A DNA stretch of 64,000 nt. Origin: Eledone cirrhosa. Lineage: Eukaryota. Location: contig OZ024743.1 of the NCBI GenBank assembly GCA_964016885.1, positions 170,686,001 to 170,750,000 on the forward strand. Reading direction: 5' to 3'. This document shows, piece by piece, positions 1-64,000 of the stretch. The position numbers and the translations under genes are program-made. Within the stretch, counting starts at the first letter, position 1. Each line of letters opens with the position of its first letter. The notes beneath the pieces are model-generated. The model was not told where the DNA came from and made no database searches. It was given only the letters and a program-made list of their open reading frames with translations.

Positions 1-117
1 TTATTGAGTAAAATGACAGGAGGCTGGACTGGTGAAATCCCTTCAAAGATTTATTAATATATAATAAATCTTTGAAGGAATTTCACCAGTCCAGCCTCCT
101 GTTATTTTACTCAATAA
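1..117. repeat. Inverted repeat with ~56-bp arms and a ~5-nt spacer; may extend beyond the window
   Basis: 1-56 is the reverse complement of ~62-117 with 2 mismatches. Confidence 0.9.
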
Positions 118-2935
118 TAATTAACTCTGTTCTCGCACCACCAACAAGATTCAACATAAACGAAGATGGATGAGTTGCATTACGTCGAGTGCTTTTTCCT
201 AATATTACATCACAGTTGACTATACGGAATGACCAGTTCTATCCAGTCATGAACCAACAAACCTAAATGAAAATATATATTATATATATACTACTAAAAC
301 TCTTTGATTGATTGCTTGCTTGTCTGTAATGTAATACAGCCAAAAGAATGCATAATGGGAAAATACTTTGAAAGGAAGTTGACCCTGAAATGGGAATACA
401 AATGGAATAAAACAAGTTATGTGTAAATCGGAGCACGGGTTCCCAAGATATGGGTTTTTCCGGATACCTTCATAAACAGAGAGAGAGAGAAAGATAGAGA
501 GAAAGAGATAGTGGTTGTGAGAGAGTAGATTGAAAGAGGGAGAGGAGACAGAGAAGGACAATGAAAGAGAGAGAGCTAGTGGAGTTATGTATATATATAT
601 ATATGTGAGTGTGTGTGTCTATGACCAGTGTATATAGATCACAGACACCCACATATATATATATATATATACATACACACGTATATTTATGGGCCTTCCA
701 GTTTCATTCCACATTATATACATGTCTGTTTATTTTAATTATTTAAAAATTATTTTTAAGTGAACATGATTTTTTTTTTATATTTTGAAGTAAACGTGAC
801 CCAACGGGTCATGGGTGGTCTAGTATAAAATAAAATTAGAATTTTATTTCTCACCCTAACACAGCTGATACATGAATGTAAGTAAGCACATGTATACATA
901 TATATATATACACACACACACATATATATATATGTACATACACACATATATATATATATGTACGTATGGGTTATATTGAACATTAATAATAATGTTCAAT
1001 TTGTTTATAAACAAACGGCCCAATTTGAAGCTATGCCGTGCTGTGTACCAATCGTCACCTGTTTGTTCAACATGGCTTTGAGGAACAATCAACATGTTTC
1101 TCTGTCATTACCCTTCATCAGGACTGTATACCTCTGCCAGTCTGTTGAATGGTTGAAAATATATAGTATTTTCTTAATATTTAGTATATATATACACACA
1201 CATACATACACACCAATACATACACATGTATGTGAACAGCAATAATCCTATTAAACAGTCCTGTCAGCTTTACAAACAAACAAATCAGTAAGATTCTAAC
1301 TTAAATAGAATAACTATTTTCAAAATTCCTGAAACACTTACTTCTTTGCTGTTTATATATATATATGGGTGTTGAGGGCGTATACAATTTTTTGTTTCAA
1401 GCACTAGCCTGTTTATCTGACCGTATAAACATAGACCTTCTGGTTTCATAAACATTTATGTACAGTTTATTCAGTAATAAATAAATTAAACAAACACATA
1501 TAAGAAGTGTATGTAGTAGCTTGCTTAAACAAGAGTTTAATTGTATGCTATGTGAGAATATTGAATATTGAATTTCTGTAGACTGGAAGTGTGTTACTAC
1601 TGAGTTTTTTCTTCTTTTTTTTAATGTTTTTTATCACTTAGTCAGTAGAAAAGGTGGCTACCATGACCCTTCAATTTTTTTCAAGGCCTCTAAGACTGGT
1701 GAGGATAGGAAATAAATTATCCTTAAACAAGAGACCCAGCTTCAATATTTGCAACAGAGTGGACAGTACTAAAGACATCAAAGGACCAACCAGGTGGTGG
1801 TGTTACACTGGGCAATGGATTAAGTCTACCACCCAAGTAATCAACAGCAGGATTTGAATTCAGAACATAAAGAACCGGAACAAACACTGCAACTCATTTC
1901 ATTTGATACTCTAACAACTGTATCAGTCTATTGCTATACTTTACTGATTGACCACAGAAAAATAAAAAAGCAAAGTTGACTGGTACTTTATATATCAATT
2001 TCAGGAGGATTTGATCTCATGCCCTCATGACTGTGTCTTGCTCATACATTCCATGGTTTCTATGGCTGGATGCCCTTTCTAATATCAACCACCTCATAGC
2101 ATGTAATAGGTTTGTTTTTTCATTGTACCACCCACCACTTGATGAGGTGAACTAGGTGCTTTTTACATGGCACCAGCAGTACCACTTTACACAGTAGGCT
2201 GGATGTATGTTATTGTTGACACCAACACTTCCACCTTCCAGTGTGGGCTGTGTGCATTTTATTGTTATACCAATACTATCACATTTTAACACTAGCATGC
2301 TTGCATACTTGGTCATGCTGGAAGGACAGTGGTGGGGAGTGGGGTGACTACAGACTAAGTGGTGTTTTGCAATATTGTGTATGTGGAGGTGGGTGAACAT
2401 GGATTTCCATGTGAGCATGGTTGGGCACAGATGAGGGGAATTCAGGAATAAATTCGGCAGAGGAAGTTGTGAGGGAAGGAGGAAGGGGAAATAAGTGTTG
2501 GACCATAGGGTAGTTTTGCGTATGGGTGAGGATCATTGAGTGAAGAATTACCTGAAGTTCTTAGAGGAAGAAAATTGCAATAGACGAACACCAAGGAAGA
2601 CCTGGGCAGAAGTGGTGAAAGCTGATCTCAAAATGATAAAACTGAAAGAGAAGATGAGGAAGGAATGCAACAAGTGGAGAGAGGCTGTACTCAAAAAGAC
2701 CTAAGCCATGCAAACATGGAAAATAGTTAAATGCACCTATCTGTGTGTGTATACAGGCATGTATATATGTGTGCGTGTGTATGTATATGTATATATATGT
2801 GTGTGTGTGCTGTGTGTGTATTTGTATGCATGTATATGTGTGTGTATGTATGTATTTCTATGCATTTGTGTGTGTATGTGTGTATTTGAATGCATATAGT
2901 TATTTCTATCTAATGTTGTCAATATTATATTACAG

Positions 2936-3061
2936 GAGCGTGTGGGATGAAGACCTCCAAGACAGCAATGTTGTTGAGAAGCTGGACAATCACACAGACA
3001 TATTCCAGTACACACGTAGCAGTATGCCTCCACATCCATGTCGACATTACTGCTTGATCAG
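2936..3061 (+). CDS. Internal exon of a DLC1/STARD13/crossveinless-c-like RhoGAP-START gene (START domain)
   Basis: Acceptor tacag at 2931-2935, GT donor at 3062, 126 bp, phase 2-2. Encodes (R)SVWDEDLQDSNVVEKLDNHTDIFQYTRSSMPPHPCRHYCLI(R), resembling the DLC-family START segment WDED...LD...YQY...SM.PHP.RD...LR. Confidence 0.93.
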
Positions 3062-3309
3062 GTGACAACCTCATCCCCTTTGTTTTGTGTTGTTGATGTC
3101 TTCCCTTACATCTAATGTTGGACTTTACATTTAATCCCATTTATCTTTATACAATCACACTGGTTGAATACCATAATCTTAACACACCTCATGCTTATGT
3201 TGTGCCAAATCGAACTAGCTACCAAAAATGTGCTATATATACAAACTGGTTTACCTAGTTTACTTAAACCCATTGTTATAGTGGATTTATAAGCACTATG
3301 TTTGTGGGC

Positions 3310-3575
3310 AGTTAGTATTGTGAATGCACAACTTGGAGTTAAATTATTCAGCTCATGATCATAATGTCGTGAATTTAATTCTCAGTGGCAAAACACTTTA
3401 TTTCATGTTGCTCCAGTCCACTCACCTGACAAAAATGAGTTGTACCTGCAAATCAAAGCACCAGCCTTGTCACACACTGTGCCATTCTCAGTCACATGCA
3501 TGTTAATTTTATGTGCAGGCTGTTCCATTGTTTAAACAACTGGAACACTCACAATTGTAATTGACAGAGATCCAA
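3310..3575 (+). mobile_element. Degenerate tRNA-type SINE (second family)
   Basis: Contains acactttatttcatgttgctccagtccactca, whose reverse complement recurs at ~55119-55155. Confidence 0.55.
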
Positions 3576-4009
3576 CAATGACTCAGTTATTGGTGAAATC
3601 CCAAAACAGGATTGAAATTTGTTCAGCTGATCTCTCTTTTTCTGCTCACAAAGATATTGCATATGTAGGCAAGTTATTTATCTCTGTACATATAGTGTTG
3701 GCTAAATATCTATGGATATATTCTATAATACAATATTGTATTAAAACAAAACATTCTTTAACACTCCAGTAACTTAAATCCATTGTTGTATATGATTTAA
3801 TTCACAATTGTATGATACATCTATTTAATGATCTACATATGATACATCTATTCAATGATCTATGTTGTACCCTTCTATCTAATCTGCTGTTGTTCAACAG
3901 ATCCAGTCCTATGTACCACACTGTTGTTCAACAACTCCAATCTTAATTTTATTTAGGATAATAACATGATTTCTTTTCCCTCTGAACCATCTGTTTTATT
4001 TGTCATCAG

Positions 4010-4183
4010 GTCATGGAGGACTGACCGTCCTAAAGGTGCTTGTTTGCTGTTGACTAATTCTGTACGACACCCCAGTGTCAAAATGTCTGGTGTAGAAGGT
4101 ATCATCTTAGAATCATATTATCTCATTGAACCCTGTGGTGCAGGAAAATCTAGAATAACACACATTATTCGGGAAGATACCAA
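4010..4183 (+). CDS. Penultimate exon of the DLC1/STARD13-like gene (START domain)
   Basis: Acceptor catcag ending 4009, donor gtaagt at 4184, 174 bp, in phase with its neighbours. Encodes SWRTDRPKGAC...YLIEPCGAGKSRITHIIREDT(K); the YLIEPCGxGKSRxTH motif is typical of DLC-family START domains. Confidence 0.95.
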
Positions 4184-4994
4184 GTAAGTTTGATTCTAAA
4201 TATCAATGCTGTGTTAATCATTGAACCATTTCTTTACTACTACTACTACCACCATGGAGCAGCATTTGTTGTAATATTTTAGCTTTTCTCAAATAAAGGT
4301 CATATTGCCATTCTTAATAAAAAGTAAATAAATAAAAGCCACATATAAAAATTACATATTTAGAGACACCAAATTGGCAGAACCTCTATAGCATAGGATT
4401 CCCAGTAGTCTTTGTCATATGTTTGTTTTATTGACCTCAAAAGGATAAAAGGTAAAGTTGACAACACAAAATAATACCACATAGGACAATATGACTTGCA
4501 GTATTTGTTCCAATTCTCTGCACTATGAGTTCAAATCATGCTGAGATCAACATTGCCTTTCTTTGCTTAAAGGTACTTTTTGAGTACTTTTAGCTGAGTT
4601 CATGGTTTCAGGCATTGTAAACAAGAAAATAAATGATAAATATAAAATTAATAGTTTGTGTGTACTTTTAAATGGTTAAAATGACTCTTCCATGAAGTAA
4701 TTGCTTTAGTTTGAACACATGATTTCAGATCAAGTTATTTGCTAGACAAATACAACTCCGAAATAAAAAAAGAAAAGCCCTTCCAAAAAATGTCTGATCC
4801 ACAGGGATATTTTTGACATTGTTTGGTAGGTGAGTATTAAACTTGTGGTATTATTTTGTCAACGTTTCCTTTTATCCTTCTGAGGTCAATAAAATGAACA
4901 AAAGACAAAGAGTACACTGAAAACCTTAATCTAATGACTAAGATTAGCCCCCCCCCCCCCAAAAAAAAAACAAATTTGTTGATTGTTTTTAATA

Positions 4995-6078
4995 CTAGCA
5001 GAGGTACGGGATAAGGTATTTTGGTTGAACGGGATAAGGTAATTTGGCCGCCAACAGACCTAATCGTGGAAAAACTGCATGCTTGAACAATATGTAAAGA
5101 AAATAAACAAATACTCTGATGGCTGGATAATCTAAGATTTTCCTCTATGAAGCAGGAAAAAGGCAGGTTTTCACCTAATGCGGGCCGTAGGGGATCAAGA
5201 AAATGAATTTTTTTTATGTGCATAATATGCCTTGAAATTTCGGGAAAATCGGCTAGACGTAACGCCTCAAAAGAGCCCTAAAAAGCTGAAAAAAATGAAG
5301 TTTTTCACCTAATACGGGCCCTAGGCCATAAAAAAGTTGGATTTTCTTTGCTCACAGTATGAAGAGACTGACTAATACATAGTTAAAATTTCAAGGAAAT
5401 CGGTTTGACTTAACGCCTCAAAAAATCCCTAAAAAGCTGGAAAAAACGCTGTTTTTTACCTATTGGATCACCTAGGGGATCAAAAAGTTGAATTTTTTTT
5501 ATGTGCATAACACTCCCTGAAATATTAGTAAACACATGTAAAGTTTGAAAAAGGTCGGTTGGGTACTTCTCGGGTTTCACACACACAAACATACACACAT
5601 ACATACATACATACATACCTACATCCTTCCTCAGTTTTATATAGATTAAAATAACAGAGCAAAGAATCGTTGCTTTCACCCTTAATGGGATCTTCTGAAA
5701 CTAAAAACATTAATTTGTGAACGCAGAAGTAAATATTTCGAAAAACGTTGCAACCGAAGGAAAACAGGAAGACGATACTTTGGTTTGTGAAGACGTTCCC
5801 TGGCAATGAACGGAAAATAGCAAACATAATACGTCATCAATGTTCGTCAGAATGTCGTAATGCAGACAGCCAGGCATACAGACAGATATTATAAGAGCGC
5901 GACAGAGATGGATAACCGGTGCCTAACACCCCTTTAACAACAGAAAATTGAAATACAAAAGCTGCAGTTAATACCTTTAGACCGCAAGGATTATATAAAT
6001 GCAAGTTTGAAGTCAATTAGAATAGAAATGTGGATTTGTATAGACTTTGCAAAACATCATCAGTTTTATATATATAGA
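4995..6078 (-). mobile_element. Non-autonomous Helitron-like element(s) in the last intron of the START gene
   Basis: Minus-strand 3' end CTAG|T at 4995-4998. Two a|TCtatat..aaaactg 5' ends at 5645 and 6078. Internal ~150-bp tandem subrepeats at 5150-5520 and a (CATA)n tract. Confidence 0.65.
5657..5702 (-). ncRNA. Partial hammerhead-like motif with variant core CAGAAGA
   Basis: CAGAAGA-ucccauuaagggu-GAAA-gca...ugc-UC; 3' strand of stem I is missing; homologous to 59140-59188. Confidence 0.4.
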
Positions 6079-6133
6079 TTAATGTTTTCAAGTTTAATGA
6101 TACTTTTATGTTGTTTTATTTTTCTTCTTTTAG

Positions 6134-6248
6134 GGGTCGCTCAGTCAAATGGTACAATTTAAGTTATGGCAAAATTAATGCTAATTTCATGGACCGATTA
6201 CGAACCAGTTTTCAGCAAATTGCTTCAGGGCCAGAGACTAAACTCTGA
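6134..6248 (+). CDS. Last coding exon of the DLC1/STARD13-like gene
   Basis: Polypyrimidine tract plus tag at 6131-6133. Encodes GRSVKWYNLSYGKINANFMDRLRTSFQQIASGPETKL, stop TGA at 6246-6248. The GPETK[IL] terminus matches the DLC family. Not in the ORF track. Confidence 0.93.
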
Positions 6249-7332
6249 GTCTAGTCTCACTTCCTTCTACACACACATGCACACACACACACACACATAT
6301 AATATGAATATATAAACAACCTAAAGACAAAAGAGCAGTACCAATTGTGTCAAATATATATCTATATTTCTCAAAAAAAGGATTCAGTAAAAATTGAAAA
6401 CTGGAGATAAATGAATTTTACCAGTTTTCACTAATATATGGTGTTGGAAATGAACCACACACATTAAATAATAATTTTTTTCTCTAAAGGTGGCATCTGT
6501 TATATGTTTAATCATAAGGAAACATTGGACAGATTAAAAAATATACCAAGTAAATTTTATAAAGATTTTTTTTTCAAAAATTCAAAATTGTTTAAAAAAA
6601 AAAGGAAAATCATTTTTCATTTTCTGTAGAAAATGAAAAAGGATTTTCATTTTTTTTTACTGTTAAATTCATCCTTGTTACTTCCTAAGTTATTAAGGTA
6701 TTTAATTAATCTTGCAAGTTATAAACACTTGTCAGGAGCATCAAAACTACTTAATACTCAACCAGCAGGTGAATTTAAAACAAACTCCAGAAACATTTAA
6801 GAGCAAACACATGGAGCACTGTTTGTAAATATCACATGAGGAGTACTTTATCCAAATATTATATTCAAGCAAGCACCCAGAACAAACATCAAACAGAAGT
6901 GCTTAAGCGAACATCAGAAATCAATATTCAAAGAGAAACTTTGCAAGTACTCAGGGCAAATTTGAGGTCTACTCAGTCGCCTCAAAATAAATGAAAATTA
7001 GGTAGAATTGAAGACAAATTTAGGAAATACTTAAAGCAAATTTGAGCTTCTCTCAAAATGAATTTCAGAATATATTCCTGACACAATGCATAAGTTACTC
7101 AATGTTGAAAAAGAAAACCTAATTAAAACAACAGCAATAGCAAAATACACAAAGAAAACAGTCAGTTATGTTATATAAATTGTTACAAAAAAATATATTT
7201 CCAGGGCAGTTCACTTACAGATGAAAAATTAATAAAAACAAATATATATATTTTGGGATTTCTACAAGTGAATTTTTGCTTTTACTTTACTGCCTTGTTT
7301 TGTCTTTTAACTTCATTATTGAATAACTTAAC

Positions 7333-7521
7333 TTAAGGCGGTGGATTGGCAGTATCGGTAGAGGGTCGGACGCCATGCTTTCCAGCATAGTTACGTCCCT
7401 TTACGATCTGAGTTCAAATCCCGCCGAGGTTGGACTTTGCCTTTCATCCTTACGGGGTCGATAAAATAAAGTACCAGTAATGCACTGGGTAATTGCTGGC
7501 CTTGTGCCTAAAGTAGAAACA
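7333..7521 (+). mobile_element. tRNA-derived SINE with 18-bp target-site duplication
   Basis: A-box-like tggcagtatcgg, B-box gagttcaaatcc. attattgaataacttaac at 7315-7332 and 7522-7539. Near-identical copies elsewhere in the window. Confidence 0.9.
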
Positions 7522-7584
7522 ATTATTGAATAACTTAACAATGAGAAAAATAATAATAATGTATATATTTATATATATATATGT

Positions 7585-8145
7585 GTGTATCTAGAATAAG
7601 GACGGTTTGGAAGAAGTTTAGGGAGCTGCTTCCTCTATTGACAAAGAAGGGTTTCTCCCTGTGTACGAAAGGCCGGTTATATGATGCCTGTGTGAGATGC
7701 GTGATGCTGCATGGTAGTGAGACATGGGCAGCGACTGCAGAAGATATGCAACAGCTGGAGAGAAATGAAGCAAGCATGCTCCGTTTGATGTGCAATGTCA
7801 ATGTGCGTGAACGACCAAGCATAGATGAGTTGAGAAAGAAACTGGGTATAAGAGGGATAAGTTGTGGTGTGCAGGAGAGAAGGCTGAGATGGTATGGACA
7901 TGTGATGCGCATGGAGGATGACCACTGGGTAAATAAGTGCCAAGATATCCCAGTAGAAGGAAGATGCAGTAGAGGAAGACCACCAAAAACAAGGGCAGAG
8001 GTGGCGAGAGCAGACCTCAGATCACTGAAGCTCAGGGAGGAGATGACAAAGGACCGTGACAAGTGGAGAGATGCTGTGCTGAATAGGACCCATCCCACCC
8101 TTGAAAGCAGGGAAAAGCAGACATGAAATGATGATGATGATGATG
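7585..8145 (+). mobile_element. 5'-truncated RTE LINE 3' end
   Basis: ORF 7581-8126 with RLRWYGHVMRM...RGRP motifs; (GAT)n tail at ~8128-8144. Confidence 0.92.
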
Positions 8146-8175
8146 TGTGTATATATGTAAATATATATGTATATA

Positions 8176-8221
<46 letters not shown>

Positions 8222-8224
<3 letters not shown>

Positions 8225-8430
8225 TGATAAGTATGGATGAGGTGTCAAATTTTCATTAAGTTCATTCAGGTGTCACGTGCGTTTTGCAATTGATCAGCTC
8301 ACAGTTTGATCTCTATCAATCAGGCCCGACTCTGGAATCAAAAGCTCATCAGACTTCTGTTAGCTTAATGATGCGTGTCACACCTGAATAAACTTCATGA
8401 AAATTTGACACCTTCTCCATACTTATTATT
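8222..8430 (-). mobile_element. Penelope-type pLTR fragment with decayed hammerhead and ~60-bp inverted termini
   Basis: 8222-8282 is inverted to 8372-8430. Minus-strand CUGAUGA at 8346-8352, GAAA mutated to AAAA. Related to 16482-16573 and 30545-30637. Confidence 0.65.
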
Positions 8431-8612
8431 AGTGGATTGGCAGTATCAGTAGAGGATCGGACGCCATGCTTTCCAACATAGTTACATCCCTTTACGATCT
8501 GTGTTCAAATCCCGCCAAGGTTGACTTTGCCTTTCTTCCTTACGGGGTCGATAAAATAGAGTACCAGTAATGCACTGGGTAATTGCTGGCCTTGTGCCTA
8601 AAGTAGAAACAA
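8431..8612 (+). mobile_element. tRNA-derived SINE copy
   Basis: Highly similar to 7333-7521. Confidence 0.9.
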
Positions 8613-8722
8613 TTAGTAATATTGCATTTTGCTTAGTACAGCCCCAAAGTACATATTGGAGACTATGCATTGAGTGCTTACTTTGGTGAACCAACAATAA
8701 CCTGACATTACAATCCCTAAAC

Positions 8723-8758
<36 letters not shown>

Positions 8759-9080
8759 ATACTTTGGGAGGGTCATGCTGACAATAAAAACAAGATGTTG
8801 TAGGACAGAACAAAAGAGAGACACAAAATAACAAATTAGTCATTGAGGCGGTCACAGAATGTGTGACAAAAGAGCTTTGACAAAAAATAAACAACCATCT
8901 GGTTATTAAACCAACCAACTGGAAATTTGTAATAAATTGAAGTGAAAACCAACAAGTGTGTATGTTTTTATTGGCAGCATGACCCTCCCAAATTATAACA
9001 ATATCTGTTTCAACACACGTTTTAAGATAAGAAATCTTGCAAAACAAATAGAAAATATTATATGTATATGTATATGTGTG

Positions 9081-9121
<41 letters not shown>

Positions 9122-9309
9122 ATATGTGTGTGTATGCGTGACTATTGGTGCTGTAATGAGAAAAATAACAATGATATTATATATAATTATGTTCCTTTCT
9201 CTCCCATTAAACCCCCCAAATAAACCAAGATATTAAAAATATATTTCAATATATTCCTATTAAATATTTAATGAGTTCATTTCGATTTTGTTTTGTTTTG
9301 TTTTTTGGA

Positions 9310-10115
9310 AGGGTACAGTATTCCTCTATTTATCTTCCTCTGTGAGATTCAGAGTTTTAAGATTCAGTGTAATCACCTCAGCCCAGGTTTTCTTCAATTT
9401 GTCTCTTATGTAGCCTTCAACTGGCATATCTTCATTCAGCAACCATCATCCATATCCTTATCAGTGCAATCTTCTCTCTTGCACACTACATCTGATTCCT
9501 CGTATAGCTAATTTTTTTCTCAGCTCATTCACATCCTGTCATTCATGCACACTAACATTACACATCCAACAGAGCGTACTCATTTTTTTTTTCTAACCTC
9601 AGCATATCCTCTACATGCATTGTCAATGCAACATCACACTTCTCATGTAGGGATATAATTTACCCTTTGCTTGGAGAGAAAATCAATTTGTTGTTCACTA
9701 CAGTAGTTGCTCCCTGAACTTTTTCTATACTGTTCTTATGTTGCTATTTTGCTTTTAGAGCAAACTCCTCAACTGCTAATTTAATCAACTAATTCTATGG
9801 TACCTTTCCAGATAGCTAAAGATTGATTTCACTGGTACTGTGCATGTAAAGTCGATCTTTTTTGTTAGCATACCTACAATCCCATTCACTTTATATTTTG
9901 TACATCATATAGAGTTCCCACCTACACCCTTTCTACATATCAAGCATGGCCACCTCCCTGATGGAATCAGAGCCTTGTTTTTTTTTTTATTACTTACATT
10001 TGAGCTGGGCTAGGTTTACTTTGAGCCTTTTTGATTATAAGTTTTGTTCCCATTGCAGGAATTTCTTCTCAAGCTTTTCCACAAATTCAACTATAAGAAC
10101 CAGGTCATCAGCATA
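9310..10115 (-). mobile_element. Degenerate RTE LINE fragment
   Basis: Minus-strand YADDLVLI motif near 10095-10115 and RTE C-terminal remnants with many stops. Confidence 0.75.
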
Positions 10116-10413
10116 TATATATATATATCACCATGTAAAATGGTTGGTGATAGGAACGGCATCCAGCTTGCCAATTAAAAGGTTGGTGAGGCCCCTTCAG
10201 TAGTGTCAAAACATGACAACCTCCTTTGTGCTGGAGCCACAATAAAATGCACTCAGTAGAGCATAGGACATTATGGAGGCTCCCAACTTGTCTTGGAGCT
10301 CAGTAGTTATGCTTCAGTACTGATATGATCTGTGAAGGCCTGCCCAACCCTTGCTAGCAGAGAAAGTGAATATTAAATGATGTTGATAATGGTATGGTGA
10401 TTTATATATATAC

Positions 10414-11136
10414 ATATATCAAAGATATATATTGAGTTAGAAACTCAAAATAGTCTCTTACAATAAAATAGCTCAAGGAAAGAGATTTTTTCCGAGCTGT
10501 TTATTATAATTGAATATAAAAGAGAGATAAACACAGGCATATATGTGTTCAAATTGTAAGGGACCAGATTCGCTAAGGTGAAAAAGATACTAACTATGGA
10601 CAATAGGGTTTGCCAGACTCAATTTAAGAATAAATCAAGAAAATAAATACAAACCGGAATTGTGGTAACTACCAATCACCCAGACAGCGTTTGGAAATGC
10701 TGTTTCGCAATCCAATTGTGAAGCGAATTACCAATTCTTATTGCTCATCAGTGGGTAAAAAATTAGTAAACTCCTCACTTCTAAGTATATCAGAAAACTG
10801 AATAGTGTGCGTATATACAATAACGCACGTGGTATCAGAACCGAGTGTGTCTCACAAACTCACACCACTAAAAATAGCAGCCAAGTTTACTCGACATTTA
10901 AATTAGCTCAACAAATTAACAGAGCCGAATATATCAAAGATATATATTGAGTTAGAAACTCAAAATAGTCTCTTACAATAAAATAGCTCATGGAAAAAGA
11001 TTTTTCCGAGCCGTATATTATAATTGAATATAAAAGAGAATTAAACACAGGCATATATGTGTTCAAATCGAATCTGGTCCCTTACGATTTGAACACATAT
11101 ATGCCAGTGTTTATCTCTCTTTGATATTCAATTATA
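10414..11136 (-). mobile_element. Non-coding retrozyme-like / PLE-pLTR element: 515-bp unit, 140-bp terminal redundancy and inverted end
   Basis: Direct repeats 10414-10554 and 10929-11068. 11069-11136 is the reverse complement of 10505-10572. (TA)n on both flanks; contains a hammerhead. Confidence 0.8.
10678..10756 (-). ncRNA. Complete type I hammerhead ribozyme
   Basis: ACCCA-CUGAUGA-GCAAU..AUUGC-GAA-ACAGC(10-nt loop)GCUGU-C^-UGGGU. All three stems pair; GUC triplet at 10683-10685. Confidence 0.9.
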
Positions 11137-11229
11137 TATATATATCTAATTTCACACATTTCTCTTGGTATTTACAGTTAAACTACTGAAGTTATTATTT
11201 TTTATGATAATGTATCAGTGTGAATCAGG

Positions 11230-12810
11230 ATGTTGGTGAAAAGTGTGTTTTGACTGGCACCAGTGCACTTAGACTTGCTGACACCCAGGAAATACTACTA
11301 TGAGAGGTCAATGAATGTGGAAAATGAATAGAAGGAAGAAGATTCAACAAGGGTTGACTCATAAAATAGACAGTTACTGAGTCAAAGAAGCAAATATGGT
11401 TCTGAAAATAGAAAGCTGCTGGACTGTCAAGGATAGTCACTGAGCTGCTAAGATTCTCTGGCAAAGTTGAGCTACTCATCCACATAGTTAATCAGGATAA
11501 TACATGATGTTGTAATATCTAATGACGAATGTAGCAACAATTTTAAGCCTTAGTAGTTGCTCCTTTCCAAAATGATTAATTGGAAAGGTGCAACTACTGA
11601 GGCTTAAAATTAATGGATTAAGTTATGAAGGTGTTTGAGAGTTAACAACTAATTATGGAAAGCGTCAAATTAATGGCTTTCTCTTAATGAGATAACTACA
11701 AGAGAAGTTCCTAATTAAGTGTAAGCCCCTATACCTAGCTTTTGTAGATCTGGAAAAGGCTTTTGACAGAGTTTCACTGTCTGTTATCTGGTGGTCCTTA
11801 AGAAAACTGGATGTAGATGAGTGTTTTGTGAGAGCAGTGCAAGCCATGTACAGAGGTTCTGTCAGTAGGTAACAAGTTTAATGAGGAATTCAATATGCAG
11901 GTGGGTATTCATCAAGGCTCAGTCTTCAAGCCCCTCATGCTTGTCATAGTTCTCCAAGACTTAACTGAAGAAATTAAGACTGGCTGTCCATGACTACTGG
12001 TGAATCTACAGAAAAGCTAGAAAAGAAATTCCTGTTGTAGAAACAAAACTTAGAATCAAAGAGGAGTAAACTTAGCAAAGACCAAAGTTTTAGTAAGTAG
12101 GAAAGAAAACAGGACTTTGGCTCCAGCAAGAAGGTGATCATATGTCAAAATGACATGGGTATGAACTTTATATAATTTACCCAATGTAAAAAATGTGAGC
12201 GCAAGAAATGTAGTAGGATAGCAGGTGGGTTAACAGAAAGGCTAAACTTTGCATGTGGTAGTTGGTAGTAAGAACACTAGTGAAATAAATTTATTTCAAT
12301 CCCAGGAAGGTACCATAAAAGTAGTTGATAGTTTCTGTTACCTAGGCAACCTATTGAGCAGTAGAGGAGGATGCTCTGAAAACAGTAGTTAGAATAAGAA
12401 TAGGATGGGGAAAGTTCAGGGAACTACTTACCTCTGTTGACAACAATGGGATTTTCTCTCGAAGCAAAGGGAAGATGTTACATGGCAGTGGAGGTTGGAG
12501 AAAAAGGAAACATGCTTGCTTCATTGGATGTATAATGATGAATCATGGATAAACTGAAAGAAAAACTGGGTGTAAGAGGAATCAGATGTAGTCAATGAGT
12601 GTACATGGTATGGATATATGATGCATATGGCTGATGATCTTTGAACGATGAAGTGCCAGTGGATGGAAGCTATAGTAGGGGACCTGGGCAGAAGTGATGA
12701 ATGTTGATCTCAAAGCACTGAGTCTCGCAGAGGTGATGGGAGAAACACAATAAGTGTAAGTATTGAAGAAGATCCATCCAGCAACAAGAAAAGATGATGA
12801 TGATGATATC
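11230..12810 (+). mobile_element. Degenerate RTE LINE
   Basis: LAFVDLEKAFDRV at ~11735-11773, finger remnant, (GAT)n tail at ~12794-12808. Confidence 0.85.
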
Positions 12811-13285
12811 CTATAAAATAAATCCAAAGATATTTGCTGTCACAAAAGGTTAAACTAATTAAAATTAGACACATTAAACAGTCATAATAGCTGTCTTTTT
12901 GTTAATACAACTTCACTGCAACCAGAAAATTAAAATAAGTTAAACTACCCTACTCTTAACTGACTACTGCGAACTTGTATTTAAACTCACTATTTTTAAG
13001 CACCTTAACATCTTGTGAAATAAATTTATTTTTAAACCGATTTCATAATTCAAATGTTTTTCTATCTTTACTAGTGGACAAATCGTTGTGAAAAACAAAA
13101 AAACTGCAGTATTAGAGTAAAGACTTTACTTTTTAATGTGATGCAGTCATAGTGCTGTCTTGCTAAGGCAGTTTCATATGGTATAATTTATTTAATCAAA
13201 TAATATTGTTGTTAGAAGAAAATAGTCATGCATCCTAATATAGATTGGTGTTGATCTTGCTGTAGTGTACTCCACATAAAGTTCT

Positions 13286-13388
13286 CTAGACACTATCTTG
13301 GTCCAAACTTGGCAAAGCTCGAATTCCAACTGTTTTCTTTATTGGTCCTTTGTGAGGATCCAAAACCCTGTGATTTTCTCTTATATTC
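13286..13388 (-). CDS. CCDC169: Last coding exon of a CCDC169-like coiled-coil gene
   Basis: Minus-strand acceptor ttttttcactcttccag, phase 2. Encodes (G)NIRENHRVLDPHKGPIKKTVGIRALPSLDQDSV*, resembling the CCDC169 C-terminal GP.KK....LP.L. Downstream AATAAA on minus at 13187-13192 and 13025-13030. Confidence 0.82.
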
Positions 13389-13715
13389 CTGGAAGAGTGA
13401 AAAAAATTACATCAAATAGGGAAAATAAAAAGAAGTAACGCATTTGTTTTCTTTTGGTGTTGTTTTTTGTTTGTTTTGTTTAATGAAGAATAAAACCTAA
13501 GTAGACTGAAACTACATTCTTCATTCTATTGAAGGAGTATCTATGCAGTCCCACATCCTACCCAGAAACACTAGCCAAATATTTCTCAAAATACATTTTA
13601 TCATGTTAAATAAAAGACACATTGGAAAATATAATCCTTGGCAGGATTCGAACTGAAGCTCAATATGCATATAACTCAAACAAATGCCACATATATAGTA
13701 ATAAATGGAATAATT

Positions 13716-13772
13716 TATTTTGTTATATATATTTCAGGGATACTAAGTTATAGTATGCCTTCAGACAAAATA
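13716..13772 (-). ncRNA. Hammerhead with a 3-nt core deletion (probably inactive)
   Basis: UAUUUUGU-CUGA(---)-AGG.AUACUA..UAGUAU.CCU-GAAA-UAUAUAUA-ACAAAAUA; paralog of 28110-28169. Confidence 0.7.
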
Positions 13773-15237
13773 CAATATTGTATGTATAAAATGTGACATA
13801 CTCATAAAAGAGATTACATGCAATCAATTCAAAATGGGTATGTGATTCAAAATTTCAAAATTTCCTAGGATGTAAAATTATTAGGAAATATAAACAAATA
13901 AGGACAGTTAAATTAGACATTTGAAATGTTTTTTAAAATAGTGTAATTAGATTGGTCAGAGAAAAAAACCGTTAGATCTTATTACTAAGAGGAGATATAT
14001 ATATAGATATTCATACACAAAACATATACATACATACGCTTATATGTATATAGATCTATATATATATATATTATATTCTAATGTTACAAAAAAATAAATG
14101 TGTATGCTATGTATATTTAGGGTTGCATTTACATAAGTAAATAAACAAACAAAGGGGAAGAACTCAGATTAATTATAATAAAAATTATATTTTAAGAATT
14201 TATTATTGGGGCCTATAATGTAAGCATAATATATATAATATAAAGAATATAAATAGTGCCACTTATGTTGTTACGATATATATATGTATAAACCTAAGAG
14301 AACCCATAAATATATTTATATATAGAAAACAATTAAGTCAATTATAATGCAAATATATAAATTTAGCAATATATTCTGGGAAATGATCTGGAAATTCTAT
14401 GTAAACAGCTGCTAAATATCTTATTTCTTTTATTAATAATAGATTTTGTATGACTAATAATATGAAGAATTTCAGTATTACAAAGATTCCAATATTTAGA
14501 GATAGAAGAATATACATATGGTGAGACGTTAGCTAGCTTCTGCTAAGATAATAAGTAATCTACGTTTTTGCTTTTTAGAGACCATATTAATTAAGATAGG
14601 GAAGTTGAGAATTTCTTACCTATTCTTTTAAAAGTATGCATGTAGTTATACTACCTTTCCTTAAATTTAGATGAAGTGGCACCTATATAGTTATACGACT
14701 TATTAGTTTTAACAATGCATTTATACACTAGATTACGGTAAAGGCATTTATTATTTAATGGGCAAGAAAGACTGTTCTTACAATTGCAATTCTTTATGTT
14801 ATTATTTGATGATAGAGCTCTATTATTAAGGTGTATATTATTATTATTGCTAATGCTATTATCAATATTACTATTGTTAGTGCTGAGGGTTATTTCTATT
14901 TGATTCATTTTAAGATTCCTATTATTAATTTTTGCTATATTTTGGCCAATGTTCATAGTTGTAGAGTATGTCTATTAAAAAGCTGGTAATATGTATGGGT
15001 ACTAGGGAAACATTTATCGAGAATGTGAAAGAACTGTTGTGCTAACTGGTTTTGATTCCTATGGATAGTAGACGAGAGTACCATAAAATAGAACGAGATC
15101 TGGCTTTTCTATTCGATTTGTTATTTTAGTTTATATGTAAGTTATGCTGGTTATAAGATTGATTTATATTATTAATATTAGAGGAATTATTTCCTTTATA
15201 ATAGAGTGTATAATTATCTTTATCTATGTAATTAATT

Positions 15238-15287
15238 TTTCAAGGGCAACCAATGCATATTATGGTGCGCTTTCATCAGATAAAATA
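15238..15287 (-). ncRNA. Partial hammerhead (core intact; stem III and 3' side of stem I diverged)
   Basis: UAUUUUAU-CUGAUGA-AAG...CUU-GAAA; same family as 58701-58766. Confidence 0.55.
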
Positions 15288-15655
15288 CAGATTTGTTTTA
15301 ACGGTTGCAGCTTCCTGGATAGTGGAGATATTACATTTATTGAGGGTGATACAAAATTATGAGTGAGTATGCAAATGAGTGTCCGAAAGGTTGAAAGGTA
15401 CTTTATTTAAATTAAACTGTTGGAAGAAGGTGATATGTAAGGGAGAGAGAGAAAAAAAGAAAGGAGAAAGATAGAAGAGGAAAGAAAGAACGATTATATA
15501 TATTGATAGTGAAAATAGACTGCATGAAGAGATGAGTTTCAAAGGATAAATATACACAGCGTAAGTATATTTAAGTGAGAGAAGAAATGAGAATAACGTG
15601 GAAGAAGAATTTTATAATACAGGATTCATTACGTTTTTATTATAATATTTATAAT

Positions 15656-15837
15656 TGTTTCTACTTTTGGCACAAGGCCAGCAATTACCCAGTACATTAC
15701 TGGTACTTTATTTTATCGACCCCGTAAGGATGAAAGGCAAAGTTAACCTCGGCGGGATTTGAACTCAGAATGGCAAGGGCCGTAACTCTATGCGTCAAAG
15801 CATGGCGTCCGACCCTCTACCGATACTGCCAATCCAC
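15656..15837 (-). mobile_element. tRNA-derived SINE inserted into the Penelope pLTR, 11-bp TSD
   Basis: Reverse complement of the 7333 SINE; atatttataat on both sides. Confidence 0.9.
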
Positions 15838-16481
15838 ATATTTATAATGATAGGTTGAAAAATTAGATTAAAATTAAATTAAAGATTAAAATTTACCTTA
15901 ATATTAAAGATTTAATTTAATAATTTAATATTAATAATGTGTATGTTAAGGATTATAAATTATTCTAAATTTAGGAAAAGTTTTCGAGAGTTTACCACTT
16001 AGTTATATTATAAAAACAGTAAGGAAGTGTAAAGGAAGTTAGAAGTGATTTTTTAAGAACTCAGATGACTCTAAGGATTAAATGTTATAAAGTTAAAAAG
16101 TTAAACATTTTTTATCTTATGAATATAATTAAAACATGAACCATGTTATTTTATACGAAGTCATAACATTACTTGCTATAAAGTTTAAAACATTTTTTTA
16201 AAATTATCTTAAGAATATATTTAAAGCATAAACCATAGGTTATTCCACATATATATAAAAAAACCTATATATAAAAATCATATTTTTAAGCTTGTTGAAT
16301 CCCAACAAATTAAATATAACCTCTGCATATATATATATATATATAAGTACTAGAGGTGCAATTGGATTGCGTTCACAGGCAGTATGCTTAAGATGAGCAC
16401 TTGATGCTTTTGGGGAGCAGAGTATCAATAATAATAAATAGGGAACAAAAAAACAGTATTGTATCTTATACATATTTAATT

Positions 16482-16573
16482 ACTTATTACATACGTTTCA
16501 CTACCAATCAGCTCGAGGAATGATCGAATTATGTTCGTTCTTCACTCTGGAATCAGAAGCTCCTCAGATATGT
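16482..16573 (-). ncRNA. Type I hammerhead with long stem II
   Basis: ACAUAU-CUGAGGA-GCU...AGU-GAA-AC(GUAU)GU-A^-AUAAGU; stem I pairs at 5 of 6 positions. Confidence 0.65.
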
Positions 16574-16796
16574 GTTCTCACATGTAGACTCACATCCAAA
16601 TGTTGCTGAATTGTTAAACACCCGATTTGTTATTTTGGGTTGCTACAGACTTTGTTAAAAGAGATGTGTCCTCGTCGATTTTATCATGCTAATTTGTGTT
16701 TAGTCAAAACCCTAGGGGTATGCAACCTTGAATTCAGCAATGTTTACTGTCATTTGTCGATTATTTGGATGTCATTTGTCGAGCAGATGGTAAATT

Positions 16797-16962
16797 ATTG
16801 TTTCTACTTTTGACAATTATCCCAGTACATTACTGGTACTTTATTTTATCGACCCCGTAAGGATGAAAGGCAAAGTGAACCTCGGCGGGATTTGAACTCA
16901 GACTATAAAGGGGTGTAACTCTATGCTGCAAAGCATGGCGTCCGACCTTCTACGGATACTGT
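16797..16962 (-). mobile_element. tRNA-derived SINE copy
   Basis: Reverse complement of the 7333 SINE with a small deletion. Confidence 0.88.
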
Positions 16963-17639
16963 AAATTATGCTGGTCTGGTACATATGCCATTCATGCGTG
17001 ACAGCCTGTCTATAGGAAATCTGTGATTTTAGGCTGCTAAGCCTTAGAAGTTCATAAGAACGTAAAATAATAAAGAAATAAATGTATAAATCAATGGATG
17101 AATAATTAGATAGTAGTACAAAGATAAAGAATAAAAGAGTAAGATAAAAATATATATAAAATAAAATAATACAAAGATAACAAAAAACTAAAATAAAATG
17201 ATTTTAAAACTTAAAATAGATGAATAAATTGGAACTAAATGAGCAAAAATGTAGATAAAGAAGGGCACACTATGAAGAGAAATTAAAAAAAGAAAAGGAA
17301 AATGAAAAAGAAAGAGTGAATGTCTAGACAGACAGCAACTATCACATCATTGTTGCACTTTGCCTCAATTGTGGACTTGATGAAATTAACTAACAGAATC
17401 AGTTCCTGTCTCACCCTTGCAAGCAGGGAAAAGTGGACGTAAAATGAAATGGAAATGAATGAAAATGAACATTGTCGACAATAGGTTGTTCTGATCCATC
17501 TATAACTCCAGTGTTGCGTCTAACTTGCAGACTTGATATGATCGTTTGTTGAAGATCCACACCGTTACTGTTAGGCATCCTTGCAGAATCAGTGTGAACC
17601 TCTGCGCTAGGTGTGATGCTTAAATCACTCAATTTTGGT

Positions 17640-18960
17640 TCCCATATATTTAGCAGTGCAAGTATGGGAAAAGAATAGATGTCAATATGCGGTGCAAGTA
17701 TGGGAAAAGAATAGATGTCAATTTAAGTGAGCTTTATAATCAACACACATACAGAGTGATCCATCTTTCTTTCTCAACCAGACCACAGGTGAGGCACATC
17801 TGATGGTGTGATGATGCCCATCATTTCCAACTTCTGTAACTAATCCTTAACTTCATTTTCTAAATGACCTGGAACGCGTCTCACTGAACTCATCCTGCTA
17901 TAACTCTCATCAGAGCAGTTAACACGAGCCACAAAACCTTTAACTTCCAGGAACACGTTCATGTTTAAGTTAAAACAAAATGAACTGTCTTTAATAATGT
18001 CCAAAGTTGTACTACAATGAAGCCACAAGATTCGTCAGTGTCGTTGAATTTAAATCTTAGACCAATCCAACCACCTTTAGATCTGAACCATCAAAGGTGG
18101 TTAAGCGTTTGTGACATGGTTCAATTGGGATATTTAGCTGTGAAGTGAATGAAAATGGTATTATTGAACAAACTGCACCCGTATCTAGTTTCATATCAAT
18201 GCTTCTGTTGTTTATAAAACACTTGCAGGAACCCATATTGTCTACGCGATTGTTGTTTATGTTTAGTATAAAACTGTCAATGGAGCCAGCCTTGCACAAA
18301 ATCTCATTTATGTTGTTTACTATACGATCGTATTTTGATGGACAGAATCTTGCAAAATGCCCTAATTTTCCGCATTTATTACAACTTTTTCCGTATGCCG
18401 GACACGTACGCGGTTTATGTGCACACTCACAATGTCTACATTTTGTTACATTGTCATTGTCCTGACTAGGAATATTTTTTGTTTTGTATAATGTTAAAAT
18501 TTGTGGATGGAGCAAAGGCTATCGGCTGCTCACAAACAGCATTTCAGATTCTATAGTGGATGCGAGAGTAGCTATTTCAGTGTATTTCATTTTAGAATTA
18601 CATCGTAACTGATCTAAATTTTTCAATTTTATCTCTTTCTATGATAATTCAGTGATGAAAATGAACTTCATCCTATTCAAGTGACAAAAGGAAACTTGAG
18701 AATTAATCCTAAAAAGAAAATCGTTGATTAACTTGTCTGTCTGCAATTAACAATCTATCATTTGGCTTTATTAGTTGATATAACGCCTCCATTATTTGCT
18801 GGTATGTAGCATCCTGAAGACTTATCAAGAAAATGACATCCTTCAGCTTCCTTATAGCCTATACCCCACAGGTAGAAAGAAACGTTGCTTTCTTTTTGAC
18901 ATCTTCAGAGTCGCTGCATAATAGTTTTACGTCAAACTGTATCAGGTGATCATGTCTTGC
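17640..18960 (-). mobile_element. Decayed Ty3/Gypsy LTR-retrotransposon gag-protease-RT fragment
   Basis: Zn knuckles CRHC..AH...CPA.GKSCNKCGKLGHFARFC, protease LDTGA, and RT start SPVVWLRKKDGSL.MCVDYK near 17730-17795. Confidence 0.88.
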
Positions 18961-20360
18961 TCATACAGGACTGATTCTGGCTTGGTTTCTATAGCTGGAT
19001 GCCCTTCCTAACACCAACCTCATTTACAGTGAGAGCTGAGTGCTTTTTTACTGTGGCACCTCCATGACCACTCTACAGTGTGGGCTGGGTGCTTTTTTGT
19101 CGTGACACCTCCACGACCACTTTGCAGTGGGAGAGGTTGGAGGAATATTGTCTATATGCTTCAGCTTCGGCTTGTGGGAAGTCAGATCTTCTGTATTACT
19201 GTGTCACGGTAGAGGTCTTGGTCTTGTGTCATCGCCTTTGTGAGGTGCAATTGGGTATGGTCAGCTTTTATCACTTCATCCTAGGTCTTCTTGGGTCTTC
19301 CCACTCCAAGGCTTCCATCGACTTTTAGTGCTCTGAACCTTTTTATGCAGCTGTCATCCTTCATACGCATCACATGCCCATACCAACACAACCTCCTCTC
19401 CTGCACACAACATTTGGTACCTCTTATGCTTAGGTTCTCTCTCAATTCGTTTATTCTTTGCTGTTCGCGTATATTACTATTACACATCCATCAGAGCATG
19501 CAAGCTTCATTTCTTTCTAATGTACGCAAGTCTTCTACACACAACGCCCAGGTCTCACTATCATGTAACATTGCTGTTCATATGCACGCATCATACAGTC
19601 TGCCTTTCATTTTGAGGGAAAAGCCTTTTGCAGATAGAAAGTGGTAGTAGCTCCCTGAACTTCTTCTATCCTGTTCTTATCCTGGCTACTGTACTTTCAG
19701 AACAGCCACCTCCACTGCTAATTCGGTCACCTGTCTAGAAGCTGTCTATTGTTTCTACAGAGCTCTCCCAGAATTTGGCAATGCTTGTTTCCTGTGGCGG
19801 TTTGCTGCTTACTGTCCCGATGTAACTGCTACATGTAAAGTCTACAGTTTTAACTAAACTTCCTGAGATCCCACTACATCTCTTGTGTACCCATGGTTTG
19901 TATTTGGGGAAGAGGATGGGATTTCTACCTACATCTTTCCTTCATACTGAGCAAGGAAATTTCCCTGAGGGGATCTGGGCTTTGTTTTCTCATCTACTTA
20001 CGAGGACATTAGTTTTTGCAGGTCGACTTTGAGACACCTTGTTTCTAGGCCCTGCTTCCATGTTTGGAATTTCTTCTCTAGTTCCACCATAGATTCAGCT
20101 ATAAGTGAAAGATCATCTACATACAGAAGTTCCCATGGGCATCCAGTTTTATACTCCTCTGTTTAGCGTGCAATATGATAATAAACAGGAGAGGGCTAAG
20201 AACAGAGCCCTGTATGCTAAATTCCTCGCTATAGTCATTGTTAACCCTAACTTTGCTGACTGCTCCCCTATACATGACTTGAACAGCCTTCAAAAGCCAT
20301 TCGTCTACTCCTAGTTTTCTAAGGGCCCACCATGAGGCACTCTGTTGAAGGCTTTTTACA
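18950..20360 (-). mobile_element. RTE LINE 3' half with 3' UTR
   Basis: QGSVLSPLLF and WYGHVMRM motifs; gctggatgcccttcctaacaccaacc UTR motif. Confidence 0.88.
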
Positions 20361-20609
20361 TATATTAAGACATGTTCAGCACCACATTTATATATGTATA
20401 TAAAAGCTATTCTTAAAGTGGATATCTGATTCATAAATCTACTTTACATTCTAATTTATTTATTATGTAGATGAACATATAAAACTGAATATATAGACAA
20501 AGTTATTAAAACTAAGATGAAGATAAAAGGTATGACATACAGAGAGATACACAAACATATAAAAATAAAATTTTATTTTTAGAAAAGTAAGGAAATATCT
20601 TCTTCACAC

Positions 20610-23035
20610 CCACTTATTCCCAAGAGGGTCGTAGGGGCAGAGTCCTCAAACACTCCTTCCAGTTGGTTCTGTCAGAAGCAACTGTCTCCAACAGTGGAAT
20701 CCCCAAGCAAGACCAGCCAAGCTCATGGATGTTATCCAACCATCTTGCTCAGGGCCTACTCCGAGATTGGTTTTGCCCATAAAATCTGTCCAGCGATTCT
20801 TTACTGAAACATTCTAACCACATATCCATCAGTTCAGAGCTGTGATCAGTTCAGAGCTGTGATTCAAAGAAGTAACAGCTCTACATGGAGTCATTCTCTG
20901 ATCTCCGAGCTATGCACTCTATCGAGTAACATTATTCCAAAGACCCTTCAGAGGGATCCCATTTCAGTTGCTTCTATTTGTGATCATATTTTTTCAGTCA
21001 CTACCCAAAATTCATGACCATAGGTAAGGGTTGGTATGAGTACCGAATTGAAGATAGTAAGTTTGGCTTTTATGCCTACCACCCTTCTGATTACTGAATG
21101 CTGAAACTGGTGCATTATTGCACCAGCTCTTGCAATTCTTGCACTTGAAAGAGATACTTGAAATTCTGCACTTGAAAGAGATACTTGAAATTCTGTACCT
21201 GCTTCAGTGGAACTCCATTCACATATAGAGTGCAGTGCGCAGGCTTCCTTGAGAGGATAAGTGTCTCAATTTTTGCAGCACCAATTTTCATTCCAGCCAT
21301 GCAGCACTCGGCATCAAACCTATTGAGTGCAAGTTGGAGATCACCTTCTGACAAGTTAAGTAACACCATGTCATCTGCAAATTCCAGCCAACTCATTTTA
21401 CACCTGCCTGTCATGATACCACTTCCAGCCTGGCTTCACATGTCAATCTTGTTCATGAAAATAATTAACAGGGATGTGACAGTACGCATCCTTGGTGGAG
21501 TCCAACTCACACATTCGATTTAGCACCGTTTATCTGAACACAAATACTGTTGTCTCTATACACTCGTATAGAGACAACAAAGCCACAAGAAGTTGACCAT
21601 CAATCCCATACTCCTGCAGAACCTTCCACAACAGATCCCGAGGTCAATACTTTCTCAAGGTCGATAAAACAAGAATATACATCTTAGCAATAGTACAACG
21701 ATATCTCAAAGACCTGTCACAGTATGAATATTTGGTTGGCTGTGCTGCATTCAGGGCGAAAACCACACTGTTCATCAGCTAGCTTGGACTCAACAATCTC
21801 CTGGCATCTCTTTGCTGGATGCTTAGCATAAACTTTACCTGGGAGGCTTAATTGGAACAATCTCTGTCTCCATTTTTGAAAATCTGATTATCACTCCTGC
21901 TTGCCATTGCTTAGCTGCCTTTCCAGAGATCCCGACCACCTGGCACAAACATGTCAGCTAGAGAATACTTTCTCTATTTAAGGCTTTTAACATCTTGGGC
22001 CAGAATTCATCTTCCCCAGCAGCCTTGCCACATTTGGTTTCTTTAACTGCTCTTGTAACCTCAGACTCAGAGAGAGTAGTCACTGCTCCCACATGGACCT
22101 CATGTACATCTGAAGATGCTTGTGATCAGGTTTAGGAGATCAGCAAAGTATTCTCTCCACCTCACAAGGATGCACCTCTCTGAAGAGAGAACACCAGATG
22201 CGTTCATGATAGTAGGAGTGGAGGAAGGTTTATTACAAAATCGGTGGATAGTCTGCCAAACACTTTATTTGATGATCTTTAGTCAGATTCCAACTTATCT
22301 CCAAAGTCCTCCCATGTCTTAACTTTAGACACCTTTACTGTCTCTGCTGTAATTATTCGTGCCTGCTTGTACTTCAAGTACAAGAAGAAAGACTTATTTC
22401 CAAGTCAAGCTTTGTAACTCTCCTTCGTTGCTCATATGGAATCTTTGACCTCTTGATTTAACAAAAGGGTCCTCCTGTCATCCACAACACTTAACATCTG
22501 AAGCAGAAACTGTTGAGCTGAACAATCTCCACTATCACAACGTCCTCAGTTTACTCAAGGAGTTCTCTGAATTTAGATGCAATAGTATCTGCATACCTGG
22601 TCCTGACTTCCTTATCCACCAATGCTTCCCACTTTATCTTGTAGGTCGCCCTGGACCTGCCAGTTTTGTGGGCTTCTTTGACTTTAGGTAGTTTCAAGTT
22701 GCAGATAATAGATGGTGATCAGTTGAGAGCTCAGCCCTTCTCTTTACATGAAAATTCAGCACAGATTCGAAGAGATCAGAGACAATAACAAAATCAATTA
22801 TTGTCTCTGTGCTGGAAGGTGTTCATAACAGAGAGTCCATTGCTAGAACAGAAGTCTAATAAGGCCTCTCCATTTGTATTTAGATCAGGGTCACCATTCC
22901 TTCCAATCACTCCTTTCCATGTCAGGTGGTTAATGCCAACATGTGCATTGAAGTCTCCATGAGGACATATGACTCAGTCTTAATTACATCTAACATTGCA
23001 GTGACTTCTTCAAGAAAGGACCTGTAGTCAATCTC
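20610..23035 (-). mobile_element. Decayed RTE-clade LINE of a second (Expander-like) family
   Basis: FADDMVLL...GMKI..K.E...LKQVQNFKYL with no finger insertion; APE remnants GDFNAHVG near 22940-22960. Confidence 0.8.
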
Positions 23036-23039
23036 CTTG

Positions 23040-23632
23040 TTTGGTGCATAGTTGTTCTGCTAGAGAACGGGTTGCAGATGACGGATAACAATACGGCCAC
23101 CAGATATGATGACTAGTTGTGATATAAGTGAACTCCTGCTGGATAAATAAGCAACCCTTGACCAACAACAGTAAACTACTAGAGGAGATGGAGCAATGGA
23201 TGACACCTGTACGTCCCAAGGAAACTCTCACAACCCAGTGATATAGCTACGACGAGGTTAGTAAAGGCCACCTTTAAAAATGCCTAGTCTTCATGGGTTT
23301 GGCAAAATACCAGATTCGTGACTGTTGTAAATAGAACCACTGAAACTGAAACAGCAATATGATGAGGAAAACAAATAAGAAGCATACCCTATCGTCCTTC
23401 ATGTAGGTTAACAAGGGACATGTTCAAGCCTTAGGTAGAGGGGCCTGTTCAAAAGATTTATTGCAGTCTCCATTTAATGCTACAAAAACTGGGGATGAGC
23501 TTGCGACTTGTCCTGGGAGGTATGGGATGGACACACAACGATTGCATATCCTGGGACCCCAAAGAGAGATTGGAAGGGAGGAAACCTTGACAGTTGGAAC
23601 CTGGAACATCACAACCCTTACAGGTAAGGAGC
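23040..23632 (+). mobile_element. Inverted 5' end of an RTE-clade LINE (5' UTR plus APE start)
   Basis: ETLTVGTWNITTLTGKE at 23581-23631, opposite in strand to the adjoining LINE body. Confidence 0.6.
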
Positions 23633-23986
23633 AGATTAATTTTATAATTTTTATGATTTCAATTAATAAGTGTTATTAAACTTATATGTTCTAGTTGTAT
23701 ACCTATAACTCTAATTTGGTATATGTGTATCTGTATAGTTAGTATAATATCTTTAGTTACTGCACATTATATTTTTGTCACTAATAAATTTTAATTATGT
23801 ATTTAGGCTTTCATAAAATGTTAACGTTTTCCCAATAGTATTTGAATTTGTTTACATTTTCTGAACGCCTGTGATTCTTTTATGAACATATATTATTTTT
23901 ATGTAATCAATTTTGATGAGATTATTATAACAGGAATGGAATATTCCAGTTATTTTAATTTAAATTCTAGTTATTCCTTTATATAT

Positions 23987-26900
23987 CATCATCATCATCA
24001 TCATCATCGTTTAACGTCCATCTTCCACGCTAGCATGGGTTTGGACGGCAATTTTCCCACCTGAGGCAAGATTGGTTGTCTTGCTCGTATAGGACTGTCT
24101 GGCGTGTTTTCTACGGCTGGATGCCCTTCCTAACACCAACCACGTTTACAGTGAGGACTGGGAGGTTTTTACCATGACACCCACACGCCATCATTTGTTT
24201 CAGACTGGATGCTGTGGTACCAGCATAACTTTACATTGGAAGGGGTGGGGGTAGTGGGGCCGGGGTGTATTTTTGTTACAGGTGCCTACTTACTGTAGGT
24301 TTCGCTTTATACTTAGGCAAGGCGGGTCTTCTGTATTACTGTGTATCGCCAAAGATCTCGGTCCAGTGACATTGTCTTGGAGAGGTGTAAGTGTGTGAGG
24401 TCAGAATTTAGCAAGTCGTCCCAGGTTTTTCTGGGTCTGCCAACTCCGTGGCTACCGTCTATTTTTATCGCCCTGCACTTTTTTATACAGCTGTCGTCTT
24501 TCATGCGCATCACGTGACCATACCACGTAGTCTTCTCTCGAGTAAACAGCATCTGATTCCTCTTATTCGTAATTTCTGTTCGTATGCAGGCATCATACAG
24601 CCTGCCTTTCATTTTTAGTGAGAACCCTTTAGCAGCCAATAGTGGTATAAGCTCTCTGAACTTTTTCCATCCCGTTCTGACTCTAGCTACTGTACTTTCG
24701 GAGCACCCTCCACCACTGCAGATTTAGCACCCAGGTAACGGAAGGAGTCCACTATTTCTATAGAACCATCTGTGCAATGGAATGAGCTAGTATTTTGTGG
24801 GCACTTGCTGCTACTTATTGCACCAGAGCACCGGCCACATATAAAATCTATATTCTTAGTTAGCTTACCTGTGATCCCACTACATCTTTTATGCACCCAT
24901 ACTTTGCATTTGGGAAATAAAATGGAGTTTCTGCCTACTCCTTTCCTACACACTGAGCATGGCCATTTCCCAGATGGGACTGGTGCCCTATTTTCCTTCC
25001 TACAAACTAGAACTTTAGTCTTCAACAGGTTAATTTTAAGGCCTTTTGATTCTAGGCCATGCTTCCATATTTGGAATTTCTTCTCTAGTTCGGCCATTGA
25101 TTCAGCTATGAGCATTAGATCATCTGCGTATAGGAGTTCCCATGGGCAGCCGGTCTTGAACTCCTCTGTTATAGCCTGAAGAGCACCAACCTTCACGCTA
25201 AACTCTTCACTATATTCGTTGTTAATTCTAACCTTGCTGACTGTTTCTTTATACATGGCTTGTATAGCTCTCACAAGCCATTCATCAACACCTAGTTTTC
25301 TAAGAGGCCACCAGATAATGGGGTGGGGGACTCTGTCAAAGGCTTTCTCCAAGTCAACAAAAGCTAAGTATAGGGGTTTACTTTTAGCTAGGTACTTCTC
25401 CTGTAGTTGTCGTACAATGAAAAGAGCGTCTGTGGTACTTTTACCTGACACAAACCCGAACTGCATTTCATCTAGATCAATTCGCTCTCTGATTAGTTGC
25501 GCTATTACTTTTTCTGTGACCTTCATGACCTGGTTGATTAATTTAATGCCTCTATAGGGAATCTCCTTTACCCGTGTAGCAGTTAATGATGCTGCTGCTA
25601 CGCCAGTCCTTCGGAACGACCCCATTCTGTATGCCTTGGTTTACTATCCGGGTGACCATAGTGTGTCCCACCGTTCCAGATGCTTTCAGCTTTTCAGCAA
25701 CTATTTCTGAAGGCCCAGCCGCCTTACCCGTCTTCATATCTTTGATTGCCTTACTTATTATACTACCTTCAACTAGCACTGCTGGTCCCTCTATTGGATC
25801 GATGTGGGGGAGACTGTCTTTCTCCAATTTATTCTCCTCATTTAGTAGCCTTTCGTAGTGACACTTCCAGCTACCTTCTTATCAGCGTCAGTGATGGCAA
25901 GTACATCATCATCATTAAGGACACACTTCTCCCCGACAATATCACTGTTTTCCTTGACACATTGCCTAGCAATCCTGAACACCTCACGTTTTTGGTCCTC
26001 GCGTTGTAGAACATGCTTGAACTTTCTTTCCTCTGCTTCCCTTCTTGCGAAGTACACTTGTCTCCTAGCTTCCCTCCTGGCCACTTGATAGTCTTCTCTA
26101 CTTCCCCCATCCCGCCATACTTTCCAAGCCTGCTTTTTGGCCTTAATTGACTCTTCCACCTTACTGTTCCACCACCACGTTACTCTCCTCCTGCCTATAG
26201 GCCTGCTCCAGCCACAGACATCATCTGCCGCCTTCAGCAAGTTAGCTTTCAGGAATTCCCACTGTTCCTCTATATTGTACGACTCTGCTCTTCCTTACTG
26301 TCAAAAGCATCAAGTAATATGCTTTTAAATTTATTACTGGTTGTGGGGTCCTTTAGCTTCCATATTTTTCTCCTGAGGATAGTCCTCCTCTGTTGTCGAG
26401 TACGTCTTGTCCTGACTATGAGTCTATGTTGGAAGGTGCATTCTTCATGGGGGGGGGATTTAGTGTTTACAACAGACACTCTATCATGTCTTCTGGTAAG
26501 GATATAATCTATCTGACTGGTGTGTTCCCCTGATCTATAGGTGATCAAGAGATTGTCTTGTTTTTTGAAGTTAGTGTTACAGACAGTTAGGTTATTTGCG
26601 TCACAGAATTCCAGGATTCTGGCGCCTTCCTCATTTCTAGTACCAAACCCATAGCCTCCATGGATTCCATCATAGCCATCACAATGTTGTCCAACATGAC
26701 CATTTAGGTTGCCAGCAATAATTGTGTAGTCACTGTCGGTTATTTGGGAGGTCATGAGCATCAATGTCTCATAGAATCTGTTTTTTATAACGCCAGGCAG
26801 TCCGGATTGGGGTGCATACGCAGATATTACTGTCACAGTAGTTCTATTTAGGACAAGTCTTATTTTAATTATTCTGTTGTTCACTCTATTTACGTCTATT

Positions 26901-27300
26901 ATCTACCCATTTTTCTGCTAACATGATTCCTACCCTACCAAGCCCATTGTCATTTCCCACCCAGAAAAGCTTATTAGCATCGTTTTTTACCCACAATGAA
27001 TCTAGCAGACCCACGCCTCCACCTGGTCTCTTGGATACAGCAAATATCAACCTCCTTACATTCAAGCATTTCTACAACCTCGTGAGGGGGCTGGGGTTGG
27101 GGTTATGTTGGCCATCCGCGGCCGAAACAAAGAGGAGGAGTCCTTGTCTTTTCGTTCGGCAGCATGAGGTGAATTTGTCTTTATCTTTGGCATTGTCACT
27201 CAGTGTCCAGATTTTTTCAGTCTCTCCAGAATTTCCTAGTCCATCCATCATATCGAAAGGCAACCGGAAGAAGTGCTAGCATAGGCCGCTGACTTATGAT
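23987..27300 (-). mobile_element. Near full-length RTE LINE (APE + RT + PHD-like finger), frameshifted
   Basis: ORFs 26270-26884 (APE), 25842-26240, 24687-25625 (RT: FVDLEKAFDRV, LYADDL), 24313-24639; (GAT)n tail at 23987-24008. Confidence 0.95.
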
Positions 27301-27330
27301 TGGTCGAAATAATGGGGTAGTTAGCGAGAA

Positions 27331-27939
27331 GGTTTAAATAAAATCCTCAAAATTTGGGCATAATTGGACAAGCATATAACAGTAATAATCGAATAATATT
27401 TTTAGTACAACCTGACAGAATTATAGAATAGCATATAACAGTAATAAGTGAATAATATTTAGAACAACCTAACAGAATTATAGAATAGCATTGAGATGGA
27501 CCGGGAAATGGAGAGAACGAAAGAAAATGGCATTCTACATTACATTTTCACAGGAGAACGAACAGTGTGACCATTAATAAGATTTGACAAATTCTGAGAT
27601 TTGTACCTGTAACAGGTTTATTTTATATTTGGTGAGAAGGGGGGGGGGGTAAAGATTAGGAGGGGCAAGAAGGCCATTTTATAAACCCTAGGATTTTCGG
27701 CCAAAATTAAATGAACGAGACCGAGGAAGAGGTTATAAAACATCAGAATTTTCGGCCAAAATTAAACAGCGAGATTGTTATTTTAGAAAAACAAACGAGG
27801 TTTAAATAAAATCCTCAAAATTTGGGCATAATTGGACAAGCATATAACAGTAATAATCGAATAATATTAAGTACAATCTGACAGAATTATAGAATAGCAT
27901 ATAACAGTAATAAGCGAATAATATTTAGAACAACCTGAC
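27331..27939. repeat. ~140-bp direct repeat (period ~468 bp) with internal ~58-bp subrepeats, upstream of the RTE
   Basis: ggtttaaataaaatcctcaaaatttgggcataattggacaagc... at 27331 and 27799. Confidence 0.85.
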
Positions 27940-28109
27940 GGTTGTATATATATACATATATAAACAATGAGTTATATGCTTTGTTGATAAGTATTCAGCA
28001 GAGTTATGTGCATAACAGATATGAAGCACTCTACCAATAAACTTTATCTGGAGTATTATAATAATAATAATAGTAATAAATGGAAAATATATCACTATAG
28101 CATCATATT

Positions 28110-28169
28110 TATTTCATTATATATATTTCAAGGATACTAATTTATAGTATGCTTTCATCAGATAAAATA
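28110..28169 (-). ncRNA. Minimal type I hammerhead with intact core
   Basis: UAUUUUAU-CUGAUGA-AAG.AUACUA(UAAAU)UAGUAU.CUU-GAA-AUAUAUAU-A^-AUGAAAUA. Confidence 0.8.
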
Positions 28170-28235
28170 CAATATTTGATGTATAAGATAGTGACATACC
28201 CCCAAAATAGACCTTATAGGGTCAACTTAAAATGT

Positions 28236-28295
<60 letters not shown>

Positions 28296-28297
<2 letters not shown>

Positions 28298-29450
28298 ACC
28301 ACCACCACCAACGTTCAACGTCCGTGTTCCACGCTTGCATGGGTCTGGACGGGGGTTCTCCCACTTGAGGCAAGAGTGATTATCTTGCTCGCACAGGAAT
28401 ATCTGGCGGGTTTTCCACAGCTGGATGCCCTTCCTAACACCAACCACATTTACAGTGTGGGGCTGGGAGGTCTTTACCGTGTTGCCTACACGGCCACATT
28501 ACAGCGTGGACTGTCTGGCGGGTTTTCTACAGCTGGATGCCCTTCCTAACACCAACCACATTTACAGTGTGGGGCTGGGAGGTTTTTACCGTGTTGCCTA
28601 CACGGCCACATTACAGCGTGGACTGTGTGTTTTTTGACGTGACACCTACACGATCTCATTTGTTTCGGCCTGGATGTTGTGGCACCAACATAACTTTACA
28701 TTGAAAGGGGCGGTGTGGATGGGGTGGGGTGTATTTTGTTAGAGATGCCTACTGACTGTAGTAGGTTTTACTTTGTATTTAGGTAACGCGGGTCTTCTCT
28801 ATTACTGAGTACCGCCAAAGGTCTCGGTCCAGTGACATTGTCTTGGAGAGGTGTAAGTGTGTGAGGTCGGAATTTATCAGCTCATCCCAGGTTTTTCTGG
28901 GTCTGCCTATTCCGTGGCTACCGTCTATCTTTATTGCTCTGCACTTTGTTATACAGCTATCGTCCTTCATGCGCATCACGTGACCATACCAACGTAGCCT
29001 TCTCTCGAGTAAACAACATCTGATCCCTCTTATTTCTAATTTTTTCCTTAGTTCGTTTATGCTTTGCCGTTCACGTATATTACTATTACACATCCAGCGG
29101 AGCATGCAAGCTTCGTTTCTCTCTAGTCTGCGTATATCCTCTGCGCACAATGCCCAGGTCTCACTGCCATGCAACATTGCTGTTCGTATGCAGGCATCAT
29201 ACAACCTGCCTTTCATTTTTAGGGAGAACCCTTTAGCGGCTAATAGTGGTATAAGCTCTCTGAACTTTTTCCATCCAGTTCTGACTCTAGCTACTGTACT
29301 TTCAGAGCACCCTTCCTCACTGCTGATTTTGTCACCCAGGTAACGGAAGCTGTCCACTATTTCTATAGAACCCTCTGCGCAGTTGAAAGAGCTAGTATTT
29401 TGTGGGCACTTGCTGCTACTTATTGCACCAGAGCACCGGCCACATGTAAA
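28296..29450 (-). mobile_element. 5'-truncated RTE LINE with duplicated 3' UTR segment
   Basis: ORF 28779-29357 is intact RTE C-terminus; ~111-bp tandem duplication at 28402-28625. Confidence 0.92.
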
Positions 29451-30637
29451 TATATATATATATATATATATACCATGTCATCTATGTAGATAGTTTGAGG
29501 GTCTAAGGTTGAGGGATTACAGGAGAGGGTGGGGCATGGCCTATTATGTAGTGGGGTCATATTCACTGCAGATAATAATAGCTTTGGCTTGATTATATAG
29601 AAACTACATAATATGACAACTGCTGCTTGATAATGTTTGTCTACCCCATTAGGTGGCTATTACAGTCTGGTTGCGAAACCTTAGCTTGGAACAATAGATG
29701 GACTGCGAATGATTTGCCGAATTTGGAAGGTGAGTATGGTTTGTTTGGCAGGAGTCATGGGTACAGGTTGGTGTTCAGTTTAGGATATTTGCTGAGAGTG
29801 AGTAGACTGATCGGAGCAATAATGGTCTTATTTATATATATATAAACTAAGTTATCTCGAATATCAAGTTTGAAGCATGAGTGTAGTAGAATTCATAGAA
29901 TAATGAGAAGAACTCAATTCAAGGAAGCTGTTCAAACAGTAAAATGTCATCAATGACATCGTCGGTTAAAATTTACCTCAAAGGATAGAAATCAGTGGCT
30001 AAATTTTAAATATCCCAAACATCCTTACTCTTTTCTTTAACACCCACCTCTTCATGGACACTAAACTTCCTTCTCCTTCCTTTTCATTCTTATTTTTATT
30101 TTTATTATTACTATTATTCGTATTTTTATTTTTATTTTCATTTTTCATATTTTCATCTTTCTTTGTACTGCCTATCTGACCCCTTTCCCTCTGTTCCGCC
30201 ATCACATACTTTCATCTCCTGTTCCGCCATCACATCCTTTCATCTCCTGTTCCACTATCACCTCTACTCATCTCTGCAATCTCACCCCAACGCCCTCACA
30301 TCACCATATAAATGTCAGTGTCTAGGAACCAGCCAAAACACCACCTCTACCCCACAATCTTTCTTTCACCCCCTTAACTCCTCTCTTCCTTATAATTCTT
30401 CCCCTCACCTATCCCACATACCCAACCATTCCTTCTAGCAAAACCACCAATGAAAATGAAGTAAAACTGACCACCATAAATGAATGAGAATTGTTATATA
30501 CTTTTACAAAACCATAAGAGAATCATTCTGTCATTACCATAACAAAAGTCCAACAAGCTTTTGATTTCAGAGTCGGGCCAGATCGATACAGATCAAGCCT
30601 TGAGTTGATCAATCGCGAAACATGCATCTTACCTCAA

Positions 30638-31198
30638 TCTATAATATAATAAAGGGAGGAGTGCAGGACAGCGCCTGTTTTAAATTTTTTTATCCCATTA
30701 GTAAAATAAGTTGGATTACTTTGAATAAATAATGAATGAATATTATGTAATTTATCTACTAAATTTCGTAGCTTTTGATAAAACATAAATATTCTTATAT
30801 ATAAGATTCACTTCTTTAAAATTTTTAAATGTCAACACTTCAGGTTAGCGTCCATTATATTATAACACTTATTACATCGCTTACATAAACGTTCATATAC
30901 TTGCATCGTTATATAAGGTTTATATTTCCATCACTAATTTTCTCCTTTTTCGTTTACATAACATTTTAGTTTATTATATATGCTGTTTATATATAATATC
31001 GTCTTTTTTTAACGTATCATGGATTACTTTACTGATTACAGAAGAGAGTGTAACACAGACTTCATTCAATTTCTGTGCATATTTTCAATTACGATTTCAT
31101 TTGACGTATCATATCTACATGTATATATATTTGTGTATATCAATATGCACACTACACATGCTAGCAGAAAACCACCCGAAGGGTGGTTTTTCTGCTAG
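30638..31198 (+). mobile_element. Non-autonomous Helitron
   Basis: a|TC at 30638, 3' hairpin ctagcagaaaaccaccc-gaa-gggtggtttttctgctag, CTAG|t at 31198. Flanks rejoin into the repeat seen at 8375-8420 with no TSD. Confidence 0.88.
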
Positions 31199-31232
31199 TA
31201 AACTTAATGAAGATCTGACACTTCATCCTTTT

Positions 31233-31279
<47 letters not shown>

Positions 31280-31282
<3 letters not shown>

Positions 31283-31420
31283 CGTTGTTGGCTTTAGGAA
31301 GGGCATCCAGCTGTAGAAACCAAGCCAGAAACAGTTCTGTATGAGTAAGACATGGTCAAGACAATTCGTCTAACCCAACTAACATGGAAAATAGACATTA
31401 AATGATGATGATGATGATAT
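31280..31420 (+). mobile_element. Short RTE-tail element
   Basis: ttaggaagggcatccagctgtagaaa...catggaaaatagacattaaa(tga)n. Confidence 0.75.
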
Positions 31421-31464
31421 AAATATATGTATGTATCTACATATATATATATTAACATACTTAC

Positions 31465-31661
31465 CCATCTCCATCTCGCTGTTGTCTTGGAGTGAAGAGC
31501 TGGTCATTTTGTTGTTCGATATGTGCAGCAGTGATATTGTTTGCATAATGGCTGGTAATATTGTTGTATCGCTGCTTCATTTTTAAGTCCTCTAATGTAC
31601 TCTTGGTAATGTTGATCTCCAGGATGTACTGTTTACGTTCATCATTGGCTTTATGATATGC
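31465..31661 (-). CDS. CCDC169: Internal exon of the CCDC169-like gene
   Basis: Acceptor aaaattttag, donor gtaagt, 197 bp open (phase 0-2). Encodes AYHKANDERKQYILEINITKSTLEDLKMKQ...RDGD(G), continuing the QESK|AY.K.N.ER..Y..E motif recalled from CCDC169. Confidence 0.88.
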
Positions 31662-31714
31662 CTAAAATTTTAAGGCAGATTATCTTCACTTAAACTATCA
31701 TAGATATGATCTGA

Positions 31715-32030
31715 ATGAAGAATGGTGAAGATCATGGAATGAATCCAAATTTGCCAACCAAGACCTTCCTAGAGAGCAATGAGTGTGCCTTAATCGGATC
31801 TGCACAACACATGCTAGGACAGCCCATCATCTCCATCAATGTAAAATGACAGACAACCCAGGGTGTGACTGTGGGGACCCTGACAGGACAGTGCTGCATG
31901 TTGTTCAAGATTGCCCCCTTAGACATTTTCCCAGTGGTCTAGAGGCAATACATAATACTACTAATGACACCTTAGTCTAGCTCACCAATCTCAATCTGTC
32001 TCTCTAGTAATTGTGCATATGTCATACAAG
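31715..32030 (+). mobile_element. RTE-X-like LINE C-terminal fragment
   Basis: LNRI.T.H.R..H.LH....DNPGCDCG....T..H.VQDCP.R.F..GL..IH zinc knuckle. Confidence 0.7.
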
Positions 32031-32139
32031 AAGTTCACTTAAACTGGCAACATTTTATGGAATTTTTACATGCAATACAAAATTAAAAATAAATAATAGT
32101 AACACATGAAAAGATGTGGAAAATATGGCTATATCTCTT

Positions 32140-33475
32140 GTGTACCTACTGTCTGCATTTGGTGCAATGGATAGAGTTTCTGCCCATTCTTTTCTTTCAT
32201 ATTGAGCAGGGCCATTTCCCAGAGGGGGATCAGGGTTCTGTTTCCTCTACTGCTCACAAGGAGTTTGGTCTTGGACAGGTTGATTTTGAGGTCTTTTGTT
32301 TCCAAGTTGTGCTTCCATCTCTGAAATTTTTTTCTAACTCTGCCATAGACTCGGCTATGAGGGTAAGGTCATTGGAATATAGTAATTCCCACTGGCAACT
32401 GGTCTTAAACTCCTCTTTTATAGCCTGTAGTACGATGATAAAAATGAGACGGCTCAGAACAGAGGCCTGGTGGACACCAACCTGTATGTTAAATTCCTCG
32501 CTATAGTCATTGTTAATCCTAACTTTGCTGACTGCTCCCCTATACATGGCTTGTACAGCCTTCACAAGCTATTCATCAACTCCTAGTTTTCTAAGAGCCC
32601 ACCAGATTATGTCATGGGGCACTCAAAAGCTTTCTCTAGATCAACAAATGCAGGTAGAGTGGTTTACTTTTAGCTAGGTACTTTACCTGTAACTGCTTCA
32701 CCAGAAAGAGAGGAGCATCAGTGGTGCTTTTACCTGGCACAAACCCAAACTGCACTCATCTAGATTTACCCGGTCCCTAATCAACTGTGCTATAACTCTT
32801 TCTGTTACTTTCATGACCTGGTCCATCAGCTTCATGCCTCTATAGTTTCCTCTATCTAGTTTCCTCTATCTACCCTTGTAGCAGTTGAGAATGATGCTGC
32901 TGCGAAAAATCATTTAGTATGACACCATCTAGTATTACTTGGTTTACAATACATGTGGTTAAGGTATGACCTACCGACCCAGATGCTTTAAGCATCTTGG
33001 AACCTATTCTTGATAGACCAGCTGCTTTCCTGGTCTTCATATCCTTAATTGCCTTACTACACTGCTGCTGACTTGTACTGCTGGGCCCTCTATGGGATCC
33101 TCTTGGGGTAGGGTCTCTTTCTCCTATGCATTCTCCTCATTTAGTAATCTTTCATTATGGCTTTCCATGCAGCTTTCTTCTTGGCACTTGTGAGGGCAAG
33201 TGCACCTTTATCATCTCGGACACACTTCTCTCCAATGACATCACAATTCTCTCAGACACACTGCCTCGCAATCCTGAACAACTCCTGTTTCTGGTTTTCA
33301 TGCTACAAAACATGCTTGAATTTTCTATCCTCTGCTTCTCTTCTAGTGTCCCTTCTCATCTCTATGTAGTGTACTCTGCTTCTTCCATTCTTCCTTTGTT
33401 TCCATGCCTGTCTCTTGGCCTTAATTGTCTCATTCTACCTTATTGTTCCTCCACCAAGTCACTCTCCTTCTCCCT
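32140..33475 (-). mobile_element. Degenerate RTE LINE central fragment
   Basis: VGVHQ.SVLS..., WELLY.NDL and upstream linker motifs. Confidence 0.88.
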
Positions 33476-33479
33476 GTAG

Positions 33480-34860
33480 TTTTGCTCTGGTATAACTCAA
33501 TATAACTACGCAATGAAAACTAATCTACCCTTAGTATGCTTTAATCTAACAGATACACACTTCCTAAAGTCACACAAATATCGCAAAATTTGCAATAGGA
33601 AGATTATTAGGCTATCGTATTCTACTGCAGCAAATATAGAAACATACATAAAAAAACTCAACTCAGGACTAATTTCCAAAAATATTAATACACATACTAC
33701 TAGCATAACCACTAATAACAAACACAACATTATAACTACATCACAGCCTGCTGATTGACGTTCCGCAATGTACCTATGTCACCTAAACAAACCAGTATCT
33801 CAGCCCGATAAAGGGCATACATCAGGTTGTAATTTGGAGCCAGTACATAGAAAAGCTACCAGATAGATGTCCCCTACAGAACAAATGCATGGAATCTAAT
33901 TTAGTTTATCTATGTACCATAAAATCAGGTGACCAGGTAGGTTCTACAGCAAAATATTCAAGAAACGGTGGTATGTGCATAGACACTCAATAAAAAACCG
34001 CAAACTCAGGAACACAACAACTATGGCCAGTAAAATTTGGCAACTTGGGAATAATGAACAGGAATACCAAATATTTTGGAGTTTATTAACCACAGCCAAG
34101 GTGCACACACATGGGATTGGTCCATGCAGATTATGTAGTGTGGAATTACTCCATATTTTACAATGTAATAATAACTTATTAAATAGCAAGATATAGTGCA
34201 CAATATTGACATACAAGTGCTAACATGTTCATAAACTACAAACCACAATAGATGTGATTCGATCCACCGTCCTCACAGTTTATATATAAATATTTTACAT
34301 CTCCCAGACGTTTCATACTTAAGAAAGTGTGGCACCATGAATAACATTAACTACCCTGATCACACATATGGAATCTTCTTATCTATCACTATTTCAACAG
34401 CAGCATAAAAAAAAAACACTTGAACAAACATACTATGCCAGAACTAAGCCAAAATGGACTAGAACACTTGACCAATCAGATGTAAGTGAAATTGACCGCT
34501 TCTAGCCACACCCATCTAAAACCTACTAGCATGCTCCGTATTTTTTTTGTTTTAATTTTCTTTTATTATATATTTTTTAGGCTCCTCTATCCTTTTATGT
34601 TTATATTATCCCTATCTCCCCCCCCCCCAAGAATATAATTTTCTCTCAGTTTATTTTATTTTTCATTTTGATGTTTATGTTATTTACACAAATCAGTATT
34701 CTGAAGATTTGGTCAGGTATCAATTGTAATTAAAATCAAGTGACAGCATTTTACGAACAGCCATTTTTTTAGACACTGGTGTGACTAATGAAACATTTGT
34801 TAATACTTTGAATCAACCCTATTGTACAGCCAATCCATGTTATTCTTCACTCATTTACTA
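33480..34860 (+). mobile_element. Penelope-like element 3' region (GIY-YIG plus pLTR)
   Basis: HKYRKI.NR..I.LSYST..NI and H..S.....LRN.T..ASKIWQL....I.W.....CRLC motifs; hammerhead at 34695; ends at (TA)n. Confidence 0.8.
34695..34807 (+). ncRNA. Type I hammerhead with long stem II
   Basis: AGUAUU-CUGAAGA-U.UUGGUCA...UGACUAA.U-GAA-AC(AUUU)GU-U^-AAUACU; perfect 6-bp stem I. Confidence 0.72.
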
Positions 34861-34944
34861 TATACGTATATATATATATATATATATATATACACGTAAT
34901 TTTTATATAGGTATGTAAATGTATATGTGTATATATTTTAAAAA

Positions 34945-37260
34945 AAACTACCAACCACCTACCAATCAGGCAAGCACATAAGCCAGATTGACTTCTTGCT
35001 AGTTAGGCAATGAGACAGACAGATGGTTTTGAATACTAGGCATACCCTGAGTAAGAATGTACCTCCCAACATAGGTTAGTTGTTAGTTATATCTCGATAA
35101 GCAAGAGACAGAATGAGATACACAGGAAGGTATGGAAAAGGAAGGTCTGGAAGCTAAAGGACCTTTCACTAAAATAATTTAGGAAACCCCTTCAAGATGT
35201 GTATGACGAGAAAAAGATGAATTAGAATTGCATGACAAAGATGATAACTGGAAGTTCTTACATGACAACTTACTGCAGGCTACTTGTGGCTGGAACAAAG
35301 CTCCAACCAGACAGAGGGTGACCTGGTGGTGGAACAGCACGGTAGATAGAGTCATTAAAGACAAAAGACAAGCATGGAAGGCTTGGGAAAATGGTAGGAG
35401 TAGAGATTGATACACAGCCGCTAAAAGAGAGGCTAGACATCAGGTATGCAGGGAAGCTGAGAGTAGGAGGTTTGCGGCGAGAAGATCAGATATGTGCAGT
35501 GTTATGCATTGCAAGGCAGTGTGTCAGTGAAAATCAGGATGTTGTTGGAGATAAGCGTGTCCGAAATGATGCTGGTGCACTTAGTGTCACTGATGTTCAG
35601 AAAAAGGAGGCCTAGAAATGTCATTATGAGAGTCAGATGAATGTTGAGAATGAATAGAAGAAAGAGAAACTACCCCCAGTAGACCCGACAGAGGTACAAG
35701 CTATTGAGATTGACGACTATAGGGTCAAAGAAGCAATTAAGGAAATGAACCATCAGAGATAGTTGCTGAGATGCTGAAGGCATCAGGAGAAGTAGGAATT
35801 AAACTAGTTGCACGCATAGTCAACCAAGCTATATATGGCAGAGTCATACCCAAGAACAGGTGCAGCAGTATTCTTATAAATTGCTACAAAGGTAAAGGGG
35901 ATGCTCTGGAGAGGAGCAATTATAGGGGCATAAAACTGATGGATCAGGTTATGAAAGTGACAGAAAGAATGTTAGCACAACTAATTAGAAAAAGAGTCAA
36001 ATTAGATGAGATGTAGTTTTGTTTTGTGCCTGGGAAAAGTACAAGAGAGGTTCTTAGAGAAGAATAAGCCACTATACTTAGCTTTTGTCTGGTGGTCTCT
36101 AAGGAAATTAGGTGTAGAGGAATGGCTTGTGACGGCAGTGCAAGCTATGTACAGGGGTGCTGTTAGTAAAGTCAGAGTAGGAATGGAATTTAGTGAGGTA
36201 TTCCAGATGCAAGTAGGAGTTCATCACGGTTCGGTCCTCAGCCCACTCTTATTCATTATAGTCCTCCAAGCCATAACAGAGGAGTTTAAGACTGGCTGCC
36301 CATGGGAACTTCTCTATGTTTACAATCTGGTAGTTATAGCAGAATCAGTAGAGGAGCTAGAGAAGAAATACTGGCTATGGAAACAGTAGTTGGAATCAAG
36401 AGGACTGAGAGTGAACCTAGTTAAGACTAAAGTGTTGATAAGTAGGAAAGACAAAACTCTGATTCCATCAGGGAAATGGCCATGTCCGATAAGTAGAAAA
36501 GGAGTTGGCATAAATTCTATAAAATGTACACAATGCAGATCTTGGGTACACGAGATGTAGTGGGATAGCAGGCAAACTAACAGGTAGGGAAAACTACATA
36601 TGCAGTAAATGTACAGGGAAATTTGATAGTAGAAGTGGCAGTGATAGACACATTTTTCAAATGCAGGTAGGATCTATAGAGGTGGTTGATAGCTTCCGAT
36701 ACCTGGGTGATCAGATTAACAAGGGAGGAGGGTGTTCTGAGGCCATAGTAACTAGAATAAGGACAGGTTGGAAGACGTTTAGGGAGTTTCTTCCTCTGTT
36801 GACAAAGAAGGGTTTCTCCCTATGAACAAAAGGTCGGTTATATGATGCCTGTGTGAGATGTGCAATGCTTCATGGTAGTCGGACATGGGCAGCAACTGCG
36901 GAGATATGCAACGGCTGGAGAGAAATGAAGCAAGCATACTCCAATGGATATGCAATGTCAATGTGTGTGAACGACTAGGCAAATACGGGTTGAGAGAGAA
37001 ACTGTGTATAAGAGGGATAAACTGTAGTGTGCATTGGTATGGACATGTGATGCGCATAGAGGATGACCGCTGGGTAAAGAAGTGCCAAGAAGTCCCAGTG
37101 GAAGGAAGATGCAGTACAGGAACACCTCGAAAATCATGGGTGGAGGTGGTGAGAGCTGACCTCAGAGGAGATGACGAAGGACCTTGACGAATGTAGGGAT
37201 ACTGTGCTGAAACGGATCCATCCCACCTTGACAAAAATGATGATGATGATGATAATGATA
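34945..37260 (+). mobile_element. RTE LINE (APE end to 3' tail), decayed
   Basis: Fragmented ORFs 35228-37187 with RT, finger and WYGHVMR; (GAT)n at 37238-37258. Confidence 0.92.
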
Positions 37261-38330
37261 TATATCGATGACGCATGACCTTGATCTCTGCTGCTATACA
37301 GAAACTCGCCCTCCCATATGCAGAAGCTGAGGCATACATCTAGTAGGCACCACCTTCCCTACCATCACCCCTTTCATACACCTCCCACATTGTAATCGCC
37401 CCATTCCTTTATCTACCTCCATAACTTCCCATTCACCCCCCCCCCCAGTCCCCAATCTACAACATAAAGCAGCCATCCTGGTGCCATGACAATAAACGCT
37501 CAGTCCACACTGTAAAGTCGCGGTGTAGGTGCCACAACAAAAAGCACCCACAATATAAAGTGTTCATGTTGGTGACACAACAAAAAGTGCTCAGCCCACA
37601 CTATAGTGGTTGTGTAAGAGTTACAATAAAAAGCACCCAGTCCACACTGTAAAGTGGTCATACTATAAATGTGGTGGGCGTTTGGAAGGTCATCCAGCTG
37701 TAGAAACCAAACCAAAATCAGTTCTGTTTGAGCAAAACATGGTCCGCTGACCTGGCTGTCTCACCACGGGACAACTGATCTAACCCATGCTAACATGCAA
37801 AATGGATGGTAAATGATGATTGTCAACTGCTACAAGGGTAAAGGAGACACTCTAGAGAGAAGTAACTACAGAGGCATAAAGCTGACTGACCAGGTCTCTC
37901 ATTTAAGATAAAAGGCAAGCTGTACAATGCCTGCGTGCGCTCAGCAATGCTACATGGTAGTGAAATATGGGTTCTGCATGCCAAGGACTTATGGAGGCAT
38001 ATATGGTGAGATGGATGTGTAACAGAAGTGTATGTGAGCGACAGAGTGTTAGTATATTAAAAGTGTAGCTGGGTATAAGAGGGATCAAATGCTGTGTGCA
38101 ATAGAGAAAACTGCAGTGGTATAGTCACGTGATGTGCATGAAGGATGTCAGCTGCTTGAAGAGGTTTAGGGCTTTAAAAGTTGCAGGAGGCACCAAGAGA
38201 GGAAGACATAGGAAGAAATGATAAGGGCAGACCTGACTCAACTAAATCTCACAATGGGGATGACACAGGACTGAGCCCTCTGGCACTACAATGTTCAACA
38301 AAAGACCCATTCCAACAACTCAACATCAGA
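37260..38330 (+). mobile_element. RTE 3' UTR and C-terminal fragments
   Basis: UTR motif ggaagg.catccagctgtagaaa; LHGSE.W and WY.HV remnants. Confidence 0.75.
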
Positions 38331-38344
38331 CACAGATTGAAATG

Positions 38345-39600
38345 GTGCCACCCAGCCCTACACTGCCAACAAGTTTCTTTGTGGCCATCCAGTGCGAGAA
38401 CCCAGAAGCAAAATGTGATCTTTTGATGGCTTGTCATGTGGAGAGTGCTGCAGTTTCATTGCATGGAAGAGAGCCCAGTTCCCAAACTGGTATAACGCTA
38501 TGAGAGGGGTTCGACATGGTGGTGTCATCCAGCGCCGGGCCCCCAAAACGGTGTTCCTGCTGTGAGCCAGGCTCCCATACTGTGGTTCTGTACCTACCTT
38601 TCTCAGAGCAGCGTCATCTGGTGGTTTAGTATTGAGAAGAGTTTGTTGTGTGGAAAGTACCCAGGCCAAAACTGGGATGCCACTGTGGGAGGGGTTTGGT
38701 GCGGCCAAATTGGCCTGTCCCTTCACATAGTGCTGTCATCCAGTACTGGGTTAAAAAAAAAAATAACTTATGTTCCTACTGTACCCTGGTCCCACATCTA
38801 CGCCTCCCCCATAGTGACGCCATCCAGTGTCAAGCTCCTAAACTATGGTTATGCTACAAGATGGGTACGGTACAGCCAGTTGACCTGTCCCTCTTCATGG
38901 TGGTGCCATCCAATACTAGGCCATGAAACTGGCAACACTGTGAGATGGGTTAGGCTCCTCATATCGGTGCCATCCAGTACTGGGTCCCTACTTGCCACTT
39001 TGGTGTCAACAGGGCCAGGTTCCACAGTGAGATGGGTTTAACATGGTCAACTGGCCTGTCCCTCCTCATAGTGGAGTCACGTGGCACCTAATACCTGAAC
39101 TGAGGGTTTGTTGTGTGAAGGGTTTGGCGCGGCCAACTGGCTTGTCCCTCCTCATAGCAGTGCCATCCAGTCCCAGGCTGCTGGGGTCTGGTTTCGCATT
39201 GAGAAGTGTTTGGCGTGGCCAACTAGCCTGTCCCTCCTTATAGTGGTACCTCTGGTCCCTTCACATAGTGGTACCATCCAACGCCAGGCCCCCAAACTGT
39301 TATTCCGCACCTGCCCCCCCCCCTCATAGCAGTGCCATCGAGTACTGGGCCTAAAACGCATGAATGCGGCCAACTTTCCACCCCTCCTCATAGCAGTGCC
39401 ACTCACTACTGGGGTCCAAAGCTGTGGCTACACTGTGAGATGGGTCTAGGCTCCTCATATGAGTGCCATCTGGTACTGGGCTCCAAAACTATGGTTCCAC
39501 TGTGTGATGGGTTGGGTTCTGAAAACATGGTTCCGTTGTGAGGGGTTCAACATGGCCAACTGGCCTGTCCCTCCTCATAACAGAGCCATCCAGTTCCATA
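38345..39600 (+). repeat. Degenerate ~70-85-bp tandem array inside an RTE-type 3' UTR
   Basis: Recurring ggccaactggcctgtccctcctcatagyrgtgccatccagtactggg...aaaactrtggttcc..tgtgaga.gggtt, more than 12 units. Confidence 0.8.
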
Positions 39601-39719
39601 CTGTAAATGTGGTTGATGTTAAGAAGGGCATCCAGCTGTAAAATACCCAGCCAAATTTACAGTCCTCGCCGTAGCAAGGTGCGACACATGGCCAACCCTC
39701 ACCAGACTTGCCTTCTGGA

Positions 39720-40690
39720 ATGGAGGACCCGTGCTTTTGGCCTTAATTCTCTCCTCCACCCTACTGTTGCACCACTAAGTCACTCTCCTTCTCCCTAGAG
39801 CTCTGCTTCAGTAGGTTATCTTTCAGGAATTCCCACTGCTCCTTTATATTATATGACTCTATTTTCTCTTCCTTACTGTCAAAAGCATCAAATAAAATGC
39901 CTCTAAATTTGTTATTGGTTGTGGGGTTCTTCAACTTCCACATTCTTCTACTCAAGGTTGTCCTTTGTCATCGAGATTGTCTAGCCCTAATTATGAAGTC
40001 ACTAACTATTAAGTTATGTTGGGAGGTGCATTCTTCACCAGCAAGGGACTCTGTCTCATCTTCTGATAAAGATAAAATCTATCTGGCCGGTGTGCTCAAG
40101 TTTATCAAGGTTATCAAGTGATTGTCTCATTTTTTAAAAGTTTGTGTTACAGATAGTTAAGTCATTGGCATCATAGAATTCCAGAATCCTATAACCTTCC
40201 TCATTTCTAGTACCAAATCCATAACCTCCATGGATCCCATTGTAACCATCGCAGTGTTGTCCAACATGACCATTAGTCACCAGCAATAATTATGTAGTCA
40301 CTGTCATTTATTTGGGAAGTAGTGTGCATTAGGGACTCATAGAACCTGTCTTTTATAACATTTGGTGGACCAGATTGGGGTGCATAAGCAGATATAATTG
40401 ACACAGTTGTTCTATTTAGAACTAGTCTAAATTTAATGATTCTGTTGTTCACTCTATTTACGCCAATTACCTTATCTACCCATTTTTCTGCTAACATAAT
40501 TCCTACTCCAGGCACCCAGAAAAATTTCTATCATCGTTTTTTGCCCACAAGGAATCTAGCTGACCCTACCCTCCATATAGTCTCTTGTACACAGGAAACA
40601 TTAACTTTCTTTCGTTCAAGCCTCTCTACAATCTCACTTGATCATCCTTTCATCATGCCTACATTCATGGTACCAACTCTGAAGTTATGG
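39720..40690 (-). mobile_element. RTE LINE 5' part (APE endonuclease)
   Basis: VGT.NVG.M.G..., GVGIMLAEKWVDKV, ISAYAPQ.G and GD..GHVG motifs. Confidence 0.88.
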
Positions 40691-41129
40691 AGTTCACTCG
40701 GGGAGAGTGGGGAAGAAGAGGGTGAAGATTCAGAGAGGAGAGTGGGAGATGGATTTGTGTTGGTTTTGGTTTTCCATGCCTGAAATAAAGGAATGTTTAC
40801 ATAGTCTTCCGGAGATGGGAGGTGAATTCATCATTGTCTTTATGAGTGCTCCGATACACCATCTCTGTAGCCCATTCATCATACGAAACAACCAGGTCTA
40901 TGATAATGTTTAATAGGAGTAGTAACCAAAGTGGTAGCTTTTGCGATTAGAAGTTGGGACTACTGAAAACATACTATGTGCTGTTGGAATTTTGGTTGCT
41001 CCAAATAACTATGGAGGTCCATGGGGGTTGGGGGGAAAGATATATGATGACTTTAAAAAGAGTCGATTCGAAGATCGTGGGAAAAAAAGTTACTGAAGTA
41101 AAGATAAGAAAGTAATTAATAAATATGTA

Positions 41130-42551
41130 TGAATGAATGAACTACACAGATGGAGGTGAATCAGAGGCAGAAAGAATTTTACATTTACTTGTTTGGACTT
41201 TCACAGAGCATACATACATTGCATCTTTTCTGTGTGGATATAATTTTTATCTCTATATTATCTAATGTGCCCCTATGTTCTATTTTGGCATGTTGGGGGA
41301 GTACTGATGAGTTTTTCCCATCCTGGAGTTCTTTCCGGTGTTCACTTAACCTTTCCCCTATGCTACAGGCTGTTTCATCTATGTATGTTATATTCTTATT
41401 CCTACACTGTCTCTCAGTACATCTTATACTATATTCTATGTTCCTAGTTTTGCAGTTAATTATCGAGCTTAGCTTGCAGACTATGCATTTCCTATCAGCA
41501 CAGGTGGATCTTTAAAATGGGTATGTTTTGTTAATTAGGGTTTTTATGGGAATACCTGATCTTTCAACTATCTTAATATAAAATTTGAGCTTGTCTAGGG
41601 CCCTTTTAAATCTATAAGCTAGTTTGCCTCTTGAGGTTGTATTGACGAACATTACACTCTGGTATTTATTGCTATCATATCATGAGTTTATTTTATTTGC
41701 CTTATTCCTAATTCTTTCTATTCTATTCCAAAATTTGGTCCTATACATGGGGCAAGTCCCATTTGCATAATTTTCTACAATCTTTGCCGATTTGGTTCTA
41801 GCTCCTTTATATACTCTGACCTTGTCTCTCTGATTGTAGCCAGAGAACTGCATGCAGTGGATGAAGTGTTGTATTGTCTCTCTAATTCTTTGGGGTTGTA
41901 CATGTGGGACACGTTCCTCATCACTCTTACTAAGTCCACAATTAGTATGTTGATTTTTATGTGGATCAGGTACTTGGAGGTCATGGGTTTGGCATAATTC
42001 AAATGGAGGATTTGAGTTCTATTACAAATAGTTTCCAACCAGAGTTCTGTGTCTAGTATGGGTAATCTATGGTTGGGGGTGTTTACTTGGGTAGTCTATA
42101 GTAACTTTAATACTCTGGTGGATGGAGTTAGCTATTTTCTGGATGCTTTCCATGGTGTTCCTCTCTAATTCCTGACTGTTCTCCTGTGGGGGTGGTTTTA
42201 CTACAATATTTATGTCATCTATGTAGTGGGAGTACATAGTCAGGGTTATAAAATTGTCGTCTAATTGTTCTTTAAGTTTTCTGTCCCACCATACCATAAA
42301 GAGGTTAGCTATGTCACCTGCAAAGCTAACGCCAATGGCTGCTCCTTCCTCTTGGGCATATGTTTTGCCATTAAATTTGAACATATGTTCATGTGTGACC
42401 ATTGTCTTTAATTCATCATAGTTTTCGGGTGTCCAAATGTCTCTGGTCCACCTGCTCCATCTTTCTGTGTGAACTTTGAGGTAATGGTAGGTGGTCTGCC
42501 TCTTTCTGGCCTTGTGGGGCAGAGGCTGCTGAGGTCGTGTGTAGGTATTCC
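41130..42551 (-). mobile_element. Penelope-like element RT plus GIY-YIG, decayed
   Basis: FKFNGKTY.Q.EGAAIG...IANLFM...YIDDI, and NIEYSIRC...YIDETA.SIGERLSEH near 41340-41445. Confidence 0.85.
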
Positions 42552-42579
42552 TATATATATATATATATATATATATATA

Positions 42580-44790
42580 CGCTCAAACTGTACGGTCGTT
42601 ATATTGACAACTGTATCAGGGCCACAACCCTCACCCGAGAACAGCTTGACTCCTTTCTCTCCTTCTTCTGCTCCTTTCACCCCTCCCTCCACTTCAGCAC
42701 CTCTATCTCCACCACCACATCCAACTCTTGGACATCTCCATTGCCATTGACCCCTCCCACCGCTCCCTCATTACCTCTGATTTCTTTAAACCCACTGACT
42801 CCCACTCCTACCTCCACTTCACCTCCTCCTACCCTACACACACCAAACGTTCCATTCCTTAATCCCAACCCTGCCAGATCCGCTGCCTTTGCAGCCAAGA
42901 TGCTGACTTCAAGACCCAGGCTCTTTCTCTGGTCCACCATTTCACCCAAGGGAGTTACCCCCCTCCCTCGTCCATGCCGCCCTCACAGTCTGTCGCTCCA
43001 CCGCCCTCAGTTCACGCCCCCACCCCCCAACCACCGTCTCATCCTTCGCCTCTTTTGATGCCTCCAGTCCAACCCCTCCACCTTCCCACTCCCACCCCTC
43101 CCCTCCTTCAAGCGTGCATGCAACCTCCACAATCTCCTCGTCCGTAGCTCCCTACCCCCAACCCATGTTCCCTTCCCTGCTCCAGACCTCGCTGCCACAC
43201 CTGCCTCCACACTACCAACACCACCACCTTCTAGGGTCCCAACGGCCACTCTCTCTCTCTGTCCAGCATACCTTTCGCTGCACCTCCTCCAGCCTTGTCT
43301 ACGGACTCCGCTGCACGGAGTGCGGCGCAACCTATGTTGAACAGACCGGACGTCATCTGGCAGATCTGTTCACCAAGCACCTCCAAGACATTCGTCTCGG
43401 TAGGAGTTCCACATCGCCCACCACTTTGGCTCCGCCTGACACTCCTCTCGCAACCTAACCATCTACGGCCTGATTGAGTGCCATGGGAGCCTCAACATCC
43501 GACTTAGGGTCGAACAGCACACCATCTTCACCTTACATCTGCACCCCGGTTTGAACACCCCACTCCAACCCCTCTTCCTCTAGCCTTCGACCAGTCCCCC
43601 CCCTCTACCATGCCCCTATACTAACACCACTAAAACACTCCCAACTTTAACAGTCCCCTCACCTTCCAGCCACTCCCACACCCACATTGGACCAACCCAC
43701 CATTAATAATACTAATACCCCCACCCACTCCTCATTCCACACACATGCACCCACACCCTAAACATGCACACACACCAGTATATATACACTCACTCATACA
43801 CATGTACACAGCACCTTCGCCCCCCTCTCTCTTCCCCCATACTACCAACACCACCTCCACCCACATACCCATATCCTACTAACACCCCCCTCAACCCTCT
43901 CCTTCAACTTTTCACACTGACCCACCTCCTCTCCCGTCCACCCCACCTCTGCACACACATACAGGCCGCCCTTTCACACCTGTCAGACTGCTCCACCACC
44001 AATCTTGACTGTTCAAATCCTCCCTTCCCTCTCTCTCACACATCGCCCTGCCATCTCCACCCCTAGTCTTGACCACTTCCTGTTGCGCGTGCCCCACAAC
44101 TTTCTACTTCCTCCTCACCATTCCCATGGACGCTACTGCAGAGTTTACACGGATATCTATGATTACAACCCGGAACAGTGCCATCATTTTACACACGCAC
44201 ACCGGAAAACCATTCAGGAACATAGACACACACAAACACTTACACCATTTTTGCACGCACGCAACCATACATTCCAACGTATCCACACAAACACACACGT
44301 GCGCACCCTCACATACACCCACTCTGACTCTGGATTCCGCATGCTCTCCTCCACCCAATCCGACCCCTTTCCATCCACATGCACACACAGACTACACCCC
44401 AACATACACAATGTTTTTCCAAAACCCAAGCACACAACCCTGCTCTCCCCAGACTCACACATCCACACATAAACACCTCACCTTCCACCCACCCCACTCG
44501 GATCCCTTTTTTCCTTCCCCCCTCTCTCTCCCTCTCCCCTCCACTCACCCCCCATGCACCACCACCTCTACACACCTCACAACTTGTTTTTAACTTTAAT
44601 TTTCCACTTCATGTTTTATTTTTTCCCCACTAACTCCCCTTCACTCCCTCACGGAGTCCCCCCCCACTTTCCTGATGAAGGGCTTATGCCCGAAACGTCA
44701 CACCCACGCCCTCCAGTCTCACTAAGCGTGATCCTAAAACCTTTTGTAACTTTTTGTACTCCTGCGTTGTTGTTGTTTTTTACTTTCCTA
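42580..44790 (+). mobile_element. C-rich Penelope-like element (RT end, GIY-YIG, long 3' tail)
   Basis: YGRYIDNCI and F.CTSS.LVYGLRCTECGATYV.QTGR.L...F..H motifs; hammerhead core at 44672; bounded by (TA)n. Confidence 0.85.
44672..44699 (+). ncRNA. Minimal PLE-type hammerhead core (stem I not evident)
   Basis: CUGAUGA-A-GGGC(UUAU)GCCC-GAA-ACGU-C. Confidence 0.65.
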
Positions 44791-44828
44791 TATATATATA
44801 TACATATAAGCACAAATACATAACATAG

Positions 44829-45012
44829 GGTGGTGGATTGGTAGTATCGGTAGAGGGTTGGACGCCATGCTTTGCAGCATAGTTACGTCCCTTTACGATC
44901 TGAGTTCAAATCCCGCCGAGGTTGACTTTGCCTTTTATCCTTACAGGGTCGATAAAATAAAGTACCAGTAATGCACTGGGCAATTGCTGGCCTTGTGCCT
45001 AACGTAGAAACA
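44829..45012 (+). mobile_element. tRNA-derived SINE copy
   Basis: Highly similar to 7333-7521. Confidence 0.9.
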
Positions 45013-45777
45013 ATAATTATACATACACATATACACACACATAAAATACGTACATTCACATATATACGTACATATATACACATAAATAATAATGTATAAA
45101 AAAATATATATGAGATATAATAAATAATAAAAATAAAAATCTGAAATTTTTAGAAGTTGCCCACAGATGAGATCATATCTTCTTTCCTGTTGGAATAAAC
45201 ATAACATCAACTTGGATACTCAACCACCCTGAACTTTATTTCAGTTATGAAATAGCATTTACACTAACTACCCTGAACTTATTTTCATTATGAACACATA
45301 CATTTAATTATAACCATAACACACAAACAACACTCACATATTGTCTATGATTACATGACTATTTTCATTCCTTTCACTATTTGTCCTTAATAAGATACAT
45401 CGTACCCTCCTTCTTTCTAGTTGACACATATATATATAAATATACTTAATTATAATTTTCACACATGGTTCTTACCCAATCTTAATTATAACACAGAGAA
45501 CTCCTCTCTGCAAATATACTTAACATATTCATAGATTCATATGAATATTTTTGAGTGCTAATATATTTATATTTTTTCTATGTATGAACTTACGTGTGTA
45601 TGTATATATAGTTGCCTTTATAGGTATGTGATTATTTATAAATTTTATTGTATGTACAGTCTTTTTATGTGTATACATGTATTTTTATACTTATAAGTTT
45701 AATTTCTTGTGTAAGTGTATATATATATATATATATATATATGCATGTGTGTGTATGTATATGTATGTATGTACGTA

Positions 45778-45815
<38 letters not shown>

Positions 45816-45816
<1 letters not shown>

Positions 45817-46402
45817 TAGCCGAATTACCTTGCTGCGTTTCACACATTTTTTATAAGAAAATGATGATTGATTTTAAATCAGTGATATAATTTATGGAGA
45901 AAAACTCTGCATTTCAATATTACTCAATGTAAAATGTAATGCATGAAAAATTAGAAAACATTATTTTTTGTAATATATCAAATCAAAATTACATTATTAA
46001 ATCTTATTCTTATTTTGTTTCTTGTAAATAAGTTTTTTCAAAATATTAATTCAAAACTTGATCATTTCATTGTTTGTGTAAAGCATCATTTTATTTGGGC
46101 TTCCAAAATGTTCACTATAGGGGGTTTAACCCTCATTAGGGTGTCTTAATATTATTGAAATTTGCTAAAATTTTGTGAATAGGCATCACATCTTATCATT
46201 TACCTATGGTTTAAATTTCATATAAATCGAATGGAGACGATTTTCAGCAGGGGTTTGTGCCACCGGGGAACCCTTTGATTAAAATGAAATATACTTATCC
46301 AAGTACCCTGGGCAATGTAGTTTCAGAATATATATCTCCCAAACCATAGGAGGAGTTTGTGAACAAACAAATAGACAGGAACTACAACTTTATATATATA
46401 GA
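45816..46402 (-). mobile_element. Non-autonomous Helitron-like element
   Basis: Minus strand begins a|TCtatatatataaagttg and ends GCTAG|t; same terminal pattern as 4995-6078. Confidence 0.6.
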
Positions 46403-46879
46403 TATGTGTGTGTATGTATGTATATGTATATGTATATATGTGTGTGTGTGTATGTATAGTTTTTAATGTCTGTATATATATTTCATCATCACTGTTTTAC
46501 GTCCGTTCTTCCATGCTAGCATGGGTTAGACGGATATATATATATATGACGGATATATATATACGCGTTGTATTTGTGCTTGTATGTATGTATTTATATT
46601 ATTTTATTTATACACGCCTGTCTGCTTAATTGACGTATATATGTGTGTGTCCACATATTTATTGACAGAGTTATATATAAACGTGCGTATCTATATGTGT
46701 GTATGTATGTGTATAAATACGTATATATATGTGCGTGTTTCTCATATTTCCATATTTGTATATGTGCACAAATTTTGTTTAGATTATCACTGTCTCATTT
46801 TGTTTTCACTTCATTTTTTATTTTCGTCATTTTTCATTTACTGTTTTTTTTATTATTTTTATTATTTTTCATGAAAAAA

Positions 46880-47378
46880 TCTGACTTTGCACGCTTGCAC
46901 CTCTCTAAGACAATGTCACTGGATCGAGATATTTGGCGCCACGCAGTAACACAGAAGACCCGCCTTCCCTAAGTACAAAGTTAACCTACAGTCAGTAGGC
47001 ACCTCTTAACCAAATATACACCCCAACCCACTACCCCTACTCCATCCTCCTACTCCCACCATCACCACCCTTTCTCTGTAAAGTTATAGTGGTACCACAA
47101 CATCCACTCCAAACTAAAGAGGTCATGTAGGTGTCATGACAAAAAACACCCACTCCACACTGTAAAGTGGTCGTGTAGGAAACACGGTAAAAAGGTCCCC
47201 AATACACACTGTAAATGTGGTTGGTGTTAGGAAGGGCATCCAGCAGTAGAAAATCTGCCAGATATACGAGCGAGACACGGTTGCCCGATCAATCTACCCG
47301 CAGGTCGGACAATTCCCATCTAACACATGCTAGTGTGGAAGATAGACGTTAAACGATGATGATGATGATGATGATGAT
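46880..47378 (+). mobile_element. RTE LINE extreme 3' end plus UTR
   Basis: LHLSKTMSLDRDIWR..., UTR motif and (GAT)n tail. Confidence 0.88.
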
Positions 47379-47451
47379 CTCATATATATTTTTTTTATAC
47401 ATTATTATTTGTGTATGTATATGTGTAAACGTACGTATATTATGTGTGTGT

Positions 47452-50400
47452 ATCATCATCATCATTTTACATCTGCTCTTCCCTGCTTGCAAGGGTGGGA
47501 CGGGTCTTATTCAGCACAGCATCTCTCCACCGTGAGCTTCAGCGATCTGGGGTCTGTTCTCACCACCTCCGCCCATGTTTTTCTTGGTCTACCTCTACCA
47601 CGTCTTCCTTCAACTGGCATTTCCTGGCACTTCTTCACCCATCGGTCATCCTCCATGTGCATCACATGTCCATACCACCTCAGTCTACTCTCTCGCACAC
47701 TACATTCTATCCCTCTCAGACACAGTTTCTCTTTCAACACATTCATGCTGGGTCGTTCACGCACATTGACACTGCACATCCAACGGAGCATGCTTACCTC
47801 ATTTCTCTCCAGCCGTCGCATATCCTCTGCAGTTGCTGCCCATGTCTCATTACCATGCAGCATCGTGCTCCTCACACAGGCATCATATAACCGGCCTTTT
47901 GTACGCAGGGAGAAACCCTTCTTCATCAGCAGAGGAAGCAGCTCCCTAAACTTCTTCCAACCCGTCCTTATTCTAGATACTATGGCCTCGGAACACCCCC
48001 CTCCCATGCTAATCTGATCTCTTAGGTACCGGAAGCTATCCACCACTTCTATAGCACCCGCCTGCATTTGAAAAATGTGTCTATCAATGCGACTTCTACT
48101 GTCTAATTTCCCTATGCATCTACTGCATACATATTTCTCCCTACCTGTTAGTTTGCCTGCTATCCCGTTACATCTCTTGTGTACACAGGATCTGCATTGT
48201 GTGCATTTTATAGAATTTATGCCGGTTCCTTTTCTGCATATCGAACATGGCCATTTCCCTGACGGAATCAGAGTTTTGTCCTCTTTTCTATTCATCAACA
48301 CTTTGTCTTAGCTAGGTTCACTCTCAGTCCTCTTGCTTCCAACTGCTGTTTCAATACCAGAATTTATTCTCTAGCTCCTCTACTGATTCTGCTATAAGAA
48401 CCAGATCGTCAGCATAGAGAAATTCCCATGAGCAACCAGTCTTAAACTCCTCTGTTATGGCTTGGAGGACTATAATGAACAAGAGCGGGCTGAGGACCGA
48501 ACCTTGATGTACTCCTACTTGTATCTGGAATTCCTCACTAAACTCCATTCCTACACTGACTTTACTGACAGTACCTCTGTACAAAGTTTGCACTGTCCTC
48601 ACAAGCCATTTCTCAACACCTAGTTTCCTTAGGAACCACCAGATGACAGATCGGGGTACCCTATCAAAGGCCTTCTCTAGGTCAACAAAGGCTAAGTATA
48701 GTGGCTCATTTTTCTCTAAGAACCTCTCTTGTAATTGTCTCACCAAGAAGAGGGCATTTGTTGTACTCTTCCCAGGCACAAAACCAAACTGCATCTCATC
48801 TAGTTTGACCCTTTCTCTAATTAGTTGTGCTAATATCCTTTCTGACACTTTCATAACCTGATCCATCAGTTTTATACCCCTATAATTGCTCCTCTCCAGA
48901 GCATCTCCTTTACCTTTGTAGCAATTTATGAGAATACTGCTGCACCAGTCTTTGGGTATGATACCACCATATATAGCCTGATTGATGATGCGTGCAACCA
49001 GTTTAGTGCTTACGTCCCCTGATGCCTTCAGCATCTCAGCAACTATCCCCGATGGTCCAGCAGCCTTACCATTTTTCATTTCCTTAATCGCCTCTTGGAC
49101 CCTATATTCGTCAATCTCAATAGCTGGTCCCTCTGTCGGATCTACTGAGGGTAATTTCTCTCCCATTCGTTCCCCACATTCGTCAGTCTCTCATAATGAC
49201 ATTTCCAGGCCTCCTTTTTCTGATCATTCATGACACTAAGTTCACCGGCATCATTCCGGACACATTTATCTCCAACAACATCCTGATTTGCATTGACACA
49301 CTGCCTTGCAATGTGGAACCGGACGCCTCTGATCTTCCAATCGCAGAACATTGGCAAACCTCCTACTCTCAGCCTCCCTGCGTGCTAAGTACACCTGACG
49401 TCTAGCTTCTCTCTTAGCGGTTGTATATCCTTCTCTACTCCCACCCTTTTTTCCAAGCCTTCCATGCTTTTGTCTCTAATGGCCCTATCTACTGTGCTGT
49501 TCCACCACCAGGTCACTCTCTGTCTGGTTGGAGCTCTGCTCCAGCCACAAGTTTCATCAGTAGCCTGCAGTAAGTTGTCATGTAAGAAATTCCAGTTATT
49601 ATCTATGTCATACGTCTCTAAATCGTCTTCTTTTTCGTCATACACATCTTGAAGGGCTTTTCTAAATTTGTATTTTACTAAATTTGTATTTACTAAATTT
49701 GTATTATCACTAACGACTAACCTATGCTGTGGGGTACATTCTTCCCCAGGGTATGCCTTGGTATTAGACACTATCTGCCTGTCCCGCTGACTAATTAGTA
49801 AGAAGTCAATCTGGCTTATGTGCACGCCAGATTTGTAGGTTATTAGGTGGTTGGCAGGTTTCTGGAAGTTAGTGTTGCAAATAGTCAGTGTACTTGCATC
49901 ACAAAATTCAAGAAGTCTCACTCCTTCTTTATTTCTTGAGCTGTAACCGTGCCCACCATGTACCCCAGTGGAACCATCCTGGAGCTGTCCAACATGACCA
50001 TTGAAGTACCCTACGATGTCTCCGTCCTCTGTCATTGTGGTTGTTTGTAAAAGTTGCTCGTAAAAGCAGTTTTTCTCATCTTTGCCTAGGCCTGCTTGGG
50101 GAGCATAGGCAGAGATGATTGTCAGTAGTCGCCTGCATACAACTAATCTAAGCTTAATTATTCGATTACTAACTCTAACTACCTCTATTGTCTTATTGAT
50201 CATCTCTCAGCCAGGAAAATGCCTACTCCCCCTAACCCATCATCCTTACCTACCCAGAATAGCTTATAGCTAAGATGTTTGCCTATGACTAGTCTTGCAG
50301 AGGCACCTCTCCATCTCACCTCTTGCACGCAGCACACATCGACATGCCTTCTCTCCAGCATCTCCGCTATTTCAGCAGATCTACCTCTGAGAGTGCCAAC

Positions 50401-50470
50401 ATTAAGTGTTGCAACTCTGAGATGCGACGTCTTCATATTTTGTTGTTGTTCCTATTTGTTGCTGTGCTGA
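47452..50470 (-). mobile_element. Near full-length RTE LINE (APE-RT-PHD-like finger), frameshifted
   Basis: Collinear ORFs 50436-50200, 50203-49385, 49357-49142, 49166-48351, 48301-47507; (GAT)n tail at 47452-47465. Confidence 0.95.
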
Positions 50471-50904
50471 TAAGCGTTTTGGCATTGATACACTGGTTGG
50501 ATGCCCTTCCTAACACCAGCGCCACTTTACAGCATGGACTGGGTGCTTTTATTTGTGCCACCAGCACTAGAGAGGATGTCTTACTAGACTCAAGAGCCCT
50601 CTCTACCCCTCCATTTTACAGCATGGTGATAACCCCCCCACCCAAAAATAAACACTTATTGACACGACACGCACACACACTCACACACCAACATTCATGC
50701 ATACAAACTACAAACACACACGCCACTCACACACCAACACTCATGCATACAAACACACACACCACTCACATACATATATACATACATATATATATATATT
50801 ACCGTCAGTACTGATACAAAATCAAAATCATGTCAACTGTTGACTTTTCCCAGTCCAGTTTAGTTTTTATATAATAATAATAATAATTGTTTGCTTTACG
50901 CTGG

Positions 50905-51400
50905 TGATTGTGGTGGTAGTGGATGGTGTCAGTGGTGATGGTGGTGGTGGTGGATGGTGGTGGATGATGTCAGTGATGGTGATGGTGGTGATGGTGGTGG
51001 ATGGTGTGAGTGATGGTGGTGGTAGTGGTGGAGGTGAAGGTGGTGGATGGTGTCAGTGATGGTGGTGCTGGATGGTGCCAGTGATGGTGGTGGTGGTGAA
51101 GGTGGTGGATAGTGTCAGTATGGTGATGGTGGTGGATGGTGTCAATGATGGTGGTGGCAGTTGTTGTTGCTGTCGTTGTTATTGTTTTTGCTGTTGTTGT
51201 TATTGTTGTTGCTGCTGCTGCTACCGTTGTTGTTGTTATTCATTTCATTGATGCTGCTGCTGCGGACAATGGTGCTGTTGCTGTTATTGTAGTCGCATAT
51301 ATATAAATACATACATACACACACATTCAACACAGACAATGGTGTTGTTGCTGTTGTTGTTGTTGTTGTTGTTGCTGTCGCTGTTGTAGTTGTTGCTGTG
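50905..51400. repeat. Compound trinucleotide microsatellites (GGT/GAT, GTT/GCT)
   Basis: Direct inspection. Confidence 0.9.
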
Positions 51401-51825
51401 TTGAAATCTGGTCGCATCCACTGAGATATGTATATACATACATATATATACACACATATACATATATATATATATACACATACATACATCAAAGGAGTTA
51501 GAAGTTTGTCAACAGGTCATCTAACAGGTCATCAGATAGAGTAATGAGTTACGTGGTGGTGGTGGGGAGCAAGTGTAGACGTTATTTTCGTGGCGGGGGA
51601 GTGAGATGTACAAGTTCATAGTTCACTTATCCCTTTTTTTCTATCTTTTCAAAATTTTAATTTATGGCTTTTTTGCAAATGAGCAACATTTTTTCGGCCA
51701 CCATCACAACAAAAACAACAACATCCACAACAATGACAACTACCATCATCACAGTAACAACAGCATCCACAATTGTCACTACCAATATCACCACTACCAT
51801 CAACAATAATAGATCAAAAACATGC

Positions 51826-51921
51826 CTTTGATTCCTGGTCCAGTCTCCACTCCATGTCTCTCAGCTGATTTGCTAAATTGTTCTTTTCTTTCTCCAGGAC
51901 TTTCACATATTGAGGAGTAAC
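51826..51921 (-). CDS. CCDC169: Internal exon of the CCDC169-like gene (GC donor)
   Basis: Acceptor ctatttgtgttag, 96 bp. Encodes VTPQYVKVLEKEKNNLANQLRDMEWRLDQESK, then AAG|gcatgt. Joins in phase 0 to AYHKANDERK. Confidence 0.88.
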
Positions 51922-52382
51922 CTAACACAAATAGAATATAGAGTATTCTAATAGTAAAGGTAAGATACAGAGTACTCTAGCAAAGATAAAATATCAGGTA
52001 CTCTCAGGTGTCCATTGTCTCCCACTCCGCCAGCTTATCAATTTTTCAGATTTTTTCCTAATCTCTTGCTCTTATCCCCCACCCCCACCCCACCCCACTT
52101 ATTAAATTTTGGTAATCTTATTTTATTTTAAGCGGTAGCATTTCTGCAATAATTAATTTTCTTTAGATATTAAAAAAATTTTATACATGACTAAAAAAGA
52201 ACATTACAAGAAATCCCATAAGTTATAAAATAAATAGGATGGGTTGGGAGTCTCAATTTGTAAACTAAATGACTAATTCTGGTTTTAAAAAAATATCAAT
52301 CCCCTCTATTATTTGGGACTCAATATCATATCTTAACAAAGATATGATATAGAGTACTAGGCAAAGATAATATGTAGAATAA

Positions 52383-52481
52383 CCATTACTACCACTCTAC
52401 CACTACCACAGCTACTATACTACTACTATTACTTTTACTACCACTATACTGCCATCAACATTAATACTACTGCCACCACTT

Positions 52482-52521
<40 letters not shown>

Positions 52522-52543
52522 CACCACGACTACCCCTACTACT
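52383..52543. repeat. (CTA/CCA)n microsatellite abutting the 52550 splice donor
   Basis: Direct inspection. Confidence 0.9.
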
Positions 52544-52549
52544 GCTCAC

Positions 52550-52596
52550 CTCTGTGTTATCCTGTGTGTTGTTGTCATCTTGGGGTTTCTTCATAG
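52550..52596 (-). CDS. CCDC169: Short internal exon of the CCDC169-like gene; upstream exons probably lie beyond 64000
   Basis: Acceptor tttttatttttctgttgtcag, donor GAG|gtgagc, 47 bp. Encodes xMKKPQDDNNTQDNTE and ends in phase 0, compatible with the next exon. Confidence 0.72.
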
Positions 52597-52779
52597 CTGA
52601 CAACAGAAAAATAAAAATACATTAAATTTATTGAAATAAATAAATCACATACACACTCACTCTTACACTATATGAACATGAATATGTAAGATGTGGTGAC
52701 ATGCAATATATGAATAATAGTTGTACTAGGCCAATGAAAACCCACACATACAAATTTATGTATACCTGGGAAACCAAAT

Positions 52780-54105
52780 CAGCAGTGAAGGTGGGAGTTC
52801 AGAAAGGGCAGTTGCCAGAGTAAGGGTAGGATGGAAAAAGTTCAGGGAGCTGCTGCCTCTGCTAGCTACAAAAGTTTACCCAAGATAAAAAGCAAGATGT
52901 ATGATTTCTGTGTGCAAACAGCCATGCTACATGGAAGCAAAACCTCGGCACTGTGCATCAAGGATCTACATTGATAGGAAAAAATGAAGTTTGTATGCTC
53001 TGATGGATGTGTAACAGTAGTGTGCATGAATGACAAAATGTAAATGAATTGAGATCAAAACTTGGCATAAGAGGGATCAAATGCTGCAATGGTATTGGCA
53101 TGTAATGCACATGAAGGATGACAGCTGTATAAAGAGGTGCAAGGTGATCAAAGTTGTAGGGTGCCTTGGATGAGAAAGACCTTGGAGACATGAGATGAAA
53201 AAGGCTGACCTGACACAGCTGAACTTCTTGGTAGAGATGACACAAGACCGAGACCTTTGGCGCTTCAATGTAGGACAGAAGAACCGAGTCGACAACCCAG
53301 CCTAGCCAACATTATAAACATGGTTTGTGCTTTGGAAGGGTATCCAGCAGTCATGAAATACCAGCCAAAACACAATCTTGCTATGAGCAAGGTAAGGTAC
53401 AGCCAACAGACCTACCTCATAACATGCCCACTCGGCTCCAAAAATATAGTTCCTCTATGATCAGAGTATGATGCAGTCAACTGGCCAGACCCTCCTCATA
53501 ACAAAACCACTCAGTACCATGGTTCCGCTATGAGCAGAGTATAGGGTGGCCAACTGGCCAGACCCTCCTCATAAGTAGGACCACTCATTCCCATACTGTA
53601 AATGTGATTGGTGTGAGGAAGGGCATCCCGCAGCTGTAAAAACCTAGCCAAAAGATGGTCCCTTATGAACAAGGTCCAGACCAGCCAACTGTCAAGACCC
53701 TCCAGATAACAGGAACATACGATTCTATGCTGTAAATGAGGTTCGTGTTAGGCAAGGCATACAGAAGCCATGAAAATCCCAGCCAAAATACAGGTCACTA
53801 TAAGCAAGGTTCGACGTAGCCAACTGGGTCCACCTAATTCCCAAATATAGATCTGTTTATGAGCAAGTTACGACTCAGCCAACTGGCTAGACCTCTCTCA
53901 TAATGAGACCACCCAGTTTCACACTGTCAACGTGGTTTGTGTTAGGAAGGGCATCCAGCTGTAAAAAAAATGGCCAAAATGCAGTTCCATTTGAGCAAGG
54001 TATGGTACAGCCAACTGGCCAGACTTGCCACATAATGTGGACAACCCATCTGACCCATGCAAGCATGGAAAATAAGACGTTAAATAGTGATGATAATGAT
54101 GATAA
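52780..54105 (+). mobile_element. RTE 3' fragment with tandemly repeated 3' UTR
   Basis: GWKKFRELLPLL motif; four ggaagggcatcc-type modules and repeated gccaactggccagaccctcctcata; (GAT)-like tail. Confidence 0.8.
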
Positions 54106-54364
54106 TGAACTACAAATATATTAATTAAGTACCAACATCAGTTCTTTTATATGCAAATTAGTCTGTCCATTTCAAAATAATACTAAGAGCGACTGAGTAT
54201 GTATACCCATCAAATACATGTTTCCTTGTGGTTGATTGGATGATACACACATCTTCTGATGTGTGTTCAATAAGATCAAAAAATTGATTAAAGATGTTTA
54301 TAATTTTTTCCAATTTACAGGTAAATTTGTATTTTCTGGCATGTTTACATGACTAAATATTAGA

Positions 54365-54728
54365 TATATACCTCTCAAAGACAATGACACACGACCGTGA
54401 CTTCTGGCGTCACGCAGTAATACAGAGTACCCGACCTCCCATGGGTACAAGCTGAAGCATATAGACAATATGCCCCCACACGGCAAAAAAGCACCCAGCC
54501 CACACTGTAAAGTGGACGTGTAGGCGCCACGGAAAAGAACCCAGCACTCACTGTAAATGAGGTTGGTGTTAGGAAGGGCATCCAGCTGTAGAAATCAAGC
54601 CAGATCAGTTCCTGTATGAGCAAGGCATGGTCAGCCGACTAGACACTGCCCACAACAGGACAACCCGTCTAACCCATGCTAGCGTGGAAGAACGGACGTA
54701 AAACGGTGATGATGATGATGATGATGAT
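54365..54728 (+). mobile_element. RTE 3' end plus UTR
   Basis: KTMT.DRDFWR..., UTR motif and (GAT)n tail. Confidence 0.85.
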
Positions 54729-54907
54729 ACATGTTGGTGCAGCCTTAGTTACACACTTTGTATTTATACAGATATAACTTTATCATCATCATCATCACCG
54801 TTTTACGTCCATAGTATAATTAAATCCCAACACCATCCAGATATATGGAAATTTACTCATATGTTAGTAATGCCAAAACCAAATAAGGCTACCTACCACC
54901 CTACCAG

Positions 54908-55082
54908 ATCATCATCATCATCATCATTTTACGTCCGCTTTTCCCTGCTTGCAAGGGTGGGACGGGAATTGATTCTGGCTTGATTTCTACAGCTGGATGC
55001 CCTTCCTAACACCAACCTCATTTACAGTGAGTGCTGGGTGCTTTTTTGCTGTGGCACCTCCACGTCCACGTTGCAGTGGAAT
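54908..55082 (-). mobile_element. Short RTE-tail element
   Basis: (ATC)n followed by reverse-complement UTR motif. Confidence 0.8.
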
Positions 55083-55099
55083 GATAGGGACCCTAGTCC

Positions 55100-55250
55100 T
55101 ATCATCTCATTTCTACAGCTGAGTAAACTGGAGCAATGTGAAATAAAGTGTCTTGCTCAAGGAAACAACACATCACCCGGTTTGAGAATTGAACTCACAA
55201 CCTTTCGATTGCAAGGCCAATGCTCTAACCACTAAGCCATGTGCCTCCAC
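55100..55250 (-). mobile_element. tRNA-type SINE head (second family)
   Basis: Minus strand tggcttagtggttagagca (A box) and gagttcaattc (B box), then cttgagcaagacactttatttcacattgctccag. Confidence 0.8.
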
Positions 55251-55399
55251 ACCGTCAAATAGCTTTACTAAGTAATCTTTCTAAAATGCTAGAAAAAAAT
55301 CATAGGAGAGACAATGGACATTCCCCCAAATCCCAGTTTGGATTTTGTGTGAATAGAAAACTGAGAACTGTGTACATGAAATAACCACATTCATCAGAA

Positions 55400-56200
55400 A
55401 CTCAAATCTCTTGAAAAAATCAACAAGCTTGATCTCACTAGACATAAAAGGAGCTTATTACAATGTAGTCCATGATGCTCTAGTAAAAAAAAATACACAA
55501 ATTTGAAATCTCCAAATATCTTTGTAACTGGGTGGAAAGCTTTCTCACTCATCATAGTACAAGTCTGATTCTTGGAAACAAGAAAAGCAAAAATATTTAC
55601 CTTTTAAAGGGTCTCCCACAGGGTTCACCAGTCTCACCCATTCTCTTTCAGCAGACTTATTTACATCTCTAAATAAACTTGTAGAAGTATCAGGTTTTGC
55701 AGATGATATCAACTTATATACTTCATCTAGTTTCATCAACAACAAAACTAAATTATGCACAGCACTATCAACTGCAACTGAATAGGCAAAAGAAAATGGC
55801 CAACAATTTGATCCCTCTAAAACACAACTGGTTTATTTCTATAATCCCAAATCAATCAATTAACAATGCGATGAATTATACTTGATGAACCAACTACTGA
55901 TACCACAAAAATCCATCAAGAAACTAGGCGTTTGCTTACAATCAGACTTGAAATAGGAAACTTAATGACTTCAACATGACAATGCTCAATTGTTGTATGG
56001 CAGCTGGGTTTGAGGACACACAAGTATTAGCTATCTTCAAGCTATTCATAGATTCCATACCTAAATTGGCAAAACCATACTGGGATGTCTAAGATCTACT
56101 CCTAAGATAGCGATTTTTCATGAAGCAGGGTTAACTCCAACTTGCTTATTAATTAGAAGAGTCAAGGAAATGTAAATTGCTAACTATTAAGTTTAAATGT
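55400..56200 (+). mobile_element. Highly decayed non-RTE LINE RT fragment (clade uncertain)
   Basis: GLPQGSPVSPILF at ~55609-55648 and GFADDINL at ~55693-55716. Confidence 0.6.
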
Positions 56201-56604
56201 AAAAGAAAACAGCATGATGCTTGGCTTCCTCCATAGGTAGACAATTAAAGTTGTTTAAAATAATGATTAAAATCTTTTGCAGGTAAACTACCAAGACTGG
56301 AAGTTCAATGTATGGTTACAGGTCTACCAAATATAAACAAAATCTTTGAGTACATGGAAGCTAGGAAAAGATTCAACAAAAGAAACTTCTGTTTTACAGC
56401 TTCTTTTGTTTCCTCTTTTCATTTTCTTTTTTGTTTTCTGAGGCATAATCTGCCTCCCATTTTTTTTTTTTTTTCTGTTTAAAATTTTTTTTTATTACTT
56501 GTCTCACTAGCTCTTTTTGATTATCAACTGTAAGGAGTACTCAATACTTCCCCTAGTCTGTCATAGCTTATTAGCGCTATACAGATGTTCAAATTGATTA
56601 AATA

Positions 56605-57456
56605 AATAAAAGTGCTAGTAAGTAAGAAAGAAGATAGGACCCTGATTCCTTCAGGGTAGTGACCTGTCCAATATGTGGAAAAGAAGTAGGCATAAACTTT
56701 ATACAATGTACACAATGTAAATCCTGGGTACACAAGAGATGTAGTGGGATAACAGGTAGACTAACAGGAAGGGATAACTTTTTTATATAGAAGATGTACA
56801 AGGGTAATCAAGGGGAACAGCATCAGTGATATAAACCATTTTCAATCACAGGAAGGATACATAGAAGTGGTTGATAGCTTCTACTATCTAGGTGACTTAA
56901 TCAACAGCGGAGGAAGGTGCTCTGAGAGCATAATAGCTCGAATAAAGATAAGATGGAAGAAGTTTAGAGAGCTACTACCCCTGTTGACCACAAAAGGTTT
57001 ATCTCTGTGTACAAAAAATCAACTGTAAGACATCTGTATATGAAGAGTAATGCTGCATGGTAATGAAACATGGGCAGTGACTGCAGAAGACATGCATAGA
57101 CTGGAGAGAAATGAAGCAATCATATTTTGTTGGATGTGCAATGTGTGAGAGAAAGGGAGAGCTTGAATGAACTGAGGGACAAACTGGGTTTAAGAGAGAA
57201 GACTGTTGGCTCAGACATGTGATGCACATTGATGATGATCACTGGGTGAAGAAGTGCCAGTAAATCCCAGTGGAAGGATACTGCAGTAGAGGTAGACCAA
57301 GAAAGACCTGGGCAGACATGGTGAGACCTGAAATCGCTGAGACTTGCAGAGGAGATGATGAAGGAATGCAGCAAATGAAGAGATGCTATGCTGAAAAGTA
57401 CCTGCCCAACCCATGCAATCGTGGAAAAATGGATGTAAAAAAAGATGATGATGATG
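56605..57456 (+). mobile_element. RTE LINE 3' fragment
   Basis: Finger region, KKFRELLPLL, RGRPRKTW and (GAT)n tail. Confidence 0.88.
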
Positions 57457-57547
57457 CTTTCTTTCCAAAAAATTTGTTTTCCATTTCTTTCACTTCTTAC
57501 TGTCATCTATCTTCTTATTTCTTCATTTATCTTACATTCTACTTTCT

Positions 57548-57585
<38 letters not shown>

Positions 57586-57623
57586 ATATTAATAACTGGA
57601 AACTATATTTATAAAACCATAAT

Positions 57624-57689
57624 TATTTTATTATATATATTTCAAGGGCGACCAAGGTAAATTATGGTGTGCTTTCATCAGATAAAATA
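57624..57689 (-). ncRNA. Minimal type I hammerhead
   Basis: UAUUUUAU-CUGAUGA-AAG...CUU-GAA-AUAUAUAU-A^-AUAAAAUA. Confidence 0.78.
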
Positions 57690-58700
57690 CAGATTTGTTT
57701 TATAAATAAATATTGACATACCCGGAAAAAAGACAACCTCAATGGTTGAAATTCGCTGGATAGTGGGGATACTTGAGGGTGATACAAATTTGTGAGTGAG
57801 TATGCAAATGAGTGTCGGAAAAATTGAAAAAAACAACAGTTTATTTAAATTAAACTGTTGGAAGAAAATAGATGTAATGGGGAGAGAGACAAGATAGATG
57901 TAAAAAGGAGAGAGACAAAAAATTGAGAGGGAGAGAGATAAAGAGAATAGATAAAGAGAATAGAGAGAGAAAAAGAGAGATAGAAGAAAAAGAGAAAAGA
58001 TATAATATTGAGAGAGAGTGAAGGAAAGAACAAATAATTTCTAATTAAATTCTAATTAAATTTTAATTAAATTTCTGGTTAAATTTTTAACTAAATTATA
58101 ACAATATTCTTTTGTAAAGTTTTCTTATCAATAATTTAACTTAATTTTTTAACTTTACCTTTATAAGTAATATAAACACAACATAACGAATAATATGTTT
58201 ACATTCTGAATACTCATCTATATAAATTCATTTCTTCTCCTCGCCCATCTTTCTCTTTCTCTTTCTTCTCCCTTCCTCTCACTAATCTTTCTCCCTCTTT
58301 TTCCAATATTTTTTCAACATTCTTTTCTCTCTCCCTCTCAATACTTTTTTCTTTCTCTCTCCTTCTCAATTATTTGTTCTTTCCTTCACTCTCAATATTA
58401 TATCTTTTCTCTTTTTCTTCTATCTCTCTTTTTCTCTCTCTATTCTCTTTATCTCTCTCCCTCTCAATTTTTTGTCTCTCTCCTTTTTACATCTATCTTG
58501 TCTCTCTCCCTATTACATCTATTTTCTTCCAACAGTTTAATTTAAATAAACCGTTGTTTTTTTCAATTTTTCCGACACTCATTTGCATACTCACTCACAA
58601 ATTTGTATCACCCTCAAGTATCCCCACTATCCAGCAAATTTCAACCGTTGAGGTTGTCTTTTTTCCGGGTATGTGAATATTTATTTATAAAACAAATCTG

Positions 58701-58766
58701 TATTTTATCTGATGAAAGCGCACCATAATTTACCTTGGTCACCCTTGAAATATATATAATAAAATA
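58701..58766 (+). ncRNA. Minimal type I hammerhead
   Basis: CTGATGA at 58709-58715, GAAA at 58747-58750, 8-bp stem I tattttat/ataaaata. Confidence 0.78.
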
Positions 58767-58898
58767 ATTATGGTTTTATAAATATAGTTTCCATTTATTA
58801 ATATATTGTATATTTACTCCACTAACTTGTTGAGTGCTTTATATCAGTTATAAAAAATTTTTAAGCTTGTTGAATCCCAACAAATTAAATATAACCTC

Positions 58899-58950
<52 letters not shown>

Positions 58951-58954
58951 TTAT

Positions 58955-58992
<38 letters not shown>

Positions 58993-59139
58993 ATAATAAT
59001 AAATTTGAAGACTAAAATCCAAAGAGGGCTCAATAAGGATAAATATATATCAGATATATAAGAACCATAGAGCAAATATTTATTAAAACAACAGATTAAA
59101 GTTTAAGCAAAAGATCGCTGCTTTCACCCTTCTGAAACT

Positions 59140-59188
59140 GTTTCAGAAGATCCCGTTAAGGGTGAAAGCAGCGATTCTTTGCTTAAAC
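59140..59188 (+). ncRNA. Hammerhead-like fold with variant core CAGAAGA, inside palindrome 59076-59212
   Basis: GUUU-CAGAAGA-U.CCC(GUUAA)GGG.U-GAA-AGCA...UGCU-U^-AAAC. Confidence 0.5.
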
Positions 59189-59204
59189 TTTAATCTATTA
59201 TTTA

Positions 59205-59248
<44 letters not shown>

Positions 59249-59294
59249 CGTAAAATAAGAAAATTATAAAATTAACTTACTTACTAAAATATCA

Positions 59295-59374
59295 CTTCCA
59301 ACTAATTAGTTTCTGGAATGGAATAAATATATTTTCCGAAGAAAATACAGAGAATCATTCCGTCGTCAGGGAAG
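59295..59374 (-). ncRNA. Type I hammerhead with palindromic stem III
   Basis: CUUCC-CUGACGA-C.GGAAUG...CAUUCC.A-GAA-ACUAAUUAGU-U^-GGAAG. Confidence 0.8.
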
Positions 59375-59603
59375 ACTATTCTCATCTAAGTATCCAGGCA
59401 AAGCGTGGACTCTGGAAACTTATTAAAAAATAATTCAGTGGATAGAAAATAGCAAAGCGTGGACTGAATTCCTAGCCATTGAGAAAATCACTGCCTCTGC
59501 GTCGGTGGCAAATTCAAAAAGAATCAATCACGTGACATCGAGGTCAATCAGTGGAAAGTGGTTTGCTAATAAGACAGCGGCCTGCCTGCTACCATGGCAG
59601 CAG

Positions 59604-59638
<35 letters not shown>

Positions 59639-59809
59639 TATACACATATATATAAATAATGCAAGAAGCAAAGAAAATATCAGTGATATGAAAAGATTTT
59701 CTGGTGGAAGTTCAGGTAAACTCCAGGTGTATATCCAGTTTCAGAGTGAAAATCCAATGGATTTGAGAGGTCCATATAAGCATTGATATATATATATGTA
59801 AAAGGTAAA

Positions 59810-62000
59810 CAGACCCCACTCCTGACTACCAACAACTCATATCCTCCACCATCCACCAGCTCATCTCCCCCTCTCTCCTACCCCCCCCCCCCCCAGCCAC
59901 CAACCTTATAGTATGCACCCCTCGTACACCTACCATCTACTTCCTCCCCAAAATACACAAATAAAATAATCCTGGCCGTCTTGTCGTTTCCATGTGCAAC
60001 TGCCCCACCAAGATCATCTCTGAATATTTAGATACCATCCTTGCCCCGTTAGTCGTCAACATCCCCTCTCACATTCACGATATTAATCATGCCCTTAGAC
60101 TCTTTGACTCCTTCTTCCCTCCTGGTCCCTCTCACCTTCTCTTCACCTTGGATATCACTTCTCTCTATACCGTCATCCCTCATGATGAGTCTCCTCGCTT
60201 TCCAACACTTTTTAGACTTACGCCCTACCCCTTGCCCCAGCACTACCACTCTTCTCCATCTGGCTGAGCTTGTTTTGTCCCTCAATGGGTTTTCCTTTTC
60301 TGGTGAATTTTACCAGCAGGTCTCTGGTGAAGCGATGGGAACCAGAATGGGACCAAACTACGCCAACTTATTTGTTGGCTACGTCGAAACCCAGATCTTC
60401 TCCCAGTACGCCGGACCAACTCCAGAGCTATACTGTCGTTATATCGATGACTGTATCAGTGCTACCTCTCTACCACGTGAACAGCTCGACTGCTTTCTAT
60501 CTTTTGTCCAAACTTTTCATCCTGCTATCACCTTCATCACCTCCGTCTCCAATTCTTCTGTCCCTTTTCGCGATATCTCTCTATCAATCACTCTCACCAC
60601 ACCCTCTCTACTTTTATCTTCTATAAACCGACAGACTCCCACTCTTACCTTGACTTCACCTACTCCCATCCAACCCACATCAAACACTCCATACCCTATT
60701 CCCAATTCCTTTGTCTTTGTCGACTCTGTAGCCAGGACCACGATTTCGAAACCCATTCCCTTCATGGCTTCTCGCGTCATCCAGTGTGGATATCTCGCCA
60801 CCCTGATCCAAGCTGCTCTCACCCACACCCGTGAAACCGACCTCCTGATATGTAGTTCCTTCTAGTCCTCTCCTATGAATCCACCCAGCTCTCATCCTTG
60901 TTCTCGTCCCTGCTGTAACATTTGTCCTTTCATTTCCACCCTCACCACTCTCTCAGGCCCCAACAGGTCATTCCATATCTGTCACTCCTTCACCTGCACC
61001 TTCACCCATGTTATGCCCTCCGGTGTTCCCTTTAGGGTCCTTATACATCGGACAAACAGGACGCCATTGGGCAGACCATTTTGCTGAACATTTGAGGGAC
61101 ATACAACTTGGTTTGGATACTCCTGTCACCCATCATTTCTGTTCTCCTGGTCACTCTTCCCTACATGTCTAAGTCCTGGGTGTCCTTTTACATCACGGAT
61201 CACAGGCCTCACGCACCAGGACTGAACAGTCTGATTTACCGCCTTAGGTCTTCTTTCCCTCTTGGACTTAACTCCCCTCCCCAATTTCTTTAATACCCCA
61301 TCTGTTATCACACACATGCTTGTATATTCACCCTTAGATTCCTATGGTCAAAAACATATACTTTTACAGCTAATACAGACCAACAAAATATACACACTCC
61401 CCTTTTCCCTTCACAGCTCTGTCTACACACACATTTATATTAACATACTTTGCTCATAGCTTTGTACTTACAAGCACACACACTCTTTTATTTACATATA
61501 CACACCCATATCCTCTTAGCTTCGTACGGACATATAATAACACACACACACACATGTGCACAAGTATAACTCTTTATACAAAACGTTTTTTTTTCCATTT
61601 CAGGTAGACGTGCTCCATCATCCACTTTTCTAAAAAAATATATCATACACAAAACGCCAGCATCAACAGTTTCCCAAGAGATGTCAACATGAATGGACCT
61701 GTTATTTTTCTCTAAAAACATTTTTTTCAATTCCACCCCACCTGTCCCTTCAATCAATCAATTTCTCATTCTTTCTTCTGATGAAGGACTAGCGACTGAA
61801 ACGTTAAGATGCTCTTCCTACTATTTCAAGCTTTAATCTAATATATTCCTTCCATATACTGTACCAATTGTGTTATTTCTGTTTACCTTTTACATATATA
61901 TATGGCTTCCCGCTTCATCCAGCGTGGATGCTCCCCACCCTGATCCAAGCTGCCCTCACCCGCGCCGTGAAACCAACCATACCACAGCCCTCTCACCTCA
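59810..62000 (+). mobile_element. Penelope-like element (RT, GIY-YIG remnant, tail), frameshifted
   Basis: YFLPKIHK...PGR, LDITSLYTVIPH, G.AMGTRMGPNYANLFVG, RYIDD; hammerhead at 61774; 61930-61980 repeats ~60797-60845. Confidence 0.9.
61774..61809 (+). ncRNA. Minimal PLE-type hammerhead
   Basis: UCUU-CUGAUGA-AG...CU-GAA-ACGU-U^-AAGA; weak stem II. Confidence 0.65.
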
Positions 62001-62009
62001 TATATATAT

Positions 62010-63218
62010 ATCATCAACATCATTATTTTACTTCTGCTTTTCCTTGCTTACAAGGGTGGGACGGGTCTTTTTCAGCATAGCATCCTCCATTCGTCATGGT
62101 CCTTCGTCATTTCCTCTGAGAGCTTCAGCGATCTAAGGTCAGCTCTCACCACCTTCGCCCATGATTTTTGTGGTCTTCCTCTACTGCGTCTTCCTTCCAC
62201 TGGGATTTCTTGGCACTCCTGCGGTCATCTTCCATGCGCATCACATGTCCATACCAATGCAAGTCTTCTCTCCCGTACACTACATTTTATCCCTCTTATA
62301 CACAGTTTCTCTCTCAACTCGTCTATGCTTGGTCATTAACGCACAGTGACATTGCACATCCATTGGCGCATGCTTGCTTCATTTCTCTCCAGCTGTCACA
62401 TATCCTCCGCAGTTGCTGCCCATGTCTCACTACTATGCAGCATCGCGCATCTCACATAAGCATCATAAAACCGGCCTTTCGTACGCAGGGAGAAACCCTT
62501 CTTTGTCAACAGAGGAAGCAGCTCCCTAAACTTCTTCCAACCCGTCCTTATTCTAGATACTATGGCCTCAGAACACCCTCCTCCCATGCTAATCTGATCT
62601 CCTAGGTACCGGAAGCTATCCACCACTTCTATAGCGCCCTCTTGCATTTGAAAAATGTGTCTATCAGAGCGACTTCTACTGTCTAATTTCCCTGTACATC
62701 TACTGCATACATATTTCTCCCTACCTGTTAGTTTGCCTACTATCCAACTACACCTCTTGTGTACCCAAGATCTGCATTGGAAACAGCAGTCGGAATCAAG
62801 AGGACTGAGAGAGAACCTAGTGAAGACTAAAGTGTGGATAAGTAGAAAAGAGGACAAAATTCTGATTCCATCAGGAAAATGGCCATGTTCGATATACAGA
62901 AAAGGAGTTGGCATAAATTCTATAGAATGTACACATTCTATAGAATTTATGCCAACTCCTTTTCTGTATATCGAACATGGCCATTTTCCTGATGGAATCA
63001 GAATTTTGTCCTCTTTTCTACTTATCCACACTTTAGTCTTCACTAGGTTCTCTCTCAGTCCTCTTGATTCCGACTGCTGTTTCCATAGCCGGAAATTATT
63101 CTCTAGCTCCTCTACTGATTCTGGTATAAGCACCAGATCGTCAGCATAGAGAAGTTCCCATGGACAGCCAATCTTAAACTCCACTGTTATGGTTTTGGAG
63201 AACTATAATGAATAAGAG
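62010..63218 (-). mobile_element. 5'-truncated RTE LINE carrying an internal fold-back duplication
   Basis: ORF 62396-63184 (LYADDL, finger region, LH.SETW). Confidence 0.92.
62778..63085. repeat. Palindrome: 153-bp arms, 2-nt spacer, no mismatch seen
   Basis: 62778-62930 is the reverse complement of 62933-63085. Confidence 0.93.
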
Positions 63219-63399
63219 TTTATATTTAAGTTAATGAGGTATCGTTTAAGGCAATCTAAGTAGAGGTCACGAATACTCTGTATCGAGGATAGTTCTAACG
63301 TTTGGTGTTGTTTGACTCAACAAGAAGTTTACTTAGTTGTAGTGTTCAGGTAGCTGATTCCAGACAGTTCCTAGGTAAGCGATTCCTGGAGTATCAATA

Positions 63400-64000
63400 A
63401 TAAAGGAGTGAAGAATAACACAGATCGGCTGTGCAGTAGGGTTTATTCCAAGTATTAACAAATGTTTCATTAGTCCGGTGTGTCTAAAAGCTGCCATCCG
63501 CAATATGCCACGTCACTTGATTTTAATTACAGTTGACACCCAACCAAATTCTCAAAATACTGATTCGGTGTAGATGATAATAAGGAAAGTATAGTGAGAA
63601 GGGATTTTTAGGATAAAGGCATGAAAACATAGTAATAATAACATGAAAAAAAGTGGTGTGAAAAGATAAGATAAAAATAAAAATAAGATTGATGTTGATA
63701 CTGGCTATAGAGGGTGATTGGTGCTGTGTGTGATGGAAGGGATTTGAAGGAGTGTGTCTTTAAAGAAGGAATACTTAATTGCTGCGGGAGTGTCAGTTAC
63801 ACTTGCATCCAATTGGCCAGAAGTTTATTATTTTGTTTTCTATTGACAGGTGGTGTAAGTTATGAAGTGGTGTAGAAAGCTTTCGCTCATACATGATTAA
63901 CCGTTAATTGTGGTAAAGAGGTACAAAAGTGGTTCGCTGGCACTAGCATTGTAGACGTTTTAAATCCAGGGGGTTGTGTTGTTTATATGGATAGTGAGGT
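63400..64000 (-). mobile_element. Penelope pLTR homologous to 34400-34860, with decayed hammerhead (63451-63561)
   Basis: Same stems I and III (AGUAUU/AAUACU, GAAACAUUUGUU) but the core reads UUGAGAA. Confidence 0.7.

What the first reader, a model, noticed from the sequence alone, without database searches (positions are those of the whole stretch)
10414..11136. Non-coding 515-nt terminally redundant element with a complete hammerhead: candidate cephalopod retrozyme / circular-RNA retroelement
Seen: a 515-bp unit whose first ~140 bp are repeated (10414-10554 and 10929-11068), followed by an inverted copy of 10505-10572. It has (TA)n on both sides, no ORF, and a minus-strand type I hammerhead with canonical CUGAUGA/GAAA, three paired stems and GUC (cut between 10683 and 10682). 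Known: Penelope pLTRs usually carry minimal hammerheads, and non-autonomous hammerhead retrozymes in other animals accumulate as circular RNA. Inference: the ~1.27-unit length fits a borrowed (probably Penelope) RT running more than once around a ~515-nt circle, and the inverted end is a PLE-like integration signature. The full stem III suggests it could cleave as a monomer.
Basis: partly seen in the sequence, partly recalled or inferred. Interest (0 to 1): 0.88.

Follow-up and report, generated by a model that had tools for sequence, protein, structure and literature searches.

The report
Penelope-spread hammerhead retrozyme family
This 723-base insert is one of thousands of copies of a small non-coding repeat carrying a hammerhead self-cutting RNA motif, likely pasted into TA repeats by a borrowed Penelope-type reverse transcriptase that likely re-reads one unit-length, possibly circular RNA; the kind is already known from other animals.

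Summary
The genome holds thousands of candidate copies (598 exact hammerhead-motif matches, 0 control) and at least four sister families of 498-560 nt. None examined is joined to an ORF. Hammerhead stems covary across families, and one family has fixed the U3-A8 core swap, so the ribozyme is under selection. Insertions show Penelope anatomy: TA target, two fixed start points about 90 nt apart, and mostly one tailed plus one tailless arm. Tandem units within an insertion differ about as much as the newly made inverted arm, so each insertion was likely copied from one monomer. A covalent circle is unproven. No RNA data were available, and this family rarely crosses the cut site twice (1 of 12; sister D 7 of 9). 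Predicted folding sequesters the ribozyme, and the helper element was not found. Verdict: new member of the known metazoan non-LTR retrozymes, which are Penelope derivatives. The scan has noted such elements on other DNA.

The parts
10414..10928 (-). Full 515-nt unit; RNA sense is the minus strand, so 10414 is the RNA 3' end (reverse-transcription start 2)
   Evidence: all 30 loci of the full-unit search start at unit position 1-9
10929..11068 (-). Partial second unit (unit 1-141), likely a second pass over the same template
11069..11136 (+). Inverted tailless arm (unit 159 to 92), likely primed from the other target strand at start point 1
10676..10758 (-). Type I hammerhead, canonical core, cut between 10683 and 10682
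10759..10780 (-). Upstream segment complementary to loop II (10718-10737): predicted pseudoknot or ribozyme-off pairing, present in the sister families
10414..10504 (-). 'Tail' of about 90 nt between the two start points
10470..10498 (-). GGCUC..GAGCU hairpin 1, just 3' of start point 1 (second copy at 10985-11012)
10903..10926 (-). GGCUC..GAGCUAA hairpin 2, which follows start point 2 only when a unit is followed by another unit or closed into a circle
10403..10413 (.). (TA)n target remnant, left
11137..11146 (.). (TA)n target remnant, right

Best explanation
This is one old copy of a high-copy, non-coding, hammerhead-bearing repeat (a non-LTR retrozyme) that is likely inserted into TA microsatellites by a Penelope-like RT/GIY-YIG protein borrowed in trans, which likely copies one unit-length RNA more than once. 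Shown: anatomy, copy number, sister families, two fixed start points, stem covariation, and near-identity of units within an insertion. Inferred: tandem copies are transcribed and cut by the hammerhead into 515-nt monomers. These are closed, either covalently or only held by stem I. The protein binds a GGCUC..GAGCU hairpin and starts internally a few bases 5' of it. One nicked target strand primes at start 2 and runs 1-1.5 units; the other primes at start 1 and gives the inverted arm; the two cDNA ends are joined. A covalent circle is about 55% likely, a stem-I-clamped linear monomer with an end-to-end jump about 25%.
For: 3590 candidates, 40 scored, 88-94% identity apart from the self match; 598 vs 0 motif matches. 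TA at the fixed end in 23 of 30 loci against 2.5% background. One tailed plus one tailless arm in 30 of 41 inversions in family A, 12 of 17 in B, 12 of 15 in C, as described for PLEs (PMC8557442) and explained by two internal RT starts (PMC11167929). Stem I differs in sequence but stays paired in A, B, C, D, E; 6 of 22 pairs change on both sides and 94.7% of cells are paired against 29-40% for slid controls; family D carries U3-A8 in all 37 cores matched. Within-insertion divergence direct vs inverted: A 0.051/0.059, B 0.060/0.050, C 0.054/0.054, E 0.007/0.007, D 0.024/0.017, with no difference recurring more than 3 times. E units share 3.0% non-majority sites but differ by 0.7%. D and E hold dimers to 3.4-mers. 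Neptune-type PLEs are abundant in the genome: 10595 GIY-YIG candidates, 150 scored.
Against: No autonomous element with a homologous terminal repeat was found among 50 PLE loci. Family A shows no intact dimer among 50 two-pass arms, so its source of monomers is not seen. Predicted ensembles do not form the active hammerhead. In the one reconstituted PLE, uncut RNA is the main substrate and cleavage is dispensable (PMC11167929). Eight of nine Xenopus dimers tested showed no cleavage (bioRxiv 10.64898/2026.07.22.740005). Equal divergences would also arise if source arrays were always very young.
Confidence: 0.78

Rival explanations
1. A non-autonomous PLE copied from linear read-through transcripts of genomic tandem copies. 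The hammerhead, or a promoter near it, only sets the 5' end, and no closed monomer is used.
For: Family A arms stop just before the second cut site (11 of 12), capping length near 515+269. One arm (L198) begins exactly at the cut. Uncut RNA is the main PLE substrate in vitro.
Against: It predicts inherited differences between first and second units, which were not seen. Subfamily variants are shared by both units. Arrays could only shrink, yet 3.4-mers of near-identical units exist. Only 3 of 29 distinct TA-proximal junctions fall exactly at the cut, 11 lie 2-14 nt past it and 15 lie 1-9 nt short (read by eye).
Confidence: 0.15
2. The copies are 5'-truncated terminal repeats of an ordinary ORF-bearing Penelope element.
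For: Same end anatomy as PLEs; PLE ORF fragments lie near a few loci.
Against: Unit end joins unit start with no ORF in all five families. The neighbouring ORFs inspected (L017/L184, L051/L081, L058/L111, L148, L194, L198) have their own different ends and are separated by TA runs; L096/L097 and L231 were not inspected base by base.
Confidence: 0.04
3. The hammerhead is a decaying passenger, and tandem units come from DNA-level duplication.
For: Family B has A at position 4 and some C copies have C; the active fold is not the predicted minimum.
Against: Compensatory changes in stems I and III and the C3-G8 to U3-A8 swap. Partial units end at variable points and join inverted arms, which fits insertion-time synthesis.
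Confidence: 0.03

Closest known systems
Metazoan non-LTR retrozymes (Cervera and de la Pena 2020, PMC7229834; coral, mussel, axolotl)
   Same: Non-coding AT-rich repeat units with a canonical type I hammerhead; PLEs proposed as helpers; RT of a monomer RNA proposed to give tandem cDNA.
   Different: Units are 498-560 nt against about 170-400 nt there. Most copies are dispersed 1-1.5-unit insertions with inverted arm and tail, not arrays. The hammerhead is predicted blocked by self-pairing, which that paper reports for plant retrozymes, viroids and only some mussel circles. No RNA has been shown here.
Non-LTR retrozymes as non-autonomous pLTR derivatives of PLEs (Li, Clavereau, Pollet 2026, bioRxiv 10.64898/2026.07.22.740005)
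   Same: Same overall reading: monomers, dimers and multimers of 51-972 bp, related to PLE terminal repeats.
   Different: Their 35 genomes include no mollusc. They infer from co-occurrence and Xenopus pLTR homology, not insertion anatomy. This locus fails their 'active' criterion of two whole hammerheads in tandem, and no homologous autonomous pLTR was found here.
Endonuclease-bearing Penelope-like elements, Neptune-type (PMC8557442; mechanism PMC11167929)
   Same: Partial tandem, inverted truncated arm, tail at one end, (TA)n bias, hammerhead upstream of two internal RT start sites.
   Different: No ORF; tail about 90 nt against 30-40 nt; full hammerhead, whereas the host's Neptune-type elements examined carry short degenerate motifs.
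Non-autonomous Chlamys elements such as MRC1 (PMC8557442, passage)
   Same: Non-autonomous PLEs forming pLTRs and head-to-tail copies.
   Different: Green algae; most Chlamys lack canonical hammerheads; they show 3' similarity to identified autonomous partners.

Membership tests
Metazoan non-LTR retrozyme | Type I hammerhead in a short repeated unit | tested here: met
Metazoan non-LTR retrozyme | No coding capacity | tested here: met
   longest ATG ORF 34 aa; no attached PLE ORF
Metazoan non-LTR retrozyme | [quoted passage not shown] | tested here: inconclusive
   Not met at this locus or in 50 two-pass arms of family A; met in sister families E (6 arms) and D. The sample is a small part of thousands of copies.
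Metazoan non-LTR retrozyme | Self-cleavage of the RNA | not testable with these tools
   only covariation and folding predictions
Metazoan non-LTR retrozyme | Unit-length linear and circular RNA in tissues | not testable with these tools
   no RNA data could be examined
Penelope-like element | RT plus GIY-YIG ORF | tested here: not met
   so not an autonomous PLE
Penelope-like element | Partial tandem, inverted arm, tail at one end | tested here: met
Penelope-like element | (TA)n insertion bias (Neptune, Naiad) | tested here: met
   23 of 30 against 2.5% background
Non-autonomous PLE derivative | Terminal homology to an autonomous partner | tested here: inconclusive
   none among 50 loci of 8 PLE families taken from the top 150 of 10595 candidates

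The most novel reading that the evidence does not exclude
These families are a genomic record of a Penelope RT initiating internally on a hammerhead-closed RNA circle. A duplicated GGCUC..GAGCU hairpin marks both start sites, and the second hairpin exists only across the unit junction. How often the RT passes the cut site twice (A 1 of 12, E 8 of 15, D 7 of 9) reports how well each family's RNA is ligated, with a conserved anti-ribozyme pairing keeping the template uncut. This would give a minimal 500-nt substrate for the missing step in how PLE terminal repeats are regenerated.
Probability: 0.35. Interest if true: 0.75.

Novelty: new member of a known kind. Interest (0 to 1): 0.48.

Why it matters
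The class is known, but that PLE machinery mobilises animal retrozymes through a monomer or circle is still a proposal in the papers read. Here five families carry the PLE insertion signature, homogenised units, a candidate RT-start signal, and a young lineage (E, top copies 97-99% identical to the query) with dimers and trimers. That makes the step directly testable with a short RNA and a recombinant RT.

Tried and rejected
Rfam at gathering score: 0 hits; miRNA-family hits at 11009-11144 are just the inverted-arm hairpin. Sequencing runs: no RNA holder listed. The three listed runs of unrecorded kind are contigs of one sample; they show many matching contigs and one contig over 11075-11250, may be the source sample, and were not used as evidence. 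Helper search: GIY-YIG search, 50 PLE loci, profile of the units, tblastn of 8 PLE proteins against family loci and window found only nested neighbours. The PF26215 search was not possible, and the RVT_1 search was set with too strict a threshold and gave nothing. A sharp pile of 5' ends at the cut site was looked for and not found. The regex missed A/B/C hammerheads and was replaced; its start bins also mis-binned family E, whose second start is near 65. The distal part of the upstream-loop II pairing could not be counted on alignment A1 because of a register shift. L198 looked like an ORF-linked copy but is nested behind another element's end. The sequence look-up among earlier findings was blank. 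No complex or structure prediction was run.

Full report
Observation. The sequence and repeat search confirm a 515-nt unit (10414-10928), a direct repeat of its first 141 nt (10929-11068) and an inverted copy of unit 92-159 (11069-11136), between TA runs. The minus strand holds a canonical type I hammerhead cut between 10683 and 10682. The longest ATG ORF in a doubled unit is 34 aa. Rfam finds it only weakly. The host is a 3.0-Gb genome; 'cephalopod' was not tested.

Copy number and relatives. The unit gave 3590 candidates, of which 40 were scored, at 88-94% identity apart from the self match. An exact motif spanning stem I, CUGAUGA, stem II and GAAAC occurs 598 times, control 0. Matches beside PLE loci led to sister families B (498 nt, about 70% identical), C (512 nt, about 80%), D (560 nt) and E (534 nt, young). 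In all, unit end joins unit start without an ORF. PLE ORF fragments near some loci were inspected at L017/L184, L051/L081, L058/L111, L148, L194 and L198 and are separate elements nested at TA runs; L096/L097 and L231 were not inspected base by base.

Insertion anatomy. All 30 loci of the full-unit search start at unit 1-9, which that query favours. With a mid-unit query, segment starts were 32 at 1-10, 25 at 85-95 and 14 elsewhere, of 71, some loci repeated. Head-to-head insertions pair a tailed arm with a tailless one in 30 of 41 (A), 12 of 17 (B) and 12 of 15 (C). The fixed end sits in TA repeats in 23 of 30 loci against 2.5% background. This matches the PLE pattern of partial tandem, inverted arm, one-sided tail and (TA)n bias (PMC8557442, passages). 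It also matches the finding that a PLE protein nicks and extends both strands, starts at two internal sites that bound the tail, and needs RNA well beyond the start site (PMC11167929, parts 1-2 of 4). In A to E both start points lie a few bases 5' of a GGCUC..GAGCU element (the window's first copy has AGCUC), predicted to form a hairpin. The second one belongs to the next unit, so it follows the start only in tandem or closed RNA. That it is the RT signal is inference.

The ribozyme is under selection. Stem I reads differently but pairs in each family. On 22 A/B/C copies, 94.7% of cells are paired, 6 of 22 pairs change on both sides, and slid controls give 29-40% (relatedness inflates the shuffle control). 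D has U3-A8 in all 37 cores matched, a known active covariation (PMC3088659, passages). D and E have a 64-nt stem III insert. Against this: B has A4 and some C copies C4. The monomer folds strongly as a circle (z -6.3, 40 shuffles), but stems II and III have probability at most 0.05, and the constrained hammerhead is 3.4 kcal/mol above the free local fold. An upstream segment can pair with loop II by 5-15 bp in all 85 regions examined (no chance control, and 5-bp runs as in E are weak). It may be a pseudoknot, which the folding program cannot show, or an off-switch.

Template. The inverted arm is presumably made at insertion, so it dates each copy. Direct units differ from each other about as much as from inverted arms: A 0.051 vs 0.059 (21 and 51 pairs), B 0.060 vs 0.050, C 0.054 vs 0.054, E 0.007 vs 0.007, D 0.024 vs 0.017. 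Pairs from one insertion are not independent. No oriented difference recurs more than 3 times, and in E subfamily variants are shared by all units. This fits re-copying of one monomer; always-young source arrays are not excluded.

Circle or not. In family A, arms entering the 65 nt before the cut stop there 11 of 24 times on first encounter and 11 of 12 on a later one (Fisher p 0.011; pooled A, B, C, E p 0.003; two control windows p 0.3-0.8). The window was chosen; arms forced by the query or cut by locus ends were left out. E passes 8 of 15 and D 7 of 9. No A arm among 50 two-pass arms holds two whole hammerheads. Junctions are not piled at the cut: 3 of 29 distinct junctions lie at it, 11 beyond and 15 short (by eye); L198 starts exactly there. 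So the first crossing is common and the second depends on family. This fits a cleaved monomer clamped by stem I with one jump, a circle on which displacement synthesis stalls at the GC step found there in every family, or a mixture.

Helper. The genome has abundant Neptune-type PLEs, some with long open frames, their own 40-70-nt tails and short degenerate hammerhead-like motifs. None of 50 loci has a terminal repeat homologous to the unit. The helper's clade is inferred from anatomy only.

Known work. Non-LTR retrozymes, their circles and the proposed PLE helper: PMC7229834 (parts 2-4 of 6). PLE origin: bioRxiv 10.64898/2026.07.22.740005 (parts 1-3 of 5). Four searches for a cephalopod or Neptune-linked description listed none, judged from the listings plus the two papers read; supplements and repeat databases were not seen and may hold these families. 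Earlier scan notes report similar elements in other genomes; they were read after my tests.

Verdict. A real element and a new member of a known kind. It works like a non-autonomous PLE and meets the sequence criteria of a retrozyme at superfamily level; cleavage and circular RNA are untested. Interest 0.48.

Noticed in passing
window 28114-28165 (-), 57628-57685 (-), 58705-58762 (+): Three short hammerheads of another family (stem III TATATA); two lie in inverted orientation near a PLE RT remnant at 59923-60810.
   Followed up: no
window 42585-43419: Another decayed PLE RT/GIY-YIG remnant.
   Followed up: no
window 11539-11611 and about 11696-12550: A 32-bp inverted repeat followed by frame-broken pieces that look like a LINE reverse transcriptase (family label from recall).
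   Followed up: no
window about 10330-10382: Separate high-copy short repeat left of the element.
   Followed up: no
L141-L170 (family E), e.g. L164:1500-3350: Young sister family with near-identical 3.4-unit arrays and a long G-U-rich stem III; the best material for experiments.
   Followed up: partly
L231-L260 (family D): Family-wide U3-A8 hammerhead core and frequent full dimers.
   Followed up: partly
unit positions 157-167 (window about 10570-10580): Many inverted arms end here in A, B, C and E; the hazard peaks 100-119 nt before the cut. Cause unknown.
   Followed up: partly
L061, L063: Neptune-type PLE copies with open frames of 938 and 1096 codons; candidate helper proteins to test.
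   Followed up: partly
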